A program made the translations under genes and the position numbers. From positions 775-64,774 of the forward strand of contig JANYIJ010000100.1 in NCBI GenBank assembly GCA_025362095.1: a DNA stretch of 64,000 nt. Direction: 5' to 3'. This DNA comes from Gemmatimonadota bacterium. GTDB lineage: Bacteria; Gemmatimonadota; Gemmatimonadetes; Gemmatimonadales; Gemmatimonadaceae. Below the pieces are notes generated by a model, which worked only from the letters and a program-made list of their open reading frames with translations, ran no database searches and had not been told where the DNA came from. Every line of letters begins with the position of its first letter. Within the stretch, counting starts at the first letter, position 1. Positions 1-64,000 of the stretch are shown here, in pieces.

Positions 1-363
1 GTGGCCGAGGCCGCGGGGTGGTACGATGCCGGGCAGGTAGACACGATTATCGCGACGAACGGCGTGATGCTCAGCAAAGGCCGCGCGCGAAAGCCCGCGG
101 GGTTGACGGACTGCACCATCGTTGAGCCCGTCTATATAGAAGACGACGTCACGCTCACGGGATCGACGATCGGGCCGAACGTTTCGATTTCAGAAGGAAC
201 GAGCATCACGCACTCCAGCGTGCGCGACTCGATCGTCGGCAGGTTGGTGAAGATCGAGAGCAGCGTGCTTGGCGGATCGCTCGTGGGTGATCACGCGGTG
301 ATTTCGCGGGTGAAAGGAACGGTATCAATGGGCGAGTACTCCGAGGCCAGGGGGACCGAATGA
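1..363 (+). CDS. C-terminal fragment of a sugar-phosphate nucleotidyltransferase-like protein (left-handed beta-helix tail). The 5' end lies outside the window.
   Basis: ORF is open at the window edge. It has hexapeptide-repeat-like periodicity (VTLTGSTIGPNVSISEGTSITHSSV, SVLGGSLVGDHAVISRV). Its stop overlaps the next start (ATGA at 360-363). Confidence 0.55.
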   Translation: MAEAAGWYDAGQVDTIIATNGVMLSKGRARKPAGLTDCTIVEPVYIEDDVTLTGSTIGPNVSISEGTSITHSSVRDSIVGRLVKIESSVLGGSLVGDHAVISRVKGTVSMGEYSEARGTE

Positions 364-1733
364 GCGAACTTTCTCGGCGCGATCTGCTGAAAGGTGCGGC
401 GCTCGCGGGTTTGGGCGTCGCCGCTGGTGGCGCCTTTCAGCCGGCGATCGCAGAGAATATTGACGCGATCGCGCATCCAGATCTCGCGCCGCCGGCGCCG
501 GCGCGCAGGCAGACGATGCGGCGCGTGCCGTTCGAGCGGCACGCGACGGTTCGCATCGGGATGGTGGGCACGGGGTTGCGCGGGCGATCGGTGCTGAACG
601 AGCTGCTCGGGCTGGAGAATGTAAAGATCGTCGCGATCAGCGATGTCGTCGCGGACAAAATGGCGAAGGCCACCAAGATGATCACCGACGCGGGCCACGC
701 GGCGCCGGCGACTTATGGAAACGGCGATCACGCATTTGAAGAGCTCGTGAAGCGCGAAGATATCGACTTCGTTTACACGGCGACGCCGTGGGAATGGCAC
801 GTGCCCGTGATGCTCGCCGCGCTGAACGCAGGGAAGCACTGCGGCAGCGAGTGCCCGATCGGCACCACTCTCAAGGATCTGTGGGCGCTGGTCGATGCAT
901 CGGAAAAAGCGCGCAGGCACTGCCTGCATCTCGAGAACTGCTGCTACGGCGAGACCGAGATGATGGTGAACCGCATGGTGCACGACGGAGTGTTCGGCGA
1001 GATGCTGCACGCCGAGGCTGCGTATCTGCACGACCTGCGCGAGATTCTATTCGAGACACGCGACGAAGGAGTCTGGCGCAGGGCGTGGCACACGCGCGCA
1101 AACGCGAACCTGTATCCCACGCACGGGCTCGGGCCGGTGGCGTGGTACCTGGATATTCACGCCGGCGATCGTTTCGATTATATCGCGTCGGTGGCGGGTC
1201 CCGAGCGCGGGCTCGAGGTGTATCGCGAGGCCACGGTGAAGGATCACGCCGATCCAAAGTGGCAAGAGCACTATGTGACCGGCGATCACAACACGTCGAT
1301 CATCCGCACGGTGAAGGGCAGGACGATCATGCTGCAGCACGATGTGTCGAACCCGCGGCCGTACACCCGCCACAATCGCGTGCAGGGTACCAAGGGCGCG
1401 TTCGAGGACTATCCGCCGCGCGTGTACGTGGAAGGGCAGAAGGGTGGTGAGCGCTGGGCGACGATCGATTCGTGGAAGGCCACGCACACGCATCCGTTGT
1501 GGGCCCAACTTGGTGAGAAGGCCAAGAATGGCGGTCACGGCGGGATGGATTTCGTGATGGCGTATCGTCTCGTGCAGTGTCTGCACGAGGGGCTCGTGCC
1601 CGATTACGACGTGTACGATGCAGCCGCATGGAGCGCGCCGTTTCCGCTCACGGAGATGTCGGTCGCGAAGGGATCAGCTCCCATGAAATTCCCCGACTTC
1701 ACGCGCGGCGATTGGGATAGGGCGCGGGTTTGA
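360..1733 (+). CDS. TAT-exported Gfo/Idh/MocA-fold NAD-dependent glycosidase, GH109 (alpha-N-acetylgalactosaminidase)-like
   Basis: Twin-arginine leader SRRDLLKGAALAGLGVAAGGAF. Rossmann motif IGMVGTGLRGRS. The GH109-like core includes TATPWEWH, LENCCYG, AAYLHDLR and YPTHGLGP. Confidence 0.8.
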   Translation: MSELSRRDLLKGAALAGLGVAAGGAFQPAIAENIDAIAHPDLAPPAPARRQTMRRVPFERHATVRIGMVGTGLRGRSVLNELLGLENVKIVAISDVVADKMAKATKMITDAGHAAPATYGNGDHAFEELVKREDIDFVYTATPWEWHVPVMLAALNAGKHCGSECPIGTTLKDLWALVDASEKARRHCLHLENCCYGETEMMVNRMVHDGVFGEMLHAEAAYLHDLREILFETRDEGVWRRAWHTRANANLYPTHGLGPVAWYLDIHAGDRFDYIASVAGPERGLEVYREATVKDHADPKWQEHYVTGDHNTSIIRTVKGRTIMLQHDVSNPRPYTRHNRVQGTKGAFEDYPPRVYVEGQKGGERWATIDSWKATHTHPLWAQLGEKAKNGGHGGMDFVMAYRLVQCLHEGLVPDYDVYDAAAWSAPFPLTEMSVAKGSAPMKFPDFTRGDWDRARV

Positions 1734-1750
1734 TAGAGAAAACGACAATT

Positions 1751-1815
1751 TTGCCGCAGGTCTACGCGGGAACTACGCGGGTCGATCTGCGCGAACCTGC
1801 GGCAACCTGCGGCAA
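1751..1815. promoter_or_regulatory. Cluster of short direct and inverted repeats upstream of the symporter gene (candidate operator or RNA hairpin)
   Basis: ttgccgcagg (1751-1760) is the reverse complement of cctgcggcaa. That 10-mer occurs twice in tandem (1796-1805, 1806-1815). Between them ctacgcggg is directly repeated (about 1762-1781). Confidence 0.3.
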
Positions 1816-1824
1816 GAATTTCTG

Positions 1825-3603
1825 ATGACTAGTGGATTTCGCTTTGCGCCGATCGATATTGGCATCATCGCGGCGAGCATCGTGATTTCGTTTCTGCCCG
1901 CGATATTCTTTGCCAAACGCGCGGGACAGAACACGTCGCAGTTCTTCACGGCCGGCCGCTCTGCGCCGTGGTGGCTGGTGGGCGTCTCGATGGTCGCGAC
2001 GACATTCAGCACCGACACGCCGAACCTCGTCACCAACATGGTGCGAGATGTCGGCGTCTCCGAGAACTGGCTCTGGTGGAGCTTTTTGCTCACCGGCATG
2101 CTCACCGTGTTTTTCTACGCGCGACTCTGGCGCCGGTCCGGCGTGCTCACGGATCTCGAGTTTTATGAGATCAGGTACTCGGGAAAGGCGGCGACTGCGC
2201 TCCGCGGATTTCGCGCGATCTACCTCGGCCTGTTTTTCAATTGCATGATCATGGCCACGGTGAATCTCGCTGCGGCCAAGATCGCGAACGTGGTGCTCGG
2301 CTGGCCCATGGGCCGCACACTCGCCGTGTGCGGCGTGATGACGATCTTTTTCGCGTCGGTCAGCGGACTGTGGGGAGTTCTGGTGACGGACTCGATCCAG
2401 TTCATGATCACCATGAGCGGGACATTCGCCGTGACGTACTACGCGCTGAAGCAGCCCGCGGTCGGCGGCATCGCCGGTCTGCTCTCAAAGGTGCCTTCGA
2501 AATCGCTTGCGCTTCTGCCCGACTTCGGCGACTGGTCGGTCGCGCTCGCGGTGTTCGTGATTCCGCTTACGGTGCAGTGGTGGTCGGTGTGGTATCCCGG
2601 CGCGGAGCCCGGCGGCGGGAGTTATATCGCGCAGCGGATGCTCGCGTCGCGCTCCGAGAAGGACGCCGTCACGGGGACGCTGCTGTTCAACGTGATGCAC
2701 TACGCGCTGCGGCCCTGGCCGTGGATTCTCACTGCGCTCGCGTCCACGCTCGTGTTCCCAACGCTGCGCGATATCGCGGCGGCGCTGCCGTATGTAGACA
2801 AGTCGCTGATTGGGAACGACATCGCCTATCCGGCGATGATGAGCTTTCTCCCGGCAGGATTTCTCGGTCTCGTGGTTGCCGGCACGCTTGCCGCGTACCG
2901 CTCGACGATCGAGACGCATCTCAACTGGGGCACGTCGTATCTCGTGCACGATTTTTATCGCCGCTTTCTGAGAAAGGGCGAGAGCGAGAAGCACTACGTG
3001 CTCGTGGGCCGGCTCACAACGGCTGGCCTGATGATTTGCGCCGGCCTGCTCACCTACGCACTCGGCACCGCGAAAGAAGCGTTCGACTTGATTCTCTCCG
3101 TAGGCGCCGGCACCGGTCTCATCTACCTGCTGCGATGGTTCTGGTGGCGCGTGAGCGCGTGGAGCGAGATCGCGGCGATGGCGAGCTCGTTCATTGTTGC
3201 GCTCGGATTTTTCATCGGGCGTAAGAATGGGCTCGATGTTGCACCGCACATTTCGCTGCTGGTGACAGTCGGAGTCACGACTGTCGTGTGGGTCGCCGTC
3301 ACGCTGCTCGCACCGCCAACGGATCGCGTGACACTCGTGCGCTTCTACGAGCTCGTGCGCCCTTCCGGCGCGGGGTGGGCAACGATACGAAAAGATTCTG
3401 CAGCTACACCCGCGCCTGATTCGCTCGCGCAGGGCGTGCTCGGCTGGGTCTGCGGCTGCTCCTTTGTATACTCCGCGCTCTTTGGCACGGGCTCGTTGAT
3501 CTATGGCAGGATGCCGCAGTTCTATCTGTGGCTCGCCATATTCTCACTGAGCGGCTTTGGTATGTGGCGCGTACTGCGCGGGTTCTGGCCGGCGGGGAAG
3601 TGA
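1825..3603 (+). CDS. Sodium:solute symporter (SSS) family transporter
   Basis: 592 aa, about 13 hydrophobic segments. Typical SSS N-terminus (FFTAGRSAPWWLVGVSMVATTFSTDTP) and the YIAQRMLASRSEKDA motif. Confidence 0.85.
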   Translation: MTSGFRFAPIDIGIIAASIVISFLPAIFFAKRAGQNTSQFFTAGRSAPWWLVGVSMVATTFSTDTPNLVTNMVRDVGVSENWLWWSFLLTGMLTVFFYARLWRRSGVLTDLEFYEIRYSGKAATALRGFRAIYLGLFFNCMIMATVNLAAAKIANVVLGWPMGRTLAVCGVMTIFFASVSGLWGVLVTDSIQFMITMSGTFAVTYYALKQPAVGGIAGLLSKVPSKSLALLPDFGDWSVALAVFVIPLTVQWWSVWYPGAEPGGGSYIAQRMLASRSEKDAVTGTLLFNVMHYALRPWPWILTALASTLVFPTLRDIAAALPYVDKSLIGNDIAYPAMMSFLPAGFLGLVVAGTLAAYRSTIETHLNWGTSYLVHDFYRRFLRKGESEKHYVLVGRLTTAGLMICAGLLTYALGTAKEAFDLILSVGAGTGLIYLLRWFWWRVSAWSEIAAMASSFIVALGFFIGRKNGLDVAPHISLLVTVGVTTVVWVAVTLLAPPTDRVTLVRFYELVRPSGAGWATIRKDSAATPAPDSLAQGVLGWVCGCSFVYSALFGTGSLIYGRMPQFYLWLAIFSLSGFGMWRVLRGFWPAGK

Positions 3604-4745
3604 CCGCGCCGCGCGCCGAGTCGCGGGAGTACTTCGTGCCCGGCCGCGTGGAACTCGTCGGAAAACATGTCGACTACGCGGGCGGCCGCTCGCTCACGAT
3701 CGCGACGGAGCTCGCGATCAAGGCGCGCGCGACGCCGATCGATGAACCCGTGATCCGTTTGCGTCGCGCCGCGGGCGAAGTAGAGATGGACGTCGCACTC
3801 TCGCCCGATGCCGTGCCGACGAAGCTTCGCTCGAGCGCGTATGTCACCGCCATCGCGAGAAGGTTTGCACGCGACTTTCCGCACGCGCGGAAGGGAGTCG
3901 CAGTCGAGTTGCAGAGCAATCTCCCTACCTCGGCGGGATTGAGCAGCAGCACGGCGCTGGTGGTCACGCTTGCGATGGCGTTCGTCGATGCGAATGATCT
4001 CGCGCACGATGAGCGATGGCAGACTGCGGTTCCCACGCCGATCGCATTTGCGGAATACCTCGGCGCGATCGAAACTGGCGCAGCGTACGGAGACTTTCCC
4101 GGCGACGGCGGTGTTGGCGTTCGGGGCGGCTCGCAGGATCACGTCGCGATCGTGTGCGGGGAGGAGGGAAGCGCGGGCCAGTTTCGATATCTTCCGGCGC
4201 AACTCGAGCGGCGCATCCCGTGGCCCGAGGACTACGTGATCGCGCTCGGTGTGAGCGGCGTGCACGCGACCAAGACCGGCAATGCGCAGGCCGCATACAA
4301 TCGGCTGGCAGACGCGATGCGGCCGAGGATCGAAGACCGAGGACCGAAGACCGAGCACTCGTCCGAGGTACTCGAACGCCGCGCACAGTTCCGCGAGGAG
4401 ACCGAGGTGATCGTTCCCGGTGTCGGCGACGCGATCCGCGACCGCGACTGGAGCGAACTCGGACCACTCGTCGATCGCTCTCAGTTCCTCGCCGAGACTG
4501 TGCTCGGCAATCAGGTTGCCGAGACGATTCATCTCGCGCGATCGGCGCGTGAGCACGGTGCGATCGCCGCGTCAGCGTTCGGCGGCGGATTCGGCGGCGC
4601 GGTGTGGGCGATGGTGGGCGCAGAGGAGGCGGAGCGGTTCTTGGCGGCGTGGCGCGCGGCGTACGATCGAGCGTTTCCGAATCGAAAGTCGCGAGCGAAG
4701 TGGTCGGTGACGCGCGCGGCGGGGGCGGCGAGGCGGGTGCGGTAG
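3600..4745 (+). CDS. GHMP-family sugar kinase, galactokinase-like
   Basis: Galactokinase-type N-terminal signature GRVELVGKHVDYAGG. GHMP ATP motif NLPTSAGLSSSTALVV. C-terminal SAFGGGFGGAVWAMV. I place the start at the in-frame GTG at 3600, overlapping the symporter stop (GTGA). The track ORF from 3528 would overlap the symporter by 76 nt. Confidence 0.8.
   Translation: MTAPRAESREYFVPGRVELVGKHVDYAGGRSLTIATELAIKARATPIDEPVIRLRRAAGEVEMDVALSPDAVPTKLRSSAYVTAIARRFARDFPHARKGVAVELQSNLPTSAGLSSSTALVVTLAMAFVDANDLAHDERWQTAVPTPIAFAEYLGAIETGAAYGDFPGDGGVGVRGGSQDHVAIVCGEEGSAGQFRYLPAQLERRIPWPEDYVIALGVSGVHATKTGNAQAAYNRLADAMRPRIEDRGPKTEHSSEVLERRAQFREETEVIVPGVGDAIRDRDWSELGPLVDRSQFLAETVLGNQVAETIHLARSAREHGAIAASAFGGGFGGAVWAMVGAEEAERFLAAWRAAYDRAFPNRKSRAKWSVTRAAGAARRVR
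4321..4355. repeat. Imperfect 7-nt tandem repeat (about 5 units of RRMYCGA) inside the sugar-kinase coding sequence. 22 nt of it recur exactly at 8220-8241 on the other strand.
   Basis: ggccga|ggatcga|agaccga|ggaccga|agaccga. The 22-mer aagaccgaggaccgaagaccga at 4333-4354 equals the reverse complement of 8220-8241. Confidence 0.8.
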
Positions 4746-4813
4746 CTGCGGCGCGGCGTGTTGAACACGATCGCTTGCGCCCGCTGGCATTCAGGACGAG
4801 CATCAGTGCACGC

Positions 4814-6385
4814 ATGCAAACCCCACTGACCCCTCTCGAGTTCGCCCGCCGCGCCCGTTCGCTCTACGGTGATCGCCCGGCCGTAGTCGACGGCGACCAG
4901 CGCTGGACCTACTCACAGTTCTTTGATCGCTGCGACCGTTGGTCGAGCGCACTCCAACAACTCGGCGTCGCCCCAGGCGACCGTGTCGCATACATCGCGC
5001 CAAACACGCACGCGCATCTCGAGGCGTTCTACGCCGTGCCGCAGATCGGCGCCGTGGTGGTGCCGCTCAATTTCCGCCTCCTGCCGAGCGACTGGGTATA
5101 CCTGGTGAACCACTCCGGGAGCCGCGTGGTCTGCGTGCACTCGGAGTTCCTCGACATCGTGGACGCCGTGCGGCACGAGATGCCCGCCGTCGAGCACTTC
5201 GTCGCGCTCGAAGGTGCGAGGGCGGGGTGGCTCGACTATGAGCAACTCGTGGCAGCGGCTTTGCCTGAGTTCGCCCGCGCGGAGATCGCGGAGGGAGCGC
5301 TGCTCGCGATCAACTACACGAGCGGCACGACGGCGAATCCCAAGGGCGTGATGATCACGCATCGCAATGCGTGGGTGAACGCGGTCGGCACGCTGCTGCA
5401 CAGCCCCATGACGTGCGCCGACCGGTATCTGTGGACGCTGCCGATGTTCCACGCCAATGGATGGACGTTTGTCTGGATCGTCACGGCGGCGGGTGGCACG
5501 CACGTCTGCGCCAGAAAAGTCGATGCGCCCAATGTGTACCGTTTGCTCGGAACTGAGCGCATCACGATGCTCTGCGCCGCGCCGACCGTGCTCATCATGA
5601 TCGCGAGCGCACCCGACGAGCTTCGGTTGAACGCACCGCGTGGTGTGCGCGTGGTTACGGCCGGCGCTCCGCCGGCGGCGCATACGATCGAGCGCGTGGA
5701 GAACGAGCTGGGCTGGACCATCCTCCAGGTGTACGGACTCACCGAAACGGCTCCGCTGATCAGCGTGTGCGAACCGCGCCCGGAGCACGCGGCTCTCTCA
5801 CCCGGCGAGCGCGCGAAGGTGAAGGCGATGCAGGGTGTAGAGTTGATCACATCGGGTCATCTCCGTGTGGTTGACGAGCAGTTCGACGACGTGCCGCGAG
5901 ATGGTGCGACGGTGGGCGAAATCGTCGTGCGTGGCAACGTCGTGATGGAGGGATATTTCCGCGATCCGGAGGCGACGGCGCGCGCGTTCGACGGCGGCTG
6001 GTTCCACTCTGGTGACGCGGCCGTGGTGCATGCGGACGGCTACATGGAGATTCGCGATCGCTTGAAGGACGTCATCATCAGCGGCGGCGAGAACATTTCG
6101 TCGATCGAGGTGGAAGGAGTTCTCGTGCGTCACCCATCGGTGCACGAAGTGGCCGTGGTGGGAATGCCGCACGAGAAGTGGGGTGAGGCGCCGTTTGCAT
6201 TTGTGGTGCTCAAGCCCGGCGCGACGCTCACCGAGGACGAACTGCGTGATTTCGCGCGCGCCCGTCTGGCCGGGTTCAAGATTCCGAAGGGCGTGACGAT
6301 CGTTCCGGAGTTGCCGAAGACCGCAACGGGAAAGATTCAGAAGTACGTGCTGCGCGGCGGGCGGGCGGCGATTACGCGGCAATGA
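4814..6385 (+). CDS. AMP-dependent acyl-CoA synthetase/ligase
   Basis: AMP-binding motifs YTSGTTANPKGV, TYGLTE-like VYGLTETAP, GWFHSGD and PKTATGKIQK. Start set at ATG 4814 (MQTPLTPLEFARRA). The upstream 70 codons of the track ORF are Gly/Arg-rich and overlap the kinase gene. Confidence 0.9.
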   Translation: MQTPLTPLEFARRARSLYGDRPAVVDGDQRWTYSQFFDRCDRWSSALQQLGVAPGDRVAYIAPNTHAHLEAFYAVPQIGAVVVPLNFRLLPSDWVYLVNHSGSRVVCVHSEFLDIVDAVRHEMPAVEHFVALEGARAGWLDYEQLVAAALPEFARAEIAEGALLAINYTSGTTANPKGVMITHRNAWVNAVGTLLHSPMTCADRYLWTLPMFHANGWTFVWIVTAAGGTHVCARKVDAPNVYRLLGTERITMLCAAPTVLIMIASAPDELRLNAPRGVRVVTAGAPPAAHTIERVENELGWTILQVYGLTETAPLISVCEPRPEHAALSPGERAKVKAMQGVELITSGHLRVVDEQFDDVPRDGATVGEIVVRGNVVMEGYFRDPEATARAFDGGWFHSGDAAVVHADGYMEIRDRLKDVIISGGENISSIEVEGVLVRHPSVHEVAVVGMPHEKWGEAPFAFVVLKPGATLTEDELRDFARARLAGFKIPKGVTIVPELPKTATGKIQKYVLRGGRAAITRQ

Positions 6386-6398
6386 GCTCCGAGAATCG

Positions 6399-6794
6399 CT
6401 ATGGCCGCGCGAACCCGTCTTCCTTCAGCAGCGCCTTGTCGAACGTGGCCACCGAGTCGCATCCCGCGGCGGTGGCATCCTCGCGGATGACGTAATCGGC
6501 GAAGTCCCCCTTACCCGACGCGAATGCCTCGAGGGCGCGCAAGAGCACATCGCTCGCGCGAAACGTCAGCTGACGCGCGTGCAGCACTTTCCGCAGCATC
6601 GCGACGATTTCAGCGTTCGGGAATCGATAGCTGGTAGACAGCACCCACACGACTTCGCACAGCACGATGTCGGAAACGAAGAGCTGCTCGTCCATTCGCC
6701 CTGCTCGCGCGATCAGCGAAGTCGCAGCACGAGTCTGCGCTTCGTCGTCCTCGACCAGGAATCGCACGAGGACATTGGTGTCGAGGGCGATCAC
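6399..6794 (-). CDS. vapC: PIN-domain toxin (VapC-type ribonuclease)
   Basis: 131 aa. MIALDTNVLVRFLVEDD carries the N-terminal acidic PIN residue. It sits directly downstream of an AbrB-type antitoxin gene. GTG start. Confidence 0.85.
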   Translation of the reverse strand: MIALDTNVLVRFLVEDDEAQTRAATSLIARAGRMDEQLFVSDIVLCEVVWVLSTSYRFPNAEIVAMLRKVLHARQLTFRASDVLLRALEAFASGKGDFADYVIREDATAAGCDSVATFDKALLKEDGFARP

Positions 6795-6801
6795 CGTCCG
6801 G

Positions 6802-7044
6802 TCACCGCTCGCGAGTTGCTGCCGCGCGGATGGCCTGATTCATCTGCTCTACGGTCACGCCGTGCTTTCGCGGGCGCATCGCGCCCTTGAGTTCCATGAG
6901 GTCGACCGTGTCTGCCTCGACGACAATGACGCCGCCCTCGATCGCCCGGAAGCTGACCCGGTCGCCCGGCTGCAGGCCGAGTTGCTCGCGCACGGCCTTG
7001 GGGAGGGTGATTTGGCCCTTGTATGTCACGGTGGCTTTGGACAT
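6802..7044 (-). CDS. vapB: AbrB/SpoVT/MazE-fold antitoxin (VapB-type)
   Basis: 80 aa. The looped-hinge-helix signature KGQITLPKAVREQLGLQPGDRV is present. A 7-nt gap separates it from vapC. Confidence 0.85.
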   Translation of the reverse strand: MSKATVTYKGQITLPKAVREQLGLQPGDRVSFRAIEGGVIVVEADTVDLMELKGAMRPRKHGVTVEQMNQAIRAAATRER

Positions 7045-7048
7045 GCGC

Positions 7049-7081
7049 CTTACTCTCTGTAAGATTCCTTACCAAAGGTAA
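7049..7081. promoter_or_regulatory. Two adjacent perfect palindromes sharing TTAC/GTAA half-sites, immediately upstream of vapB (candidate autoregulatory operator)
   Basis: CTTAC-TCTCT-GTAAG at 7049-7063 and TTACC-AAA-GGTAA at 7069-7081. They lie 5-37 nt upstream of the vapB ATG (7044, minus strand). Confidence 0.45.
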
Positions 7082-7106
7082 TGCGGCCGTATCCTGATGT
7101 CAATCG

Positions 7107-8105
7107 CTACCGCGTTGCGAGCGCCGCGACCTCTTCGCGAACCGGCATCGCAGGAGTCGTTCCGTATCGCGTCACGCAAATCGCCGCCGCGGCGCATCCG
7201 AATCGGACCGCCTCCAGGATCTCCGCCCCTTCGGCGAGCGCCACTGCGAGCCCGCCATTGAACGCGTCGCCCGCGCCGGTGGTTTCCAGCACCGTCCCTG
7301 CGTGGAACGCCGGAACGTGCTCCGTAATTGTGGCTGTCTTGACGAGTGCGCCGCCCTCGCCGAGCGTCACGATCACGCCGCGTGCCCCCCGGGCGAGCAA
7401 CACTTCGGCCGCCCGCGCCGCACTCTCTGCGTTTGTCACTCTCACGCCGGTGAGTTGCGTCGCCTCGGTCTCGTTCGGCGTGATGTAGCCGCACAGCGGG
7501 TAGATGTCATCGTCGAGCAGCTGTGCGGGCGCAGGATTCAGGATCGTCGGGACGCCGAGGCTCGCGGCGAGCGCGAGCCCGTGTCGCACGATGCCCGTCG
7601 GCAGCTCGAGGCAGGTCATGAACATCGCCGACTCAGCGATCGCGTCGTGCGCCATGTCGATTTCGTCACGAGTGATATGAAAGCCAGAGCCGGGCACGAC
7701 GACGATCGCGTTGTCGCCTGTCTTTTCATTCACCGTGATCGTCGACGATCCGGTATCGAACTCCGCGGTATCTATCACGAACCGCGTGTCGATCCCTTCG
7801 TCGGCCCACGTGCGTCGCGCGAGGTTGCCGAACTCGTCGAGTCCGATCTTGCTGATGATGCTCACGCTCGCGCCGAGGCGCGCGGCGGCGACGGCCTGGT
7901 TGGAACCCTTGCCGCCCGGGCCCATGCGAAACGCGCTGCCGAGCACCGTCTCGCCCCACATCGGCAGGCGGTCAGCGCGGAAGGCGAGGTCGGCGACGAA
8001 CGTGCCGGCGATCGTGATGCGCGCCGGAGCGCCTGCCCGAGCTAGCAGCAGCGCGACCCCGGCGTTGAGTAGCGCGCGGTCAGCTGCTCGTCGAGAAACT
8101 CCCAC
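7107..8105 (-). CDS. rbsK: Ribokinase / PfkB-family carbohydrate kinase
   Basis: ITIAGTFVADL...GETVLGSAFRMGPGGKGSNQAVAAARLG is the ribokinase N-terminal signature. C-terminal TTGAGDAFNGGLAVAL is the PfkB signature 2. The start is uncertain. The only canonical in-frame start upstream of the conserved N-terminus is GTG at 8105, which overlaps ybdD by 64 nt. Confidence 0.8.
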   Translation of the reverse strand: MGVSRRAADRALLNAGVALLLARAGAPARITIAGTFVADLAFRADRLPMWGETVLGSAFRMGPGGKGSNQAVAAARLGASVSIISKIGLDEFGNLARRTWADEGIDTRFVIDTAEFDTGSSTITVNEKTGDNAIVVVPGSGFHITRDEIDMAHDAIAESAMFMTCLELPTGIVRHGLALAASLGVPTILNPAPAQLLDDDIYPLCGYITPNETEATQLTGVRVTNAESAARAAEVLLARGARGVIVTLGEGGALVKTATITEHVPAFHAGTVLETTGAGDAFNGGLAVALAEGAEILEAVRFGCAAAAICVTRYGTTPAMPVREEVAALATR

Positions 8106-8248
8106 TCGGTCAGCACCGTGCACTCGCGGTGCTTCTCCGCCATGTGGCGCAGATACGCGGAGTAGTCCGGCGCACCGATGATGCGCCGGACCACCGCGTT
8201 GATGCGCGCGAGCGTCGTTTCGGTCTTCGGTCCTCGGTCTTTGGTCAC
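8042..8248 (-). CDS. ybdD: YbdD/YjiX-family small protein (CstA-associated, DUF466)
   Basis: 68 aa. It carries the family hallmark IGAPDYSAYLRHMAEKH...EWEFLDEQL..RY...SRCC at the C-terminus. The GTG start at 8248 overlaps the peptidase stop (GTGA). Confidence 0.8.
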   Translation of the reverse strand: MTKDRGPKTETTLARINAVVRRIIGAPDYSAYLRHMAEKHRECTVLTEWEFLDEQLTARYSTPGSRCC

Positions 8249-10704
8249 TGTTTCGCCTTGCTCCCGTTGGGACCGATCGTCGTCTCCCACAACTTGAAGA
8301 TGCGATTGAATTCATCGGTCCAGCTCGCGGGCCGAGTGAAGCCGTGGTTCTCGACCGGGTAAGCGGCGAGATCCCAATTCGTTTTTCCGAGTTCGATCAG
8401 CCGCTCCTGAAGCCGCACGATGTCCTGAAAGTTCACATTCGTGTCGACCATGCCGTGCAGCATCAGCAGCGGATCTTCGAGGCCTTCCGCGTGGAAGATC
8501 GGCGACGAACGCTGATAGGCAATGCTGTCGTTCTGCGGAAGATTCAAAATCTGTCCCGTGTAGCCGTGATTGTAGTGCGCCCAGTCGGTGACGCTGCGAA
8601 TCGCGGCGCCGGCGCCGAAATACTTCGGAGCAGTAAAGAGCGCCATCAGCGTCATGAAGCCACCGTACGAGCCGCCGTACATGCCAATGCGCTCGGGGTG
8701 GATTCCATAATTCTTCGTGAGGTACTTGGAGCCGTCGACCTGGTCAGCCAGATCGCGGCCGCCCATGAACCGATAAATGGCGGTGCGCCAGTCGCGCCCG
8801 TAGCCCGCGCTCGCGCGATAATCGATGTCGAGCACGGTGTAGCCCTTGGACGCGAGATAGTGATTGAACATGTACTCGCGCGGATATGCGTTCTTCCAAA
8901 AATGTCCGACGTTGTGCAAATATCCCGCCCCGTGCACGAAGATCACGGCCGCGCCATTCGACTTGGCGCCCATGTCCTTGGGACGATAGATGTGCGCCGG
9001 CACCATCACGCCATCGCTGGCCGGAATCATCACGATCTCGGGGTTCAGCCATTTGAACGACAGCCACTCGGCAGTCGGCGAGCTCGTCATCTGCGTGCCC
9101 TTCGCGCCGGCGGCGCCGAGGTAAATCTCGCTCGGATGATTCACGAACGAGAGGTTGTCGGCCATCTGCGATTCATTGGGCGAGAGAATCACCTGATGGC
9201 CGCCTGCGCCAACCGTGAGCTTCGTTCGCGCGCCCCCAGCGATCGGCATCTTCCAGAAGTCATTGTCGTACGGCGACGTCTCGCTCGAGTGAAAATAGAA
9301 ACTCTGTTTGTCTGCCGAGAGCGCGACGTCGTAGATCTCGAACTTGCCGTTCGTGAGTGCGCGGCGGTCGCTGCCGTCTGCCGCGGTGGACCAGAGCTGG
9401 GCGAAGCCCGTGGCCTCGGAGCCGAAATAAATTCTGCGATCGTTATCGTAGAAACCCATGCAGCCCTGATTGCAGGGGCCGCCAGTCCACGCGGTGTCGC
9501 GAAGGGTTTCGATGATTTTGATATTGCCCGTTGCAGCATCGACAACGGAGATCTCGCGCGTCTTGAAGTTGTCGGCCTGGCCGACCACGATAGCCGCAGT
9601 TCCGGCGTCGTTCCACGTGGCGATGTTCGCGTTGGCGGCATTCGCTTCTTCACTCGCGATCGGCTTGAGCCACTTCACATCGCCGCGCGGAAGTGATTGA
9701 TAGCCGAAGCGCGTCGCGTTCTGAGCGTCGCCGACTTTCGTGCGGTTGGGAATGTCCTCGGTGAAGCCGCTCGCCGTCACATAGTTGGGGACGTTGCCCG
9801 TGCGCGCGTCGGCGGGAGCGGTAGTGGTGGTGAAGAGCACCGCGCTGCCGTTCGGACTCACCGAGATGTTCGCGACGCGCTCGTTGGCGGCGAGATTCAC
9901 CGCCTTCAATCCGGTTGCAGGGCGCGCAGCAGTTTCGACGCGACGAATCGAGTCGGCGCGCGCGATGTCCTTGATCGCGTCGAGGAGTTCGAGCTGATCG
10001 GCTTCAAGACGGCCACGCTGCGTGTTCAGCGCCGGGCCGCGACCCTGTGGGGGAGCTGCGCCGCCTGCGCCGCCGCCACCACCGCGCGCGCCACGTCCCC
10101 CGCCGCCGCCGCCGCCCGCTCCGCGACCGCCGGCCGCTGCAGCGGCAGCAGCATTTGCGTCAGCGGTGCGAATGTCGGTGAGCTGAGTGGTGCTGCCGTT
10201 CGTGATGTCGATGGAGAACGCGTTGCCGTCGCGGACGAACATCACCTTGGAGCCATCGGACGAGAAGCGAGGATTCGTCTCCGCTGCCGCAGTCTCCGTG
10301 AGGTGCCGCGCGGTGGAGCGGCGCATGTCCACCACGTAGAGGTCGCCGGCAAACGCGACGACTTTCATCGAGCGATCCTTCGAGTACGCGCCGTCGGCGA
10401 GCAGCGGGCCGACGGAATCGGACTGCGCAGGTGTGACCGTTTCAGGCTTTGCGCCGGCCTGTGCGCGGATGCGATACGGCTTCAGCGCGTCGCGGAAATC
10501 GGAACCGGGCGGGAGCCATGAGAAGTAGATCCACTGGCCGTCGGGAGTCCAGCGGATTTGCGCGGGCTCGCGGCCGTAGATCTCGGGGCCGCGCATCATG
10601 TTCTTGATGGTGAATTCGAACTTGACCGCGGACTGCGCGCTCAGCTGTGAACTGCAAACAGCGAGTGGTAAGACGCAAGACAGAAGGCGGCGGACTGAAG
10701 ACAT
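8245..10704 (-). CDS. Exported S9-family serine peptidase (prolyl oligopeptidase / dipeptidyl-peptidase type) with N-terminal beta-propeller
   Basis: Signal peptide MSSVRRLLSCVLPLAVCSSQLSAQ. C-terminal alpha/beta hydrolase with nucleophile motif GGSYGGFM, plus HGMVDTNV and YPVENHGF (Asp/His). TolB-like propeller repeats are present. Start set at ATG 10704; the track ORF to 11226 overlaps cstA. It contains a Gly/Arg/Ala low-complexity insert. Confidence 0.9.
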   Translation of the reverse strand: MSSVRRLLSCVLPLAVCSSQLSAQSAVKFEFTIKNMMRGPEIYGREPAQIRWTPDGQWIYFSWLPPGSDFRDALKPYRIRAQAGAKPETVTPAQSDSVGPLLADGAYSKDRSMKVVAFAGDLYVVDMRRSTARHLTETAAAETNPRFSSDGSKVMFVRDGNAFSIDITNGSTTQLTDIRTADANAAAAAAAGGRGAGGGGGGGRGARGGGGGAGGAAPPQGRGPALNTQRGRLEADQLELLDAIKDIARADSIRRVETAARPATGLKAVNLAANERVANISVSPNGSAVLFTTTTAPADARTGNVPNYVTASGFTEDIPNRTKVGDAQNATRFGYQSLPRGDVKWLKPIASEEANAANANIATWNDAGTAAIVVGQADNFKTREISVVDAATGNIKIIETLRDTAWTGGPCNQGCMGFYDNDRRIYFGSEATGFAQLWSTAADGSDRRALTNGKFEIYDVALSADKQSFYFHSSETSPYDNDFWKMPIAGGARTKLTVGAGGHQVILSPNESQMADNLSFVNHPSEIYLGAAGAKGTQMTSSPTAEWLSFKWLNPEIVMIPASDGVMVPAHIYRPKDMGAKSNGAAVIFVHGAGYLHNVGHFWKNAYPREYMFNHYLASKGYTVLDIDYRASAGYGRDWRTAIYRFMGGRDLADQVDGSKYLTKNYGIHPERIGMYGGSYGGFMTLMALFTAPKYFGAGAAIRSVTDWAHYNHGYTGQILNLPQNDSIAYQRSSPIFHAEGLEDPLLMLHGMVDTNVNFQDIVRLQERLIELGKTNWDLAAYPVENHGFTRPASWTDEFNRIFKLWETTIGPNGSKAKQ

Positions 10705-10724
10705 GCACAATGGCCTAGTTGGGG

Positions 10725-12791
10725 TCACGGCTGGGCGGAGGCGGTGCGGGCGTGGAAGGGGACTTCGGTGCTGACGGCCGGCCTGCTGCCGTTTATAACT
10801 CCGAGCCACACGCGCGCCGAGTCGGCGAGAATGACGATCACTGCAATCATGAAGACCGCCACGACTGCGGCGTCGAGGCGGTCGTTGAAAATCATTCTGG
10901 ACGCTTCGAACGCGTTCTTGGCGCCGGCGGGAAGTGCGCCGCCGGCCACGATAGAAGCAAGTGAGTTCGCATGCGAAAGAAATCCGAGCTTTGGATCTGC
11001 CGAGAAAATTTTCTGCGATCCGCCGGTGAGCGCGACGATCGAGAGCCAGGTGAGCGGGATGATGGTGATGAACGAGTACTTCACCTTGCCCATCCGGATG
11101 ATCACCGTCGTGCCGACGCAGAGTGCGATCGCTGCGAGAAGCTGATTCGAAATGCCGAAAATCGGCCAGAGGAGATTCACACCGCCGAGCGGATCTGTCA
11201 CGCCCTGGTAGAGGAAATATCCCCACGAACCCACGACAATCGCACTCGACAGGAGAATGGCGGGATACCAGTTCGTTCGCCCGAACGGTTTCCAGATGTG
11301 CTTGCCCAAATCCTGAAGCATGAAGCGACCCACGCGCGTACCTGCGTCGAGCGTCGTCAAAATGAAGAGCGCCTCAAACATGATCGCGAAATGATACCAG
11401 AGGGCCATCGAGCCGTCGCCGCCCAGCACCTTCGCGAAAATATTCGCCATGCCAACTGCGAGGGACGGTGCGCCGCCCGTGCGTGAGAGCAACGACGTCT
11501 CGTGCACTTTCGCTGCGAGCGCGGTCATCTCGGCGGGCGTGATAACAAATCCCCACTGCGTGATCACTTGCGATGCGCTCTCGACCGTGGTGCCGATCAA
11601 ACCCGCCGGCGCGTTGATCGCGAAGTACGTGCCCGGCGTGAGGATGCAGGCCGCAATCAGCGCGAGCGTGGCGACGAGCGACTCGCTGAGCATTGCGCCG
11701 TAGCCGATGAAGCGCGCGTCCGCTTCATTCGCAAGCAGCTTGGGCGTGGTGCCCGATGAAATCAGCGCGTGGAATCCGCTGATCGCACCGCAGGCGATCG
11801 TGATGAACACGAACGGGAAAACTTTTCCGGCGAACAGGGGGCCGGTGCCGTCGATGAACCGCGTGGTGGGCGGCATCTGCAGCGGCGGGAGCAGAATGAA
11901 GATTCCGCCCGCGAGCGCGACGACTACGCCGATCTTCACGAACGCCGAGAGATAGCCGCGCGGCGCGAGGAGCAGCCACACGGGCACGACCGATGCGAAG
12001 AACGCGTAGACCACGGTGGCGATCGCGAGCTGGATCGCCGTAAGCGTGAAGATCGGCGCGAGCGTCGGGCTGTCCGCCACCCAGCGACCCGCGAACAGCG
12101 AGATGGCGAGCAGGATCACTCCGATCGCCGTCGTCTCCAGCACACGGCCCGGACGCACGTAGCGCATCCAGAGTCCCATGATGATCGCGATCGGAATCGT
12201 GAGGCCGAGCGTGACGGTTCCCCATGGGCTCGACCGCAGCGCATTCACCACGATCAGCGCGAGGACGGCCATCAGAATGATCATGATGCCAAACGTGGCG
12301 ACGAGCGCGGTGAATCCGGCGATCGGCCCGATCTCTTCTTTCGCCATCTGGCCGAGGGATTTTCCGTCGCGGCGCGTGGAGGCGCAGAGGATCACGCAAT
12401 CTTGCACCGCACCGCCGAGCGCGACGCCGACCACGATCCAGATGAAGCCCGGCAAAAATCCAAACTGCGCGGCAAGTGTAGGACCTACGAGCGGGCCGGG
12501 GCCTGCGATCGCGGCGAAGTGCTGGCCGAAGACGATCCACCTGTTGGTGGGAACGAAGTCGCGGCCGTCGGCGAGCCGTTCTGCAGGCGTCTGCCGCGCG
12601 GGATCGAGCGCGAAGATTTTTGCGGAGATGATCTTGGAGTAAAAGCGGTATGCGATCGCGTAACTGCAGATCGCCGCGGTGAGCAGCCAGCCGGCGGAGA
12701 CATGTTCGCCTCGCTGGAGCGCAAGGAAGCCGAACGCGCCGGCGCCGAGGAGGGCGACGCAGGACCAGAGGAGAGCTTTCAGGATTCGCAT
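10725..12791 (-). CDS. cstA: Carbon starvation protein A family transporter
   Basis: 688 aa polytopic membrane protein. The CstA N-terminus is unmistakable (AICSYAIAYRFYSKIISAKIFALDPARQTPAE...DGRDFVPTNRWIVFGQHFAAIAGPGPLVGP). Confidence 0.95.
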   Translation of the reverse strand: MRILKALLWSCVALLGAGAFGFLALQRGEHVSAGWLLTAAICSYAIAYRFYSKIISAKIFALDPARQTPAERLADGRDFVPTNRWIVFGQHFAAIAGPGPLVGPTLAAQFGFLPGFIWIVVGVALGGAVQDCVILCASTRRDGKSLGQMAKEEIGPIAGFTALVATFGIMIILMAVLALIVVNALRSSPWGTVTLGLTIPIAIIMGLWMRYVRPGRVLETTAIGVILLAISLFAGRWVADSPTLAPIFTLTAIQLAIATVVYAFFASVVPVWLLLAPRGYLSAFVKIGVVVALAGGIFILLPPLQMPPTTRFIDGTGPLFAGKVFPFVFITIACGAISGFHALISSGTTPKLLANEADARFIGYGAMLSESLVATLALIAACILTPGTYFAINAPAGLIGTTVESASQVITQWGFVITPAEMTALAAKVHETSLLSRTGGAPSLAVGMANIFAKVLGGDGSMALWYHFAIMFEALFILTTLDAGTRVGRFMLQDLGKHIWKPFGRTNWYPAILLSSAIVVGSWGYFLYQGVTDPLGGVNLLWPIFGISNQLLAAIALCVGTTVIIRMGKVKYSFITIIPLTWLSIVALTGGSQKIFSADPKLGFLSHANSLASIVAGGALPAGAKNAFEASRMIFNDRLDAAVVAVFMIAVIVILADSARVWLGVINGSRPAVSTEVPFHARTASAQP

Positions 12792-12892
12792 GGGAGAGAA
12801 TGTGCGGTTCCGCTCGCCATAGCCGCAACCATATAGATAGGTGGGAAGCGATTATCTTTCGGACGCGTAAACAACCTCTTACAACGGGACAG

Positions 12893-13540
12893 ATGACCCG
12901 ATCGCTGAGGATTGCCGGGGTTTTCTCCCTCCTGCTCGCAGGGTGGGCGGGAAGCCTTCAGGCGCAGCAAAAGAAGCCCGATGCTGGGAACAAACCGCAG
13001 CCGCCGCTCTCGCCGATGGCGTCGCAGAAAGTGATGGTGCTGCCGGTGCAGCTGTTGCGGGCTGACAGCGGCGCGTGGGTGGATCAGAGCAAGTGGGAGA
13101 AGTTCCGCCGGGAGCTCGACGATTCGATCGCGTCGGCGATCGCGAACCGCGGGGTGGGGAAGACGTGGAAATACGCGTCGGACGTGGTGCGGATCGCGAA
13201 GCGGAATCCGGAGTACGTGAACGACGTGTACTCGATGGGCGTGCAGCCCATGCGGGCGGTGAAGTACAAGATCGGCGAGCCGATCCCGGATCTGCTCAAC
13301 AACAACCTGCGGCTTTTGATCGGCATTGCCGATACTCGATATGTGCTCCTGCCCGTGGAAGTCTGGTTTGCGCGGAAGGGCCCGCAGCAGATCGCGGTGC
13401 TGAAGCTGGCGATGGTGGATGGGAGAGGGGGCACGTTTGTCTGGATGGGCGAGGTGGGGACAGATCCCGCGACGTCGTTCACGCCGGCGCTGATCAGTTC
13501 ACTCGCGGCGCGCGTCGCGGATCTGGTTGTGGCGCCGTAA
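12893..13540 (+). CDS. Hypothetical exported protein
   Basis: Start set at MTRSLRIAGVFSLLLAGWAGSLQAQ (signal peptide). I recognise no domain. Codon usage is consistent with the neighbouring genes. Confidence 0.6.
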   Translation: MTRSLRIAGVFSLLLAGWAGSLQAQQKKPDAGNKPQPPLSPMASQKVMVLPVQLLRADSGAWVDQSKWEKFRRELDDSIASAIANRGVGKTWKYASDVVRIAKRNPEYVNDVYSMGVQPMRAVKYKIGEPIPDLLNNNLRLLIGIADTRYVLLPVEVWFARKGPQQIAVLKLAMVDGRGGTFVWMGEVGTDPATSFTPALISSLAARVADLVVAP

Positions 13541-13562
13541 CACCAAATATTTTCCCGAGAAC

Positions 13563-14585
13563 ATGACTCGTTCAGTCACACTGATTCCAGGCGACGGCAT
13601 CGGGCCGTCGATCACCGACGCCACCGTTCGTTTGCTCGACGCGGCGGGCGCGGATATTTCGTGGGACCGCCAGCTCGCGGGCGCGGCGGCGGTCGCGGCC
13701 GTCAACGATCCGATTCCGGAGGCGACGCTCGCGAGCATCAAAAAGAACAAGCTCGCGCTCAAGGGTCCGCTCGAGACTGCTTTGGGAAAAGGTTTTCGCT
13801 CGATCAACGTCGCGCTGCGGCAGGCGTTTGAGCTGTACGCGAATGTGCGGCCTGCGAAAACGGTGCTCACCGGGCTCAAGTTCTCCGGCGTCGATATCGT
13901 GCTCGTGCGCGAGAACACCGAAGGGCTGTATATCGGCATCGAGAACTACATCAAGATTGGCGACGATCCGATGGCGGCCGCGCAGTCGATGGCGGTGATC
14001 ACGCGGTTCGGATCGGAACGGATCATCCGATATGCGTTCGAGTACGCGAAAGCGCACGGGCGGAAGAAGGTCTCGCTCGTGCACAAGGCGAACATTTTGA
14101 AATATTCGCAGGGATTGTTCCTCGAAGTTGGACGCTCGATCGCGAAGGAATATGAAGGCGTTGTGGCGTGTGAGGAGAAGATTGTCGATGCGTGCGCGAT
14201 GGAGCTCGTGATCAAGCCGGAGCGCTTCGACGTGATCGTCACGACGAATCTGTTCGGAGATATTCTCAGCGATCTCACCTCAGGACTCGTCGGGGGGCTC
14301 GGCCTCACGCCCGGCGCGAACATCGGCAAAGACGTGGCGATCTTCGAGGCCGTGCACGGAACGGCACCCGATATCGCCGGCAAGGGAATCGCGAATCCCA
14401 CGGCAGTGATGCTCGCTGCATGCCAGCTGCTCGATCATATCGGCGACACGCCGCGCGCGTCGCGCGTGAAGAATGCGATCGAGAAAACGCTGCGCGAGCG
14501 CACCGCGCTCACCGGCGATGTCGGCGGCACCGCCACCACGGAGCAGTTCACCGACGCCGTCATCGGCAACCTCAGCGCGGCCTGA
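13563..14585 (+). CDS. Isocitrate/isopropylmalate dehydrogenase family protein (NAD-dependent isocitrate dehydrogenase-like)
   Basis: MTRSVTLIPGDGIGPSI N-terminus, FRSINVALRQ, ENTEGLY and NLFGDILSDL (family signature). About 340 aa, as for IDH3-type enzymes. Confidence 0.85.
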   Translation: MTRSVTLIPGDGIGPSITDATVRLLDAAGADISWDRQLAGAAAVAAVNDPIPEATLASIKKNKLALKGPLETALGKGFRSINVALRQAFELYANVRPAKTVLTGLKFSGVDIVLVRENTEGLYIGIENYIKIGDDPMAAAQSMAVITRFGSERIIRYAFEYAKAHGRKKVSLVHKANILKYSQGLFLEVGRSIAKEYEGVVACEEKIVDACAMELVIKPERFDVIVTTNLFGDILSDLTSGLVGGLGLTPGANIGKDVAIFEAVHGTAPDIAGKGIANPTAVMLAACQLLDHIGDTPRASRVKNAIEKTLRERTALTGDVGGTATTEQFTDAVIGNLSAA

Positions 14586-15409
14586 TGGCGTTGCGCCTGC
14601 TTCACGTCTCCGACCTGCATTTCGGCCGCTCGAGCGTGGCGGCGCAGGTGGAAGGCGTGGAGCGGTTGTTCGAGAGCGAGCAGTTCGATGCGATCGTCAT
14701 CTCGGGCGATCTCTCGCAGTGCTCGCGCCGGCGCGAGTTGGAGCGCGCGAGAAAATTCGTCGACGACGCGGCGCGTCACGCGCCCGTGCTGGTCATTCCG
14801 GGCAATCACGACACCGCGTGGTGGACGGCGCCGTTGGGACTCGGCTCGGTGCGCGCGATGACCGCGCGCTATCGACAGTATGTGAACGAGGAGTTGGAGC
14901 CGGTGTTGCACATTCCCGGCGCGACGATTGTAGGACTCAACTCCTCGCACGGGATTCGCGCGTACACGCTCACGGCGCGACCGCGCGATCTATCCGTAGT
15001 GGGCGCGGTGGTTACGGCGCAGTGGGACAAGGCGAAGCATGCATTTGCGCAAGCACCGAAAAAGGACGTGAAGGTGCTTGTGATTCATCACAACCTGCTG
15101 CGTGGTGAAATCTCGAATCGCTGGGGATTGGCCAACCGCGCGAGTGGAATCGAAAACGCCGTTGCGACCGGAGCGCAGATCGTGCTATGCGGGCACGACC
15201 ATCAGGCCGCCGTCGATTGTGTCGACCTGAACGGGAAGCGGACGGTGGTGGTGTGCGCGAGCACGCTGACGACGCGCGTTCGCGGCGGCGGGCCGGGGGC
15301 GATCAACGTGCTGGAGATCGATGATCAAACGGTGCAGGTGAGCGTGATGCAGTGGAGTGATCAGGAGAAGGCATTCACGCGGGCGATCTGGTCGAAATAC
15401 TCGCGATGA
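14585..15409 (+). CDS. Calcineurin-like metallophosphoesterase
   Basis: Motifs LHVSDLHFG, SGDLS, GNHD, VIHHN and GHDH appear in canonical order. The ATG at 14585 overlaps the upstream stop (TGATG). Confidence 0.85.
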   Translation: MALRLLHVSDLHFGRSSVAAQVEGVERLFESEQFDAIVISGDLSQCSRRRELERARKFVDDAARHAPVLVIPGNHDTAWWTAPLGLGSVRAMTARYRQYVNEELEPVLHIPGATIVGLNSSHGIRAYTLTARPRDLSVVGAVVTAQWDKAKHAFAQAPKKDVKVLVIHHNLLRGEISNRWGLANRASGIENAVATGAQIVLCGHDHQAAVDCVDLNGKRTVVVCASTLTTRVRGGGPGAINVLEIDDQTVQVSVMQWSDQEKAFTRAIWSKYSR

Positions 15410-15918
15410 CATCACTACCGGAAATAGTCGACAACCCCTCGAATACGCTGCACGACATGATACGTACGATCCGCCGCGCAGTCCGTGACGCTATCGCAGC
15501 GCGAGCCGCCCAGCCGAAACACAGCGTACGAATCGCGCGACCGTCGCGAGCGCGGCGCGCGGCGCGCACGCACCCGGACGACGAACCGATCGCGATGGAG
15601 CTGCAGCTGTGGCACGGCCGCCTGAATGCCAAGCGATTCGACGACGCGCTTTCGACGATCCCGGTTCGGGTCTTGCGGCGCATGCGGTCGCGACTCGGCC
15701 ACTACGCGCCGGCCCAGCGTGGTCAGCCAGCCGAGATCGCGATATCGACGCGCCACGTGAAGCGGCACGGGTTCGAACAGGCGCTGCAAACGCTGCTGCA
15801 CGAGATGGTCCATCAATGGCAGGACGAAATGAAACTGCCGCTCGGCCACGGGCCCGACTTCCGGGAGAAGGCACGCGCAGTTGGGATCACCGCACGCGCC
15901 AAACGTTCTGTGGACTGA
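15406..15918 (+). CDS. SprT-like zinc metalloprotease domain protein
   Basis: HEMVHQW (HExxH) is followed by HGPDF. SprT-like context RLGHYAP...IAIS. The ATGA overlap indicates translational coupling to the phosphoesterase gene. Confidence 0.75.
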   Translation: MTSLPEIVDNPSNTLHDMIRTIRRAVRDAIAARAAQPKHSVRIARPSRARRAARTHPDDEPIAMELQLWHGRLNAKRFDDALSTIPVRVLRRMRSRLGHYAPAQRGQPAEIAISTRHVKRHGFEQALQTLLHEMVHQWQDEMKLPLGHGPDFREKARAVGITARAKRSVD

Positions 15919-15929
15919 TATCTTTCGGC

Positions 15930-17159
15930 ATGTCCTCTCACGACAACGACACCCATCTCGCCTCGCCGCAGCTGAAGCCGCGCGACGGCGATCTTTTCAA
16001 TATCGACGCCGCTCTCACCGAAGAAGAGCGCGCAGTTCGCGATTCGGTTCGTCGCTTTGTGGACGAACAGGTGCTCCCGATCATAGGGGAGCAATATGTG
16101 AAAGGCGGTTTCCCCAAGGAACTCGTCGCGCCGATGGCCGAGCTCGGGGTGTTCGGCGCAAACCTTCCCGAGAAGTACGGCTGCGCCGGGCTCAACAATG
16201 TGAGCTACGGGCTCATCATGCAGGAGCTCGAGCGCGGCGACAGCGGCATTCGCTCGTTCGCGTCGGTGCAGGGCGCGCTGGTGATGTATCCCATTTATGC
16301 TTTCGGCAGCGAAGAGCAGAAAATGACGTGGCTGCCCCAGATGGCGAAGGGCGAAGTGATTGGCTGCTTCGGACTCACCGAGCCCGACTACGGATCGAAT
16401 CCGGCGGGAATGATCACACGGGCCCGTGAGCAGAAAGACGGATCGTGGATTCTGAATGGCAGCAAGATGTGGATCACGAACGGATCCACGGCGCAGGTCT
16501 GCGTGGTGTGGGCGAAAACCGCTGACAATGATGCAGACGGAAAATCGATCCGCGGCTTCATCGTGCCCACGGATTCGAAAGGATTCAGCGCAAAAGATCA
16601 AAAGGGAAAACTTTCACTGCGCGCGTCGGATACGAGCGAACTCGTGTTCAGCGATGTGAAACTGCCGGCCGATGCGATCCTTCCCGGCTCCGGCGGTCTC
16701 AAGAGCCCGCTCATGTGCCTCACACAGGCGCGCTACGGAATTTCCTGGGGCGCGCTCGGCGCCGCGATGGCGTGCTACGAAGAAGCGCTCGCGTACGCCA
16801 AGCAGCGTGTGATGTTCGACAAAGTCATCGCGCAGTTCCAGATCCAGCAAGTGCGGCTGGCCGAGATGGTGACGGAGATCATCAAGGGACAGCTGCTCTC
16901 ACTTCATCTGGGAAGGATGAAGGACGCTGGGACGTTCAATCCGCAGCAGGTGAGCGTGGCGAAGAGGAACAATGTCGATATCGCGACGAACATCGCTCGC
17001 GAGGCGCGCAGACTACTCGGGGCGAACGGGATTTTGGCCGAGTATGCCTCGATGCGGCATATGGCGAATCTTGAGAGCGTGTACACATACGAAGGGACTC
17101 ATGATGTGCATTCGCTCATCATCGGGCAGGCCGTTACCGGCTTTAATGCTTTCAAATAG
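15930..17159 (+). CDS. gcdH: Glutaryl-CoA dehydrogenase-type acyl-CoA dehydrogenase
   Basis: 409 aa from ATG 15930. It has the LTEEERAVRDSVRRFV N-terminus, GCFGLTEPDYGSNPAGM, WITNG and a C-terminal YEGTHDVHSLIIG typical of GCDH. Confidence 0.85.
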   Translation: MSSHDNDTHLASPQLKPRDGDLFNIDAALTEEERAVRDSVRRFVDEQVLPIIGEQYVKGGFPKELVAPMAELGVFGANLPEKYGCAGLNNVSYGLIMQELERGDSGIRSFASVQGALVMYPIYAFGSEEQKMTWLPQMAKGEVIGCFGLTEPDYGSNPAGMITRAREQKDGSWILNGSKMWITNGSTAQVCVVWAKTADNDADGKSIRGFIVPTDSKGFSAKDQKGKLSLRASDTSELVFSDVKLPADAILPGSGGLKSPLMCLTQARYGISWGALGAAMACYEEALAYAKQRVMFDKVIAQFQIQQVRLAEMVTEIIKGQLLSLHLGRMKDAGTFNPQQVSVAKRNNVDIATNIAREARRLLGANGILAEYASMRHMANLESVYTYEGTHDVHSLIIGQAVTGFNAFK

Positions 17160-17165
17160 CTGGAG

Positions 17166-17969
17166 CTAAACCCGCGATTTCATCAACGGCGTCCTGATCG
17201 CCCGCTGAAGCCACGCGGGCAGATACTTGATCAGAAGCACGATGAACTTGTAGCGGGCGCTGGGGATGCAGACCGGCGGGCCGTTCCTCGCGGCCTGCGC
17301 GATTGAGTCGTCAACGACGCGCGTCGCCTCGAGCCACAAAAATCCAGGAGTCGATTTCATATCGATCGCGGCGCGGTCGTGGAACTCGGTATGCGTGAAG
17401 CCGGGGCAGAGCGCCTGCACGTGCACGTTCGTGTTGAGCAATTCGGAAGCGAGGCCCTCGCTGAACACCCGCAGATACGCCTTGGTCGCGCAGTAGTTCG
17501 TGTTGCCGGGGCTGTGAATAAAGCTCGCGACGCTCGAGACATTGATGATCGTCCCGCTGTTGCGTTCGATCATTCCGGGAAGCGCGGCGCGCGTGAGAAG
17601 CATCGGCGCCATCACGTGGAGCTCGAGCATCGTCGCCTGCTCGGCTACGGGCCGGTTCGCGAGTTTCCCCTTGCTCCCGAAGCCCGCGTTGTTCACGAGG
17701 CAGTCGAGCCGCTCCATCTGTGAAATGCGGTTCGCGACCGAGCGCATTCCTTCATCGCGAGCGAGATCGGCCGCCATTCCCTCGGCGTTGATCCCGTACT
17801 GCAGGGAGAGTTCGTCGGCGAGCTGACGGAGGCGCACGCCGTCGCGGGCGACGAGCAACAGATCATGCCCGCTCGCCGCGAGCCGCTGCGCGAACACTTT
17901 TCCGATCCCCGCAGAGGCGCCGGTGATCAGCGCAACGGGCCGTTCTGTAGGGGATTCGGTGGCATTCAT
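17166..17969 (-). CDS. Short-chain dehydrogenase/reductase (SDR)
   Basis: TGASAGIG cofactor motif, NNAG, and YCATKAY (YxxxK catalytic motif). Start set at MNATESP. Confidence 0.85.
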   Translation of the reverse strand: MNATESPTERPVALITGASAGIGKVFAQRLAASGHDLLLVARDGVRLRQLADELSLQYGINAEGMAADLARDEGMRSVANRISQMERLDCLVNNAGFGSKGKLANRPVAEQATMLELHVMAPMLLTRAALPGMIERNSGTIINVSSVASFIHSPGNTNYCATKAYLRVFSEGLASELLNTNVHVQALCPGFTHTEFHDRAAIDMKSTPGFLWLEATRVVDDSIAQAARNGPPVCIPSARYKFIVLLIKYLPAWLQRAIRTPLMKSRV

Positions 17970-18032
17970 GTGCAAGAAGCTACCACCAATCGGACGCTTT
18001 TGTAGCATCGCCCCAGCAACTACCTTTCCCCT

Positions 18033-18794
18033 GTGAAAATCGCCGTCCTTATCAAGCGCGTCCCCGACATGGACGTCCGCTTCAAGATCGCCCCGAGTGG
18101 CACAGCCGTCGACGAATCTGGGCTGAAATTCGACATCAGCGACTTCGATGGCTACGCCGTCGAAGCAGCGCTCCAGCTCAAAGAAAAGCAGGCCGATCCT
18201 GCTGCGAGTGAGGTCGTCGTGATCTCACTTGGCCCCGATGTTGTGCAGGAAACACTGCGCAAGGCGATGAGCATGGGTGCAGACCGCGCCGTTCAGCTCA
18301 AGCATGACGCGCCGTTGCACGACAGTTACGCGATCGCGACCGCGCTCGCCGCCGAGTTGAAGGGCGGTGCGTATGATCTCGTGATGTTCGGCAGGATGTC
18401 GATCGATACGGCAAACCAATCGACCGGCACTATCGTCGCCGAGTTGCTCGGCCTTCCGATCGTCACGGCGATCTCGCAACTGACAGTCAACGGCGGACAG
18501 GTGACAGCGCGCCGGGAACTGGAAGGAGCGTACGAACTGATTGCCTGTCCCCTGCCGGCTGTAGTCTCGATTGACGAAGGCATCGCCAGGCCTAGATACC
18601 CATCGTTGAAGGGCATCATGGCGGCCAAAAAGAAGCCGCTAGAGACCAAGCCCGCGCAGGTGGGCGAAGAGCGCTACAAGCTCGACAAAATGGAATTGCC
18701 GCCAGAGCGCGCTGCGGGCCGGATCATTGGTGAAGGGAAGGACGCGGTGCCCGAGCTCGTGCGGCTGCTCAAGGAAGAGGCGAAGGTACTCTGA
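18033..18794 (+). CDS. etfB: Electron transfer flavoprotein beta subunit
   Basis: MKIAVLIKRVPD N-terminus and DLVMFGRMSIDTANQSTG. It is followed directly by etfA. Confidence 0.9.
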   Translation: MKIAVLIKRVPDMDVRFKIAPSGTAVDESGLKFDISDFDGYAVEAALQLKEKQADPAASEVVVISLGPDVVQETLRKAMSMGADRAVQLKHDAPLHDSYAIATALAAELKGGAYDLVMFGRMSIDTANQSTGTIVAELLGLPIVTAISQLTVNGGQVTARRELEGAYELIACPLPAVVSIDEGIARPRYPSLKGIMAAKKKPLETKPAQVGEERYKLDKMELPPERAAGRIIGEGKDAVPELVRLLKEEAKVL

Positions 18795-19816
18795 TGGCGA
18801 ACACGAACGTTTTCGCATTCGCGGAGTCACGGGGCGGCGAGCTGCGGCGCGCGGGACTCGAGGCGGTGACCGCGGCGCGACAGGTCGCGGATTCGACGGG
18901 CGGTCAGGTTCACGCGATGCTGGTGCGGAGGCCGGAAGCCGGAGGCGCCGCAGCCGGAAACAGCGTCGCCGCGCTCAAGGCGCACGGCGCAGATGTCGTG
19001 CTGCTGCTCGAACATGAGGGCTTTACGAACTACAATCCGGAGGCGATCGCCGCGACTGTGGCCGCCCGTCTGACTTCGGGCGCGTATCGCGCGGCGATTT
19101 TCGTGGCGAGCGCGCAAGGGCGCGATCTCGCCCCGCGCGTCGCGGCCAAATGTCAGTGGCCGATCGCATCCGACGTCACCGAGTTCGCTGTCGGTGCTGA
19201 TTCGGTAAAGGTGAAACACCCCGGCTATACCGGAAAAGTAATTCAGTCGTTCACGCTGAGCGCGGCGACGGCGATCGTCTCGCTGCGCCCCGGCGCCGTG
19301 CTTCCCAAGAAGCCGGACGCCGGAGGCGCGGAAGCCGGAGGCGTGGTGGAAGCGATCTCGCCGGCCATTGATCCCGCGAGCGTGCGCGTCGTGGTCACGT
19401 CCACCGCGCAAAGCGAGGGCGCGAAACTCGACCTCGGCGAAGCGCCGGTGATCATTTCGGGCGGCCGCGGATTGAAAGAGGCTGCAAACTTCAAACTCGT
19501 CGAAGATCTCGCTGCTGCATTCGGAAACGCCGCTGTGGGCGCGACTCGCGCGGTAACCGATGAAGGATGGCGTCCGCACAGCGATCAGATCGGCCAGACA
19601 GGCCGTCTCGTGAGCCCGCAGCTGTACATCGCGTGCGGAATCTCGGGCGCGATCCAGCATCTCGCCGGCATGCGCACGTCGAAGACGATTGTCGCGATCA
19701 ATCGCGATAAAGAGGCGCCGATCTTCAAAGTTGCCGACTACGGAATCGTCGGCGATGTGCTCGAGATTCTCCCGGTGCTGACGGCAGCGGTGAAGGAAGC
19801 CAAGAAGGGCGCGTGA
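18794..19816 (+). CDS. etfA: Electron transfer flavoprotein alpha subunit
   Basis: FAD-binding C-terminal signature [19 protein letters not shown]. Start overlaps the etfB stop (TGATG). Confidence 0.9.
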
Positions 19817-21726
19817 TGGGTTCCTGGAGCGCCTCGAGCGTGCTGTTCACGATTGTCGTCGTGGCCGCGTTCGGCTTCTTCTCGTACAACGTCCAGCGCC
19901 TCGTCGGCGAGCTGCAGCTCGGCCGGCACGACGACTCGCGCTGGAACGATCTTCCGCGGCGTTTCTGGAATTTTCTGCAGATAGGAATCTTCCAGAAGAA
20001 GATCTTCCGCGATGGCGTCGCTGGCCCGATGCACGCGGCGATTTTCTGGGGATTTTGCGTGCTCACGCTCGGTACGATCGAGATGATCCTCGGCGGGATC
20101 GCGCCGGGCTTTTCGTTCGCGCCGTATGTGCCGGCGCCAGTGTACGCGTTCTACGAGATGAACCAAAATCTCTGGGGCGCGCTGGTGCTCGCCGCGGTTT
20201 CGTTTGCGCTCTTCCGCAGAATCACCAAGCGCGTCAAGCGGCTTCAGGGCAAAGAAACGCACGCCGACGATCCGCTGCTGATCCTCTCGTGGATCGGAGC
20301 GCTGATGATCACGATGTTCGCGTCGCACGCGACCACTGGAATCGTGCACGATCTTTTCTGGTGGTCGCACGCGCTGCTCGTCCTCGGATTCCTGAACTAC
20401 CTGCCGTACTCGAAACATCTGCACGTGGTAGTCTCGTTGCCGAACGTGTTCCTCTCGAATACGAGCGGCCCCGGTGTGATCGGCGCGATGCGGCCGATGG
20501 ATCTCGAGAGCGACATCGCGGTCTTCGGCGCCAAGGACGTCACCGATCTCTCGTGGAAGAGCCTGCTCGACGGCTTCGCCTGCACTGAGTGCGGCCGCTG
20601 CACGAGCGTCTGCCCGGCGAACCTCACCGGCAAACTGCTGAACCCGCGGAAGATCGTGATCAACGTGCGCGAGCGGCTCGAGGCCGAAGCCAAGGGCGAT
20701 CACTCGAAGACGCTGCTCGACGATTTCATCACCGAGGAAGAACTCTGGAGCTGCACCACCTGCCGTGCGTGCGTGCAAGAATGCCCCGTGAGCATCGATC
20801 AGCTCAGCGTCATTCTCGAACTGCGCCGCAACCTCGTGCTCGGTGAGTCGCGTTTTCCCGAAGAAGTGATGCCCGCGTTCGAGTCGATGGAGCAACGCGG
20901 CTCGCCGTGGGCGTTCGATCCGGGTGATCGCGGGAAGTGGGCCGCTGGATTGGACATTCCGACGATGGCCGAGATGGCCGGGCGCAACCAGCGGCCCGAG
21001 GTGCTCTACTGGGTTGGGTGCATGGGGTCGTTTGACGATCGGGCGAAGAAGACGACCGTTGCGTTCGCGAAAATATTGAAGGCCGCGAACGTGAACTTTG
21101 CAATTCTCGGGCAGGAGGAGAAGTGCAACGGCGACGCCGCGCGCCGAATGGGAAACGAGTATCTGTATCAGATGCTCGCGAAGGAGAACATCGAGACGCT
21201 CGAGCGCTACGGCGTGAAGACCGTCGTAACCGCGTGCCCGCACTGCTTCCATCAGATCGGCAATGAGTACCCGCAGTTCGGCGGGAACTACGATGTGGTG
21301 CATCACTCGACGTACATCGAGAGCCTGATGGCGGCTGGGCGTGTACCGCTCCGTGACGATCTGCATGAGCCGGTTCGCACGTTCACGTATCACGACTCAT
21401 GCTATCTCGGCCGCTACAACGATGTATACAGTGCGCCGCGCGAGACGCTGAAGCGCGCGCTGCCGATGCTCAATCTCGTGGAGATGCCACGCTCGAAGGA
21501 TCGCGGCTTGTGCTGCGGCGCCGGCGGCGGGCGGATGTTCATGGAAGAGAAAGTCGGCAAGCGCATCAACGCCGAGCGCGCCGAAGAAGCACTGGCCACG
21601 GGCGCCGATGCGATCGCGGTCGCATGTCCGTTTTGCATGACGATGATGGCGGACAGTGTGAAGTCGCGGGATTCGCACGTCGATGTCTATGACGTGGCGG
21701 AAGTGGTGGCGGGGCGGCTGGCGTAG
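19813..21726 (+). CDS. Membrane-anchored (Fe-S)-binding oxidoreductase with two CCG domains (EtfD / HdrD / GlpC-like; probable ETF:quinone link)
   Basis: N-terminal hydrophobic helices. Two 4Fe-4S motifs (CTECGRCTSVCP, CTTCRACVQECP). Two cysteine-rich CCG motifs (CPHC..., CCGAGGG). Translationally coupled to etfA (GTGATG). Confidence 0.8.
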   Translation: MMGSWSASSVLFTIVVVAAFGFFSYNVQRLVGELQLGRHDDSRWNDLPRRFWNFLQIGIFQKKIFRDGVAGPMHAAIFWGFCVLTLGTIEMILGGIAPGFSFAPYVPAPVYAFYEMNQNLWGALVLAAVSFALFRRITKRVKRLQGKETHADDPLLILSWIGALMITMFASHATTGIVHDLFWWSHALLVLGFLNYLPYSKHLHVVVSLPNVFLSNTSGPGVIGAMRPMDLESDIAVFGAKDVTDLSWKSLLDGFACTECGRCTSVCPANLTGKLLNPRKIVINVRERLEAEAKGDHSKTLLDDFITEEELWSCTTCRACVQECPVSIDQLSVILELRRNLVLGESRFPEEVMPAFESMEQRGSPWAFDPGDRGKWAAGLDIPTMAEMAGRNQRPEVLYWVGCMGSFDDRAKKTTVAFAKILKAANVNFAILGQEEKCNGDAARRMGNEYLYQMLAKENIETLERYGVKTVVTACPHCFHQIGNEYPQFGGNYDVVHHSTYIESLMAAGRVPLRDDLHEPVRTFTYHDSCYLGRYNDVYSAPRETLKRALPMLNLVEMPRSKDRGLCCGAGGGRMFMEEKVGKRINAERAEEALATGADAIAVACPFCMTMMADSVKSRDSHVDVYDVAEVVAGRLA

Positions 21727-21736
21727 GGCTCGCTCG

Positions 21737-22696
21737 ATGACCGCCGAGTCCTATCATCGCCTTTCGCTCGATCGTGTCGAGCGCGCCGCTGGTGCGATCG
21801 ATCCCGTATTCCTTCGCTCGCCGCAGTTCGTGTGCGAACCGCTCGGCGACGCCCTCGGCGTGCGATGCGCGCTCAAGGTCGAATCGACAAACCCCATCCG
21901 CTGCTTCAAGGGGCGCGGCGCGGACTGGCTCGTGTCGCAGGCGCAGCCCGGCGAACCGCTGATCTGCGCGAGCGCCGGCAACTTCGGCCAGGCGATGGCG
22001 TACGCGGGGCGCGCCCGAGGCGTGCCAGTGACCGTCTATGCGAGCGTTCGCGCGAATCCGCTCAAGCTCGAGCGCATGAGAAAGCTCGGAGCGACGCTCG
22101 TCCTGCACGGCGACGACTTCGACGCCGCGAAGGCCGAGGCGCGGCGCGCGGCGGCTGCGTCGGGCGTTCGATTCGTTGAGGACGGCCTCGACGTCGAGAC
22201 GCTCGAAGGTGCGGGCACAATCTCGCTGGAATGGCTCGGCGCAGCGGAGTTTCCGGACGTGCTGCTCGTCCCGCTCGGCAACGGCGCACTGTTCACCGGT
22301 GTTGCGCGCGTGATCAAGGCACGGCGCCCTGGCACACGCCTGATCGCGGTCCAGGCCGCGGGCGCGCCCGCAATGGTGGAGTCTTGGCGGGCGGGGCGCG
22401 TGATCGAGCACGACCAGCTTGATACGATCGCCGATGGCATTGGCGTGCGCGTGCCCATTCCGCAATCGCTGGACGATTTGCGCGGGCTGATCGATGAGGC
22501 GGTCCTCGTGAGCGAAGAGTCGATCGTCAAGGGAATGCAGCTCATCCATCGGCACGCGGGACTCGTTGCCGAACCTTCAGCGGCCGTGGGAGTCGCAGCG
22601 CTGCTCGAGTGCGCAGCGGAGTTCCGCAATGCGCTTGTTGGCACCATTATTTGTGGCGGCAACCTCACCCCCGAGCAGATGAGGGAGTGGTTGTAG
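21737..22696 (+). CDS. PLP-dependent threonine/serine dehydratase family enzyme (fold type II)
   Basis: ESTNPIRCFKGRGA (Lys-PLP region), SAGNFGQAMAYA, and a Gly-rich loop near the C-terminus. Start set at MTAESYH. Confidence 0.75.
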   Translation: MTAESYHRLSLDRVERAAGAIDPVFLRSPQFVCEPLGDALGVRCALKVESTNPIRCFKGRGADWLVSQAQPGEPLICASAGNFGQAMAYAGRARGVPVTVYASVRANPLKLERMRKLGATLVLHGDDFDAAKAEARRAAAASGVRFVEDGLDVETLEGAGTISLEWLGAAEFPDVLLVPLGNGALFTGVARVIKARRPGTRLIAVQAAGAPAMVESWRAGRVIEHDQLDTIADGIGVRVPIPQSLDDLRGLIDEAVLVSEESIVKGMQLIHRHAGLVAEPSAAVGVAALLECAAEFRNALVGTIICGGNLTPEQMREWL

Positions 22697-22740
22697 CTTT
22701 ACCGTACGCGAACCGTATTTCCACTCCGGAGCAAACGCCC

Positions 22741-24576
22741 ATGCGTCGCCGTATCCTGCTCGCTGCACTCTCGCTGGTACCAGCGATCACGCTGGCACAG
22801 ACCTATCCGAGCACCACGGATCCGCGCGCGAACCTGAAGCCAGGCCGATTCGACGCCGGTGAGGCCGCGAGCGGGATGAAACTGGTCTCGCTCACGCCTA
22901 AGCCGGTGCAGTTCGACACGGCGCGCGGACTGACGTTCGCGAACTCCGACATGGCGTTCTCCGGACATCTCGTGGTCCAGGGGAACTTCGCCGGCTTCAC
23001 GATTTGGGATGTCAGCAACGCCGCGAAACCGACCGTCGTCTCCGTGACGAGGTGCTTCACCTCGCAGGGCGATCCGTCCATTGTCGGCAACCTGCTCTTC
23101 GTGAGCGCCGAGGGTGGCGGTAACCGCGTCGACTGCGGCGGCGATGGCGTGAAGGATCCCAAGGATCACTTCGCCGGCGTCCGCATTTTCGACATTTCTA
23201 AACCCGAAGCGCCGAAGCTCGTGAAGAACGTGCAGACCTGCAAAGGCTCGCACACGCACACGGTGGTGCCGAGTACGAAAGACAAGAACATCATCTACCT
23301 GTACGTCTCGGCAGTGGGCGGGGCGCGGTCGGCAACGGAGCTTGCAGGGTGCAAGAACGGCGACGACCCGGCCGACACCACGAACTCGCTCTACGCGCTC
23401 GACATCATCAAGGTCAACCTCAAGAAACCGGCCGATGCTGCCGTGATCGGCTATGCGCGCATCTTCACCGGCCTCGATCCGCTGTTCAAAGCCGGCGATC
23501 GGATTGCGGGCGGGTTGGACAAGGACGGCAAGCCGAATGCTTCGCACCAGCAGTTCCTCTCGATGTTTGGCAGCACGACGCCGAAGAATTGCCACGACGT
23601 CACCGCGTATCCCGCGATGCACCTCCTCGCGGGCTCGTGCCTCGGCTACGGCATCATGGTCGATATCAGCAATCCCGAGAAGCCAGTGCGACTCTCGGCA
23701 CAGGCCGACACGAACTTCTCGGCGTGGCACACCGCGATCATCAGCAACGACGGCAAGAAGGTGGTCTTCACCGATGAGTGGGGCGGCGGCACTGGGCCGA
23801 TGTGCCAGGCCGGCAACATGCTCGAAATGGGGGGCGACGCCGTGCTCACCCTCGACGATCACGCGAAGAAGATCACGCAGCACGCCTACTTCAAGCTGCC
23901 GGCTGCGCAGACCGACCGTGAAAACTGCGTCTCGCACAACGGCGGGCTGATTCCAATTCCCGGCCGCGACATCATGGTGCAGGGTTGGTATCAGGGCGGC
24001 GTAGATGTCTTCGATTTCAGCGACGCAGACCACCCGAAGGAGATCGCGTACTTCGATCGCGGGCCGCTGGATTTTCCGGCGGGAGCGGATGTTCCGATGC
24101 CCGCGGCGACGGGCGGTGCGGCGGCGAATGCTCGCACGGGCAACACGACAGGCGGGTCGTGGGGCGCGTACTACTGGAACGGGATGATTTACTCGTCGGA
24201 GATCGACCGCGGATTCGATATCATGGAACTGCAACCGACTGAAAATCTCTCGAAGAATGAGATTGAAGCAGCGAAGCTGATCAACCTCAAGGAGTACAAT
24301 CCGCAGAGCCAGCCGAAGATCGAATGGCCGGGTGCTTTTCCCGTGGTTCGCTCGTTCCTCGACCAGCTGGTGCGGAATCAGGGACTCGCGGCATCCCGCA
24401 CGACTGCGATCAACGCTGCGGTTGACGCAGCCGAGCAGCAGACCGGTTCGGCCAGGCGCAACGCGCTGAGTTCACTCGCCAAGCAGGTGGATGGCGATGT
24501 AGCCGGCGCGAAGGATTCCGCTCGCGTGAAGATGCTGGTGGAGGCGATCCGAAAGCTCGCCGCGGCGACGAAATAG
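22741..24576 (+). CDS. Exported LVIVD-repeat / beta-propeller-like protein of unknown function
   Basis: Signal peptide MRRRILLAALSLVPAITLAQ. Repeated motifs of the type G.TIWDVSNAAKP, VRIFDISKPEAPK, IMVDISNPEKP and VDVFDFSDADHPK. The function is not known to me. Confidence 0.6.
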   Translation: MRRRILLAALSLVPAITLAQTYPSTTDPRANLKPGRFDAGEAASGMKLVSLTPKPVQFDTARGLTFANSDMAFSGHLVVQGNFAGFTIWDVSNAAKPTVVSVTRCFTSQGDPSIVGNLLFVSAEGGGNRVDCGGDGVKDPKDHFAGVRIFDISKPEAPKLVKNVQTCKGSHTHTVVPSTKDKNIIYLYVSAVGGARSATELAGCKNGDDPADTTNSLYALDIIKVNLKKPADAAVIGYARIFTGLDPLFKAGDRIAGGLDKDGKPNASHQQFLSMFGSTTPKNCHDVTAYPAMHLLAGSCLGYGIMVDISNPEKPVRLSAQADTNFSAWHTAIISNDGKKVVFTDEWGGGTGPMCQAGNMLEMGGDAVLTLDDHAKKITQHAYFKLPAAQTDRENCVSHNGGLIPIPGRDIMVQGWYQGGVDVFDFSDADHPKEIAYFDRGPLDFPAGADVPMPAATGGAAANARTGNTTGGSWGAYYWNGMIYSSEIDRGFDIMELQPTENLSKNEIEAAKLINLKEYNPQSQPKIEWPGAFPVVRSFLDQLVRNQGLAASRTTAINAAVDAAEQQTGSARRNALSSLAKQVDGDVAGAKDSARVKMLVEAIRKLAAATK

Positions 24577-24580
24577 CGGC

Positions 24581-25393
24581 GTGAGACTCTCAACGTTGCA
24601 GTCACGACTCGGCGGATCTGCCGCGGCGCTCGTCGTGATCGTCGCCGCATGTGCGGCCGCGTGCGCGCGCGCGGGTGCCGACCGCGCTGCCGACCCTCTG
24701 CCGGAGACCGGGACGTTCTCGATCATCGCGTATGACACCGCGACAGGCGAATGGGGCGGTGCGGTGCAATCTCGCGTGTTCGCGGTTGGCAATGGCGTGC
24801 TAACGGCAGAGGCCGGTGTGGGCGTCGTCGCGAGTCAGGCCGTGGTGGACGTGAGTTATGGCCCGCAGGCGATCGCGCTTCTGCGGCAGGGAAAGTCGGC
24901 GAGCGAAGTCGTGAAGTATGTATGGGAGCACGATCCGGATCCCGACACCGCTCGCTGGGCGAAGACGGGCCGGCAGTTCGCCGTTGTCGATTCAAAAGGA
25001 AACGTGGCCGCGTACACGGGGCCGACTGCGCCGACCGCAGCGGGCGACAAGCAGAGCGCACACGTTACTGCGCAGGGAAACACGCTCGCTGATAAAGCCG
25101 TGCCCGATTCCATGGTTGCCGCATTCAACCGCACCCGAGGCCATCTCGCGTTTCGGCTGCTTGCCGGAATCGAGGCGGGGCAGGCCGCAGGCGGCGATAA
25201 GCGCGGCAAACAATCCGCCGCGATGATCATCGTGAAGAAGTGCGGCGGCGTGTGGCTGCACAACGATGTTGTGCTGCGACTGCAGGTGGACGACAGTCCA
25301 GAGCCGATCGTCGAGTTGCGCAGGCTCGTGGAGGAGGCGCCGCTGCCCCCGAGCGCCGTGACGAACGCCAAGAACGATCCGGCATGCCGGTGA
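24581..25393 (+). CDS. DUF1028-family (Ntn-hydrolase-fold) exported protein
   Basis: Family N-terminal signature TFSIIAYDTATGEWGGAVQSRVFAVG after a lipoprotein-like leader (VVIVAACAAAC). Confidence 0.75.
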   Translation: MRLSTLQSRLGGSAAALVVIVAACAAACARAGADRAADPLPETGTFSIIAYDTATGEWGGAVQSRVFAVGNGVLTAEAGVGVVASQAVVDVSYGPQAIALLRQGKSASEVVKYVWEHDPDPDTARWAKTGRQFAVVDSKGNVAAYTGPTAPTAAGDKQSAHVTAQGNTLADKAVPDSMVAAFNRTRGHLAFRLLAGIEAGQAAGGDKRGKQSAAMIIVKKCGGVWLHNDVVLRLQVDDSPEPIVELRRLVEEAPLPPSAVTNAKNDPACR

Positions 25394-25758
25394 CCAAACC
25401 GAAGACCGTCAGTGAGTACATCGCAGCCGCGCCGGCAGGAGCGCGAAAAAAGCTGCGCGAAATGCGCGCGTGCATTCGCAAGGCCGCGCCGGGCGCCACC
25501 GAAGGGCTGAAGTGGGGAATGCCCGCGTACTCGTACAAACGAATCCTCGTCACGTTCGCGGGCTTCAATCACCACATCGGTTTTTATCCAACACCGTCGG
25601 CGATGACCGCGTTCGCGAAGGAGCTGAATCGATTCCACACGGCGGCGGGCTCTGTTCAGTTTCCTCTCGAGGAGCCGCTTCCGATCGCGCTGATCCGCAA
25701 GATCACGACCTTTCGCGTTCGCGAGAGCACGGAGGAGGACAAGAAGTGGCGGACGTGA
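25384..25758 (+). CDS. DUF1801 (YdhG-like) domain protein
   Basis: VSEYIAAAPAGARKKLREMRACIRKAAPGATEGLKWGMPAY is typical of DUF1801. Start at ATG 25384, overlapping the upstream gene by 10 nt. Confidence 0.7.
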   Translation: MPVTKPKTVSEYIAAAPAGARKKLREMRACIRKAAPGATEGLKWGMPAYSYKRILVTFAGFNHHIGFYPTPSAMTAFAKELNRFHTAAGSVQFPLEEPLPIALIRKITTFRVRESTEEDKKWRT

Positions 25759-26546
25759 TCGCGCTCGCGATCCTGCTCGCGATCGCGCCGCAGGGCCTTT
25801 CCGCTCAACGTGTCGATTCCGTTCCTGCGCACGACTCGTTCGTCGTGCAATCGCGGGCGCTCGGCGAGGCGCGGCCCGTCAATGTGCACATGCCGATCCA
25901 CGCTCGCGCTTCCGGGGCACTGCCGGTGCTGTACATGCCCGATGGCGGTCTCGACGAAGATTTTCCTCATGTCGTGCGCGCGGTGGATTCGCTCGTCGCG
26001 ATCGGCGCGATTCGACCTGTGATCGTTGTGGGCGTGCCGAACACGCAGCGCCGTCGCGATCTCACGGGGCCGACGACCGTGAAATCGGACAGCGCGATCG
26101 CACCCGTGGTTGGCGGATCCGCAGCGTTCCGGCGCTTTGTTCGCGACGAGCTGATTCCCGAAATCGATCGGCGATATCGAACGACTCGCGAGCGCGCGAT
26201 CGTTGGTGAATCGCTCGCGGGGCTGTTCGTCATGGAGACTTTTCTGAATGCACCAGCGCTCTTCACGCACTTCATCGCGCTCGATCCAAGTCTCTGGTGG
26301 AATCGTGGCGCGCTGGTGGATTCGGCGGCAGCGCGGATTGCGGCGTTCGGCGCCGTATCGCGATCACTCTATCTGGCGAGTTCGGTTGAGCCGAGCACCG
26401 CGATCGGCTGTGCGCGCCTCGACGCTTTGTTGAAAGCTGCCAAGCCGCGCGGCCTGCGCTGGAGCTACGCGCCGCGTCCGGACCTCACGCACGCCAACAT
26501 CTTCAGCTCACTCGAGTACGCCGCGCTCTCGGAGGCGCTTCGCTGA
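25746..26546 (+). CDS. Exported alpha/beta-fold putative esterase (siderophore-esterase/IroE-like family)
   Basis: Signal-like N-terminus VADVIALAILLAIAPQGLSAQ and a GESLAGLF nucleophile elbow (GxSxG). The start is GTG 25746 or 25755; both overlap the upstream stop region. Confidence 0.7.
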   Translation: MADVIALAILLAIAPQGLSAQRVDSVPAHDSFVVQSRALGEARPVNVHMPIHARASGALPVLYMPDGGLDEDFPHVVRAVDSLVAIGAIRPVIVVGVPNTQRRRDLTGPTTVKSDSAIAPVVGGSAAFRRFVRDELIPEIDRRYRTTRERAIVGESLAGLFVMETFLNAPALFTHFIALDPSLWWNRGALVDSAAARIAAFGAVSRSLYLASSVEPSTAIGCARLDALLKAAKPRGLRWSYAPRPDLTHANIFSSLEYAALSEALR

Positions 26547-26547
26547 T

Positions 26548-27129
26548 ATGAATCTTATCGCCGCGCTCGCAGCGCTCGCTCTGCACCTTGCTCCGCCGGT
26601 GGTGGTCGTCTTCGAGACCTCGGCCGGAAAATTCGAAGTCGCGGTGGACGTCACGCGCGCGCCGGTCACCGCGGCCAATTTTTTGAAGTACGTCGATGCC
26701 GGCGGATACGACAACGGTTTTTTCCACCGCACCGTGCGGCCGGAAACAGAAACGCGCACCGACTATCCGATTCAAGTCGTGCAGGCGAGCGCCGCGAAAG
26801 GGTTCGCGAGCTACGGGGCGATTCCGCTCGAGCGCACGAATGTCACCGGCATCAAGCACGTCGCAGGAACGATCTCCATGGCGCGCAGCTCCAACACCGA
26901 TTCGGCGACGAGCGATTTCTATATCTGCATCACTGACACGCCTGAGAATGATTTTGGCGGCCGCAGAAATCCCGACGGTCAGGGATTCGGCGCATTCGGA
27001 CAAGTGACCAGCGGCATGGACGTGGTTCGCGCGATCCAGGCTTCGCCGACGCAAGTCGGCGCGGATGGACGCAAGTCACAGGCGCTGAACCCGCCTGTCG
27101 CGATTCTCAGAGCGTACCGCAAGAAATAA
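26548..27129 (+). CDS. Cyclophilin-type peptidyl-prolyl cis-trans isomerase (exported)
   Basis: FHRTV, GTISMARSSNTDSATSDFYICI and FGAFGQVTSGMDVVRAI (cyclophilin signatures), with a hydrophobic leader. Confidence 0.85.
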   Translation: MNLIAALAALALHLAPPVVVVFETSAGKFEVAVDVTRAPVTAANFLKYVDAGGYDNGFFHRTVRPETETRTDYPIQVVQASAAKGFASYGAIPLERTNVTGIKHVAGTISMARSSNTDSATSDFYICITDTPENDFGGRRNPDGQGFGAFGQVTSGMDVVRAIQASPTQVGADGRKSQALNPPVAILRAYRKK

Positions 27130-27144
27130 AGCGGTTGTAGCCGC

Positions 27145-28257
27145 TCAGCCCGGGCGCCGCGGCCTCACGGCATTGGGCAGCGTCAGCCGAGTGTCGTGGC
27201 TGACGGCGCTGATCTGCAGATCGAAGCCGTTCGGAGTGGTGGTGTGGTAGCTCTTGAATGCAGCGACGTGAATCTCATCGTCTGTCGAGGTATCGACGCG
27301 AGCCCTGAGTCCGCGCTTCTCGAGCTCCTCCTTCACTTTGTCAGTATCCCACGGATCGATGCCGAACGAGATGTGATCGATCCGGCGCGTGCGCGCCTGC
27401 GCCACGGTCTGACCGCCGCGATCCGCCGGCGCAGGAACGAGCGGATTTCCGCCGCGGATGATGATGTCGCCCACCTCACCCATCATGCACTCGTTCTGAC
27501 TTCCTTCGTCGTACGTCGGCGTCCAGCCGAGGAGATTGCAGTAGAACGAGGCGCTCGCCTTGTAGTTGGTTGTGCCGAACGAGATGTGGTCGAGCCACGC
27601 AGTTTTCCATCGCGTGGATTCGAACGGCGCCGCCACGGCGAGCTTTCCGTTTGCGGGGGTCGTGCGGCGATTCTTCTTGTTGCCGTTGCTCAGCTGTAAA
27701 TCGAAGCCGTCGGGATCCTTCACGTGGAAACTCTCGAATCCCTTGCCATCGTTATCCGCAATGGGACTGAGCCCGCGCTTCGTGAGTTCGGATTCGATCT
27801 TCTTGGCGTTCCACGGTTGGATGCCAAAGCAGAACGATTCCATCAGTGCATTGACCGGCGCGCGTGCGCCGCCGCGTCCGCCGCGTCCTCCGCCCGCGCT
27901 GTCACCCGTTGCGGGCGCAGGCGCGGGCGGCGGCACAATCAGACCGCCACGAATGACGATCGATCCGAAGTCGCCGATGTCGAGCACGGCTTTCGATCCA
28001 TCGTCACTGCGAATCTTCCAGCCCATGAGCGCGTTGAAAAACGCGGCTTCCTTCTCGTAATCCACAACCTGCATCGAGAAATGATCGAGCAGGACGGTCT
28101 TCCAGCCGGTGGCCGCGAAGACGGGTGCGATGGCGGTGGTGTCGCAGCCCGGATCGCCGAGCTTCAGGCGGCACCGGCCCTGGGCGAACGCGGATGCAAA
28201 CGGTGCGCCGACGGCGGCTGTTCCGAGCGCGTGAATGAGCTGGCGGCGTGAGATCAT
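27145..28257 (-). CDS. TAT-exported two-domain VOC (glyoxalase/bleomycin-resistance/extradiol-dioxygenase fold) protein, paralog 1
   Basis: Leader MISRRQLIHALGTAAVGAPFASAFAQ. Two repeats of the VOC-like block (LDHFSMQVVDYEKEAAFFNALMGW... and LDHISFGTTNYKASASFYCNLLGW...), each followed by HVKDPDGFDLQ-type strands. A Gly/Arg loop is present. It is paralogous to 35932-37218. Confidence 0.75.
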   Translation of the reverse strand: MISRRQLIHALGTAAVGAPFASAFAQGRCRLKLGDPGCDTTAIAPVFAATGWKTVLLDHFSMQVVDYEKEAAFFNALMGWKIRSDDGSKAVLDIGDFGSIVIRGGLIVPPPAPAPATGDSAGGGRGGRGGARAPVNALMESFCFGIQPWNAKKIESELTKRGLSPIADNDGKGFESFHVKDPDGFDLQLSNGNKKNRRTTPANGKLAVAAPFESTRWKTAWLDHISFGTTNYKASASFYCNLLGWTPTYDEGSQNECMMGEVGDIIIRGGNPLVPAPADRGGQTVAQARTRRIDHISFGIDPWDTDKVKEELEKRGLRARVDTSTDDEIHVAAFKSYHTTTPNGFDLQISAVSHDTRLTLPNAVRPRRPG

Positions 28258-28321
28258 GATTCTAGAATGGCCCAGGGATAAGGCGGCGGCAAGACGAGCG
28301 GATCGCGAGTACATTCTCTCC

Positions 28322-29734
28322 GTGGAAAACCCATCCGCCCACGACGTTGCTGTCATCGGTTCCGGACCCAACGGCCTCGCGGCCGCGATCGTCGCCGCGC
28401 AGCAAGGGCACTCGACGGTCGTTTATGAAGCGAATCAAACAATCGGTGGCGGTCTTCGCTCCGCCGAGCTGACGCTTCCGGGGTTCGTGCACGACGTCTG
28501 CTCCTCCGTGCACCCGATGGGCGGGGCATCGCCATTTTTTAAATCGCTCCCGCTTGCGAAACACGGCCTTCACTGGATCACGCCTGCCGCGGCCGCCGCG
28601 CACCCGCTCGACGGTGGCGACGCGGTGATGCTCTGGAACGACCTCGAACGCACCGCTGACGCTCTTGGCGCGGATCGCGCGAGCTATCGGCGCAGGATCG
28701 GCGCGCTGGTGCGCGACTGGCCGAGGCTCGAAGCTGACATTCTCTCGCCGCTCGGATTTCCAGCGCATCCTGTCGCCTACGCGCGGTTTGGAATTCAGGC
28801 GCTGTTCCCCTCGCAGAGTTATGCGAACTTCGCATTCACCACGGCGCGCGCACGCGCGCTCTTTGCCGGGTGCGCGGCTCACTCGGTGCTCCCGCTCACG
28901 AGCGCGGGAACGGCGGCGTTCGGTCTCGTTTTTTTCGGCGTGGCGCACGCGAGCGGCTGGCCCGTGGCGCGGGGAGGGTCGCAGTCGATCGCGAATGCGC
29001 TCGCCGCGCATTTCAAATCGCTCGGCGGCGAGATCGTCACGGGGGCGCCGATCAGCAGCTATGAGCAATTGCGGGGTGCGGAAATTCTTATGTTCGATAC
29101 GGCCCCCGCCGCGATGGCGCGCGTCATGGGCGATCGGTTTCCACAGTGGTACGCGCAGAAGCTGAATCGATTCCCGCGCGGGCCCGGCGTGTTCAAGATC
29201 GACTGGGCACTGAACGCGCCGATTCCGTGGACGGCGCGCGAGTGTCTCGAGGCGTCGACGGTCCATGTCGGCGGCACCATTGAAGAAATCGCGGCCGCCG
29301 AGGCAGCGCCGTCGCGGGGCGAATGCGCAGAAAAGCCGTTCGTTCTCGTCACGCAACCGAGCCTCTTCGATTCGAGCCGCGCGCCTGCGGGCCAACACAC
29401 GGCGTGGGGATATTGCCACGTGCCGAATGGTTCAACTGTAGACATGCAGGTACGCATCGAGGCGCAGATCGAACGTTTCGCGCCGGGATTTCGCGATACG
29501 ATTATCGCGCGCGCGGTGCAGACACCCGCGACGCTTCAGGCGTCGAATGCGAATTTGATCGGCGGCGATATCGGCGGCGGTTCGAATGATCTCATGAGTC
29601 TTTTGTTCCGGCCGACCTGGCGGACGTATTCCACGCCGGTGCCCGGAGTGCATCTCTGTTCAGCGTCTACGCCGCCGGGTGGCGGGATACACGGAATGTG
29701 CGGATATCATGCAGCGGCTCGAGCTCTGAAATAG
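28322..29734 (+). CDS. NAD(P)/FAD-dependent oxidoreductase, phytoene-desaturase (CrtI)-like family
   Basis: Dinucleotide fold DVAVIGSGPNGLAAAIVAAQQGHSTVVYEANQTIGGG and a C-terminal GGGIHG motif. The start is ambiguous. I chose GTG 28322; ATG 28256 would abut the divergent VOC gene start head-to-head. Confidence 0.75.
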   Translation: MENPSAHDVAVIGSGPNGLAAAIVAAQQGHSTVVYEANQTIGGGLRSAELTLPGFVHDVCSSVHPMGGASPFFKSLPLAKHGLHWITPAAAAAHPLDGGDAVMLWNDLERTADALGADRASYRRRIGALVRDWPRLEADILSPLGFPAHPVAYARFGIQALFPSQSYANFAFTTARARALFAGCAAHSVLPLTSAGTAAFGLVFFGVAHASGWPVARGGSQSIANALAAHFKSLGGEIVTGAPISSYEQLRGAEILMFDTAPAAMARVMGDRFPQWYAQKLNRFPRGPGVFKIDWALNAPIPWTARECLEASTVHVGGTIEEIAAAEAAPSRGECAEKPFVLVTQPSLFDSSRAPAGQHTAWGYCHVPNGSTVDMQVRIEAQIERFAPGFRDTIIARAVQTPATLQASNANLIGGDIGGGSNDLMSLLFRPTWRTYSTPVPGVHLCSASTPPGGGIHGMCGYHAAARALK

Positions 29735-29754
29735 TAAACATTCAAGGAGAGCCG

Positions 29755-31080
29755 ATGGATTCGACAGCGAACACCCCGGCTGAAGCGGAGCCCTGGGCGC
29801 TTTGGCAGAAGATTCTGTTCCGCTTCTTCTTCGTGTATCTGCTGCTGCAAGTCGCGCCGTGGCGGTGGTTCCGCGCGATTCCAGGCGTGCCGTTCGTGCT
29901 CCGCTGGTATTACACGGCGGTCGACTGGGCGGTGCACGCGGGGAACGCGCGGTTCTTTCACGTTCGCGAGGTTCTCGTTCCGGTGAATGGAAGTGGCGAC
30001 ACGTCGTATGCGTTCGCCGAGATCTGGCTGTATGTCAGCATCGCGGTCATCGCGTGTTTGCTCTGGAGTGTTCTGGACCGGAAACGGCGCGAATATGACA
30101 GGCTGCTGTATTGGCTCCGGCTGACCGTGCGGTACTACGTCGCGACGGCGGCGTTGAGTTATGGAATCATCAAACTGTTCGCGCTGCAGATGGCGTTCCC
30201 CACCATCAGCCAGCTCGCGACGCCACTCGGCGATCTGCTGCCGATGCGATTCTCGTGGCTGTTCGTCGGCTACTCGCTGCCATATCAGATTTTCTCCGGC
30301 GTGATGGAGACGACGGCAGGGCTGCTGCTGCTTTATAAGCGGACGGTCACGGCGGGACTGTTCGCGGCGACCGGCGCGTTCATGAACGTCGTGATGATCA
30401 ATCTCAGCTACGACGTGCCGGTGAAGCTGTACGCCTCGCACCTGCTGTTTTCGTGCCTCTTCCTGCTCGCGCTCGATTCGAAGCGGCTTGTAAATCTGCT
30501 GGTGCTGAATCGCGCGACGCCGCCAACCGCCGCGTACGATCAGATTTTCGCGGAGCCGTGGCAGCGATGGGGAAGCGTGGCTGTGAAAGTGTTTTTCGTC
30601 TGGCAGTTCCTGTACCTGCCGCTCACGAGCGGCTGGGCGCGATATCAGGCGGCGAATGCCCCGGCGAAACCTGGTCCGTTCAAGCCGGGCGTATACGACG
30701 TGCGCAGCTACGTCGTCAACAAAACCGCCCTGCCGGCCACGAGCGCCGACACGATTCGCTGGAAGGATCTCATTTTCGACAACAACGGCGCGGGGAGCGT
30801 GAACACGAGCGACCAAGTGTTCTGGCAGCGATACCGCCGCGGATATTTCCGCTACAAGCCCGATACGGTTGCACACACCGCCGTCCTCTGGAAGACGTCA
30901 GCCAAGCCCGGCGACAGCACGGCCGTGTTCAACCTGCGCTACGAAGTGCCGGACACGAGCACGGTTCGCTTGCATATGGTAATCCGCGGCGACTCGGTGC
31001 ACGTGGAGCTCGTGCGCGTGGCGCGACACTTCCAGCTGGAAGAGCGTCAGTTCCACTGGCTGTCGGAGTACAACCGCTAA
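29755..31080 (+). CDS. Hypothetical integral membrane protein (N-terminal multi-helix domain plus C-terminal soluble domain)
   Basis: Strong SD (aaggaga, 29744-29750) precedes ATG 29755. There are about 6 hydrophobic helices in the first 270 aa. I recognise no motif. Confidence 0.65.
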   Translation: MDSTANTPAEAEPWALWQKILFRFFFVYLLLQVAPWRWFRAIPGVPFVLRWYYTAVDWAVHAGNARFFHVREVLVPVNGSGDTSYAFAEIWLYVSIAVIACLLWSVLDRKRREYDRLLYWLRLTVRYYVATAALSYGIIKLFALQMAFPTISQLATPLGDLLPMRFSWLFVGYSLPYQIFSGVMETTAGLLLLYKRTVTAGLFAATGAFMNVVMINLSYDVPVKLYASHLLFSCLFLLALDSKRLVNLLVLNRATPPTAAYDQIFAEPWQRWGSVAVKVFFVWQFLYLPLTSGWARYQAANAPAKPGPFKPGVYDVRSYVVNKTALPATSADTIRWKDLIFDNNGAGSVNTSDQVFWQRYRRGYFRYKPDTVAHTAVLWKTSAKPGDSTAVFNLRYEVPDTSTVRLHMVIRGDSVHVELVRVARHFQLEERQFHWLSEYNR

Positions 31081-31096
31081 GTCGTACATTGTTGAT

Positions 31097-33040
31097 ATGA
31101 CTCATTACATCTCAAGCCGCCGGGCGCGCATCGCGCTCGGCGCGATGCTTACGTTTCTCACGAATCTCGACGCCGCGCAGTGCGCCCCCAAGGCCGCGCC
31201 TGTGTTCGTGAGCGGAATGGCGCAGGTTGTGCCTGCGTTTCAGGATACCACGAAATGGATCCGCTACGATCTCTGGGTCGAAACGGACTTCGATTCTGAT
31301 CACGACGGCAAAAAAGACCGCGTGCACGTCGACGTCACTCGTCCGGGACAAACCGAAACCGAAGGCCTGAAAGTTTCGATCGTGTACGGCTCGAGCCCGT
31401 ATTACGCCGGCACGTCGCGCGATGATGTGAATTGGGACGTCAAGCAGGAGCTCGGCGTGCCGTCGCCGGTGCGCGGCAAGATGAACGCGCCGGCGTACGA
31501 GCCGAACCGCCACCGCATCTCGAAACAGCTGCTCGAATGGGTGCCGCGGGGATTCGCGGTCGTGCATTCGGAGGCGACCGGAACGGGACTCTCGCAGGGA
31601 TGCCCGACGGTGGGCGACACGCCGGAGCGCACGGCGATGGAGTTCGTGATCGACTGGCTGAACGGCCGGGCGAAAGGATTCACGACCGCAACGGGAAACG
31701 AAGAGATCAAAGCGACTTCGTGGTCCACGGGTAAGGTCGCGATGATCGGCACGTCGTACGAGGGAACACTGCCGCTCGCCGCGGCGACGACGGGCGTGAA
31801 GGGACTCGAAGTGGTCGTGCCCGTTTCACCGAACACGTCGTACTACCACTACTACCGCTCGAACGGACTCGTGCGTTCGCCCGGCGGGTACCTCGGCGAA
31901 GATGTCGACGTCCTCTACGATTTCGTCGCGAGCGGCGAGACATCGGGGCGCGCCAACTGCGATGCGATCTGGAAGAACGGAATTTTCGCGGGGCCGAAAG
32001 GGCAGGATCGCGTCAGCGGGGACATGAACGATTTCTGGTACGAGCGCGATCTGCTGCCATTCGTGAAGAACATCAAGGCAGCGGTGCTGCTCGCGCACGG
32101 ACTCAACGACTACAACGTCATGCCCGAGCACAGTGTGCGGATCTACGATGAAATGAAAGCGCGCGGTCTCCCCGTTTCGCTGTATCTGCACCAGGGCGGT
32201 CACGGCGGGAATCCGCCGTTCAACATGATCAACCGCTGGTTCAGCCATTATCTGTACGGCGTCGACAACGGCGTGGAGAAAGATCCACCCGTCTGGATCG
32301 TGCATGACTTCGCGTCGCAGGCACCCGGCGCGGTGGCGGCTCCCGCCGCCCAGCGCGGAGGAGGGCGCGGCCGAGCGGAACCGATTCCTACACCGTTCGC
32401 GTCGTTTCCCGTGCCCGGATCGGTTCCGGTCGTGATGCATCCCACGCTCGGCGGCACCGGCGTGGCTGCGCTCTCGCTTGCGGCAACGGCGAGCGGAACG
32501 GAAACGCTCGTCGACAATGTCGCGCAGAGCGGGAGTGCGCTCGCGAGCACGGCGCAGTCACAGAATCGCCTGATGTATGCGACCGGCACGCTCACCGACA
32601 CTGTGCACATCTCGGGAACTCCGCGCGTCACGCTGCGCATCGCGTCGAGCAAGCCCGCTGCGAATCTCACCGTTTGGCTCGTGATGCTGCCGTACGATTC
32701 GGCGCGCGTGGGATCGCAGAGCCATGCCGGAGTGATCTCGCACGGCTGGGCTGACATTCAGAACTACAAGTCGCTCACCAAGGGCGGCAACTACGAATCG
32801 AAAGTACCGGGCGAGCCGCTGGTTCCCGGAAAGTTCTACGACCTCACCTTCGACCTTCAGCCGGACGATGAGTTCGTCCCCGCCGGTTCGAAGTTCGCAG
32901 TGATGATCATGTCGAGCGATCGAGAGTTCACACTCTGGCCGCAGCCCGGCACGGAGCTGACGATCGATCTCGCGCACTCGTCGTTCTCGATTCCAATCGT
33001 CGGCGGCACGGCGGCACTCTCGAAGGCAGGAGCACGATAA
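31097..33040 (+). CDS. Exported Xaa-Pro dipeptidyl-peptidase / CocE-NonD family hydrolase (S15)
   Basis: DSDHDGKKDRVHVDVTRP...SPYYAG N-terminal pattern typical of PepX-type S15 enzymes. GTSYEG nucleophile motif. A C-terminal beta-sandwich region is present. Confidence 0.8.
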   Translation: MTHYISSRRARIALGAMLTFLTNLDAAQCAPKAAPVFVSGMAQVVPAFQDTTKWIRYDLWVETDFDSDHDGKKDRVHVDVTRPGQTETEGLKVSIVYGSSPYYAGTSRDDVNWDVKQELGVPSPVRGKMNAPAYEPNRHRISKQLLEWVPRGFAVVHSEATGTGLSQGCPTVGDTPERTAMEFVIDWLNGRAKGFTTATGNEEIKATSWSTGKVAMIGTSYEGTLPLAAATTGVKGLEVVVPVSPNTSYYHYYRSNGLVRSPGGYLGEDVDVLYDFVASGETSGRANCDAIWKNGIFAGPKGQDRVSGDMNDFWYERDLLPFVKNIKAAVLLAHGLNDYNVMPEHSVRIYDEMKARGLPVSLYLHQGGHGGNPPFNMINRWFSHYLYGVDNGVEKDPPVWIVHDFASQAPGAVAAPAAQRGGGRGRAEPIPTPFASFPVPGSVPVVMHPTLGGTGVAALSLAATASGTETLVDNVAQSGSALASTAQSQNRLMYATGTLTDTVHISGTPRVTLRIASSKPAANLTVWLVMLPYDSARVGSQSHAGVISHGWADIQNYKSLTKGGNYESKVPGEPLVPGKFYDLTFDLQPDDEFVPAGSKFAVMIMSSDREFTLWPQPGTELTIDLAHSSFSIPIVGGTAALSKAGAR

Positions 33041-34740
33041 TGTCGATCAAGCGATTCGTCCTCGCGCTCGTCGCCGCGGCGCCAATCACGATTGCCGCGC
33101 AGCAGTCGCGCCCCGTATTCGACGTGACCGAGGCGACGATTCCGCAGCTTCAGGCGGCGCTCACCGCAGGCCGCGTGACCTCGCGCGAGCTCGTGCTGCT
33201 CTACCTCGCGCGCATCGCCACGTACGAACACACCTTGAACGCCGTCATCACCGTGAGCAAGACGGCGCTCGCTGAAGCCGACGTGCTCGACCGCGAACGC
33301 GCGGCCGGACGCGTGCGCGGACCGCTGCACGGCATTCCCGTCGCGCTCAAGGACAACATCCACACGATGAACATGCCCACCTCGGGAGGCGCCCTCGCGT
33401 TCAAGGGAATGATTCCGCCGTACGAGGCGACGCTCACGAAAAATCTGGAAGACGCCGGGGCGATCATCATCGCCAAGACTGTCCTCACAGAACTCGCGAA
33501 CTGGGTCGCGGGAAGTCCCACGCCAATGCCCGGCAACTACAGCGCCGTCGGCGGCTACGGTATGAATCCGTACGATCCGCGTCCCGATCCGCGCGCGGGC
33601 TTCAACGATGGGCGTGCCGTGATGGGCACGGGCGGCTCGAGCTCGGGCATTGGCACGGCTGCGAGTTTCTGGGCCGCGAACGTCGGCACAGAAACGTCGG
33701 GCTCGGTGCTCAGCCCGGCGAACCAGAACATGCTCGTCGGAATCAAGCCGACGGTGGGTCGCATCAGCCGCTGGGGCGTCATCCCGATCACTGCGGATCA
33801 AGACACGCCCGGACCGATGACCAAGACGGTTGAAGACGCGGCGATCATGCTCGGCGCGCTCGAGAGCGCGGCGCCCGACCCGCACGATCCGGCCACGCGA
33901 GTCTGCCGGCCGCCGGCGAATCGGGACTATCGTCCGTACCTCAAGCGCGACGCGCTCAAAGGCGCACGAATTGGAATCCCGCGCGCTTTCTATTTCGACC
34001 CGTTCACAATTCCTGGCACGACCGCGCCGCGAGGCGGACTCAACCCGGCGCAGTCTGCGCTGATGACCGAGGCGATTGCCGAGCTGAAGAAGGAAGGCGC
34101 GGTGATCGTCGATCCTGCTGACATCCCGAGCGTTGTCACTGCCGACACGCTCAAGAACATTCTGTTCTGGAATACCTGCAGCGGCGCGGACAACCGCAAG
34201 AATCACAACGCGAACTGCTCGATCGATTTCAACTACGGCATGAAGCGGGACTTCAACGCGTGGCTCACGTCGCTCGGTTCCACCGCGCCGTTCAAGACGC
34301 TCACGGAACTGCGCTGGTTCAATATCGCGAACGCGGGCCGCGGCGCGATGAAGTACGGCCAGTCGCAGCTTGATATCTCCGACGAAATGGACCTCGTCGC
34401 CGACAAGGCGAGATACGACGCTGACCGGGCGAAGGACATCGATCTTGGCGGTCCGCACGGGATTGCACAGGTGATGCAGACCGAGCGTCTCGATGCGCTT
34501 CTTTTTCCGGGCGCAGGCGGCGCGGCGATCTCGGCGAAGCCCGGCTATCCGACTGTCATCGTTCCGTTCGGCCGGGTGCCGAACGCTCTCACACCCGCAA
34601 TTCCAGCGGGATTCAACGCGCAGCCGGTTCCGTTTGGCGTGAGCTTTGCGGGCATCGAATGCAGCGAGCCGCGCTTGATAGAGCTCGCGTATGCGTTCGA
34701 GCAGGCGACCAAGCGGCGCGTGCCCCCGGCGCTGAAATAG
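33040..34740 (+). CDS. Exported amidase (amidase-signature family), paralog 1
   Basis: Signal MSIKRFVLALVAAAPITIAAQ. AS motifs GIPVALKDNI and GGSSSGIGTAAS. The ATG overlaps the upstream TAA (ATAATG). Confidence 0.9.
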   Translation: MSIKRFVLALVAAAPITIAAQQSRPVFDVTEATIPQLQAALTAGRVTSRELVLLYLARIATYEHTLNAVITVSKTALAEADVLDRERAAGRVRGPLHGIPVALKDNIHTMNMPTSGGALAFKGMIPPYEATLTKNLEDAGAIIIAKTVLTELANWVAGSPTPMPGNYSAVGGYGMNPYDPRPDPRAGFNDGRAVMGTGGSSSGIGTAASFWAANVGTETSGSVLSPANQNMLVGIKPTVGRISRWGVIPITADQDTPGPMTKTVEDAAIMLGALESAAPDPHDPATRVCRPPANRDYRPYLKRDALKGARIGIPRAFYFDPFTIPGTTAPRGGLNPAQSALMTEAIAELKKEGAVIVDPADIPSVVTADTLKNILFWNTCSGADNRKNHNANCSIDFNYGMKRDFNAWLTSLGSTAPFKTLTELRWFNIANAGRGAMKYGQSQLDISDEMDLVADKARYDADRAKDIDLGGPHGIAQVMQTERLDALLFPGAGGAAISAKPGYPTVIVPFGRVPNALTPAIPAGFNAQPVPFGVSFAGIECSEPRLIELAYAFEQATKRRVPPALK

Positions 34741-34750
34741 CGGCCGGCGC

Positions 34751-35266
34751 GTGGCGACTGAGCGGAATCCATCCGACATTCGCGTTCGCCCGGTGACGCT
34801 CGGTGATGCCGCGGCAATCGCGCGCATCTACAACTACTACGTGACCGACACCATCGTCACGTTCGAAGAAGAACCGGTCGGGGAGCACGAGATCGTCGAT
34901 CGGATTGTTGAAGTGCAGTCTGCCGGTTTGCCGTGGCTGGTGGCGGAGCAGGGACAGGATATCGTCGGCTATGCCTACGCGAGCAAGTGGAAGGGCAGAA
35001 TCGGATATCGCTTCGCCGTGGAAGTGACCGTGTATCTCGATCAGGGTTTCGTGAAACGCGGAGTGGGATCGCTGTTGTACGCCGAGCTCTTGAAACAGCT
35101 CAAGGCGGCCGGGGTTCGCACAGCGATCGGCGGCATCGCGTTGCCGAACGATGCGAGCGTGCGCGTGCACGAGAAGTTCGGATTTGAGAAAGTCGCGCAC
35201 TTCAAGGACAACGGAATCAAGTTCGATCGCTGGATCGACGTGGGGTACTGGCAGCTGATCTTCTGA
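34751..35266 (+). CDS. GNAT N-acetyltransferase (phosphinothricin-acetyltransferase-like)
   Basis: IRVRPVTLGDAAAIARIYNYYVTDTIVTFEEEPV N-terminus is typical of PAT/MddA-like GNATs. RGVGSLLY is the acetyl-CoA loop. Confidence 0.8.
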   Translation: MATERNPSDIRVRPVTLGDAAAIARIYNYYVTDTIVTFEEEPVGEHEIVDRIVEVQSAGLPWLVAEQGQDIVGYAYASKWKGRIGYRFAVEVTVYLDQGFVKRGVGSLLYAELLKQLKAAGVRTAIGGIALPNDASVRVHEKFGFEKVAHFKDNGIKFDRWIDVGYWQLIF

Positions 35267-35290
35267 GCTGATCGATCGCAAAACGAACAA

Positions 35291-35322
35291 GGGGCGCGCC
35301 GTCGGCGCGCCCCTGTTTTTTT
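35291..35322. terminator. Rho-independent terminator, potentially bidirectional, between convergent genes
   Basis: Perfect 10-bp GC stem ggggcgcgcc (35291-35300) / ggcgcgcccc (35304-35313) with a 3-nt loop, followed by tgttttttt. An A-rich tract on the other side could serve the minus-strand gene. Confidence 0.85.
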
Positions 35323-35335
35323 GAACCAGCGCGCA

Positions 35336-35761
35336 TCACTCCTTGTAGACGGCGCCCGCTGTGAGCGCGGCGAGCATTGTCGTCACGAGCGTGATCGGCT
35401 CGGCCATCTCATAGAAGCTCCATGAATACATGCCCATTGCGGTGAGCGATCCGTAGATCGCGCTGAACAGGATCCACATCATCAAGCCCGCGCGCATCGC
35501 CGTCTTTGGTCCGGGTCCATAGGTCGCACGGATCGAAGCGTACACCCAAGCCAGCGTGAGTCCGATCACGAAGTCGAGGGCGATTGCGCCAACCATCCCC
35601 GGTGTGGCGGCTGCTTTGGCGGCCAGCGCCGGGTTGAGCGCGTTCATTTCTGCGGCGGCTCTGTCCTTCAGAATGACGTTGAAGACGACAAAGTCGCATG
35701 CGCTCGCCACCACTCCAGCCGCCACTCCGCCGACGATCACCTTTCCAGTGTTCACCGCCAC
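35336..35761 (-). CDS. Small hypothetical membrane protein (about 4 helices)
   Basis: Start set at GTG 35761, preceded by AAGGAGG with a 5-nt spacer. 141 aa, four hydrophobic segments. The upstream part of the track ORF has no SD and overlaps the divergent gene. Confidence 0.6.
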   Translation of the reverse strand: MAVNTGKVIVGGVAAGVVASACDFVVFNVILKDRAAAEMNALNPALAAKAAATPGMVGAIALDFVIGLTLAWVYASIRATYGPGPKTAMRAGLMMWILFSAIYGSLTAMGMYSWSFYEMAEPITLVTTMLAALTAGAVYKE

Positions 35762-35931
35762 GATGACCTCCTTTGAGATTGCATGCCAATGTAGGTGTTC
35801 CAGGCGTTTGCGCCAGCGGTGTTGCTGCTTGCCGTCGACTGGCGACGGCAACATACTCTGCCAGCGATCCTCAGCCGCCGCACGTAAATGAGCGACCACC
35901 ATCATCTGCGCCCCCGCCGGAGAAGTCACTA

Positions 35932-37218
35932 ATGGAAGACGAAATCAGCAGACTTTTTTCTGACTTCGACCGAGGCAAAGTCTCGCGTCGCGCACTGCTG
36001 CAGGCGCTCGGCTTCGCCGCAGTCGCCACGCCGTTTGCTGCGCCGCTTTCGCGCGCATTCGCGCAGGGTCGATGCGCTGGACGCGATGCCGATACGTCTG
36101 CGGCGTGCGGAAAGGTGCCGATGACGGCGCCCTTCAAGCCCACGGGCTGGAAGACGGTCCTGATGGATCACTTCTCGATGAGGGTCACCGACGCGGAGCG
36201 CGAAGCGGCTTGGTACGCTGCATTCCTCGGATGGAAGGTCCGCAGCAACACCGCCGAGGGCATCTATATGGATATCGGTGACTGGGGCGGCGTCATGATC
36301 AAGGGTGGCTACACGCCGCCGCCTCCGGGCGCGCGCGGCGGTCGTGGTGGTGGCGGAGCAGCTGGCGCACCGGGCGCAGTCGCTGGTGGCGGACGTGGTG
36401 ACACCACGGGACGCGGTGCCGCAGGTCGCGCAGGCGGTGGCGGTGGTGGCGGTGGTGCGCCGCGCGTTGATCCGAGCCACATGGCGGCGTGCGACGTGCC
36501 AAAGGTGGCACGCATCCCGGGCGCGGGCGCACTCTGGGACGGATTCTGCTGGGGCATCGCGCCGTGGGACACTAAGAAGGTCGAGGCCGCGCTCACAGAA
36601 CGCGGGCTCAACCCGGTCGCCGATCACTCGGGCAAGGATTTCTTCAGCTTCCACGTGAAGGATCCAGACGGGATGGACGTCCAGATCAGCAACGGCACGA
36701 AAAAGAATCGCCGTCAAGGGCCGGCCAATGGCAAACTCAATGTCGAGCTTCCGTTCGAGTCGATGGGATTGAAGTCGGTCTATCTCGATCACATCTCGTA
36801 TCAGTGCACCAGCTACAAGGAGACGGTCGCTTTCTACGAGGCGCTCCTCGGCTGGAAGGGGCTCGGCGATGAAGGCAGTCAGAATGAGACTGTGATTTCG
36901 CCGGAGATCGGCGGCCTGCTGATCCGGGGCGGCAACGTGACGACGCCCGGCTTCGTGATGCCGGCCGAGCGCCGCGCAGTGATGAATCACATCTCGTTCG
37001 GTGTCACGCCGTTCGACGCCGACCGCATCTGGGCCGATTGCTGCAAGCGCGGGCTGACGGCGAGCGTCGACACGGGCGCGATCTCGTCGTCGGCTGACAA
37101 GGAAAAGGACATCCACACGGCGAACTACAAGAGCTTTCACACGAACTCGCCAAACAATTACAATGTGCAGTTCAGCGCGAAGATCAGTGCGGGCATGATC
37201 ACGGGGCCGGGCGCGTAG
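35932..37218 (+). CDS. TAT-exported two-domain VOC-fold protein, paralog 2
   Basis: Leader ...VSRRALLQALGFAAVATPFAAPLSRAFAQGRC. It aligns by eye with 27145-28257 (GWKTVLMDHFSMRVTD / GWKTVLLDHFSMQVVD; FSFHVKDPDGMDVQISNGTKKNRR / FESFHVKDPDGFDLQLSNGNKKNRR). It has a much longer Gly/Arg loop at the same position. Confidence 0.75.
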   Translation: MEDEISRLFSDFDRGKVSRRALLQALGFAAVATPFAAPLSRAFAQGRCAGRDADTSAACGKVPMTAPFKPTGWKTVLMDHFSMRVTDAEREAAWYAAFLGWKVRSNTAEGIYMDIGDWGGVMIKGGYTPPPPGARGGRGGGGAAGAPGAVAGGGRGDTTGRGAAGRAGGGGGGGGAPRVDPSHMAACDVPKVARIPGAGALWDGFCWGIAPWDTKKVEAALTERGLNPVADHSGKDFFSFHVKDPDGMDVQISNGTKKNRRQGPANGKLNVELPFESMGLKSVYLDHISYQCTSYKETVAFYEALLGWKGLGDEGSQNETVISPEIGGLLIRGGNVTTPGFVMPAERRAVMNHISFGVTPFDADRIWADCCKRGLTASVDTGAISSSADKEKDIHTANYKSFHTNSPNNYNVQFSAKISAGMITGPGA

Positions 37219-37244
37219 GAGTTAGAAGACCTCAGACTCAGACT

Positions 37245-38918
37245 CTACGGAAATGATGCCAGGTATTTCGGTTCGCGGCGCAGCTTGGTCGCCTGCTCGA
37301 ACGCGTATGCGAACTTGATGAGCTTGCCTTCTTCCCACGCGCGCGCAATGAACGACAATCCAACCGGACACTCGCCCACGATTCCCATGGGCGCCGTGAT
37401 GCTCGGGTAGCCTGCGACCGCCGCGAAGCTCGAGTTGCCTCCGGTGAAGTGGTCGCCGTTGAGGACGTCGGTGGTCCACGCGGGCGCGTTCGATGGAAGT
37501 ACGATCGCGTCAAGCATGTGCTTCGCCATGGTGGCGTCGATTCCTTCTGTTCGCGACAGGCGAACACATTTCGCGCGCGCGTCGAGATATTTCTTGTCGG
37601 TGAGGGGGCCGCACTTCTGAGCGCGAACAAACGTCTCCTGGCCGAACCAGGGCATCTCGCGCGCCTTCTCGCGTTCGTTGAAGGCGATGAGATCGGCGAG
37701 CGATTTCACCGGTGAGCTCGCTCCGAGAGACGCGAGATACGCGTTGATCCCGGCCTTGAACTCGTAGTCGAGTACCGTGCCCTCGGCGTCGTCGAACTTG
37801 CCGAGCGTAGCGAGCTTGACCGGATCTACAATGATCGCGCCGGCGTTCTTCAGGGCCGCGATCGCGTCGTCGAACCGCGCGTCGACCGCATCGTTGAATC
37901 CCGCGAGCGTTCGCGCGACGCCGATTCGCGCGCCCTTCAACCCGCCCGCGTCGAGAAACGCGAGGTAGCTCGCGGAGCTCTTACCACGGCTCGGGTTCGT
38001 CGCAGCATCGCGCGGATCCACTCCGGTGAGCGGGCCGAGGAGCACGGCGGCGTCAGCCACAGAGCGCGCCATCGGGCCGGCCGTATCCTGCGACGACGAG
38101 ATCGGAATGATGCCGCTGCGTCCCCAAAGACCGACCGTTGGCTTGATGCCCACCAGTCCGTTGATGCTCGACGGCGAGATGATCGATCCGTCGGTCTCGC
38201 TGCCGATGCCGAGAGGCGCGTAGGTTGCCGCCATCGCCGCGCCGGTGCCGCTGCTCGAGCCGCTCGTGTTGCGGTTCAACACATACGGATTTCGGGTGAG
38301 TCCGCCGCGTCCGCTCCACCCGCTGACGCTGTGCGTCGACCGGAAATTTGCCCACTCGCTCAAGTTCGTTTTTCCGAGGAGCACGGCACCGGCCGCGCGC
38401 AGCCGCTCGATGATGAACGCATCGTTCGCAGGAATGCTGTTGGCGAGCGCGAGCGAACCCGCACTCGTACGCATCTTATCTGCGCTGCCGATGTTGTCCT
38501 TGATCAGCACGGGAATTCCGTGCAGCGGGCCGACAATTCCTCCGGCCTTTCGCTCGGCGTCGCGCTGATCGGCTATCGAAAGGGCATCGGGATTCAATTC
38601 GATCACCGCGTTGAGCGCGACACCGGTCTTGTCCATCTGCGCGATGCGACTCAGGCAGCGCTGTGTGAGGTCGCGAGATGTGAGCGCGCCGCGCTGCATC
38701 ATGGCGCCGAGCTCCGACACAGAGCGCGAGAGCACGTCGTCGATCTGCGGAGCGGCGTTGGCGCCGGCAGCGTTCGGCAGCGGGATCGCACCGGGTTGCC
38801 CAGCGGGTTGCCCAGCAGTCGCCGCCGACGGCGCGCCGATCAGCGCCGCGCCCGCAGCGAGCGATGAACCGACGAACGCCCTGCGGTTGATCGTGGATGT
38901 GTCCGGTTGTTCACTCAT
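37245..38918 (-). CDS. TAT-exported amidase (amidase-signature family), paralog 2
   Basis: Leader INRRAFVGSSLAAGAALIGAPSAATA. AS motifs GIPVLIKDNI and SGSSSGTGAAMA. Confidence 0.9.
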   Translation of the reverse strand: MSEQPDTSTINRRAFVGSSLAAGAALIGAPSAATAGQPAGQPGAIPLPNAAGANAAPQIDDVLSRSVSELGAMMQRGALTSRDLTQRCLSRIAQMDKTGVALNAVIELNPDALSIADQRDAERKAGGIVGPLHGIPVLIKDNIGSADKMRTSAGSLALANSIPANDAFIIERLRAAGAVLLGKTNLSEWANFRSTHSVSGWSGRGGLTRNPYVLNRNTSGSSSGTGAAMAATYAPLGIGSETDGSIISPSSINGLVGIKPTVGLWGRSGIIPISSSQDTAGPMARSVADAAVLLGPLTGVDPRDAATNPSRGKSSASYLAFLDAGGLKGARIGVARTLAGFNDAVDARFDDAIAALKNAGAIIVDPVKLATLGKFDDAEGTVLDYEFKAGINAYLASLGASSPVKSLADLIAFNEREKAREMPWFGQETFVRAQKCGPLTDKKYLDARAKCVRLSRTEGIDATMAKHMLDAIVLPSNAPAWTTDVLNGDHFTGGNSSFAAVAGYPSITAPMGIVGECPVGLSFIARAWEEGKLIKFAYAFEQATKLRREPKYLASFP

Positions 38919-39018
38919 GACAGCTCCTCTGCCACGACTGCTCGCGGCATCCGTACAGCCAAGTGAGGAAAACGCCGACAGCCAGCGCGGCCAGCGCAGT
39001 TAGGATGTAGCTCATCAT
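38911..39018 (-). CDS. Candidate 35-aa single-helix membrane micro-ORF, translationally overlapping the amidase start
   Basis: Not in the track (<60 aa). Translation is ATGATG...MMSYILTALAALAVGVFLTWLYGCREQSWQRSCHE*. Its stop TGA overlaps the amidase ATG (cATGAGTGA). It could be chance in a high-GC genome. Confidence 0.3.
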   Translation of the reverse strand: MMSYILTALAALAVGVFLTWLYGCREQSWQRSCHE

Positions 39019-39058
39019 CTATATATACGCCTCATTGGTCGCTTTCAGGAGGTTCACC

Positions 39059-39562
39059 ATGGCCCCGTTTCCGCGATCGGTTGTCTGCTGCGCCGCGTTA
39101 GCCGCCACATTTTTCCTCGTCGCCGCGCCCGCAGATGCGCAAGTCACGTCCTCAGGAGAGCGCATTCAGTACGTACGCGTCCTCGCAAAGGACTATCTGT
39201 TCGAAGCGCCGAGCACGCTCCTCGATGGAATCGCCACCTTCCATCTCGTGAATCAAGGGAGCGACCTGCACCAGCTCGCGATCGTCGAGATCGGCGCCGG
39301 GCATACGATCAAACAATTCTTCGACGCGATGCGCGTCACCGGGACACCGCCCCTCTGGGCGGTAACCGTCGGCATGACCCCGACCATCCAACCGAGCACC
39401 GAGGCGTTCGTCACGATTCGTCTCGTGCCGGGGCACTACGTTCTCGCTTGCATGATCCCCGCGAAGGACGGCCGGTCGCACGTCGAGAAGGGGATGTATC
39501 GCTGGATTGACGTTGCCGCGCGCTCCAAGCCGGCGGCCCCGTCGGCAGCGAAGAAACCGTGA
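39059..39562 (+). CDS. Exported hypothetical protein, possibly cupredoxin-like
   Basis: AGGAGG (39047-39052) precedes ATG 39059. Signal peptide ...[11 protein letters not shown]. Candidate type-1 Cu-like ligand pattern: H in [11 protein letters not shown], then C-x9-H-x4-M in [21 protein letters not shown]. The fold assignment is my inference. Confidence 0.5.
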
Positions 39563-40692
39563 GCCTGTTCTCCCTTGCCGAACGACTGCGCGGATTGCGC
39601 GTGCTCGTCGGCAACACGCCGCTGCTGGCGATCGAATTCAACGTGGACGGCGGGCGCACACGTCGGCTTTATGCGAAAGCCGAAAATCTGAACCTGACCG
39701 AGAGCATAAAGGATCGCATGGCGCTGCACATCGTGCGCAAGGCGATCGAGTCGGGCGTCCTGCGCGCAGGCGGGTTGATCATCGAGGCCACCAGTGGCAA
39801 CACCGGCATCTCGTTCTGCGCGATCGGGCGCGCGCTCGGTCACCCCGTGACGATCTTCATGCCGGACTGGATGAGCTCCGAACGGATCGCGCTCATTCGA
39901 TCGTTCGGCGCGACCGTCGTGCTGGTCTCCAAAGAAGAAGGCGGCTTTCTCGGCTCGATCAGGCTCGCCGAGGAGCTCGCGACGAACACACCGGGAGCGT
40001 TCCTGCCGCAGCAGTTCAGCAACGAGGCGAACAGCGACGCGCACTTTCGTTCGACTGGGCCGGAACTGTGGGCACAGCTGCAGGCCGAGCATCTCACGCC
40101 GGCGGCGTTCGTTGCCGGCGTCGGGACCGGCGGCACCATAATGGGCACGGGCCGCTTTCTTCGGAGTGTGTGCCCATCCATCCGTCTGCATCCCATGGAG
40201 CCCGCGAATTCGCCGACGCTCTCCGCAGGACACAAGGTGGGCAAGCACCGGATCCAGGGTGTGAGCGACGAATTCATTCCCGCGATCGTGCACCTCGAGC
40301 AGCTCGATCGTGTGATCGCCGTGGACGACGGCGACTCGATTCTCATGGCGCAGAAGCTGGCGACCGAGCTCGGGCTAGGCGTCGGCATTTCGAGCGGCGG
40401 CAATTTTCTCGCAGCGATGCTGGCGCAGGACGATCTCGCCGAAGATGCAGTGGTGGCCACCGTGTTCAGCGATTCGAACAAGAAATACTTGAGTACTGAT
40501 CTCTTGCGCGAGGAGCCCGTGAAGCCGGAGCACCTGTCGCCTCACGTTCGGCTGCTCGGATTTCGCGCGGTCAATCGTGTGTGCGATTTCTGTTTCGATC
40601 CGGAGCATCCAGCGGTCGCGCCGCCGGGATTCTATTCGATCGAATCGCGTCGCGCGGCGGGTGCCTTACCTCCGGCTATTGGTGTGGCGTAG
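39559..40692 (+). CDS. Cysteine synthase / PLP-dependent CysK-CysM family enzyme with about 60-aa C-terminal extension
   Basis: [17 protein letters not shown] (PLP Lys) and [13 protein letters not shown]. The GTG start overlaps the upstream stop (GTGA). The extra tail contains CDFC. Confidence 0.8.
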
Positions 40693-40748
40693 CTTATCGA
40701 CCAGAAAGATCGATACGCCATCCACGCACGCCAACTGCAGAGGACAGC

Positions 40749-41903
40749 ATGTCCGGACTCGACGCGCAAACGATCTCGACGCAGCGCGGGTTGAACACGC
40801 GCCGGGAGTTCCTCGCGACCGCGCCGCTCGGCGTGCTAGGGGTGATTGCGGCGTGCAAGGACGGCGCGGTTGAAACTGCGGGTGGGGCGGCTCCGCCAGC
40901 GGGCGCCGCCGCACCAGCGACCACTTCCGCCAACGCGATCATGGCCGTGCCCGCCGACGCGCCGACGCTGACGTGGACGCCAAAGCACGAAGATCTTGTC
41001 TACACGTTCGGCGGCGCCGCACCCAAGCATCGCATCAGGCCCGGCACGCGCATCGTGACCTGGACGGAGGATTGCTTTGACGGAGCCGTCGCGACCGCGG
41101 CTGATTTGCCCTCGAAGAAGATGACGCCCGGTCACGACAATCCGCAGACGGGTCCGTTCTACGTGGAGGGCGCCGAGCCGGGCGACACGATCGCGATTCA
41201 CATCGTGAAGCTCGAACCGGCGCGCTCGTACGCGGTGTCGAATTTCGGACCGGGCTTCGGCGCGCTCGTTGGAAACAATGAGACGGCGATGCTCGGCGCG
41301 GATTTTCCGGAGACCACTTGGCGGTATGAAGTTGACGCCAAGAAAAACGTTGCGCGCAGTTCGTCGCGCGACGGAAAGCACTCGTGGGAAGTGCCGATGG
41401 CGCCGTTCCTCGGCTGTCTCGGAGTCGCGCCCGCGGGCGGGGAAGTGCGCACGACGATCGTCCCGGGGAATTTCGGCGGCAACATGGACTGCCCCGAAGT
41501 GCGCGCGGGCAACACGGTCTACCTCGGCGTGAATGTGCCGGGCGCGCTCGTCTCGTTCGGAGACGGCCACTACGCGATGGGCGATGGCGAAATAATGGGT
41601 GCGGCGATCGAAGGCGCGATGAACGTCGAGGTGTACGTCGAGCTCATCAAGAAAAAGGCGACACCAATTCCGCGAATTGAAAATGCCGACGAAATCATGT
41701 TCGTCGGCTCGGGACGCCCGCTCGAAGACGCCGCGCGCGTTGCCTTCAAGGCGATGATCGGATGGGTGCGGGAGAAATCCGGGATGTCCGAAATGGACAC
41801 GTATCAGTTCGTGTCGCAGAACGCGAAGGCGCCGGTGATCCAGCTTGTGGATCCTGAATACACCATGATCGTCAAGCTCGAGAAGAAGAGAATCCCGGGG
41901 TAG
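40749..41903 (+). CDS. Acetamidase/formamidase family protein, TAT/lipoprotein-type leader
   Basis: Leader NTRREFLATAPLGVLGVIAAC. Family motifs GPFYVEGAEPGDTIAIHI, GGNMDCPEV and GDGHYAMGDGEI. Confidence 0.85.
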   Translation: MSGLDAQTISTQRGLNTRREFLATAPLGVLGVIAACKDGAVETAGGAAPPAGAAAPATTSANAIMAVPADAPTLTWTPKHEDLVYTFGGAAPKHRIRPGTRIVTWTEDCFDGAVATAADLPSKKMTPGHDNPQTGPFYVEGAEPGDTIAIHIVKLEPARSYAVSNFGPGFGALVGNNETAMLGADFPETTWRYEVDAKKNVARSSSRDGKHSWEVPMAPFLGCLGVAPAGGEVRTTIVPGNFGGNMDCPEVRAGNTVYLGVNVPGALVSFGDGHYAMGDGEIMGAAIEGAMNVEVYVELIKKKATPIPRIENADEIMFVGSGRPLEDAARVAFKAMIGWVREKSGMSEMDTYQFVSQNAKAPVIQLVDPEYTMIVKLEKKRIPG

Positions 41904-41978
41904 ATCGCGGTGATTTTGCGTATATTTCAGGACTGAGTCTCGACCAGCACCGTCAGGATTTCCACTACAAATAAAAAC

Positions 41979-43064
41979 ATGGCAGCGACGCCGCTCTATC
42001 AAACGCTGAAGGACATAAAACTCACCACGGTCAGGAAGTCGATCTCCGAAGGCTCGTTCAAGCGCTCCGCTGTTCAGACGTTCGGCTGGTACGCGTTCGA
42101 CCTCGCGTTGTATCTGAGCCTGATGTTCGGCGTGTTTGCCGCGCACTCGTGGTGGGCCAAACTTCTGTTCGGACTCGGCGCCGGCTGCGCCGTAGCGTTC
42201 ATGTTCGTGTGGGCGCACGACGCGGCGCACGGCGCGCTCTTTGAGAGCGACTGGACCGCCGAAATTCTCGGCACGATCTTCATGCTTCCGTCGCTCAACA
42301 TGTACCGCCTCTGGTGCCACGGGCACAACCGCGTGCACCACGGGTTCACGTCGCTGACGCCGGTCGACTGGATCTGGCGTCCGATGACGCCCGCGCAATA
42401 CGCGGCGCTGCCGTGGTATCGCAAACTCGTCTATCGCCTCGAGCGCACGCCCTATGCGTGCGCGCTGCACTACGTGAACAAAGTGTGGTGGCCGGGGATG
42501 GTGATGTATCAACCGGACAAGGCGTCACGCGAGCGCGTGGGCTACAACGTGCACAAGCTGATCACGCTCGCGTTCGCGCTGACATTTGGAACGGTGGCGT
42601 GGATCTGGGGCGGCGGCGTCATCGGTGTGATCGCTGCCGTCGTGGTTCCGTTTGTGGTGTTCAATTATTTCATCGCGCTGTTCGTGTACCTGCACCACAC
42701 GCATCCGGACGTGCCGTTCTTCGATCACCGTCCGGAGTGGAGCAACACGATCGGCCAGGTGTACTGCAGCATCGTGTGGCGGTGCTCGCGCGTCAGCGAG
42801 TTGCTGATTCACAACATCATGATTCACGTGCCGCACCATGTGGACCCGGAGATTCCGTTCTACCGGCTCAAGCGCGCGTATCGCGAGCTGCAGCAGGAGT
42901 ATGGCCAATACATGCACGAGTACAAGTTCAGCTTCACGACCGTTCGAATGATCTTCCGGCGGTGCAAGCTGTACGACTACGAGAGCAAAACCTGGTACAG
43001 CTATCGCGAGGCGGCGGCGATGCTTGCCGCGGCGAGCGCCGCGGCGGTTCAGGTTCAGGCCTAG
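41979..43064 (+). CDS. Membrane fatty-acid desaturase
   Basis: Three His boxes in canonical order (HDAAHG, HNRVHH, HVPHH) with hydrophobic helices between them. Confidence 0.85.
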   Translation: MAATPLYQTLKDIKLTTVRKSISEGSFKRSAVQTFGWYAFDLALYLSLMFGVFAAHSWWAKLLFGLGAGCAVAFMFVWAHDAAHGALFESDWTAEILGTIFMLPSLNMYRLWCHGHNRVHHGFTSLTPVDWIWRPMTPAQYAALPWYRKLVYRLERTPYACALHYVNKVWWPGMVMYQPDKASRERVGYNVHKLITLAFALTFGTVAWIWGGGVIGVIAAVVVPFVVFNYFIALFVYLHHTHPDVPFFDHRPEWSNTIGQVYCSIVWRCSRVSELLIHNIMIHVPHHVDPEIPFYRLKRAYRELQQEYGQYMHEYKFSFTTVRMIFRRCKLYDYESKTWYSYREAAAMLAAASAAAVQVQA

Positions 43065-44167
43065 AGAGCGGTCATCAGCCCGGCCGCAGAGCGGCCGTGC
43101 GGATCCTGTCTCGCGCGGATCAGGTTCACCATTTCGAGCGCCGATTTCGTGCACGGCGGCAGCGCTCGATCGGTGGAGCCCAGCGGCGTCACACGGTGGC
43201 CCCAGCGCACAAGCAGCGACGCCCACGTCAGCCCGCCGCCGAATCCAGGCATCAGCAGCAAGGAGCCGGGCTTCACACGTCCCTCCTCGAGCGCTTCTAC
43301 CAGCGCGACGGGCACTGTGGCGGCGCTCATGTTTCCGTACTTCTGCACGGTAACCATCACGCGATCCATCGGAATGCCGGCGTACTTCGCCACGGATTCG
43401 ATAATGCGCAGGTTCGCCTGATGCGGCACCACGAGGTCGATTTGCTCCGGCGTGACGCCGCCGTCGGCCATCACGCGCGCAGACGCGTCGCTCATTGCCT
43501 TCACGGCGCGCTTGAAGATCACCTGGCCGTCGAAATCCCAAAGCGTGTCGCCGAGCGTGATGCCGCGTCCCGCGTAGCCGCAGCCGATTCCGCGCACGCG
43601 CAGCGACGGCCGCGCCTCGGCGTCGCAGCCGATCATGCTCCCAATCACACCGGTTTCATTTTCCGATGCCTGAAGCACTACAGCTGCGGCGCCGTCGCCA
43701 AAAAGCACTGCAACGTTTCTGTTGCTCCAGTCCATGTAGTGCGTGATCAGCTCGACGCCGATCACGACGGCGTTCTTCACGACGCCGGTGCGGATCATCG
43801 ACGTTGCGGTGATCAAACCATACAGAAAACTCGTGCACGCGGTGTTGACGTCCATCGAGGCGGCGCGAGTGGCGCCGAGGTTGAGCTGCACGCCTGACGC
43901 GCAATTCGGTACCGCTTCATCGTAGCTGCAGCTGCCGTACACGATCAGTTCGAGATCGCTCGCTTCTAGATTCGCGCAGGCGAGCGCGCGCGCCGCGGCA
44001 ACAGTGGACAGCTCGATTGCCGGCACATGCGAGACGCGGCGTTCCTTCATCCCGGTGCGGCTGACAATCCATTCGTCCGACGTATCGAGAAATGTCCCGA
44101 GGTCGGCGTTTGTCAGGACGGACGGCGGCATGCACGAACCCCACCCGGTGATGGCAGCGTAAGTCAT
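43061..44167 (-). CDS. fabH: 3-oxoacyl-ACP synthase III (KAS III)
   Basis: SDEWIVSRTGMKERR, active-site CTSFLYGL, HQANLRI and GNMSAATVP. Start set at MTYAAITGWG. Its stop overlaps the desaturase stop (CTAG). Confidence 0.85.
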   Translation of the reverse strand: MTYAAITGWGSCMPPSVLTNADLGTFLDTSDEWIVSRTGMKERRVSHVPAIELSTVAAARALACANLEASDLELIVYGSCSYDEAVPNCASGVQLNLGATRAASMDVNTACTSFLYGLITATSMIRTGVVKNAVVIGVELITHYMDWSNRNVAVLFGDGAAAVVLQASENETGVIGSMIGCDAEARPSLRVRGIGCGYAGRGITLGDTLWDFDGQVIFKRAVKAMSDASARVMADGGVTPEQIDLVVPHQANLRIIESVAKYAGIPMDRVMVTVQKYGNMSAATVPVALVEALEEGRVKPGSLLLMPGFGGGLTWASLLVRWGHRVTPLGSTDRALPPCTKSALEMVNLIRARQDPHGRSAAGLMTAL

Positions 44168-44226
44168 GCCGGAAGCTATGCCATTTTCCGCTTTCCAGCA
44201 CGTGCCGCGATCCATAGCTTCCGTGC

Positions 44227-46470
44227 ATGAGGTCTCACGTCGCACTGCTCGTCCTCGCGATCGTCGCGACCGCTGCCGACGCGCAGGGGTCGAAACGGCT
44301 CGCGACCACAGAGCTGAAGCGCGGCCTCATCATCACGAAATCGACCACTCTCACGCGGAAGCGCTACCGGATTGCCGCGGCGTCGTCGCTCGATTCGGCC
44401 CTCATCGTCATCAAGGGCGACGATATCACGCTTGATCTCAACGAAGCGGTGATCGAAGGACTGGATCCCGCGGCGGATCCGGATCGCGCGGCCGGCGTGG
44501 CGATCCGCGTGGAGGGCGGCCGGAACATCACGATTCAGCGTGGCTCGATCCGCGGATACCGCGTCGGGATCCTCGCGCGTGGCACGAAGAACCTTGCGAT
44601 TCAGTACACCGACCTTGGATACAGCTGGAAGCCGCGCCTATACAGCCTGGTCGAACATGAGAGTCTCGCCGACTGGCTCTCGTTCCATCACAACGAGAAA
44701 GAAGAATGGCTGCGCTTCGGCGCCGCGATTTATCTCGACGGTGTCAGCGGGGGCGAGGTTCGGATCAATCGCGCCGAGCAGGGGATGAACGGATTGATGA
44801 TGGTTCGTACGGATCACGTGCGGGTCGTCGACAACACATTCCGATTTAACTCAGGTCTTGGAATCGGCATGTACCGCAGCGCATTCAACAGCGTGTTCCA
44901 GAACCGTCTGGACTTCAACGTGCGCGGATACAGCCAGGGATTCTACCGCCGCGGACAGGACTCGGCGGATCTCCTCATGTTCGAACAGAGCTCGCACAAC
45001 GAGGTCGCGTACAACTCCGCGACGCATGGCGGCGATGGGCTATTCCTCTGGGCCGGGCAAACGACGATGGATTCCGGTGAGGGCGGCGCGAATGACAATC
45101 TTTTTTTCGGGAATGATTTCAGCTTTGCGCCCACCAACGCGATGGAGGCGACGTTCAGCCGCAACGTCTTCGTGGGGAACCGCGCGGAGGGAAGCGACTA
45201 CGGTTTGTGGGGCGGGTACAGCTACGAGTCGAACGTGGTGGGCAATTGTTTCGTGCGAAACCGGGTGGGGATCGCCATCGAGCACGGGCAGGACAATCTG
45301 TTTCTGGCGAATCGATTCGAAGGCGATGGCACGGCGATCCGCCTCTGGGGCGACAAGGTCGAGCCCGGTGACTGGGGATATCCCAAGCATCGCGACACGA
45401 ACAGTCGGAACGCGCGGATCGAATCGAATCTCTTCTCGAGGAATCGCGTGGGCGTAAACGCCGCGAACACCCGAGAGATCGCATTGGCCGGAAACTCGTT
45501 CGCAGCCGTCGATACCATCGCTGTGTACAAAGACACCGCGGGCGTGCGGGTCGTTGGGAGCGCGGTGCTCGCAGCAAGCGATCCATCGTCTGTCGACCCC
45601 TGTCCGGCGATGGGTCCGTTGTCTCTGGAGTACGCGCGCCTCGCCCCGCACGCAGAGGGAATCACGGCTGTCGTGCCGTCCTCCGCGGACACGCGGCGCG
45701 ATCGATCGGCGATCATCGTAGACGAGTGGGGGCCGTATGATTGGCGCTCGCCGAAACTCTGGCCGGTGGACAGCACGCGCGCCATTCCTCTGCGGCTGGC
45801 CGTGCTCGGTCCCGAGGGCCGGTGGCGCGTCGTCGCGAAGCGCGGTGTCGCGTCGGTTTCCGCAACGAGCGGCGCAATGAACGACACCATCACGGTTTTA
45901 CCGCGCGCCGATTCGCTTCGTGATTGGCAGATCACGCTGGAGTTCATCGGCGCGCGCGTGGTCACCACGCGCGGCGCGATCGTGGCGCGCGACACGCCGT
46001 TGCGATTCTCGCACGGGTCATTCGAGCCGTTGAACGAATGGCAGGTAAAGTTCTTCATGTGGGGCGACAGCACCGATCCCCGTGGCAGGCAGCGCGAGTT
46101 CGCGGCGCTGTTGCAGGGCACGCCGATCGCCACCGCGCGGGCGGTCCGTCTCGACTACATGTGGTCGCGGCCGACGATTGCCGGACTGCCTTCGTCGAAG
46201 TGGGCGCTCGAAGCGACATCCACGGTCTCGCTCGCTCCGGGCACCTACACGCTTCGCTCGATCAGCGACGATGCCGTACGCGTGTGGATTGACGGAACGC
46301 TCGTCATCGACAACTGGAGCCCGCACGAATCGGCGGTCGATGCCGCACCGATTGCGGCGGGGCGCCATCACGTGCGGGTGCAGTACTATCAGGTGGATGG
46401 GTGGACGGAGCTGCGCATCGACATCGTGCGAGGCGCGCAACGAGCGTCCGGCTCGCCCGGTCCGCATTGA
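44227..46470 (+). CDS. Exported right-handed parallel beta-helix repeat protein with C-terminal PA14-like domain
   Basis: Signal MRSHVALLVLAIVATAADAQ. Periodic beta-helix repeats (N.F..N..GI.., V.GN.F..N..GI...). The C-terminus YTLRSISDDAVRVWIDGTLVIDNWS...HHVRVQYYQ is PA14-like. Confidence 0.7.
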   Translation: MRSHVALLVLAIVATAADAQGSKRLATTELKRGLIITKSTTLTRKRYRIAAASSLDSALIVIKGDDITLDLNEAVIEGLDPAADPDRAAGVAIRVEGGRNITIQRGSIRGYRVGILARGTKNLAIQYTDLGYSWKPRLYSLVEHESLADWLSFHHNEKEEWLRFGAAIYLDGVSGGEVRINRAEQGMNGLMMVRTDHVRVVDNTFRFNSGLGIGMYRSAFNSVFQNRLDFNVRGYSQGFYRRGQDSADLLMFEQSSHNEVAYNSATHGGDGLFLWAGQTTMDSGEGGANDNLFFGNDFSFAPTNAMEATFSRNVFVGNRAEGSDYGLWGGYSYESNVVGNCFVRNRVGIAIEHGQDNLFLANRFEGDGTAIRLWGDKVEPGDWGYPKHRDTNSRNARIESNLFSRNRVGVNAANTREIALAGNSFAAVDTIAVYKDTAGVRVVGSAVLAASDPSSVDPCPAMGPLSLEYARLAPHAEGITAVVPSSADTRRDRSAIIVDEWGPYDWRSPKLWPVDSTRAIPLRLAVLGPEGRWRVVAKRGVASVSATSGAMNDTITVLPRADSLRDWQITLEFIGARVVTTRGAIVARDTPLRFSHGSFEPLNEWQVKFFMWGDSTDPRGRQREFAALLQGTPIATARAVRLDYMWSRPTIAGLPSSKWALEATSTVSLAPGTYTLRSISDDAVRVWIDGTLVIDNWSPHESAVDAAPIAAGRHHVRVQYYQVDGWTELRIDIVRGAQRASGSPGPH

Positions 46471-46484
46471 CCGTCGTGCCCGGA

Positions 46485-47711
46485 ATGAAACGCGTCGTCG
46501 TCATTGGCGCGGGCGCAGCGGGCACGATGGCGGCAATCTTCGCAGCCGGCGCCGGCGCCGAAACGATTCTGCTCGAGCGCACGAAAGATGGCGGCCGCAA
46601 GATCCTCATCAGTGGTGGCGGGCGCTGCAATATTCTTCCATCGCGTCTCGACGAATCGCGATTCGTCACCGACTCGTCGTCCAACACGCTTCGCAAAATT
46701 GTGCGCAGCTGGCCGCTCGCCGAGCAAATCGCGTTCTTCGAGCGCGACATCGGAATCCCGCTCGTGGAGGAGACGGAATCGGTCAAGCTCTTTCCGGCGT
46801 CGCACAAAGCGCGCGATGTGCGCGACGGCCTCCTTTCGCATGCGCGCGCGCGCGGCGTGACGATTCGCACGGACACACTCGTGTCCGATGTGAGCCGTGT
46901 CGACTCGGGCTGGTCGGTCGCCCTGACCAATGCGGAGCCGATCAGGACCGACGCCGTGATCATCGCGAGCGGCGGACTCTCCGTGCCGATGACGGGAAGT
47001 GATGGGACCGGCCTGCGCATTGCGGAGAAACTCGGCCACACGATGCACGCGACCTACGCGGCGCTCACTCCGATCGTCGCGAGCGGTTCGTCATTTGCCG
47101 GCCTCTCCGGCGTGTCGCTCAGCGTCACGCTCACCGCGACCGCGCGGGACCGCAGCGCCGCGGCGACCGGAGGATTCTTGTTCACTCACGCCGGGTACAG
47201 CGGTCCATCGGTGCTCGACGTCTCACACGTGCTCGTGCGCTCGCGCGCAGAAAGCGATGATCCGCCCGCCCGGTTCACGGTGCGATGGACCGCACATGGC
47301 GACGCCGAGTGGAGCGAGCGATTGAAACCGCGCGGCGCGCGCACGGTCATCGGCGCTGTTCGCGCGGAACTGCCCGACCGTCTTGCGGCGATGCTGATCC
47401 ATGCCGCCGGGGTTGCACCGGATCGTGTGCTCTCGGAATTGCTGCGCGACGAACGGCTGCGGCTGATCGAGACGCTGGTGCGCGGCTCGCTCCCCTGGAC
47501 CGGAGACGAGGGCTACAAGAAGGCCGAGGTGACGGGCGGCGGTGTAAGCCTAGCCGAGATCGATCCGCGCACGATGGAAAGCAGACGCTGCGCCGGATTG
47601 TATTTGTGCGGCGAGGTGCTCGACGCGTTCGGGCCGATCGGCGGGTACAATTTTCTGTGGGCGTGGGCGACTGGACGTGCGGCGGGGATCGGGGCCGCGC
47701 GAACGCAGTGA
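46485..47711 (+). CDS. HI0933/BaiN-like NAD(P)/FAD-dependent flavoprotein
   Basis: MKRVVVIGAGAAGTMAAIFAAGAG...GRKILISGGGRCN is the family N-terminus. The C-terminal LYLCGEVLDAFGPIGGYNFLWAWATG is also present. Confidence 0.85.
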   Translation: MKRVVVIGAGAAGTMAAIFAAGAGAETILLERTKDGGRKILISGGGRCNILPSRLDESRFVTDSSSNTLRKIVRSWPLAEQIAFFERDIGIPLVEETESVKLFPASHKARDVRDGLLSHARARGVTIRTDTLVSDVSRVDSGWSVALTNAEPIRTDAVIIASGGLSVPMTGSDGTGLRIAEKLGHTMHATYAALTPIVASGSSFAGLSGVSLSVTLTATARDRSAAATGGFLFTHAGYSGPSVLDVSHVLVRSRAESDDPPARFTVRWTAHGDAEWSERLKPRGARTVIGAVRAELPDRLAAMLIHAAGVAPDRVLSELLRDERLRLIETLVRGSLPWTGDEGYKKAEVTGGGVSLAEIDPRTMESRRCAGLYLCGEVLDAFGPIGGYNFLWAWATGRAAGIGAARTQ

Positions 47712-47910
47712 CGAGTGCGAGTGTAAGTCGGCGGGATGAGTACGAGAAAGTAGTTCGGAGTCTGAGTCGGAGTGGGAGTTCAAGTGGGAGTGGGAGCTCA
47801 AGTGGGAGTGCTCCGACTCGCACTTCAACTCCGACTCGCACTCAGACTCCGCACTACTTTCTCGTACTCATCCCGCCGACTTGTACTCGCACTCGTCACT
47901 GCGTTCGCGC
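47697..47910. repeat. ~214-nt long inverted repeat (giant hairpin) with 6-nt internal periodicity, spanning most of the ~230-nt convergent intergenic region
   Basis: Outer arms 47697-47767 and 47840-47910 are reverse complements at 68 of 71 positions by hand alignment. The inner 72 nt is partly self-complementary and contains an 18-nt tandem duplication (gggagttcaagtgggagt / gggagctcaagtgggagt). The left arm includes the stop codon and last about 4 codons of the upstream gene. Confidence 0.9.
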
Positions 47911-47941
47911 CGCCCCCATCCCGTCCGCGCTGATCGTTTTC

Positions 47942-48991
47942 TCATCGCGTGCGACGCGCATTCCACCACATCAGAAATCCCGTAATCACTTGTGATGCCA
48001 TGACGAGCGCGGCGAGCAGCCACAGCGCCTCGCTCGGCTTCCCGAGCACGTCGCCCGTGTGCAGCGACCGCTTGAGGTTGTCGATGCGCGTGCCGAGCTG
48101 AGCCTCGCGCGTGCTGAGTCTTCCGAGCACGGCGCCTGCGTAGCGATCGACGAACACGCGGCTCCGGCCGCCCGGCGTGTGATCCTCTGGGAAACGCATC
48201 GCGACGGTCGCGGGATTCTTTTCGTTGCCGTTGGAGATGAACATGATATCTGCGCCGGGCAGCGCCGCGCGTGCGGCCGCTGCCAGCGCGTCGAATGACT
48301 GGAGCGGCGTGTTCGCAGGAGCCGCAGGTTGCCTGGGCGCGGGCGCCTGCGGGGTCGCGTCGAGCGACCGGATGGCATTCGTCAGCGCGTCGTAGTGAAT
48401 CACCAATCCGCTTCCGGTGATCACGATCAGAATCAGCGCCGCGCAGATTCCCATGGCGTGGTGAAGATCGAAGTTGACGCGTTTCCAGCTCGCGGCCGTC
48501 TGGATGCGGATGAGTTTGTCCGGCCACCAGAGAATGATTCCGGTTAGCACCAGGAACAGCGCAATCGCGGTCGCCACGCCGACGATCTCACGACCGATTT
48601 TCCCCGCGAACAGTTCGACGTGGAACACGTGCAGCCGCCGCGACAGCATGCCCTGTGACTCCAGCGGCGTTCGAGTCCCCGTGATCTCGCCCGTGTATGG
48701 ACTGACGAAAACTGTGAGGCCGCCCGCGTTCAGCGTCCACGCCCGATCCGGCACGGACGACGGTGAAATGGCTGCGATCTTTCCGCCCGGATACTTGGCC
48801 GCGACGCGCGCGACAATCGTGTCGATCGACAGCGCCGCGCCAGCGGGCATCACATGCCACTGCGATGGATGCAGTGCGCGGTCGATCGCGCCTTCGAACA
48901 CGAGCGAGGCGCCGCTCGCCGCGGTGCAGAGCAGAATGATGCCCACCACGAGCGCGGTCCAGCGATGGATGACGATCAGTGACTTTCGCAT
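47942..48991 (-). CDS. PepSY-associated TM-helix (PiuB-like) membrane protein
   Basis: N-terminal IVIHRWTALVVGIILL motif, a periplasmic PepSY-like segment, then further helices and C-terminal LHTGDVLG...ALWLLAALVMASQVITGFLMWW. The start is ATG 48991 or 49012. Confidence 0.75.
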   Translation of the reverse strand: MRKSLIVIHRWTALVVGIILLCTAASGASLVFEGAIDRALHPSQWHVMPAGAALSIDTIVARVAAKYPGGKIAAISPSSVPDRAWTLNAGGLTVFVSPYTGEITGTRTPLESQGMLSRRLHVFHVELFAGKIGREIVGVATAIALFLVLTGIILWWPDKLIRIQTAASWKRVNFDLHHAMGICAALILIVITGSGLVIHYDALTNAIRSLDATPQAPAPRQPAAPANTPLQSFDALAAAARAALPGADIMFISNGNEKNPATVAMRFPEDHTPGGRSRVFVDRYAGAVLGRLSTREAQLGTRIDNLKRSLHTGDVLGKPSEALWLLAALVMASQVITGFLMWWNARRTR

Positions 48992-49090
48992 CCGAGAAAG
49001 TTGGCCATCCACCGATTGCGGCGCGAGTGCGATGGTGCCACGGCGGTCCCGAGGAGATATTCCACATTCCGCCGAACGCGCGAGGTGTCA

Positions 49091-49897
49091 ATGCATGGAT
49101 CGAAAAAATACCGGGTCGCTCCCGGAGAATCGTTCTCGTGGAGTCGCGTCAACCCGGACGATTGCGGGACGTTCGGAAAAGAAGAGGACGCCCTCGGCCC
49201 CACAGAGGAGTACATCCGGAAGCTTGACCCGCTTCAGGAACGGCTCTACGCAGAGGGTGCGCAATCACTGCTGATCATCCTTCAGGCGCTCGACACGGGC
49301 GGCAAGGACGGCACGATCCGCCACGTCATGCGCGAGATAAATCCGCAGGGATGTCAGGTGACGTCGTTCAAAGCGCCGACACCCGATGAAATCGCGCACG
49401 ACTACCTCTGGCGCGTGCACAAGCATGTGCCCGCGAAGGGCATGGTCGGTATTTTCAACCGGTCACACTATGAGGACGTGCTGGTGACCCGCGTGCACGG
49501 CGCGCTGTCCGCAAAAAAGGCCGCGAAGCGGTTTCGGGAGATCAACGATTTTGAGCGGATGCTGTCGCACAATGGCACGACTATTGTAAAATTGTTTCTG
49601 TCCATCTCGAAGGACGAGCAGCGCAGGCGGCTGCAGGCGCGCGTGGACGATCCAAAGAAACGATGGAAATTCAGTCCGGCCGATATCACGGAGCGCAGAT
49701 ACTGGAATCGCTATCCTCAAGTGTGCGCCGAGGCGGTCGCGGCGACGAGCACGAAGCACGCGCCATGGTACGTGATTCCCGCCAACCACAAGTGGTACCG
49801 CAACTATCTCGTGGCGCGGGTTGTGGCAGAAACGCTCGAGTCGATGAACCCGCAGCTCCCCAAGGTCAAATCACCTTCTCGAATCAAGATTCGATGA
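49091..49897 (+). CDS. ppk2: Polyphosphate kinase 2 (PPK2) family phosphotransferase
   Basis: LLIILQALDTGGKDGTIRHV (Walker A-like), FNRSHYEDVLV and WYRNYL are typical of single-domain PPK2. Start set at MHGSKKY. Confidence 0.85.
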   Translation: MHGSKKYRVAPGESFSWSRVNPDDCGTFGKEEDALGPTEEYIRKLDPLQERLYAEGAQSLLIILQALDTGGKDGTIRHVMREINPQGCQVTSFKAPTPDEIAHDYLWRVHKHVPAKGMVGIFNRSHYEDVLVTRVHGALSAKKAAKRFREINDFERMLSHNGTTIVKLFLSISKDEQRRRLQARVDDPKKRWKFSPADITERRYWNRYPQVCAEAVAATSTKHAPWYVIPANHKWYRNYLVARVVAETLESMNPQLPKVKSPSRIKIR

Positions 49898-50487
49898 AAG
49901 AGACCAGCATCGACGACATCGCGATCGATGAGAACAATCCGCTGCTCGCGGACGTAATCGAGCGGAACATTCGCACGGTGAGCCGCTTGCGGCGGCAGGC
50001 CGCACGCGACCGGAGCTTGCAGGACAGAATCGCCGACGTCATCACGGCGTTCTCCGGCCGGACGGTGTTCGTATACTTGCACGTTGTCTGGTTTCTGTTC
50101 TGGATTTTGCTGAACGAGGGACGGTTTGGATTCAAACCGTTCGATCCGTTTCCATACGGACTGCTTACGATGGTCGTCTCGCTCGAGGCGATTTTTCTCT
50201 CGGCGTTCGTGCTCATCAGCCAGAGCAGACTTGCGGAGGCGGCCGAGCGGCGCGCCGACCTCGACCTGCACATCGGCCTGCTCACGGAGCACGAACTCAC
50301 GACCGCGCTGCGAATGCTGCACGCGATCCACCACAAGCTGGGGATCGCGGTTGATGACGATCACGAACTTGCCGATCTGGAGATGGAAACGAAGCCCGAG
50401 GATGTACTCGCCGAAATCGAGCGCGTGGAGAAGCGCGCGTCGGTGCGCATGGCGGCCTCCGAACTCAATCTTTCGGAGGACCCGTGA
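49894..50487 (+). CDS. DUF1003 family membrane protein
   Basis: Family core FDPFPYGLLTMVVSLEAIFLSAFVLISQSRLAEAAERRADLD. Its ATG overlaps the ppk2 stop (ATGA). Confidence 0.75.
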   Translation: MKETSIDDIAIDENNPLLADVIERNIRTVSRLRRQAARDRSLQDRIADVITAFSGRTVFVYLHVVWFLFWILLNEGRFGFKPFDPFPYGLLTMVVSLEAIFLSAFVLISQSRLAEAAERRADLDLHIGLLTEHELTTALRMLHAIHHKLGIAVDDDHELADLEMETKPEDVLAEIERVEKRASVRMAASELNLSEDP

Positions 50488-51095
50488 TTCCGGCGCACGA
50501 AGCGCTCGCGCGCCTGCAGGCGGGCAACGCCCGATTCACCGCGAACCTCCGCGGCACCGATGAGTTCGTGGCGCACACGCGTCGCCCGGAACTGAAGCTG
50601 ATTCAGGAACCGTTCGCGATCATTCTCGGCTGTTCCGACGCGCGTGTGCCCGCCGAGCTGATCTTTGATCAAGGGCTCGGCGATCTGTTCGTGATTCGTG
50701 TTGCAGGAAACATCATCGCACCATCGCTGGTGGGAAGCGTGGAATTCGCTGCCGAGCGCTTTCACACGCGGCTGGTGGTCGTCCTTGGCCACACGCAATG
50801 CGGCGCGATCGAAGCGACGCTCGAGGAGCTCCGGCGCCCCACGGAGAATCAGTCGCGGAATCTGCGCGCGATCGTCGAGCGCGTGCGGCCTTCGGTGGAG
50901 GGTCTGCTGCGGATGGATCCCGCCCTCGATGAAGTCGCGCTGAGACGAAGGGCTACGCGCGCGAATATCGCCGCCTCTGTCGATCACCTGCGCCACGGAT
51001 CGGAGGTGCTGGAGCAGCTGATCGAGACGAACGGCCTGGTGGTGGTGGGGGCCGAGTATTCGATCGAGACCGGGGTCGTCGAGTTTCTGACGTAA
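50484..51095 (+). CDS. Beta-class carbonic anhydrase
   Basis: Zn-ligand and active-site motifs CSDARVP and GHTQCGAI, plus VIRVAGN. The GTG start overlaps the upstream stop (GTGA). Confidence 0.85.
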   Translation: MIPAHEALARLQAGNARFTANLRGTDEFVAHTRRPELKLIQEPFAIILGCSDARVPAELIFDQGLGDLFVIRVAGNIIAPSLVGSVEFAAERFHTRLVVVLGHTQCGAIEATLEELRRPTENQSRNLRAIVERVRPSVEGLLRMDPALDEVALRRRATRANIAASVDHLRHGSEVLEQLIETNGLVVVGAEYSIETGVVEFLT

Positions 51096-51193
51096 GACTG
51101 ACGCGAAGGCAGGTATGCTCGGGCGTCGCCGCCCTTGCGTCCCCCTCTGCAGAGCGGGAGCTTTCACGCTTTCGGATACTCCCATTCAATCCG

Positions 51194-52045
51194 ATGATGG
51201 ACAACGAGATCACATCCACGGCCACGCGCGCGATCAGCGAACAATACGACGCGTTTCAGGCGTCGCTCGAAGCGCTCGCCTCACTCGGAGTTCAGCAGAA
51301 ATACCTGAACTACGGTTACCAGACGTCGAACGAAATTGGATACGAGCAGACGCAGGAACAGCTCTGTCTCGAAGTCTTCGGCGCCGCAGAGATCCAGCCG
51401 GCTGATGTGCTCGTGGACGTGGGATTCGGCAGCGGAGAGCAGTCGTTGCTGCTCTCGTCGCATTTCGAGTTCGCGCAGTACACCGGCTTCAATATTTCTG
51501 CCAATCAGGTTCGTTACGCTACGCATCGTGCCGCCGACCGCCACCTCTCGCACAAGCTCGAGTACCGGCACGGCGAGGCGGAGGTGCTTCCGGGCATCGC
51601 TGACAACTCGATCGACAAGCTGATGGCCGTGGAGTGCGCGTTCTACTTCGACCGTCCGCGCTTTTATGCGCGCGCCGCGGAGGTGCTCAAGCCTGGCGGA
51701 CGCGCGGTGCTCGCGGACATCACCCTCGCAAACTGGCTCGGATTCATGGGCCGTATGCGCGAGGATTTCAAGCGTGTTGGAACGCGCGGCGGAAACCAGC
51801 GCGAGTGGGAGCGCCATCTCGTGACGCGATCGATTCGTGACATCAACCCAGAGACGCGTCCGGGCGTGCAGCGCACAGTGTTCCGGATTCTCAAGCTCGC
51901 ATCGCTCGCGCGAATCACCGGCGCGCAGCGCCGGGAGTGGTGGAAGATGGCGTTCTACACCCAGCTCGTGGCGATCGGCCAGCTGCTCGGTATGGTGCGC
52001 TATGAGCTCATCGTTCTGGAGAAGAAGGCGGCCGACAGCGCGTGA
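51194..52045 (+). CDS. Class I SAM-dependent methyltransferase
   Basis: Motif I VLVDVGFGSGEQS, plus a post-I acidic residue and motif II/III spacing. Substrate is unknown. Confidence 0.7.
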   Translation: MMDNEITSTATRAISEQYDAFQASLEALASLGVQQKYLNYGYQTSNEIGYEQTQEQLCLEVFGAAEIQPADVLVDVGFGSGEQSLLLSSHFEFAQYTGFNISANQVRYATHRAADRHLSHKLEYRHGEAEVLPGIADNSIDKLMAVECAFYFDRPRFYARAAEVLKPGGRAVLADITLANWLGFMGRMREDFKRVGTRGGNQREWERHLVTRSIRDINPETRPGVQRTVFRILKLASLARITGAQRREWWKMAFYTQLVAIGQLLGMVRYELIVLEKKAADSA

Positions 52046-54258
52046 GCGAGCCAACCGTCTCCCTGATCGATTCGTTCGCGCCCGAGTACCGGGTGGAGCG
52101 CGAACTGGGGCGGGGTGCAACCGCCAGAGTCTATCTCGCGGAAGACATCAAGCACCAGCGGCGCGTGGCGATCAAGGTGCTTCGCGAGGAAATCGCTGAG
52201 AGCCTCGGCACCGAGCGTTTCATGCAGGAGATCGTCGTGGCGGCGGGTCTCTCGCATCCTCATATCGTGCCGTTGCTCGATTCAGGCAAGCGCGCGGGCG
52301 CGCTCTACTATGTCATGCCGGCGATCGAGGGTGAGACGCTGCGCGAGCGGCTGACGCGTGAGAACCCAATGCCGATCGCCGACGCGCTGCGTATTACGAG
52401 CCAGGTCGCCGACGCACTCGCATTCTCACATTCGCGCGGCATCATCCATCGCGACGTGAAGCCCGAGAACATACTGATCGCGAGATCCGGCCACGCACTC
52501 GTGCTCGATTTCGGCATCGCGCGCGCGATTCGCGACGCCGAGTCGGACCGCATGACGCAGACCGGATTTTCCCTTGGCACGCCCGCGTACATGAGCCCCG
52601 AGCAGGCGTCCGGCGAACGCGAGGTCGATGCGCGCACCGACCAGTACTCGCTCGCGATGATGTGCTTTGAAATGCTCACCGGAACGACGCCGTTTCACGC
52701 GCCGTCGCTGGAGCTGAGCCTGCGGCGCCGCTTCACCGAACGCGCGCCAAGCGTGCGCAGCCTCCGGCCGGAAGTAGGGAAGGAGCAGGACGATGCGCTG
52801 CAACGCGCGATGTCCACGGCGCCCGAAGATCGCTACGCGACGATCGCCGAATTCGTGCCCATGCTGCTCCGTGCGCGCAATGAGGTGCTCACTACGGGCC
52901 AGGTCGCGAAGCGCCGGCCGGTGGTGGCGGTGCTCCCGCTCTCGAATATCAGCTCCGATCCGGAGAACCAGTTCCTCGCCGACGGAATCGCCGAGGAAAT
53001 TCTTGGCGCTCTCGCGCAGCTGAAGGCGCTGGCCGTGGTCGGCAGATCGTCATCGTTCGCGTTTCGCGGTGATAACGTGGACGTGAAGAAGATCGCCGAC
53101 CAGCTGCACGCGACGCACGTGCTCTCCGGCAGCATGCGCCGATCCGGATCTAAACTGCGCGTCTCGGCTCAGCTTGTGACGACGGCAGACGGCCAGGTCG
53201 TGTGGTCCGAGCGTTTCGATCGCGAACTGGTCGACGTGTTCGCGATTCAGGATGAGATCGCGGCGGCCGTGTCGTCAGCGCTGCGGCTCGTGCTCGTGCC
53301 GGCCACGACGCGGCCTTCCCACACGCCGAATCTCAAAGCGCACGAACTGTTCCTGCGCGCACGCGCGCTCTGGCTGCTCGGCCCCGCGCGATACGCGGAA
53401 GCGAAAGAGCTGATCGATCTGGGCATGAAGATGGATCCCGAGTCGGTGGCGGGGCAGTCGTTGCTCGCCGGATATCTCGCGATCACCGGCATTTACGGAA
53501 TGGCCAGACCGTCGGATGTGTTCCCAAAGGCAAAGGCTGTTGCGAACCAGGTGCTGGAGCAGGGGCCGGATGCGTTCGCGTTGTATGTGCTCGGGCTGGC
53601 CGCGTTCCTTTACGACTTCGACCCGCGGCAGGCGCGGCGGCTGTTTGAGGAATCGCTGCAGCTCTCGGGCCGCGCGCGCGCGATGTACGCGACGCTGCTC
53701 GTGGTTTCAGGCGAGCAGCCGCGCGCGTTCGAGGAGATGGCGGCCGCTCTGACAGAGGATCCATTCGACGCCAATACGCGGCAGCAGCACGTGGATCTCT
53801 TCTGGTACGCGCACCGGATTGACGAGGCGCTCGCGGAAGCGCGGCGGCTGCAGGAGCTGTTTCCCGAGTCGAGCACGGTGCATTTCCACCTCGCGAAGAT
53901 TCTGCTGCACACTGGCGAGACAGAAGAGGCGCTGCAGTGGGCGCAGCGGTCAGCGGCCGCGCGCCATCCGAGCGGCACGGCGTCGCTCGTCGAGATTCTT
54001 GCGAAGCTCGGAAAGACTCAGGAGGCGCGAGCCGTTCTCGATGCCGCGCTGGCGCACGCCCAGACGGCCTGGGTCTCGCCGGCAAATCTCGCGCGCATGC
54101 ACTTTGCACTTGGCGATAAAGATCTTGCGTTCGCGCAGATGGAACGCGCGGTGACCGAGCGCGATGCGCTCGTCGCTGGCTTCAAGGACGACCCGATGTA
54201 CGATCCGATGCGCGCGGATCCGCGTTTCGAGTCGTACGCGAAGAAAGTTCAGTATTAG
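52042..54258 (+). CDS. Ser/Thr protein kinase with central TolB-N-like/CsgG-like module and C-terminal TPR-like helical repeats
   Basis: Hanks motifs are present: RVAIKVL, HRDVKPENILI, DFGIAR and GTPAYMSPEQ. The PVVAVLPLSNISSDPENQFLADGIAEEI module is followed by helical repeats. The start overlaps the methyltransferase stop (GTGA). Confidence 0.9.
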   Translation: MSEPTVSLIDSFAPEYRVERELGRGATARVYLAEDIKHQRRVAIKVLREEIAESLGTERFMQEIVVAAGLSHPHIVPLLDSGKRAGALYYVMPAIEGETLRERLTRENPMPIADALRITSQVADALAFSHSRGIIHRDVKPENILIARSGHALVLDFGIARAIRDAESDRMTQTGFSLGTPAYMSPEQASGEREVDARTDQYSLAMMCFEMLTGTTPFHAPSLELSLRRRFTERAPSVRSLRPEVGKEQDDALQRAMSTAPEDRYATIAEFVPMLLRARNEVLTTGQVAKRRPVVAVLPLSNISSDPENQFLADGIAEEILGALAQLKALAVVGRSSSFAFRGDNVDVKKIADQLHATHVLSGSMRRSGSKLRVSAQLVTTADGQVVWSERFDRELVDVFAIQDEIAAAVSSALRLVLVPATTRPSHTPNLKAHELFLRARALWLLGPARYAEAKELIDLGMKMDPESVAGQSLLAGYLAITGIYGMARPSDVFPKAKAVANQVLEQGPDAFALYVLGLAAFLYDFDPRQARRLFEESLQLSGRARAMYATLLVVSGEQPRAFEEMAAALTEDPFDANTRQQHVDLFWYAHRIDEALAEARRLQELFPESSTVHFHLAKILLHTGETEEALQWAQRSAAARHPSGTASLVEILAKLGKTQEARAVLDAALAHAQTAWVSPANLARMHFALGDKDLAFAQMERAVTERDALVAGFKDDPMYDPMRADPRFESYAKKVQY

Positions 54259-54267
54259 CTGCGACCG

Positions 54268-57200
54268 TCAGTATTTGGGGACGACCGGAGCCTCCCTGAT
54301 GTTCGGCCAGCTCGAGAGCAGCGATCCCTCGCGATGCCCTTTCGCGGTGGCTGGTTCCCCCGGCGCTCCTGGGTTCGCGACAAGCTGGTCGACAATCCAC
54401 GATCCGAGCGCTCGATAGCTCTCGAACTGTGACTCGCTGAAGAACTGATCGGCGCTTGACTCCTGCGGAAACGTCGGCGAGAGGTTCGCGTAGTTGATCA
54501 CGTCGCGCGGTTCGATCGTTCCATACACGGCAGGCTTCAGGTACACGAGCACGCCGTCGTAGTCGTCGGGCGTGCAGCCCGGTGGCATGTCGATCGCCGA
54601 GTAGCGGATCTTTGCCGTCGCCCAGTACGCGCCTTTGGTGCCGTCACCGCTCCTGATGTTCACCGGCTGATCGAACTCAATTGGAATTCCAAAATCGATG
54701 CGAATCTTGCGCACGGCATTGCCGAGATCTTCGAATGTGTAGTCGGGATCCGCGCCAGCGTCGCTGAGCACGATGAACCGGCAGCGGCGGAAGACCATTT
54801 CGTAGAGCGCCAGATTTTCGAAGTGGCCGCCGTCGGAGAGGTAGACGTACTCACTGCGATCGCTCGTCAGTCCGAACATTTCCGAAAGAATCGGCGTGAG
54901 CCGGGATTTCGGATTGGCGAGCTTCCACGTGTTGGCGCCCGGCGCTCCGGGATTTCCGAGCCACCAGCCTAGCCGGGCATTGAAGAACGTCATGAGAAAT
55001 GCGCCGAGCGCGGTGGTGCCGGAACCGTCGTTCGGACTCGCCGCAGCTCCCGAGATCGCCATGGCCGTGCCGAGGCTCACGCCGCTCGCGCCGCCGTAAC
55101 CGGGCTTCGCCGGCTGGAGGCGAGTGGTGGGTTTTGGGTGCGGCTCCATTCGACGATATCCCGTGAACGCCGACCCTGCATGCAACGGCGTCAGCGTCAT
55201 CGACTCTCCCTTTCTCTGCTGCCAGGCGAGATTGCGGCCAGCGTTGAGATTGAGCGTGACGTTCAGCACGTGCATCGGCGGCACTTCCTCCGAGCGATTA
55301 CCGTTTTCTCCAGCCTCTGCGGCGTTGACTCTCGCCGGCCAGAGATCGCGCATCGGCAGATCGTCCTGGCTGTCGAATCCCGTGAACGGATTCGGATTGC
55401 GCGCCGAAGATGCCCGAGTCGTTCCGAGGAAGGCGCGGACCGTGCGCGAGCGCCACATCGCGTGAAGCGAGAACGTGTTGGTGTTGACTCTCGTGCTGAA
55501 CAGCACACCCGCCAGAATCATGATCACCATCAGCACCAGCACGCCCAGTGCCAGGGCGTTTTCGGAGGGCTGATGATGCGTCTTCGCGGTGTTGACGCTA
55601 TCAAGAACGCGCTGGACTGAATCGGCGCCCCTCGATCTCCGTTCAATGTCGGTCTTGAGTGCCGTGTCGACATCCAGCGCGTGCTCGACTGCTCGAAAAA
55701 GCAGCTCCGGGGGCACCACTTTCTGCTCGCTGACGGACTCAAAGTGGTTGTTGCGCGCGAGCGTAAACTTGCGGAAGCTCTGCAAGACTCCGTTAAGTGA
55801 ATCAGATTCGTCGAGGCTGTATCCCTCTTTCGCTCCCGCGCGGCGGATCAGGCGCGTCGCCATGCTGTCGCGTGAGAGCGTCGCAGCGGTCAGCGCGTGC
55901 GACGCGGCCACAATCGTCGAATCCGCGACTCTCGAGGAATCCCTTTCCGTCGCAGACACCGGAACTCTCGGAATGTCGGCAGCAAGCTTCGCTTGCAGCT
56001 CGGTGCGCGCGACCGACGCTTGCTCTGACTTCGCATACTCGACTTCACGAAGCATTGGAACTGACGTCGAATCTTCCGTCGGTGGATTGCAGTGCAGCTG
56101 CCGAGAGAGAGAGTCGCTGCGGCAAACGAGGTTGAGCGTCCCTTCGTTCGCGGCGGCCAGTCCGATGATGATGCAGAACACCACGGCCGGCATCGCGAGA
56201 GAAAGCGCGGAGCTCGCGATCCTGGCGCCAATCGACGGCTTTCCGGTTGTCGGAGTCGTCGACTGCTTGCTCAACACGATCGTCAGCCAGCTCGAGACGC
56301 CACCCACGCCAATGACGGTCAGCTTCTGCCAGAGTCCCGCGATGAGCTGCGGACCGAAGAGCACCACCGCGCTCGAGACCGACCACACGATCGCGGCGAC
56401 GATCACCCATGCGTTCGCGCGCGCGGCCCATTCGCGCTCCGCGTCGCTCGATTCGTTGCTGGTGAGTCCTGTGTAGAGTTGATTCGACCCGACGCTTCCG
56501 AGCAAGAGCGCGCTCGTTCCGAACGTCACGTACATCTCGCGCGCGAAGCCGTCGAGCACGAAGAACGCCACGAAGTATCCGGCCCAGCCGCAGAAAATGA
56601 CGATGGCCGCGCGGCCCAGCGCATGCCAGCGTGAGTGGCGTCCTCTCCGTCGCAGTCCCATGACAAACACTATGAGCATCGCGACGACACCCATTACGAT
56701 CAGCGCGCCCATGAACTTGCTCATGATCTCATAGCTCGGACGAAGCGTGTCCCAGTGATCCGCGTGGTAGAACGCGAATGCCGTTACTGCCGAACCGATG
56801 ATGCGTGGAATGAAAAAGAGATAGAGGAATTGCTGCGGTGTAGCGGAATCACGGCGACCGCTTCCGAGGTCACCCGTCCCTGTGCGCACCCGCTCCACGA
56901 ATCCGCTGGAGATGGAGAGCAGCACAAAGCCGAGCATCAAACCGGCGATTGCCACTCTCGCGGGATGGCTCGGCAACTCGTGTTCCGCCGCGAGGGCCGC
57001 AAGCAGGAGTCTGGGAATCATCACGATGCCGGCGAGCAGTGGCAGCAGCACCAGCCAGTTCAGCAGCAGATTTCTAATGACGGTCGCGATCACCGTCCAG
57101 CTGTCGATCGACATCGCGCTTGCGTTTGGCGTGAGCCAATGGCTGAACGCGCGCAGTCCCTGGAGCGGCTCGGGTTCCGGCTGGAGTTTTTCCCGTCCGG

Positions 57201-58050
57201 GTTGACGGAGCGCTTCGTGCACGGCTTTCGCGCCATCGCGGCGCATCCACCCGGTGAGCCACCCGCCCGAAAGGCCGCCGCCGGAAACAGTCGAGAGATA
57301 GTCGAACTTTCCGAGCAGCCCATGTTTCGCGAGTCCCTGCATCACGCCGAGCGCGAATGTGGAGCTGCGGATTCCACCACCCGAGAGACAGAGCGCCGAT
57401 GTATCTCGCAGTCGTGCTTTGTCGAACACGGTCGCGAGGCGCCGGTCGCGCATGAGCGCGATGAGATGCGGGAACGCGGCCTCGATCAGCTCTCGATTTG
57501 CTCGCCGGACAAATTGCTTTTGTGCGTCGTCTGCGGTCACGCCTGGCAGCGGTTCGCCGAGCGCGTCGATGCTGCCGGCCTCCACGAACGACCGAAACGC
57601 CTGGACATCCATGAGGCGCATGCCGAGCAGCGCGTTGAAGCGCGCGGTGAGCGCCGCCGCGAACGCGTTCGCGGCAGGTCCAGCTTTCCGCTCAGCAGCC
57701 TTTTCGTAGGAGTCGAGCGCGGCGAGAAGATCGGCGTCCGAAAGCAGGAAGCGTCCGACCGCATCGCGAGGAGTCGATTCGTCGTCGAGCTTGACGCGTG
57801 GAGCGCCGGTATGCGGAAGGGAGAGATCCTCCGCGCCGAGCGATGCGCGGAGGTCGCGCGCCATCGCGGGAATATCGACGAACTGCGGCGGATCGAACTC
57901 CACCGGTACGGTCTCCATCGCGCCGGTGATGTCTTCGCCGTGCATTGCCTCATGCTCGTCCGCGAGCGCGCGCTCGACGGGCAGCACTCCTTCGGCCTTC
58001 TTCCAATCGATTGCCCGATTCGACGGATTGTTGCGGCTGAACAGACTCAT
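54268..58050 (-). CDS. 1260-aa polytopic membrane protein with a split patatin/cPLA2-like lipid-hydrolase signature
   Basis: Start set at ATG 58050, with GGGAG 8 nt upstream. Oxyanion-hole motif LSGGGIRSS and nucleophile-elbow-like STVSGGG (Ser codon 57283-57285) lie near residue 270 of the track ORF. The catalytic-Asp motif YLSDGGHFENL (Asp codon 54832-54834) lies 817 residues later. About 10-11 hydrophobic helices and a roughly 190-aa soluble segment lie between them. Confidence 0.8.
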   Translation of the reverse strand: MSLFSRNNPSNRAIDWKKAEGVLPVERALADEHEAMHGEDITGAMETVPVEFDPPQFVDIPAMARDLRASLGAEDLSLPHTGAPRVKLDDESTPRDAVGRFLLSDADLLAALDSYEKAAERKAGPAANAFAAALTARFNALLGMRLMDVQAFRSFVEAGSIDALGEPLPGVTADDAQKQFVRRANRELIEAAFPHLIALMRDRRLATVFDKARLRDTSALCLSGGGIRSSTFALGVMQGLAKHGLLGKFDYLSTVSGGGLSGGWLTGWMRRDGAKAVHEALRQPGREKLQPEPEPLQGLRAFSHWLTPNASAMSIDSWTVIATVIRNLLLNWLVLLPLLAGIVMIPRLLLAALAAEHELPSHPARVAIAGLMLGFVLLSISSGFVERVRTGTGDLGSGRRDSATPQQFLYLFFIPRIIGSAVTAFAFYHADHWDTLRPSYEIMSKFMGALIVMGVVAMLIVFVMGLRRRGRHSRWHALGRAAIVIFCGWAGYFVAFFVLDGFAREMYVTFGTSALLLGSVGSNQLYTGLTSNESSDAEREWAARANAWVIVAAIVWSVSSAVVLFGPQLIAGLWQKLTVIGVGGVSSWLTIVLSKQSTTPTTGKPSIGARIASSALSLAMPAVVFCIIIGLAAANEGTLNLVCRSDSLSRQLHCNPPTEDSTSVPMLREVEYAKSEQASVARTELQAKLAADIPRVPVSATERDSSRVADSTIVAASHALTAATLSRDSMATRLIRRAGAKEGYSLDESDSLNGVLQSFRKFTLARNNHFESVSEQKVVPPELLFRAVEHALDVDTALKTDIERRSRGADSVQRVLDSVNTAKTHHQPSENALALGVLVLMVIMILAGVLFSTRVNTNTFSLHAMWRSRTVRAFLGTTRASSARNPNPFTGFDSQDDLPMRDLWPARVNAAEAGENGNRSEEVPPMHVLNVTLNLNAGRNLAWQQRKGESMTLTPLHAGSAFTGYRRMEPHPKPTTRLQPAKPGYGGASGVSLGTAMAISGAAASPNDGSGTTALGAFLMTFFNARLGWWLGNPGAPGANTWKLANPKSRLTPILSEMFGLTSDRSEYVYLSDGGHFENLALYEMVFRRCRFIVLSDAGADPDYTFEDLGNAVRKIRIDFGIPIEFDQPVNIRSGDGTKGAYWATAKIRYSAIDMPPGCTPDDYDGVLVYLKPAVYGTIEPRDVINYANLSPTFPQESSADQFFSESQFESYRALGSWIVDQLVANPGAPGEPATAKGHREGSLLSSWPNIREAPVVPKY

Positions 58051-58146
58051 CTCGCTACTCCCTGAGGCGGGGGACTTCTGCGGCGACGGCAAACGTCGAG
58101 GCAAAGGCTCGCGGAGTCAAGCGATACGTCTTGATTTATGCCACGA

Positions 58147-58782
58147 TCACGCGGCTGCGTTCGGCGAGATCAAAAAGCGGCAGCTCGGCTGACCGCTGCG
58201 GTCGCAGCGCTCCTTCACCGTTCCACCCGTGACGTCGTGAAGGAGCTGCTCGAGGAGCGCGCACGACGCCGGGCACTCGGTCACGGCGTCGGACAGAATG
58301 CACCCGTGTCCGCGGATCTCGTAGTGTTTCCCGGACTGCACGAGATCGGCATCCGCGCCAAGGTCGGTGAGAAACGATGCGCTCGCCCTCACGCGATCGT
58401 CAAACGTGGCGCGCGCGGGCAGAGACGAAGCGAGCCGATGTCCCGCGTGCCGCAGCAACGATTCCACCTGCTTCGGCGTCATACGCTCGCGTAGCTCGGC
58501 CAGCAGCGCAGTCAGCACCGGCGCGTACGCGCTGGAGAAAAGCGCAGAAGAATCAGGCGCTATTCCATATAGCGTCGCCGGCTTGCCCACAGTGCCGTCG
58601 CGGCGCACCCCCGCCGACCAGACGACCTTTTCGCGTCCGAGCACAGCCAGCTGGGCGCGAACCGCATTGCCGGTGAGGCCCAGGGACTCGGCGAGTTCCT
58701 CGACGCTGCGCTCGCCGCGCCTCAACAGCGCGACTATTCGACTTCGGGTCGTTTTGCCGAACTGCCGCTGCCACCAGGCCAT
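58147..58782 (-). CDS. ArsR/winged-helix transcriptional regulator with Cys-rich C-terminal domain
   Basis: Start set at MAWWQRQF, preceded by GAGGGAGGA. HTH region TRSRIVALLRRGERSVEELAESLGLTGNAVRAQLAVL. The C-terminal domain has 5 Cys (HGCILSDAVTECPASCALL...ERC...PSC). Confidence 0.75.
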   Translation of the reverse strand: MAWWQRQFGKTTRSRIVALLRRGERSVEELAESLGLTGNAVRAQLAVLGREKVVWSAGVRRDGTVGKPATLYGIAPDSSALFSSAYAPVLTALLAELRERMTPKQVESLLRHAGHRLASSLPARATFDDRVRASASFLTDLGADADLVQSGKHYEIRGHGCILSDAVTECPASCALLEQLLHDVTGGTVKERCDRSGQPSCRFLISPNAAA

Positions 58783-58925
58783 GGAATCCTCCCTCGGTAC
58801 AAGGTAACGGTAACTCGTGATCCGCAATAAGTCAAAGAAAACCTTGACATATTGGAATCCGGTGACCAGCTTCCTGTCGTATCCCACATGTCCACCGAGC
58901 CAACCACCCGTTCGAGGAATATCAG

Positions 58926-59486
58926 ATGAAGAAGACGCTAGTTGTCGCCGCCGCCCTTCTCGCCGTCGCCGCGACGCAGTCCTCGTTGCAAGCACAGGCG
59001 CTCGCTGCCAAGCCTGCGCGCGCCGCTGTCGCCGCGCTCGACGATGCGACGATCGTCGCGATCTTCGATGCCGCCAACACGTGGGACATCGAGACGAGCC
59101 AGATCGCGGTCAAGAAGAGCAAGAACAAGGATGTGCTCATGTTCGCCGACATGATGATCAAGGATCACACGGCCGTCCGTAAGCTCGGCCGCGACCTGGT
59201 TGCAAAGCTCAAGGTGACGCCGACGCCCCCGGGCAAGGATTTCCCGCTGTACATCGACCACGTCGACGCGATGACGAAGCTCAACGCCGCGACCGGCGCC
59301 GAGTTCGACAAATGGTACATCGATCACGAGGTCACGTACCATCAGGCGGTGATCGACGCGGTCACGAAGACGCTGATTCCGGCTACGAAGAACGCGGAGG
59401 TTCTGGAGCTCGAGAACAAGGTCGCGCCGAACTTTGTAGCGCATCTTGCGGCCGGGAAGGCGGTGCAGGCGAAGGTCGGCAAGTAG
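58926..59486 (+). CDS. DUF4142-family exported protein
   Basis: Signal MKKTLVVAAALLAVAATQSSLQAQ. DDATIVAIFDAANTWDIETSQIAVKKS...MFADMMIKDHT and a second HE..YH half-repeat are typical of DUF4142. Confidence 0.75.
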   Translation: MKKTLVVAAALLAVAATQSSLQAQALAAKPARAAVAALDDATIVAIFDAANTWDIETSQIAVKKSKNKDVLMFADMMIKDHTAVRKLGRDLVAKLKVTPTPPGKDFPLYIDHVDAMTKLNAATGAEFDKWYIDHEVTYHQAVIDAVTKTLIPATKNAEVLELENKVAPNFVAHLAAGKAVQAKVGK

Positions 59487-59487
59487 C

Positions 59488-59563
59488 CTGAAGCGCGGAA
59501 GCCGGACGCCGGAAGTCCGAAGCCTTGTTCTCCGGCTTCCGGCTTCCGTGCTTCCGGCTTCAG
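59488..59563. terminator. Imperfect long hairpin built from GGAAGC/CCGGAA hexamers between convergent genes (probable bidirectional terminator)
   Basis: ctgaagc..ggaagc..gccggaag pairs with cttccggc..gcttcc..gcttcag around a loop near 59517-59535. It fills the whole 78-nt gap. There is no clean U-tract. Confidence 0.5.
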
Positions 59564-59564
59564 T

Positions 59565-60857
59565 TCAGTCCGCGAATGGCTTGTCGATCGCGACGCTCTG
59601 CTTGGAGAAGAAATGCGGGCCATCGTCGCCGATGTAGACGCAATCTTCGAGACGAATTCCGAACTCACCGGGGATCGCGATCGTCGGTTCGTCGCTGAAG
59701 CACATGCCGACGGCGATCGGCGTCATGTTTCCTTTCGTGAAGTTCGTCCACTCGTGGCCGTCGAGTCCGATGCCGTGGCCGGTGCGATGCGGGAGGCCGG
59801 GCACCTTGTACGCTGGGCCGAATCCCGCAGCGGTGATCACCTTTCGCGCGGCTGCGTCGACCGCCTCGCATGGCGCGCCGATTTTCATCGCCTTAAACGC
59901 TGCCGTCTGCGCCTCAAGTTCCTTGTTCCACACTTCGGTCTGCCGCGCGGTCGCCTTGCCGAACACCACGGTGCGCGTGATGTCTGATGCGTAGCCCTCC
60001 ACCTGCACGCCATCGTCGATCATCACGACGTCGCCCTCTTTCAGTTTCTGCGGCGTCGCACTGCCGTGCGGGAGCGCGGTGTATTTCCCGAACTGCACGC
60101 TGACAAAACCAGGGAAGCCGAGATTTCTGAACGCGGCCATAATGTTCCCCTGCAACTCGTCCTGCGGCATGCCGTCGCGCATCGTGGTGAGGCCCGCTTT
60201 GTACGCCGCAATCGTTACGTCGTTTGCGTGCTGCAGGAGGGCGATCTCCGCTTTCGACTTGATCACGCGGCAACCCGCGCTGACCGGAGTTCCGTCGACG
60301 ACTTCGAATCCCGAAGCCGCCTTGCGAATTCCGTCGGCGATAAAAAAGCGCACGCGCTCTTCGACGCCGATGCGATGATGCTTCACGCCGCGATCCTTGA
60401 CGATCCCGGCGATCAGGGCGTACGGGCTCTCGTGTTCCTGCCACACCCGCACTTCGTTTCCGAACGCCGGCTTGAGCTGCTCGCGCAGCCGGTCTTCTTC
60501 AAATCCCGGCGCGACGTAGCAGATGGCTCCGTTCGCGGGAATCACCACGCCGAAGGTGCGCTCGCTCTGGCCCCAGCGCATGCCGGTATAGTAGAAGCAG
60601 CTCGTGGTGCCTTCCATGAAGATCGCGTCGACCTTTTGCTCGCTCATCAGTTTCTGAGCTTTTGCGATGCGGCCTTTGCGTTCGTCGTCTGTGATCGGGA
60701 CGACGCCGTCTTTCATCGGCTTGAGATTGCGGACGATGTCGGGAAGGCCGGCGCCGCCGGCTGCTGCGCCCGGGCCGCCCTCTGCGTTGCAGGCGACGGC
60801 AAGAGAACCGGCGCCGAGTGCGGCGGTTTCGAGGAAACGACGGCGATTGAGAGGCAT
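59565..60857 (-). CDS. TAT-exported M24-family Xaa-Pro peptidase (prolidase/aminopeptidase P-like)
   Basis: Leader MPLNRRRFLETAALGAGSLAVAC. Pita-bread metal ligands occur in order (DDGVQVEGYASDITRT, HGIGLDGHE, FSDEP, RLED). Confidence 0.85.
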   Translation of the reverse strand: MPLNRRRFLETAALGAGSLAVACNAEGGPGAAAGGAGLPDIVRNLKPMKDGVVPITDDERKGRIAKAQKLMSEQKVDAIFMEGTTSCFYYTGMRWGQSERTFGVVIPANGAICYVAPGFEEDRLREQLKPAFGNEVRVWQEHESPYALIAGIVKDRGVKHHRIGVEERVRFFIADGIRKAASGFEVVDGTPVSAGCRVIKSKAEIALLQHANDVTIAAYKAGLTTMRDGMPQDELQGNIMAAFRNLGFPGFVSVQFGKYTALPHGSATPQKLKEGDVVMIDDGVQVEGYASDITRTVVFGKATARQTEVWNKELEAQTAAFKAMKIGAPCEAVDAAARKVITAAGFGPAYKVPGLPHRTGHGIGLDGHEWTNFTKGNMTPIAVGMCFSDEPTIAIPGEFGIRLEDCVYIGDDGPHFFSKQSVAIDKPFAD

Positions 60858-60965
60858 GGTTGTCAGGTGTGAGACGGGAGATGGAAGACCCTAGACGAAC
60901 TGCACGAGCTATAATTGTGGGACACAGACGCGACTCTGGCGAGCGAACCCTCAAGGAAACTTTGA

Positions 60966-61355
60966 ATGCCACGCAAACACGTTGAGAGCAAACGCGGCCC
61001 GGCCGCACTCGGGCCCTACTCGCCGGCGGTGTGGGCGGGAAAGCTGCTCTATCTGTCCGGCCAGACGCCGGTCGATCCCGCGAACGGGAGACTGATCGAT
61101 GGCGACGTCGACGCGCAGACGATGCGCGCGTTCGACAACCTCGAACTCGTGCTCGGCGACGCCGGGCTCTCGATGGACAACGTCATCAAGTGCAACGTGT
61201 ATCTCACCGACATGCTCGATTTTCCGGCGATGAACACGGCGTATCAGCGGCGCTTCGCGAAGCCGTATCCGGCGCGAACGACGGTAGCCGTCGCGGGACT
61301 GCCGCTAAACGCGCGGGTTGAAATCGAGATGGTCGCGAGAAAGGGAAAGCCCTGA
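60966..61355 (+). CDS. ridA: RidA/YjgF/UK114 family reactive-intermediate deaminase
   Basis: GPYSPAV...LYLSGQ...KCNVYLTDMLDFPAMN..Y...F....PARTTVAVAGLPLNARVEIE is the canonical family pattern. Confidence 0.9.
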   Translation: MPRKHVESKRGPAALGPYSPAVWAGKLLYLSGQTPVDPANGRLIDGDVDAQTMRAFDNLELVLGDAGLSMDNVIKCNVYLTDMLDFPAMNTAYQRRFAKPYPARTTVAVAGLPLNARVEIEMVARKGKP

Positions 61356-61403
61356 ACGACGGCGACCGGCAAGTAACTAGTCGCCGGCGTTCCCGTCGGC
61401 GCC

Positions 61404-63224
61404 TTAGAGCCGCGGCTTGGTCGACCTCGGCACATGCCCGCAGTTCGCCGGCCATCCCTCCGGCCACGTTCCCGGAGATCTATCGCGCTTGATGAAGTCC
61501 GGATCTTCGGACGCGAGGTAGGCGAGCATCGCCGCCAGCGTCGCGTTGTGCTTGAGATCGTCGATCACGACTTTGTCGTAGGTGTCGCGATTGGTGTGCC
61601 AGGTGTACGAGCTGTAGTTCCAGCCCACCGCGCCCATGCCGAACGACGGCGTGCCAAAGCACGCGAACACCGCGCCGTCGGTCCCGCCGGGATTTCCTGT
61701 CGGCACATCGTTGAAGCTCCACGAGACGACGTTCGGGCTCAGGCTGTCGGTGTAGAACGGCGGAAGTTTTCCATACCACGATTTCAAGTGACGACCGATG
61801 TCGCTGAGTCCTGACGACGACACCGACTGCACGCGCCCCGTTCCGTTGTCCTGATTGAACAGCGCCTGCAGTCCCTTCATCACTTCAGGATGATCTTCGG
61901 TGTATGCTGTGGAGCCGTTCAGGCCCTGTTCCTCGCTAGCCCAGTGGCCCACGATGATCGTGCGCTTGGGATGCGGGTACACCGCCTTCAGAATGCGCAT
62001 CGCTTCCATCGCCATCATCGTGCCGGTGCCGTTGTCCGTTGCGCCTGACGATCCGTCCCACGAATCGAAGTGCGCGGAGAGCATCACGTACTCGTTCGGC
62101 TTCTCCGATCCCTTGATCGTCGCGACGGTGTTGAACACTGGCTGTTCGCCGAGGAGGCTCGCGTCGAGCTCGAGACGCAGCATCGGCTTCTGCCTGTTCT
62201 CTGCGAGACGGAAGACGAGCCCGTAGTCTTCGCAGTCGAGCGTGACCGCGGGTGCGAGCGTGTTGTACGTCTCGAAGATTTCCGTCGTGCCCCAGCCGCC
62301 GCTCCCCTGCGGAGCGTTGGCGCCGTTGCGGCCGCCTCCGGCTGCCGCTGCTGCTGTGCCGGCACCGCCGCCACGATCGCTCGCGCCGCCCGGCGCATTG
62401 CCGCCGCCACGACCGCCGCGTCCGCCACCCGCGCCGCCGCGTCCACCTGCGCCCGCTGCGGCGAGCGGGTTCGGGAATCCGGAGATTTTCGGCCGCGACG
62501 AAATCGTCGCGAGCACGCCGGCTTTCTCGAGACGCGTGCCGAGCGTGCCGGTGCCGAGCGCGAGCGAATATCCTGTGCCGCGATAGAGCTTGGTGCTGTC
62601 GGGTCTGCCGTCAGGGCCCGCGATCGCGGCCCAGTCGCGCTGCATTATCGCGATCTCGCTATCGATGCGCGCCATCGATTCGCCTGTTGACCAGCGGAAC
62701 CAATCTTCAGACGGACGGCACGTCGGCCACGCCGGCGAAACCATCACGATCTTTCCCTTCGCCTGCGGCAGCCACTTCACGAACTCCGTGCTGTCATTGA
62801 AACGCGGGAGCACGATGACTTCGGCGTTGACCGCCTTGCCATTCGTGCCCGGACTCCACGCGAGCATGGTGCCGTCGAGCGTGCGCACGCGCGGGCTCAT
62901 GAGATCGATGTGCGACGTGCCGCGACGCCATCCACGCCAAGTGCCGTAGTTCTCACGCTTCGCGTCGATGCCCCACGACTTGTATTGATTGATCGCCCAG
63001 TTACTCGCCGCGAGAATGCCCGGGCTGCCCGTGAGGCGCGGTCCGACGGAATCGAACAGCGCCTGCGACAGCTGCTTCACGTGCGAGCTGTCCATGCCGA
63101 CGCGCCAGATGCGCGCGATGTTCGGATCGGACGATGCGCCGTCGCCGGGGCGCTGCGCGATGAGTGGCGAGGAGACGAGGAGGGCGGCTGCGCCGGCGAC
63201 CAAAACTCTGCGAATCTGTTTCAT
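61404..63224 (-). CDS. Exported M28-family metallopeptidase with large Gly/Arg/Ala-rich insert
   Basis: Signal MKQIRRVLVAGAAALLVSSPLIAQ. M28 metal-binding core SAHFDSWDGSSGATDNGTGTMMAMEAMR and WASEEQGLNGS. Start set at 63224. Confidence 0.85.
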   Translation of the reverse strand: MKQIRRVLVAGAAALLVSSPLIAQRPGDGASSDPNIARIWRVGMDSSHVKQLSQALFDSVGPRLTGSPGILAASNWAINQYKSWGIDAKRENYGTWRGWRRGTSHIDLMSPRVRTLDGTMLAWSPGTNGKAVNAEVIVLPRFNDSTEFVKWLPQAKGKIVMVSPAWPTCRPSEDWFRWSTGESMARIDSEIAIMQRDWAAIAGPDGRPDSTKLYRGTGYSLALGTGTLGTRLEKAGVLATISSRPKISGFPNPLAAAGAGGRGGAGGGRGGRGGGNAPGGASDRGGGAGTAAAAAGGGRNGANAPQGSGGWGTTEIFETYNTLAPAVTLDCEDYGLVFRLAENRQKPMLRLELDASLLGEQPVFNTVATIKGSEKPNEYVMLSAHFDSWDGSSGATDNGTGTMMAMEAMRILKAVYPHPKRTIIVGHWASEEQGLNGSTAYTEDHPEVMKGLQALFNQDNGTGRVQSVSSSGLSDIGRHLKSWYGKLPPFYTDSLSPNVVSWSFNDVPTGNPGGTDGAVFACFGTPSFGMGAVGWNYSSYTWHTNRDTYDKVVIDDLKHNATLAAMLAYLASEDPDFIKRDRSPGTWPEGWPANCGHVPRSTKPRL

Positions 63225-63243
63225 GCGATCGTAAACTCCGGGA

Positions 63244-63726
63244 CTATGTGTTGAGCTTCTCCGCCACTTCAACAATTCCGGGCCAGCCAGCGGCGCTGTA
63301 GCGCGCCAGTGTGTGCAAATAACGCGCGCCGTCCTCTCCATGTTGTTCCAGCACTTTCGCCGCCGCCAGTTTGACCTTGTCAGCGCCGACAAACGGCGGC
63401 TGCAAGTCTTCGGGCATAACGCCCTTTTCGTGCGGGACGCCGGCGGTGTCGAGAAAGTCGATCTGGATCATCGGCTCGAGCTGCACATAGAGCAAATGCA
63501 GCAGGTCGAGTTCGTCCTGCGGCTGCTCGGCCTTCATGCGCACGATTTCGCGCGCGAGTTTTTCGGCGGGCCATGCGTTGATCGTGACGGCGCGGAATCC
63601 ACCGCCGCGGGAGAGCAGGCGAGCCGTGTAGAGGGCGCGCGCTTCGCGGTTGGCGGACATCGCGCTCATGAGAAGGGAGATGCGCTTCTCGGCGGGGAGG
63701 GAGCGATACGGTGAGAGGATTGGCAT
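63244..63726 (-). CDS. Hypothetical protein
   Basis: 160-aa ORF with coding-like composition and no shadow gene opposite. I recognise no motif. Confidence 0.5.
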   Translation of the reverse strand: MPILSPYRSLPAEKRISLLMSAMSANREARALYTARLLSRGGGFRAVTINAWPAEKLAREIVRMKAEQPQDELDLLHLLYVQLEPMIQIDFLDTAGVPHEKGVMPEDLQPPFVGADKVKLAAAKVLEQHGEDGARYLHTLARYSAAGWPGIVEVAEKLNT

Positions 63727-63801
63727 CCTCAAAACTACACGACATCAGACGCAAGCTGTCGGTGCTTCGCTATCAGACAACTGCCTCATTACAGTTCTGC
63801 T

Positions 63802-64000
63802 ATGGCAGAATCGATGGATGCGCTCCTCAGTCTTCTGGACCTCGAGCCGCTCGAGGTCAACATTTACCGCGGCACCAACCGCGACCTCGGCACCGGCCGC
63901 GTGTTCGGCGGGCAGGTGTTCGCGCAGGCACTGGTCGCGGCGCGTCGCACTGTCGATGGCGATCGCGAGGCACACTCGGCGCATGGGTATTTCATCTTGC
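63802..64000 (+). CDS. tesB: Acyl-CoA thioesterase II, N-terminal fragment (runs off the window)
   Basis: Not in the track. My translation from ATG 63802 is MAESMDALLSLLDLEPLEVNIYRGTNRDLGTGRVFGGQVFAQALVAARRTV...HSAHGYFIL. It matches the TesB N-terminus pattern (LL.LL.LE......F.G......G...VFGGQV..QAL.AA..TV......HS.H.YF). Confidence 0.8.
   Translation, partial: MAESMDALLSLLDLEPLEVNIYRGTNRDLGTGRVFGGQVFAQALVAARRTVDGDREAHSAHGYFIL

Follow-up and report, generated by a model that had tools for sequence, protein, structure and literature searches.

A large membrane protein from a Gemmatimonadota bacterium whose patatin/cPLA2-type catalytic domain is split by about 10 membrane-spanning helices

Patatin-like lipases are common effectors in anti-phage systems, and some lipolytic enzymes carry a membrane anchor: PNPLA6/NTE has an N-terminal TM helix, PlpD of P. 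aeruginosa an Omp85 barrel, and PlaF is a single-TM phospholipase A1, an earlier case of a bacterial phospholipase A of the inner membrane that serves lipid remodelling. In these three, a lipolytic domain is held at the membrane to act on membrane glycerolipids, and the anchor is an addition to a catalytic domain that is itself uninterrupted. MprF couples a large TM block to a cytoplasmic domain, a C-terminal synthase, acting on membrane lipids. In canonical patatins (potato patatin, ExoU, VipD, Rickettsia Pat1 and Pat2, CBASS CapV; PF01734), the catalytic dyad sits in one contiguous soluble domain; that of R. typhi Pat1 consists of Ser51 and Asp199 (PMC3688537). cPLA2 is soluble and is brought to membranes by an N-terminal C2 (CaLB) domain that depends on Ca2+; it uses a Ser-Asp dyad without His, the nucleophile being separated from the Asp by a large insertion. 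In cPLA2alpha, which has Ser228, the cap comprises residues 370-548 and its lid opens at the membrane (PMC9862071).

In the window, i.e. the whole stretch of 64,000 nucleotides that was analysed, one open reading frame spans 54268..58104 on the minus strand. The ATG at 58050, preceded by a GGGAG ribosome-binding site (GGGAGTAGCGAG just upstream), is its likely start and yields a protein of 1260 aa. Residue numbers are counted from this ATG; S256 and D1073 correspond to S274 and D1091 when counting from 58104. The coding sequence runs for 3.8 kb without a stop or frame change, its GC content (0.626 vs 0.633 in the window) is host-like, the database protein P0001 (1260 aa) is identical to its product, and full-length homologues share 57-64% identity with it. 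The gene is intact and encodes a large inner-membrane protein with a patatin/cPLA2-type catalytic domain split by about 10 membrane-spanning helices. Its parts are the following.

54268..58050, minus strand: split cPLA2/patatin-like membrane protein, complete CDS (1260 aa plus stop), from the ORF list and translation
57436..58050, minus strand: predicted N-terminal cytoplasmic region, aa 1-205, delimited by alignment, of variable length within the family
57115..57435, minus strand: catalytic half 1, aa 206-312 (Pfam Patatin at aa 220-289; AF2 pLDDT 90-96; invariant motifs)
57361..57387, minus strand: block I, LSGGGIRSS, aa 222-230, with S223-S229 unchanged throughout two alignments (30 and 89 sequences)
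57274..57294, minus strand: block II, STVSGGG, aa 253-259, invariant in both alignments (30 and 89 sequences)
57283-57285, minus strand: codon of the predicted nucleophile Ser256, in block II
56119..57114, minus strand: membrane block, aa 313-644, about 9 TM helices, from hydropathy, AF2 helices and conservation
55561..56118, minus strand: soluble insert, aa 645-830, built of four long helices; from the alignment and AF2 helices (model residues 474-635)
55480..55560, minus strand: last TM helix, aa 831-857, with a hydropathy peak of 3.05 and an AF2 helix (model residues 645-665)
54346..55479, minus strand: catalytic half 2, aa 858-1235, with Foldseek cPLA2 matches and many invariant columns
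54811..54837, minus strand: block IV, SDGGHFENL, aa 1072-1080, with D1073, G1074, G1075, H1076, F1077, N1079 and L1080 invariant
54832-54834, minus strand: codon of the predicted catalytic Asp1073, in block IV

The three motifs singled out in an earlier note on this DNA were retrieved: LSGGGIRSS from residue 222, STVSGGG from 253 (Ser256) and SDGGHFENL from 1072 (Asp1073). Given the positions of Ser256 and Asp1073, the gap between them is 817 residues, as that note had counted. This is far from the contiguous arrangement, with Ser and Asp about 150-320 residues apart in one soluble alpha/beta domain. In block I, S223-GGG-I-R228-S229 fits the patatin oxyanion hole G-G-x-[RK], and in block IV, D1073-G-G fits the patatin catalytic Asp motif D-G-[AG]. 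The nucleophile elbow reads T254-V-S256-G-G; Thr replaces the first Gly of the canonical G-x-S-x-G in every member, Ser256 and the second Gly are invariant, and the Pfam Patatin alignment runs through the elbow. The segment S1000-G-A-A-A-S-P1006, invariant or nearly so in the alignment of 30 homologues, resembles what we take to be patatin block III, a small-residue/Ser...Pro segment lying between blocks II and IV. Among 30 and 89 homologues from many phyla, blocks I and II were confined to the first catalytic piece, and block IV and the putative block III to the second.

Catalytic half 1 consists, in order, of a strand, GGGIR (224-228), a helix, a strand, TVS256GG and helices, with a conserved PEPxPxxxLR at its end. 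Catalytic half 2 opens with a putative interfacial helix, TNTFSLHAMWRSRTVRAFLG (858-876), followed by FTGFD and LAWQQRK motifs, SGAAASP (1000-1006), FNARLGWWLGNPG, SDGGHFENL (1072-1080) and the helix DQFFSESQFESYRALG. Pfam Patatin (PF01734) was matched by the window protein with a score of 30.6 bits (gathering threshold, 27.7), though the match was confined to profile positions 1-69 (of 191) and ended where the TM block begins. The same model was matched by 26 of the 27 spliced family members (best E-value 6e-11). The motifs exceed chance, the Patatin score being above threshold and the residues invariant in homologues.

The Pfam Patatin match, above threshold, takes in the Gly-rich oxyanion loop and the elbow region, and the protein also has the DGG catalytic Asp block of canonical patatins. 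It differs from them in its split dyad, in the TVSGG form of its elbow, in the partial coverage of the Pfam profile and in its C-terminal half, for which no patatin, ExoU or VipD match was obtained by sequence or structure. No sequence-level match to the C-terminal 400 aa was found in Pfam, NCBIfam or the PDB. A family profile gave, over piece 1, weak matches to VipD, ExoU and residues 185-258 of cPLA2alpha, i.e. its Gly-rich loop and Ser228 region. PF01735 (PLA2_B) was not matched by the window protein in the Pfam search, and only weakly by 5 of 27 relatives (best E-value 0.011).

Structure prediction pointed to cPLA2. The AF2 model of aa 190-1260 had a pLDDT of 86.5 (90-96 in piece 1) and a pTM of 0.78. 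In Foldseek searches with the full model, human cPLA2alpha (1CJY; prob 1.00, E 6e-3) ranked at the top together with human cPLA2delta (5IZ5; prob 0.97-0.99). When piece 2 was modelled alone, its sole specific match was cPLA2delta (5IZ5_A; prob 0.96, E 1.3e-3), all others being below 0.1. The two cPLA2 enzymes were the only specific structural matches, and the only ones of high probability, in agreement with the cPLA2 likeness proposed in the earlier note; the likeness is geometrically weak, with TM-scores of 0.2-0.37, rmsd of 10-16 Å and E-values of 1e-3 to 6e-3. According to the models, it is specifically cPLA2 that the catalytic domain resembles. Without piece 1 and the TM block, the active-site segments of piece 2 dropped by 10-30 pLDDT points. 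Collinearity, conservation, topology and the confidence scores suggest, indirectly, that both halves pack into one fold.

The resemblance extends to the Ser-Asp dyad without His, to the order of the motifs (SGGGxR, xxSGx about 30 residues on, and the Asp in D-G-G-x-x-x-N) and to the large insertion between nucleophile and Asp. Yet the gap is 817 aa vs 321 aa in cPLA2alpha, sequence identity is about 13%, PF01735 is not matched, and no C2 domain was found by Pfam, including in aa 1-215. Unlike cPLA2, the window protein is permanently integrated, with about 10 TM helices within its catalytic domain. It resembles PNPLA6/NTE, PlpD and PlaF in having its lipolytic domain at the membrane, but here a polytopic block interrupts this domain. 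POTRA, Omp85 beta-barrel and cNMP domains were sought with Pfam and not found in the window protein, sequence and hydropathy revealed no signal peptide or N-terminal hydrophobic signal, and the membrane part is all-helical; a type Vd autotransporter of the PlpD type would have a signal peptide and, behind its patatin domain, POTRA and an Omp85 barrel of 16 strands.

The count of about 10 hydrophobic helices with a charged helical segment, made in the earlier note, could be refined to about 9 helices at 315-644, the segment at 645-830 and a TM helix at 831-857, which would bring the chain back to the cytoplasm. The loops rich in Arg and Lys lie on the same side as the catalytic pieces; in the membrane block, the cytoplasmic side can be recognised by the Arg-rich loop RRRGRHSR (aa 467-474). 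The number of crossings being even (about 10), both catalytic pieces are predicted to be cytoplasmic. The TM count, taken with the positive-inside rule, places the helical insert in the periplasm. Polar residues are conserved at the cytoplasmic TM ends: TM1 has R326/N327, and D536-AEREW-AAR544 precedes TM7. A conserved Cys pair, C643 and C654, precedes the insert on the side opposite the catalytic pieces. The four-helix insert is limited to the clade of the window protein and a 1390-aa Gemmatimonadaceae clade, and is missing in members of 890-1150 aa.

The first 215 aa had no match in Pfam, NCBIfam or PADLOC, in line with the previous description of some 220 N-terminal residues as lacking a recognisable motif. 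They do contain a short motif conserved throughout the family at aa 22-37 (LPVERALADEHEAMHG), in which E32 is invariant. The region of aa 1-205 is absent, in the alignment, from the shortest members, P0109 and P0120.

The split-lipase family was found in at least 591 GTDB species from about 10 phyla, and a search with piece 2 retrieved 11462 representatives at 50% identity. In 206 members, the gap between Ser and Asp ranged from 598 to 1085 aa, mostly with 10-12 hydrophobic segments in between. These homologues, in which the motifs are invariant, bear out the description of a patatin/cPLA2-type Ser-Asp protein in which a polytopic membrane domain parts the two halves. Neither NCBIfam nor PADLOC has a model for this architecture, and no solved relative or published description of it was found, in keeping with the earlier note, which could not assign it to a described family.

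Taken together, the sequences and models make it fairly probable that the protein belongs to the patatin/cPLA2 superfamily and is a membrane-integrated Ser-Asp acyl hydrolase, with a two-piece catalytic domain and a role in lipid deacylation or transacylation. Most likely, it would be an inner-leaflet phospholipid acyl-hydrolase or transacylase serving lipid remodelling. The catalytic domain would be built from two pieces of sequence with 550-800 residues between them. The first (piece 1, aa 206-312) would contribute G224-G226 as oxyanion hole, Arg228 for phosphate binding and Ser256 as nucleophile, the second (piece 2, aa 858-1235) patatin blocks III and IV, with Asp1073; both would form one cPLA2-like fold pressed on the inner leaflet. 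The TM block would occupy the place of the soluble cap and lid of cPLA2, and probably replaces the cap. It may permanently anchor the active site at the bilayer and offer a route for phospholipid or lysophospholipid from the inner leaflet to Ser256; R326/N327, D536/R539/E540/W541/R544 and the interfacial helix 858-876 are candidate residues along this path. In the clade of the window protein, activity could depend on the state of the envelope through the periplasmic four-helix insert.

We considered the possibility that the TM block itself moves lipid, as in a lipid transporter or scramblase or an MprF-like two-function enzyme, and that the cytoplasmic domain processes or re-acylates it, for instance in a lysophospholipid clearance that would be analogous to LplT-Aas. 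A polytopic TM block joined to a cytoplasmic lipid-modifying domain does recall MprF, charged residues are conserved at the TM ends, and MprF and Nramp-type transporters were among the Foldseek matches of the TM region. These matches are not significant, because their probabilities are 0.12-0.18 (0.12-0.13 for MprF) and their rmsd at least 30 Å. MprF, which shows no significant sequence similarity either, has a synthase at its C-terminus, whereas here a predicted cytoplasmic Ser-Asp hydrolase is split around the TM block. No fold relative of the membrane block, transporter or channel, exceeded a Foldseek probability of 0.2, and no transporter-typical internal repeat was found in it; the term 'channel-like' previously applied to the insertion is not supported by these searches. 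No Pfam transporter family rose above noise. Furthermore, in a rhizobial subfamily the lipase is still split, but by a different and shorter TM block without the REW motif. This suggests that the TM part serves as an anchor or cap, not as conserved transport machinery. We regard lipid transport by this block as unlikely.

A stand-alone abortive-infection or stress suicide effector was also envisaged, in which phage or envelope damage would be detected by the membrane and periplasmic parts, and the lipase turned against the inner membrane of the cell itself. The frequency of patatin-like lipases in anti-phage systems speaks for it, as do a permanent membrane location, a variable N-terminal region and a periplasmic insert that could act as sensors, and a single gene without partners. 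Two genes flank the lipase gene:

58147..58782, minus strand: ArsR-type winged-helix regulator, about 211 aa from Met72 of its ORF (PF01022 HTH_5, translation)
52042..54258, plus strand: Ser/Thr protein kinase-TPR protein, convergent (Pkinase and TPR domains)

The former is the Cys-rich ArsR-like gene noted before on the same strand, with its PF01022 HTH and Cys-rich C-terminus. The closest relative (L001/L002) alone retains it; L003, L004 and other phyla do not. It may be a local regulator of the split-lipase gene rather than a family-wide partner. Between the end of the kinase-TPR gene and the stop codon of the lipase gene lie 10 bp, and the same arrangement is seen in L001, L003 and L004. 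Kinases made up 8 of 150 immediate lipase neighbours, vs 5 of 696 other nearby ORFs; the kinase is a recurrent neighbour that may be linked to the lipase. In the window, the lipase gene has peptidase, kinase, methyltransferase and carbonic anhydrase genes as neighbours. The neighbours of homologues are heterogeneous: across 89 loci no conserved operon partner was found, even the most frequent neighbouring family being limited to at most 11 loci, and the gene context gave no pointer to lipid metabolism.

Against the suicide effector, PADLOC assigned 0 families to the window protein, and 133 immediate neighbours of homologues matched only generic kinase, ATPase-like and similar PADLOC models, each in at most 3 cases, with no recurrent defence family among them. 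There was no sensor/cyclase linkage of the kind expected for a CBASS CapV-type effector. No defence-island context was present at the loci examined, including the window, where the earlier note had likewise seen no other defence-type genes. The gene has a host-like GC content and a chromosomal synteny that is stable within Gemmatimonadota over 40-64% identity; no phage copies occurred in 50,697 phage records, and plasmid copies were mostly on megaplasmids or chromids. The broad, roughly species-wide distribution and strong purifying conservation are typical of core functions. A suicide effector is thus quite improbable, and of the two roles raised in the earlier note, defence fares poorly while lipid remodelling fits better.

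Finally, a frameshift or assembly fusion of a patatin fragment, a membrane gene and an unrelated C-terminal gene, or a pseudoenzyme with decayed motifs, might account for the 69 of 191 patatin positions covered by Pfam and the unmatched 400 C-terminal aa, but it is extremely improbable and, for the long ORF, effectively refuted, because more than 200 homologues, which come from independent assemblies that include complete genomes, share the collinear architecture, with invariant catalytic Gly, Arg, Ser and Asp, an uninterrupted frame and a C-terminal part that is cPLA2-like in the model.

The split lipases form a very large family of soil-bacterial proteins, widespread and so far unstudied. 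As membrane-integrated acyl hydrolases, they would deacylate or transacylate the membrane glycerolipids of these bacteria, as a housekeeping function or in response to stress, rather than bring about an anti-phage suicide.

The lipase gene is an unbroken reading frame in the ORF list (54268 to 58104, minus strand), and an ATG at 58050, downstream of a GGGAG-type ribosome-binding site, gives a product of 1260 amino acids that is identical in sequence and length to the database protein P0001. The GC content of the gene (0.626) matches that of the window (0.633). The catalytic motifs and their separation by 817 residues, as read in the earlier note, proved exact; the residues called S274 and D1091 there, counted from 58104, are Ser256 and Asp1073 when numbered from the ATG. 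In this numbering, and with helices taken from the AlphaFold secondary structure, the protein is organised as follows:

aa 22-37 (window 57940-57987, minus strand): short N-terminal motif LPVERALADEHEAMHG, consensus LPLxxVLxEExxxxHG, E32 invariant
from aa 222: LSGGGIRSS
from aa 253: STVSGGG, containing Ser256
aa 315-644: about nine helices
aa 663-824: four long soluble helices
aa 834-854: final transmembrane helix
from aa 1072: SDGGHFENL, containing Asp1073

By hydropathy, nine stretches within aa 318-857 are strongly hydrophobic. The motif at aa 22-37 is found in nearly all family members, including those that do not have the remaining N-terminal region, and might act as a helix for docking or autoinhibition.

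We considered the possibility, raised in the earlier note, that an assembly error or a frameshift had fused separate genes. Both the Ser and the Asp motif were present in 206 of the 247 proteins retrieved, 598 to 1085 residues apart (median 699), with 10 to 12 hydrophobic segments between them in nearly all cases. The recurrence of the same split in 206 relatives rules out a fusion artefact, and it indicates that the split is the architecture that defines the family. The C-terminal half alone was found in 37 retrieved proteins (within P0121-P0246; for example P0205, 402 aa; P0198, 450 aa; P0130, 487 aa); as their lengths vary continuously, these are probably truncated metagenomic gene calls.

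A protein search of 5.8 billion sequences returned more than 1574 matches to the lipase. The nearest relatives come from Gemmatimonadota MAGs. Relatives that align over 99-100% of the query are 57-64% identical to it, a clade of 1390-residue proteins from Gemmatimonadaceae MAGs is about 40% identical, and proteins of 890-1150 aa represent the family in Spirosoma, Fibrella, Pyrinomonadaceae and Desulforhabdus. With the C-terminal 368 residues as query, an exhaustive HMMER search at E ≤ 1e-3 retrieved 11462 representatives (50% identity clusters), of which 5218 had E ≤ 1e-30. When each GTDB species was represented by one genome, the family was placed in at least 591 species, the matches listed coming from Gemmatimonadota, Acidobacteriota, Bacteroidota, Nitrospirota, Verrucomicrobiota, Planctomycetota, Methylomirabilota, Chloroflexota, Desulfobacterota and Alpha-, Beta- and Gammaproteobacteria. 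The family is frequent among Acidobacteriota, Gemmatimonadota, Nitrospira, Verrucomicrobiota, Cytophagales and rhizobia. Copies were present on 42 plasmid records, most of them being megaplasmids or chromids from rhizobia, Methylobacterium, Cupriavidus and Azospirillum, and tblastn found none in 50,697 phage records. A more distant and compact subfamily on rhizobial megaplasmids keeps the split around a shorter, different transmembrane block and is devoid of the DAEREW motif; one member reads:

L089 (Rhizobium ruizarguesonis plasmid pRlX2) 4663-7176: 837 aa, Ser122 and Asp642 separated by 520 aa

Profile searches recognised only the beginning of the catalytic domain. The Pfam Patatin model matched aa 220-289 over the first 69 of its 191 positions (30.6 bits against a threshold of 27.7), and nothing was found for the rest of the protein in NCBIfam, PADLOC or PDB sequence searches. 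The NCBIfam and PADLOC scans gave no match at all, while the PDB searches, run with the lipase or with a profile of 89 sequences, returned noise and faint matches of VipD to the N piece (aa 206-312). Alignments of 30 and of 89 members showed that LSGGGIRS and YLSTVSGGG are invariant in the N piece and that SGAAASP, FNxRLGWWLGNPG, SDGGHFxNL, LGNAxRKxRxDxG and DQxxxExQFESYRxLG are invariant or nearly so in the C piece (aa 858-1235). In the same alignments, the C piece contained no second nucleophile elbow and the N piece no second DGG; the catalytic blocks of the two pieces are complementary, non-redundant and all invariant.

An AlphaFold2 model of aa 190-1260, built with the 89-sequence alignment, had a mean pLDDT of 86.5 and a pTM of 0.78, with values of 90-96 for the N piece. 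Such a high pLDDT argues that the N piece is packed, since so small a fragment, with two strands, would hardly score this high if unpacked. When the C piece was modelled without the N piece and the transmembrane block (aa 858-1260; pLDDT 78.4), confidence dropped by 10-30 points in some segments, namely the interfacial helix, the first strands, the WWLGNPG segment, the DGG strand and the helix that follows it; the distal C-terminal subdomain kept the same confidence. On the indirect evidence of the conserved blocks, these models and the topology described below, the two pieces very probably form one fold.

The best Foldseek match in the PDB was human cPLA2alpha (1CJY; prob 1.00, E 6e-3), followed by cPLA2delta (5IZ5; prob 0.97-0.99). 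For the C piece alone, only the hit to cPLA2delta was specific (prob 0.96, E 1.3e-3, 458 columns) and the others were noise, and viral structures gave just short matches of the N piece to giant-virus patatins (prob ≤ 0.63). A profile of the spliced N and C pieces aligned the N piece to residues 185-258 of cPLA2alpha and also to VipD and ExoU, in a PDB search contaminated by the GS linker that the spliced alignment carried. The Pfam PLA2_B model gave weak matches in 5 of 27 members. The Foldseek matches, the spliced-profile alignment and the PLA2_B matches lead to the conclusion that the lipase is collinear with the cPLA2 catalytic domain, its membrane block following the nucleophile helix at the position of the cPLA2 cap and lid. 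In cPLA2, the cap and lid comprise residues 370-548 (PMC9862071). A coupling of the enzyme to a transporter would draw on the structural matches of the membrane part to Nramp, MprF, ABC transporters and others, but it rests only on non-significant hits, all having a prob ≤ 0.2 and an rmsd ≥ 30 Å. HHalign detected no internal repeat between TM1-5 and TM6-9 (probability <2%).

Hydropathy and the AlphaFold helices gave an even number of transmembrane helices, about 10. The predicted cytoplasmic loops are rich in Arg and Lys (RRRGRHSR at aa 467-474; also aa 391-404 and 595-606), and no signal peptide was found in the lipase. A cysteine pair directly after TM9 (C643 and C654, consensus CxxxxxxC; window 56089-56124, minus strand) lies opposite these loops, on the periplasmic side. 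Many members share it, though not every one; it would fit a disulfide in the periplasm and so backs the topology prediction. From these four features, both catalytic pieces should face the cytoplasm. With cytoplasmic catalytic halves and no signal peptide, a secreted toxin was rejected, as was an autotransporter of the PlpD type. It is strongly supported that the lipase is a Ser-Asp hydrolase domain of the cPLA2/patatin type, interrupted by about 10 transmembrane helices, with both halves in the cytoplasm.

The genes around the lipase gene in the window are ordinary and include:

58147-58782, minus strand: ArsR-type regulator (HTH PF01022), upstream on the same strand
52042-54258, plus strand: Ser/Thr kinase-TPR protein, downstream and convergent, ending 10 bp from the lipase stop
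49663-50487, plus strand: DUF1003 membrane protein, a few kb away
47942-49012, minus strand: PepSY-associated transmembrane protein, a few kb away

PepSY/PepSY_TM genes also occur near the homologue at L003. The C-terminal domain of the regulator carries several cysteines (HGCILSD..ECPASC..C..C), a composition that suggests metal or redox sensing; its place beside the lipase gene is kept only in the closest relative (L001/L002). Farther upstream lie genes for DUF4142 and for M24 and M28 peptidases, and beyond the kinase gene a methyltransferase and a carbonic anhydrase. This gene order is kept in L001, the locus of a relative with 64% identity, and the kinase also adjoins the lipase gene in L003 and in L004, the latter from the 40%-identity clade. 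Kinase genes next to the lipase gene elsewhere are:

L001 11818-14034
L003 11795-13891
L004 12533-14803
also in L020, L043, L047 and L056

Unrelated neighbours were found in Spirosoma, Desulforhabdus and one Bacteroidota MAG. No conserved operon partner emerged from ORF clustering of 89 loci, in which even the commonest neighbour family, the kinase, was present at 11 loci at most, or from censuses of 133 immediate neighbours, in which no Pfam family exceeded 3 occurrences and PADLOC gave generic kinase, ATPase-like and similar models, each at most 3 times. A role as a defence or suicide effector is improbable; the analysis produced no positive evidence for it.

A kinase represented 8 of 150 immediate neighbours versus 5 of 696 other nearby ORFs (odds ratio 7.8, p = 5e-4, uncorrected for shared ancestry), a modest enrichment in which 4 of the 8 cases form a single syntenic group. 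The adjacency occurs in several phyla. cPLA2alpha is controlled by phosphorylation. As kinases are abundant in the phyla concerned, a regulatory link between kinase and lipase is only a lead.

By mechanism and fold, the lipase belongs to the patatin/cPLA2 superfamily, in which it departs from the contiguous catalytic domain typical of the family. Its elbow is TxSxG, it has no C2 domain, unlike cPLA2, and it does not reach the threshold of the cPLA2 family PF01735. Members are labelled 'patatin-like phospholipase family protein' or 'hypothetical' in databases, no curated model spans the whole lipase, and full-text literature searches, which also used accession numbers from cultured homologues, gave no paper describing the family. 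We conclude that a known catalytic fold occurs here in an undescribed membrane-interrupted architecture, and that this architecture sets apart a very large, uncharacterised family.

The lipases of the patatin and cPLA2 type are known as soluble enzymes that need to be recruited to membranes, and a central issue for them is how lipid is drawn out of the bilayer. In the split lipase, the transmembrane block would stand in place of the cPLA2 cap, press the active-site funnel to the inner leaflet and supply a path for lipid entry. Candidates for this path are conserved polar residues clustered where TM1 (R326, N327) and TM7 (D536, R539, E540, W541, R544) end on the cytoplasmic side, and the interfacial helix 858-876. 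The predicted periplasmic four-helix insert (aa 645-830), which only the window clade and its sister have, may tune activity to envelope signals. The likely reaction would be deacylation (as a PLA or lysophospholipase) or transacylation of membrane glycerolipids, serving their remodelling or turnover. Tentatively, and as a proposal that we hold to be possible rather than probable, the family would represent a new class of intramembrane-coupled lipases and the closest prokaryotic relative of eukaryotic cPLA2: a polytopic domain would have replaced the cap and lid and act as a built-in lateral gate, in some clades also as a periplasm-sensing switch, feeding inner-leaflet lipids to the cytoplasmic Ser-Asp site.

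This hypothesis is directly testable, because homologues exist in culturable and genetically tractable Rhizobium, Sinorhizobium, Methylobacterium, Azospirillum, Cupriavidus and Spirosoma; the compact megaplasmid subfamily of rhizobia, Methylobacterium and Cupriavidus would be convenient for experiments. Both the architecture and the size of the family are striking. The split family may be a prokaryotic relative of cPLA2 and, if it is indeed the closest one, this bears on the origin of the eukaryotic enzyme. It would be a natural 'permanently docked' version of these lipases, a new architecture for interfacial catalysis, and would add an unstudied, probably important enzyme of membrane-lipid turnover to dominant soil phyla.
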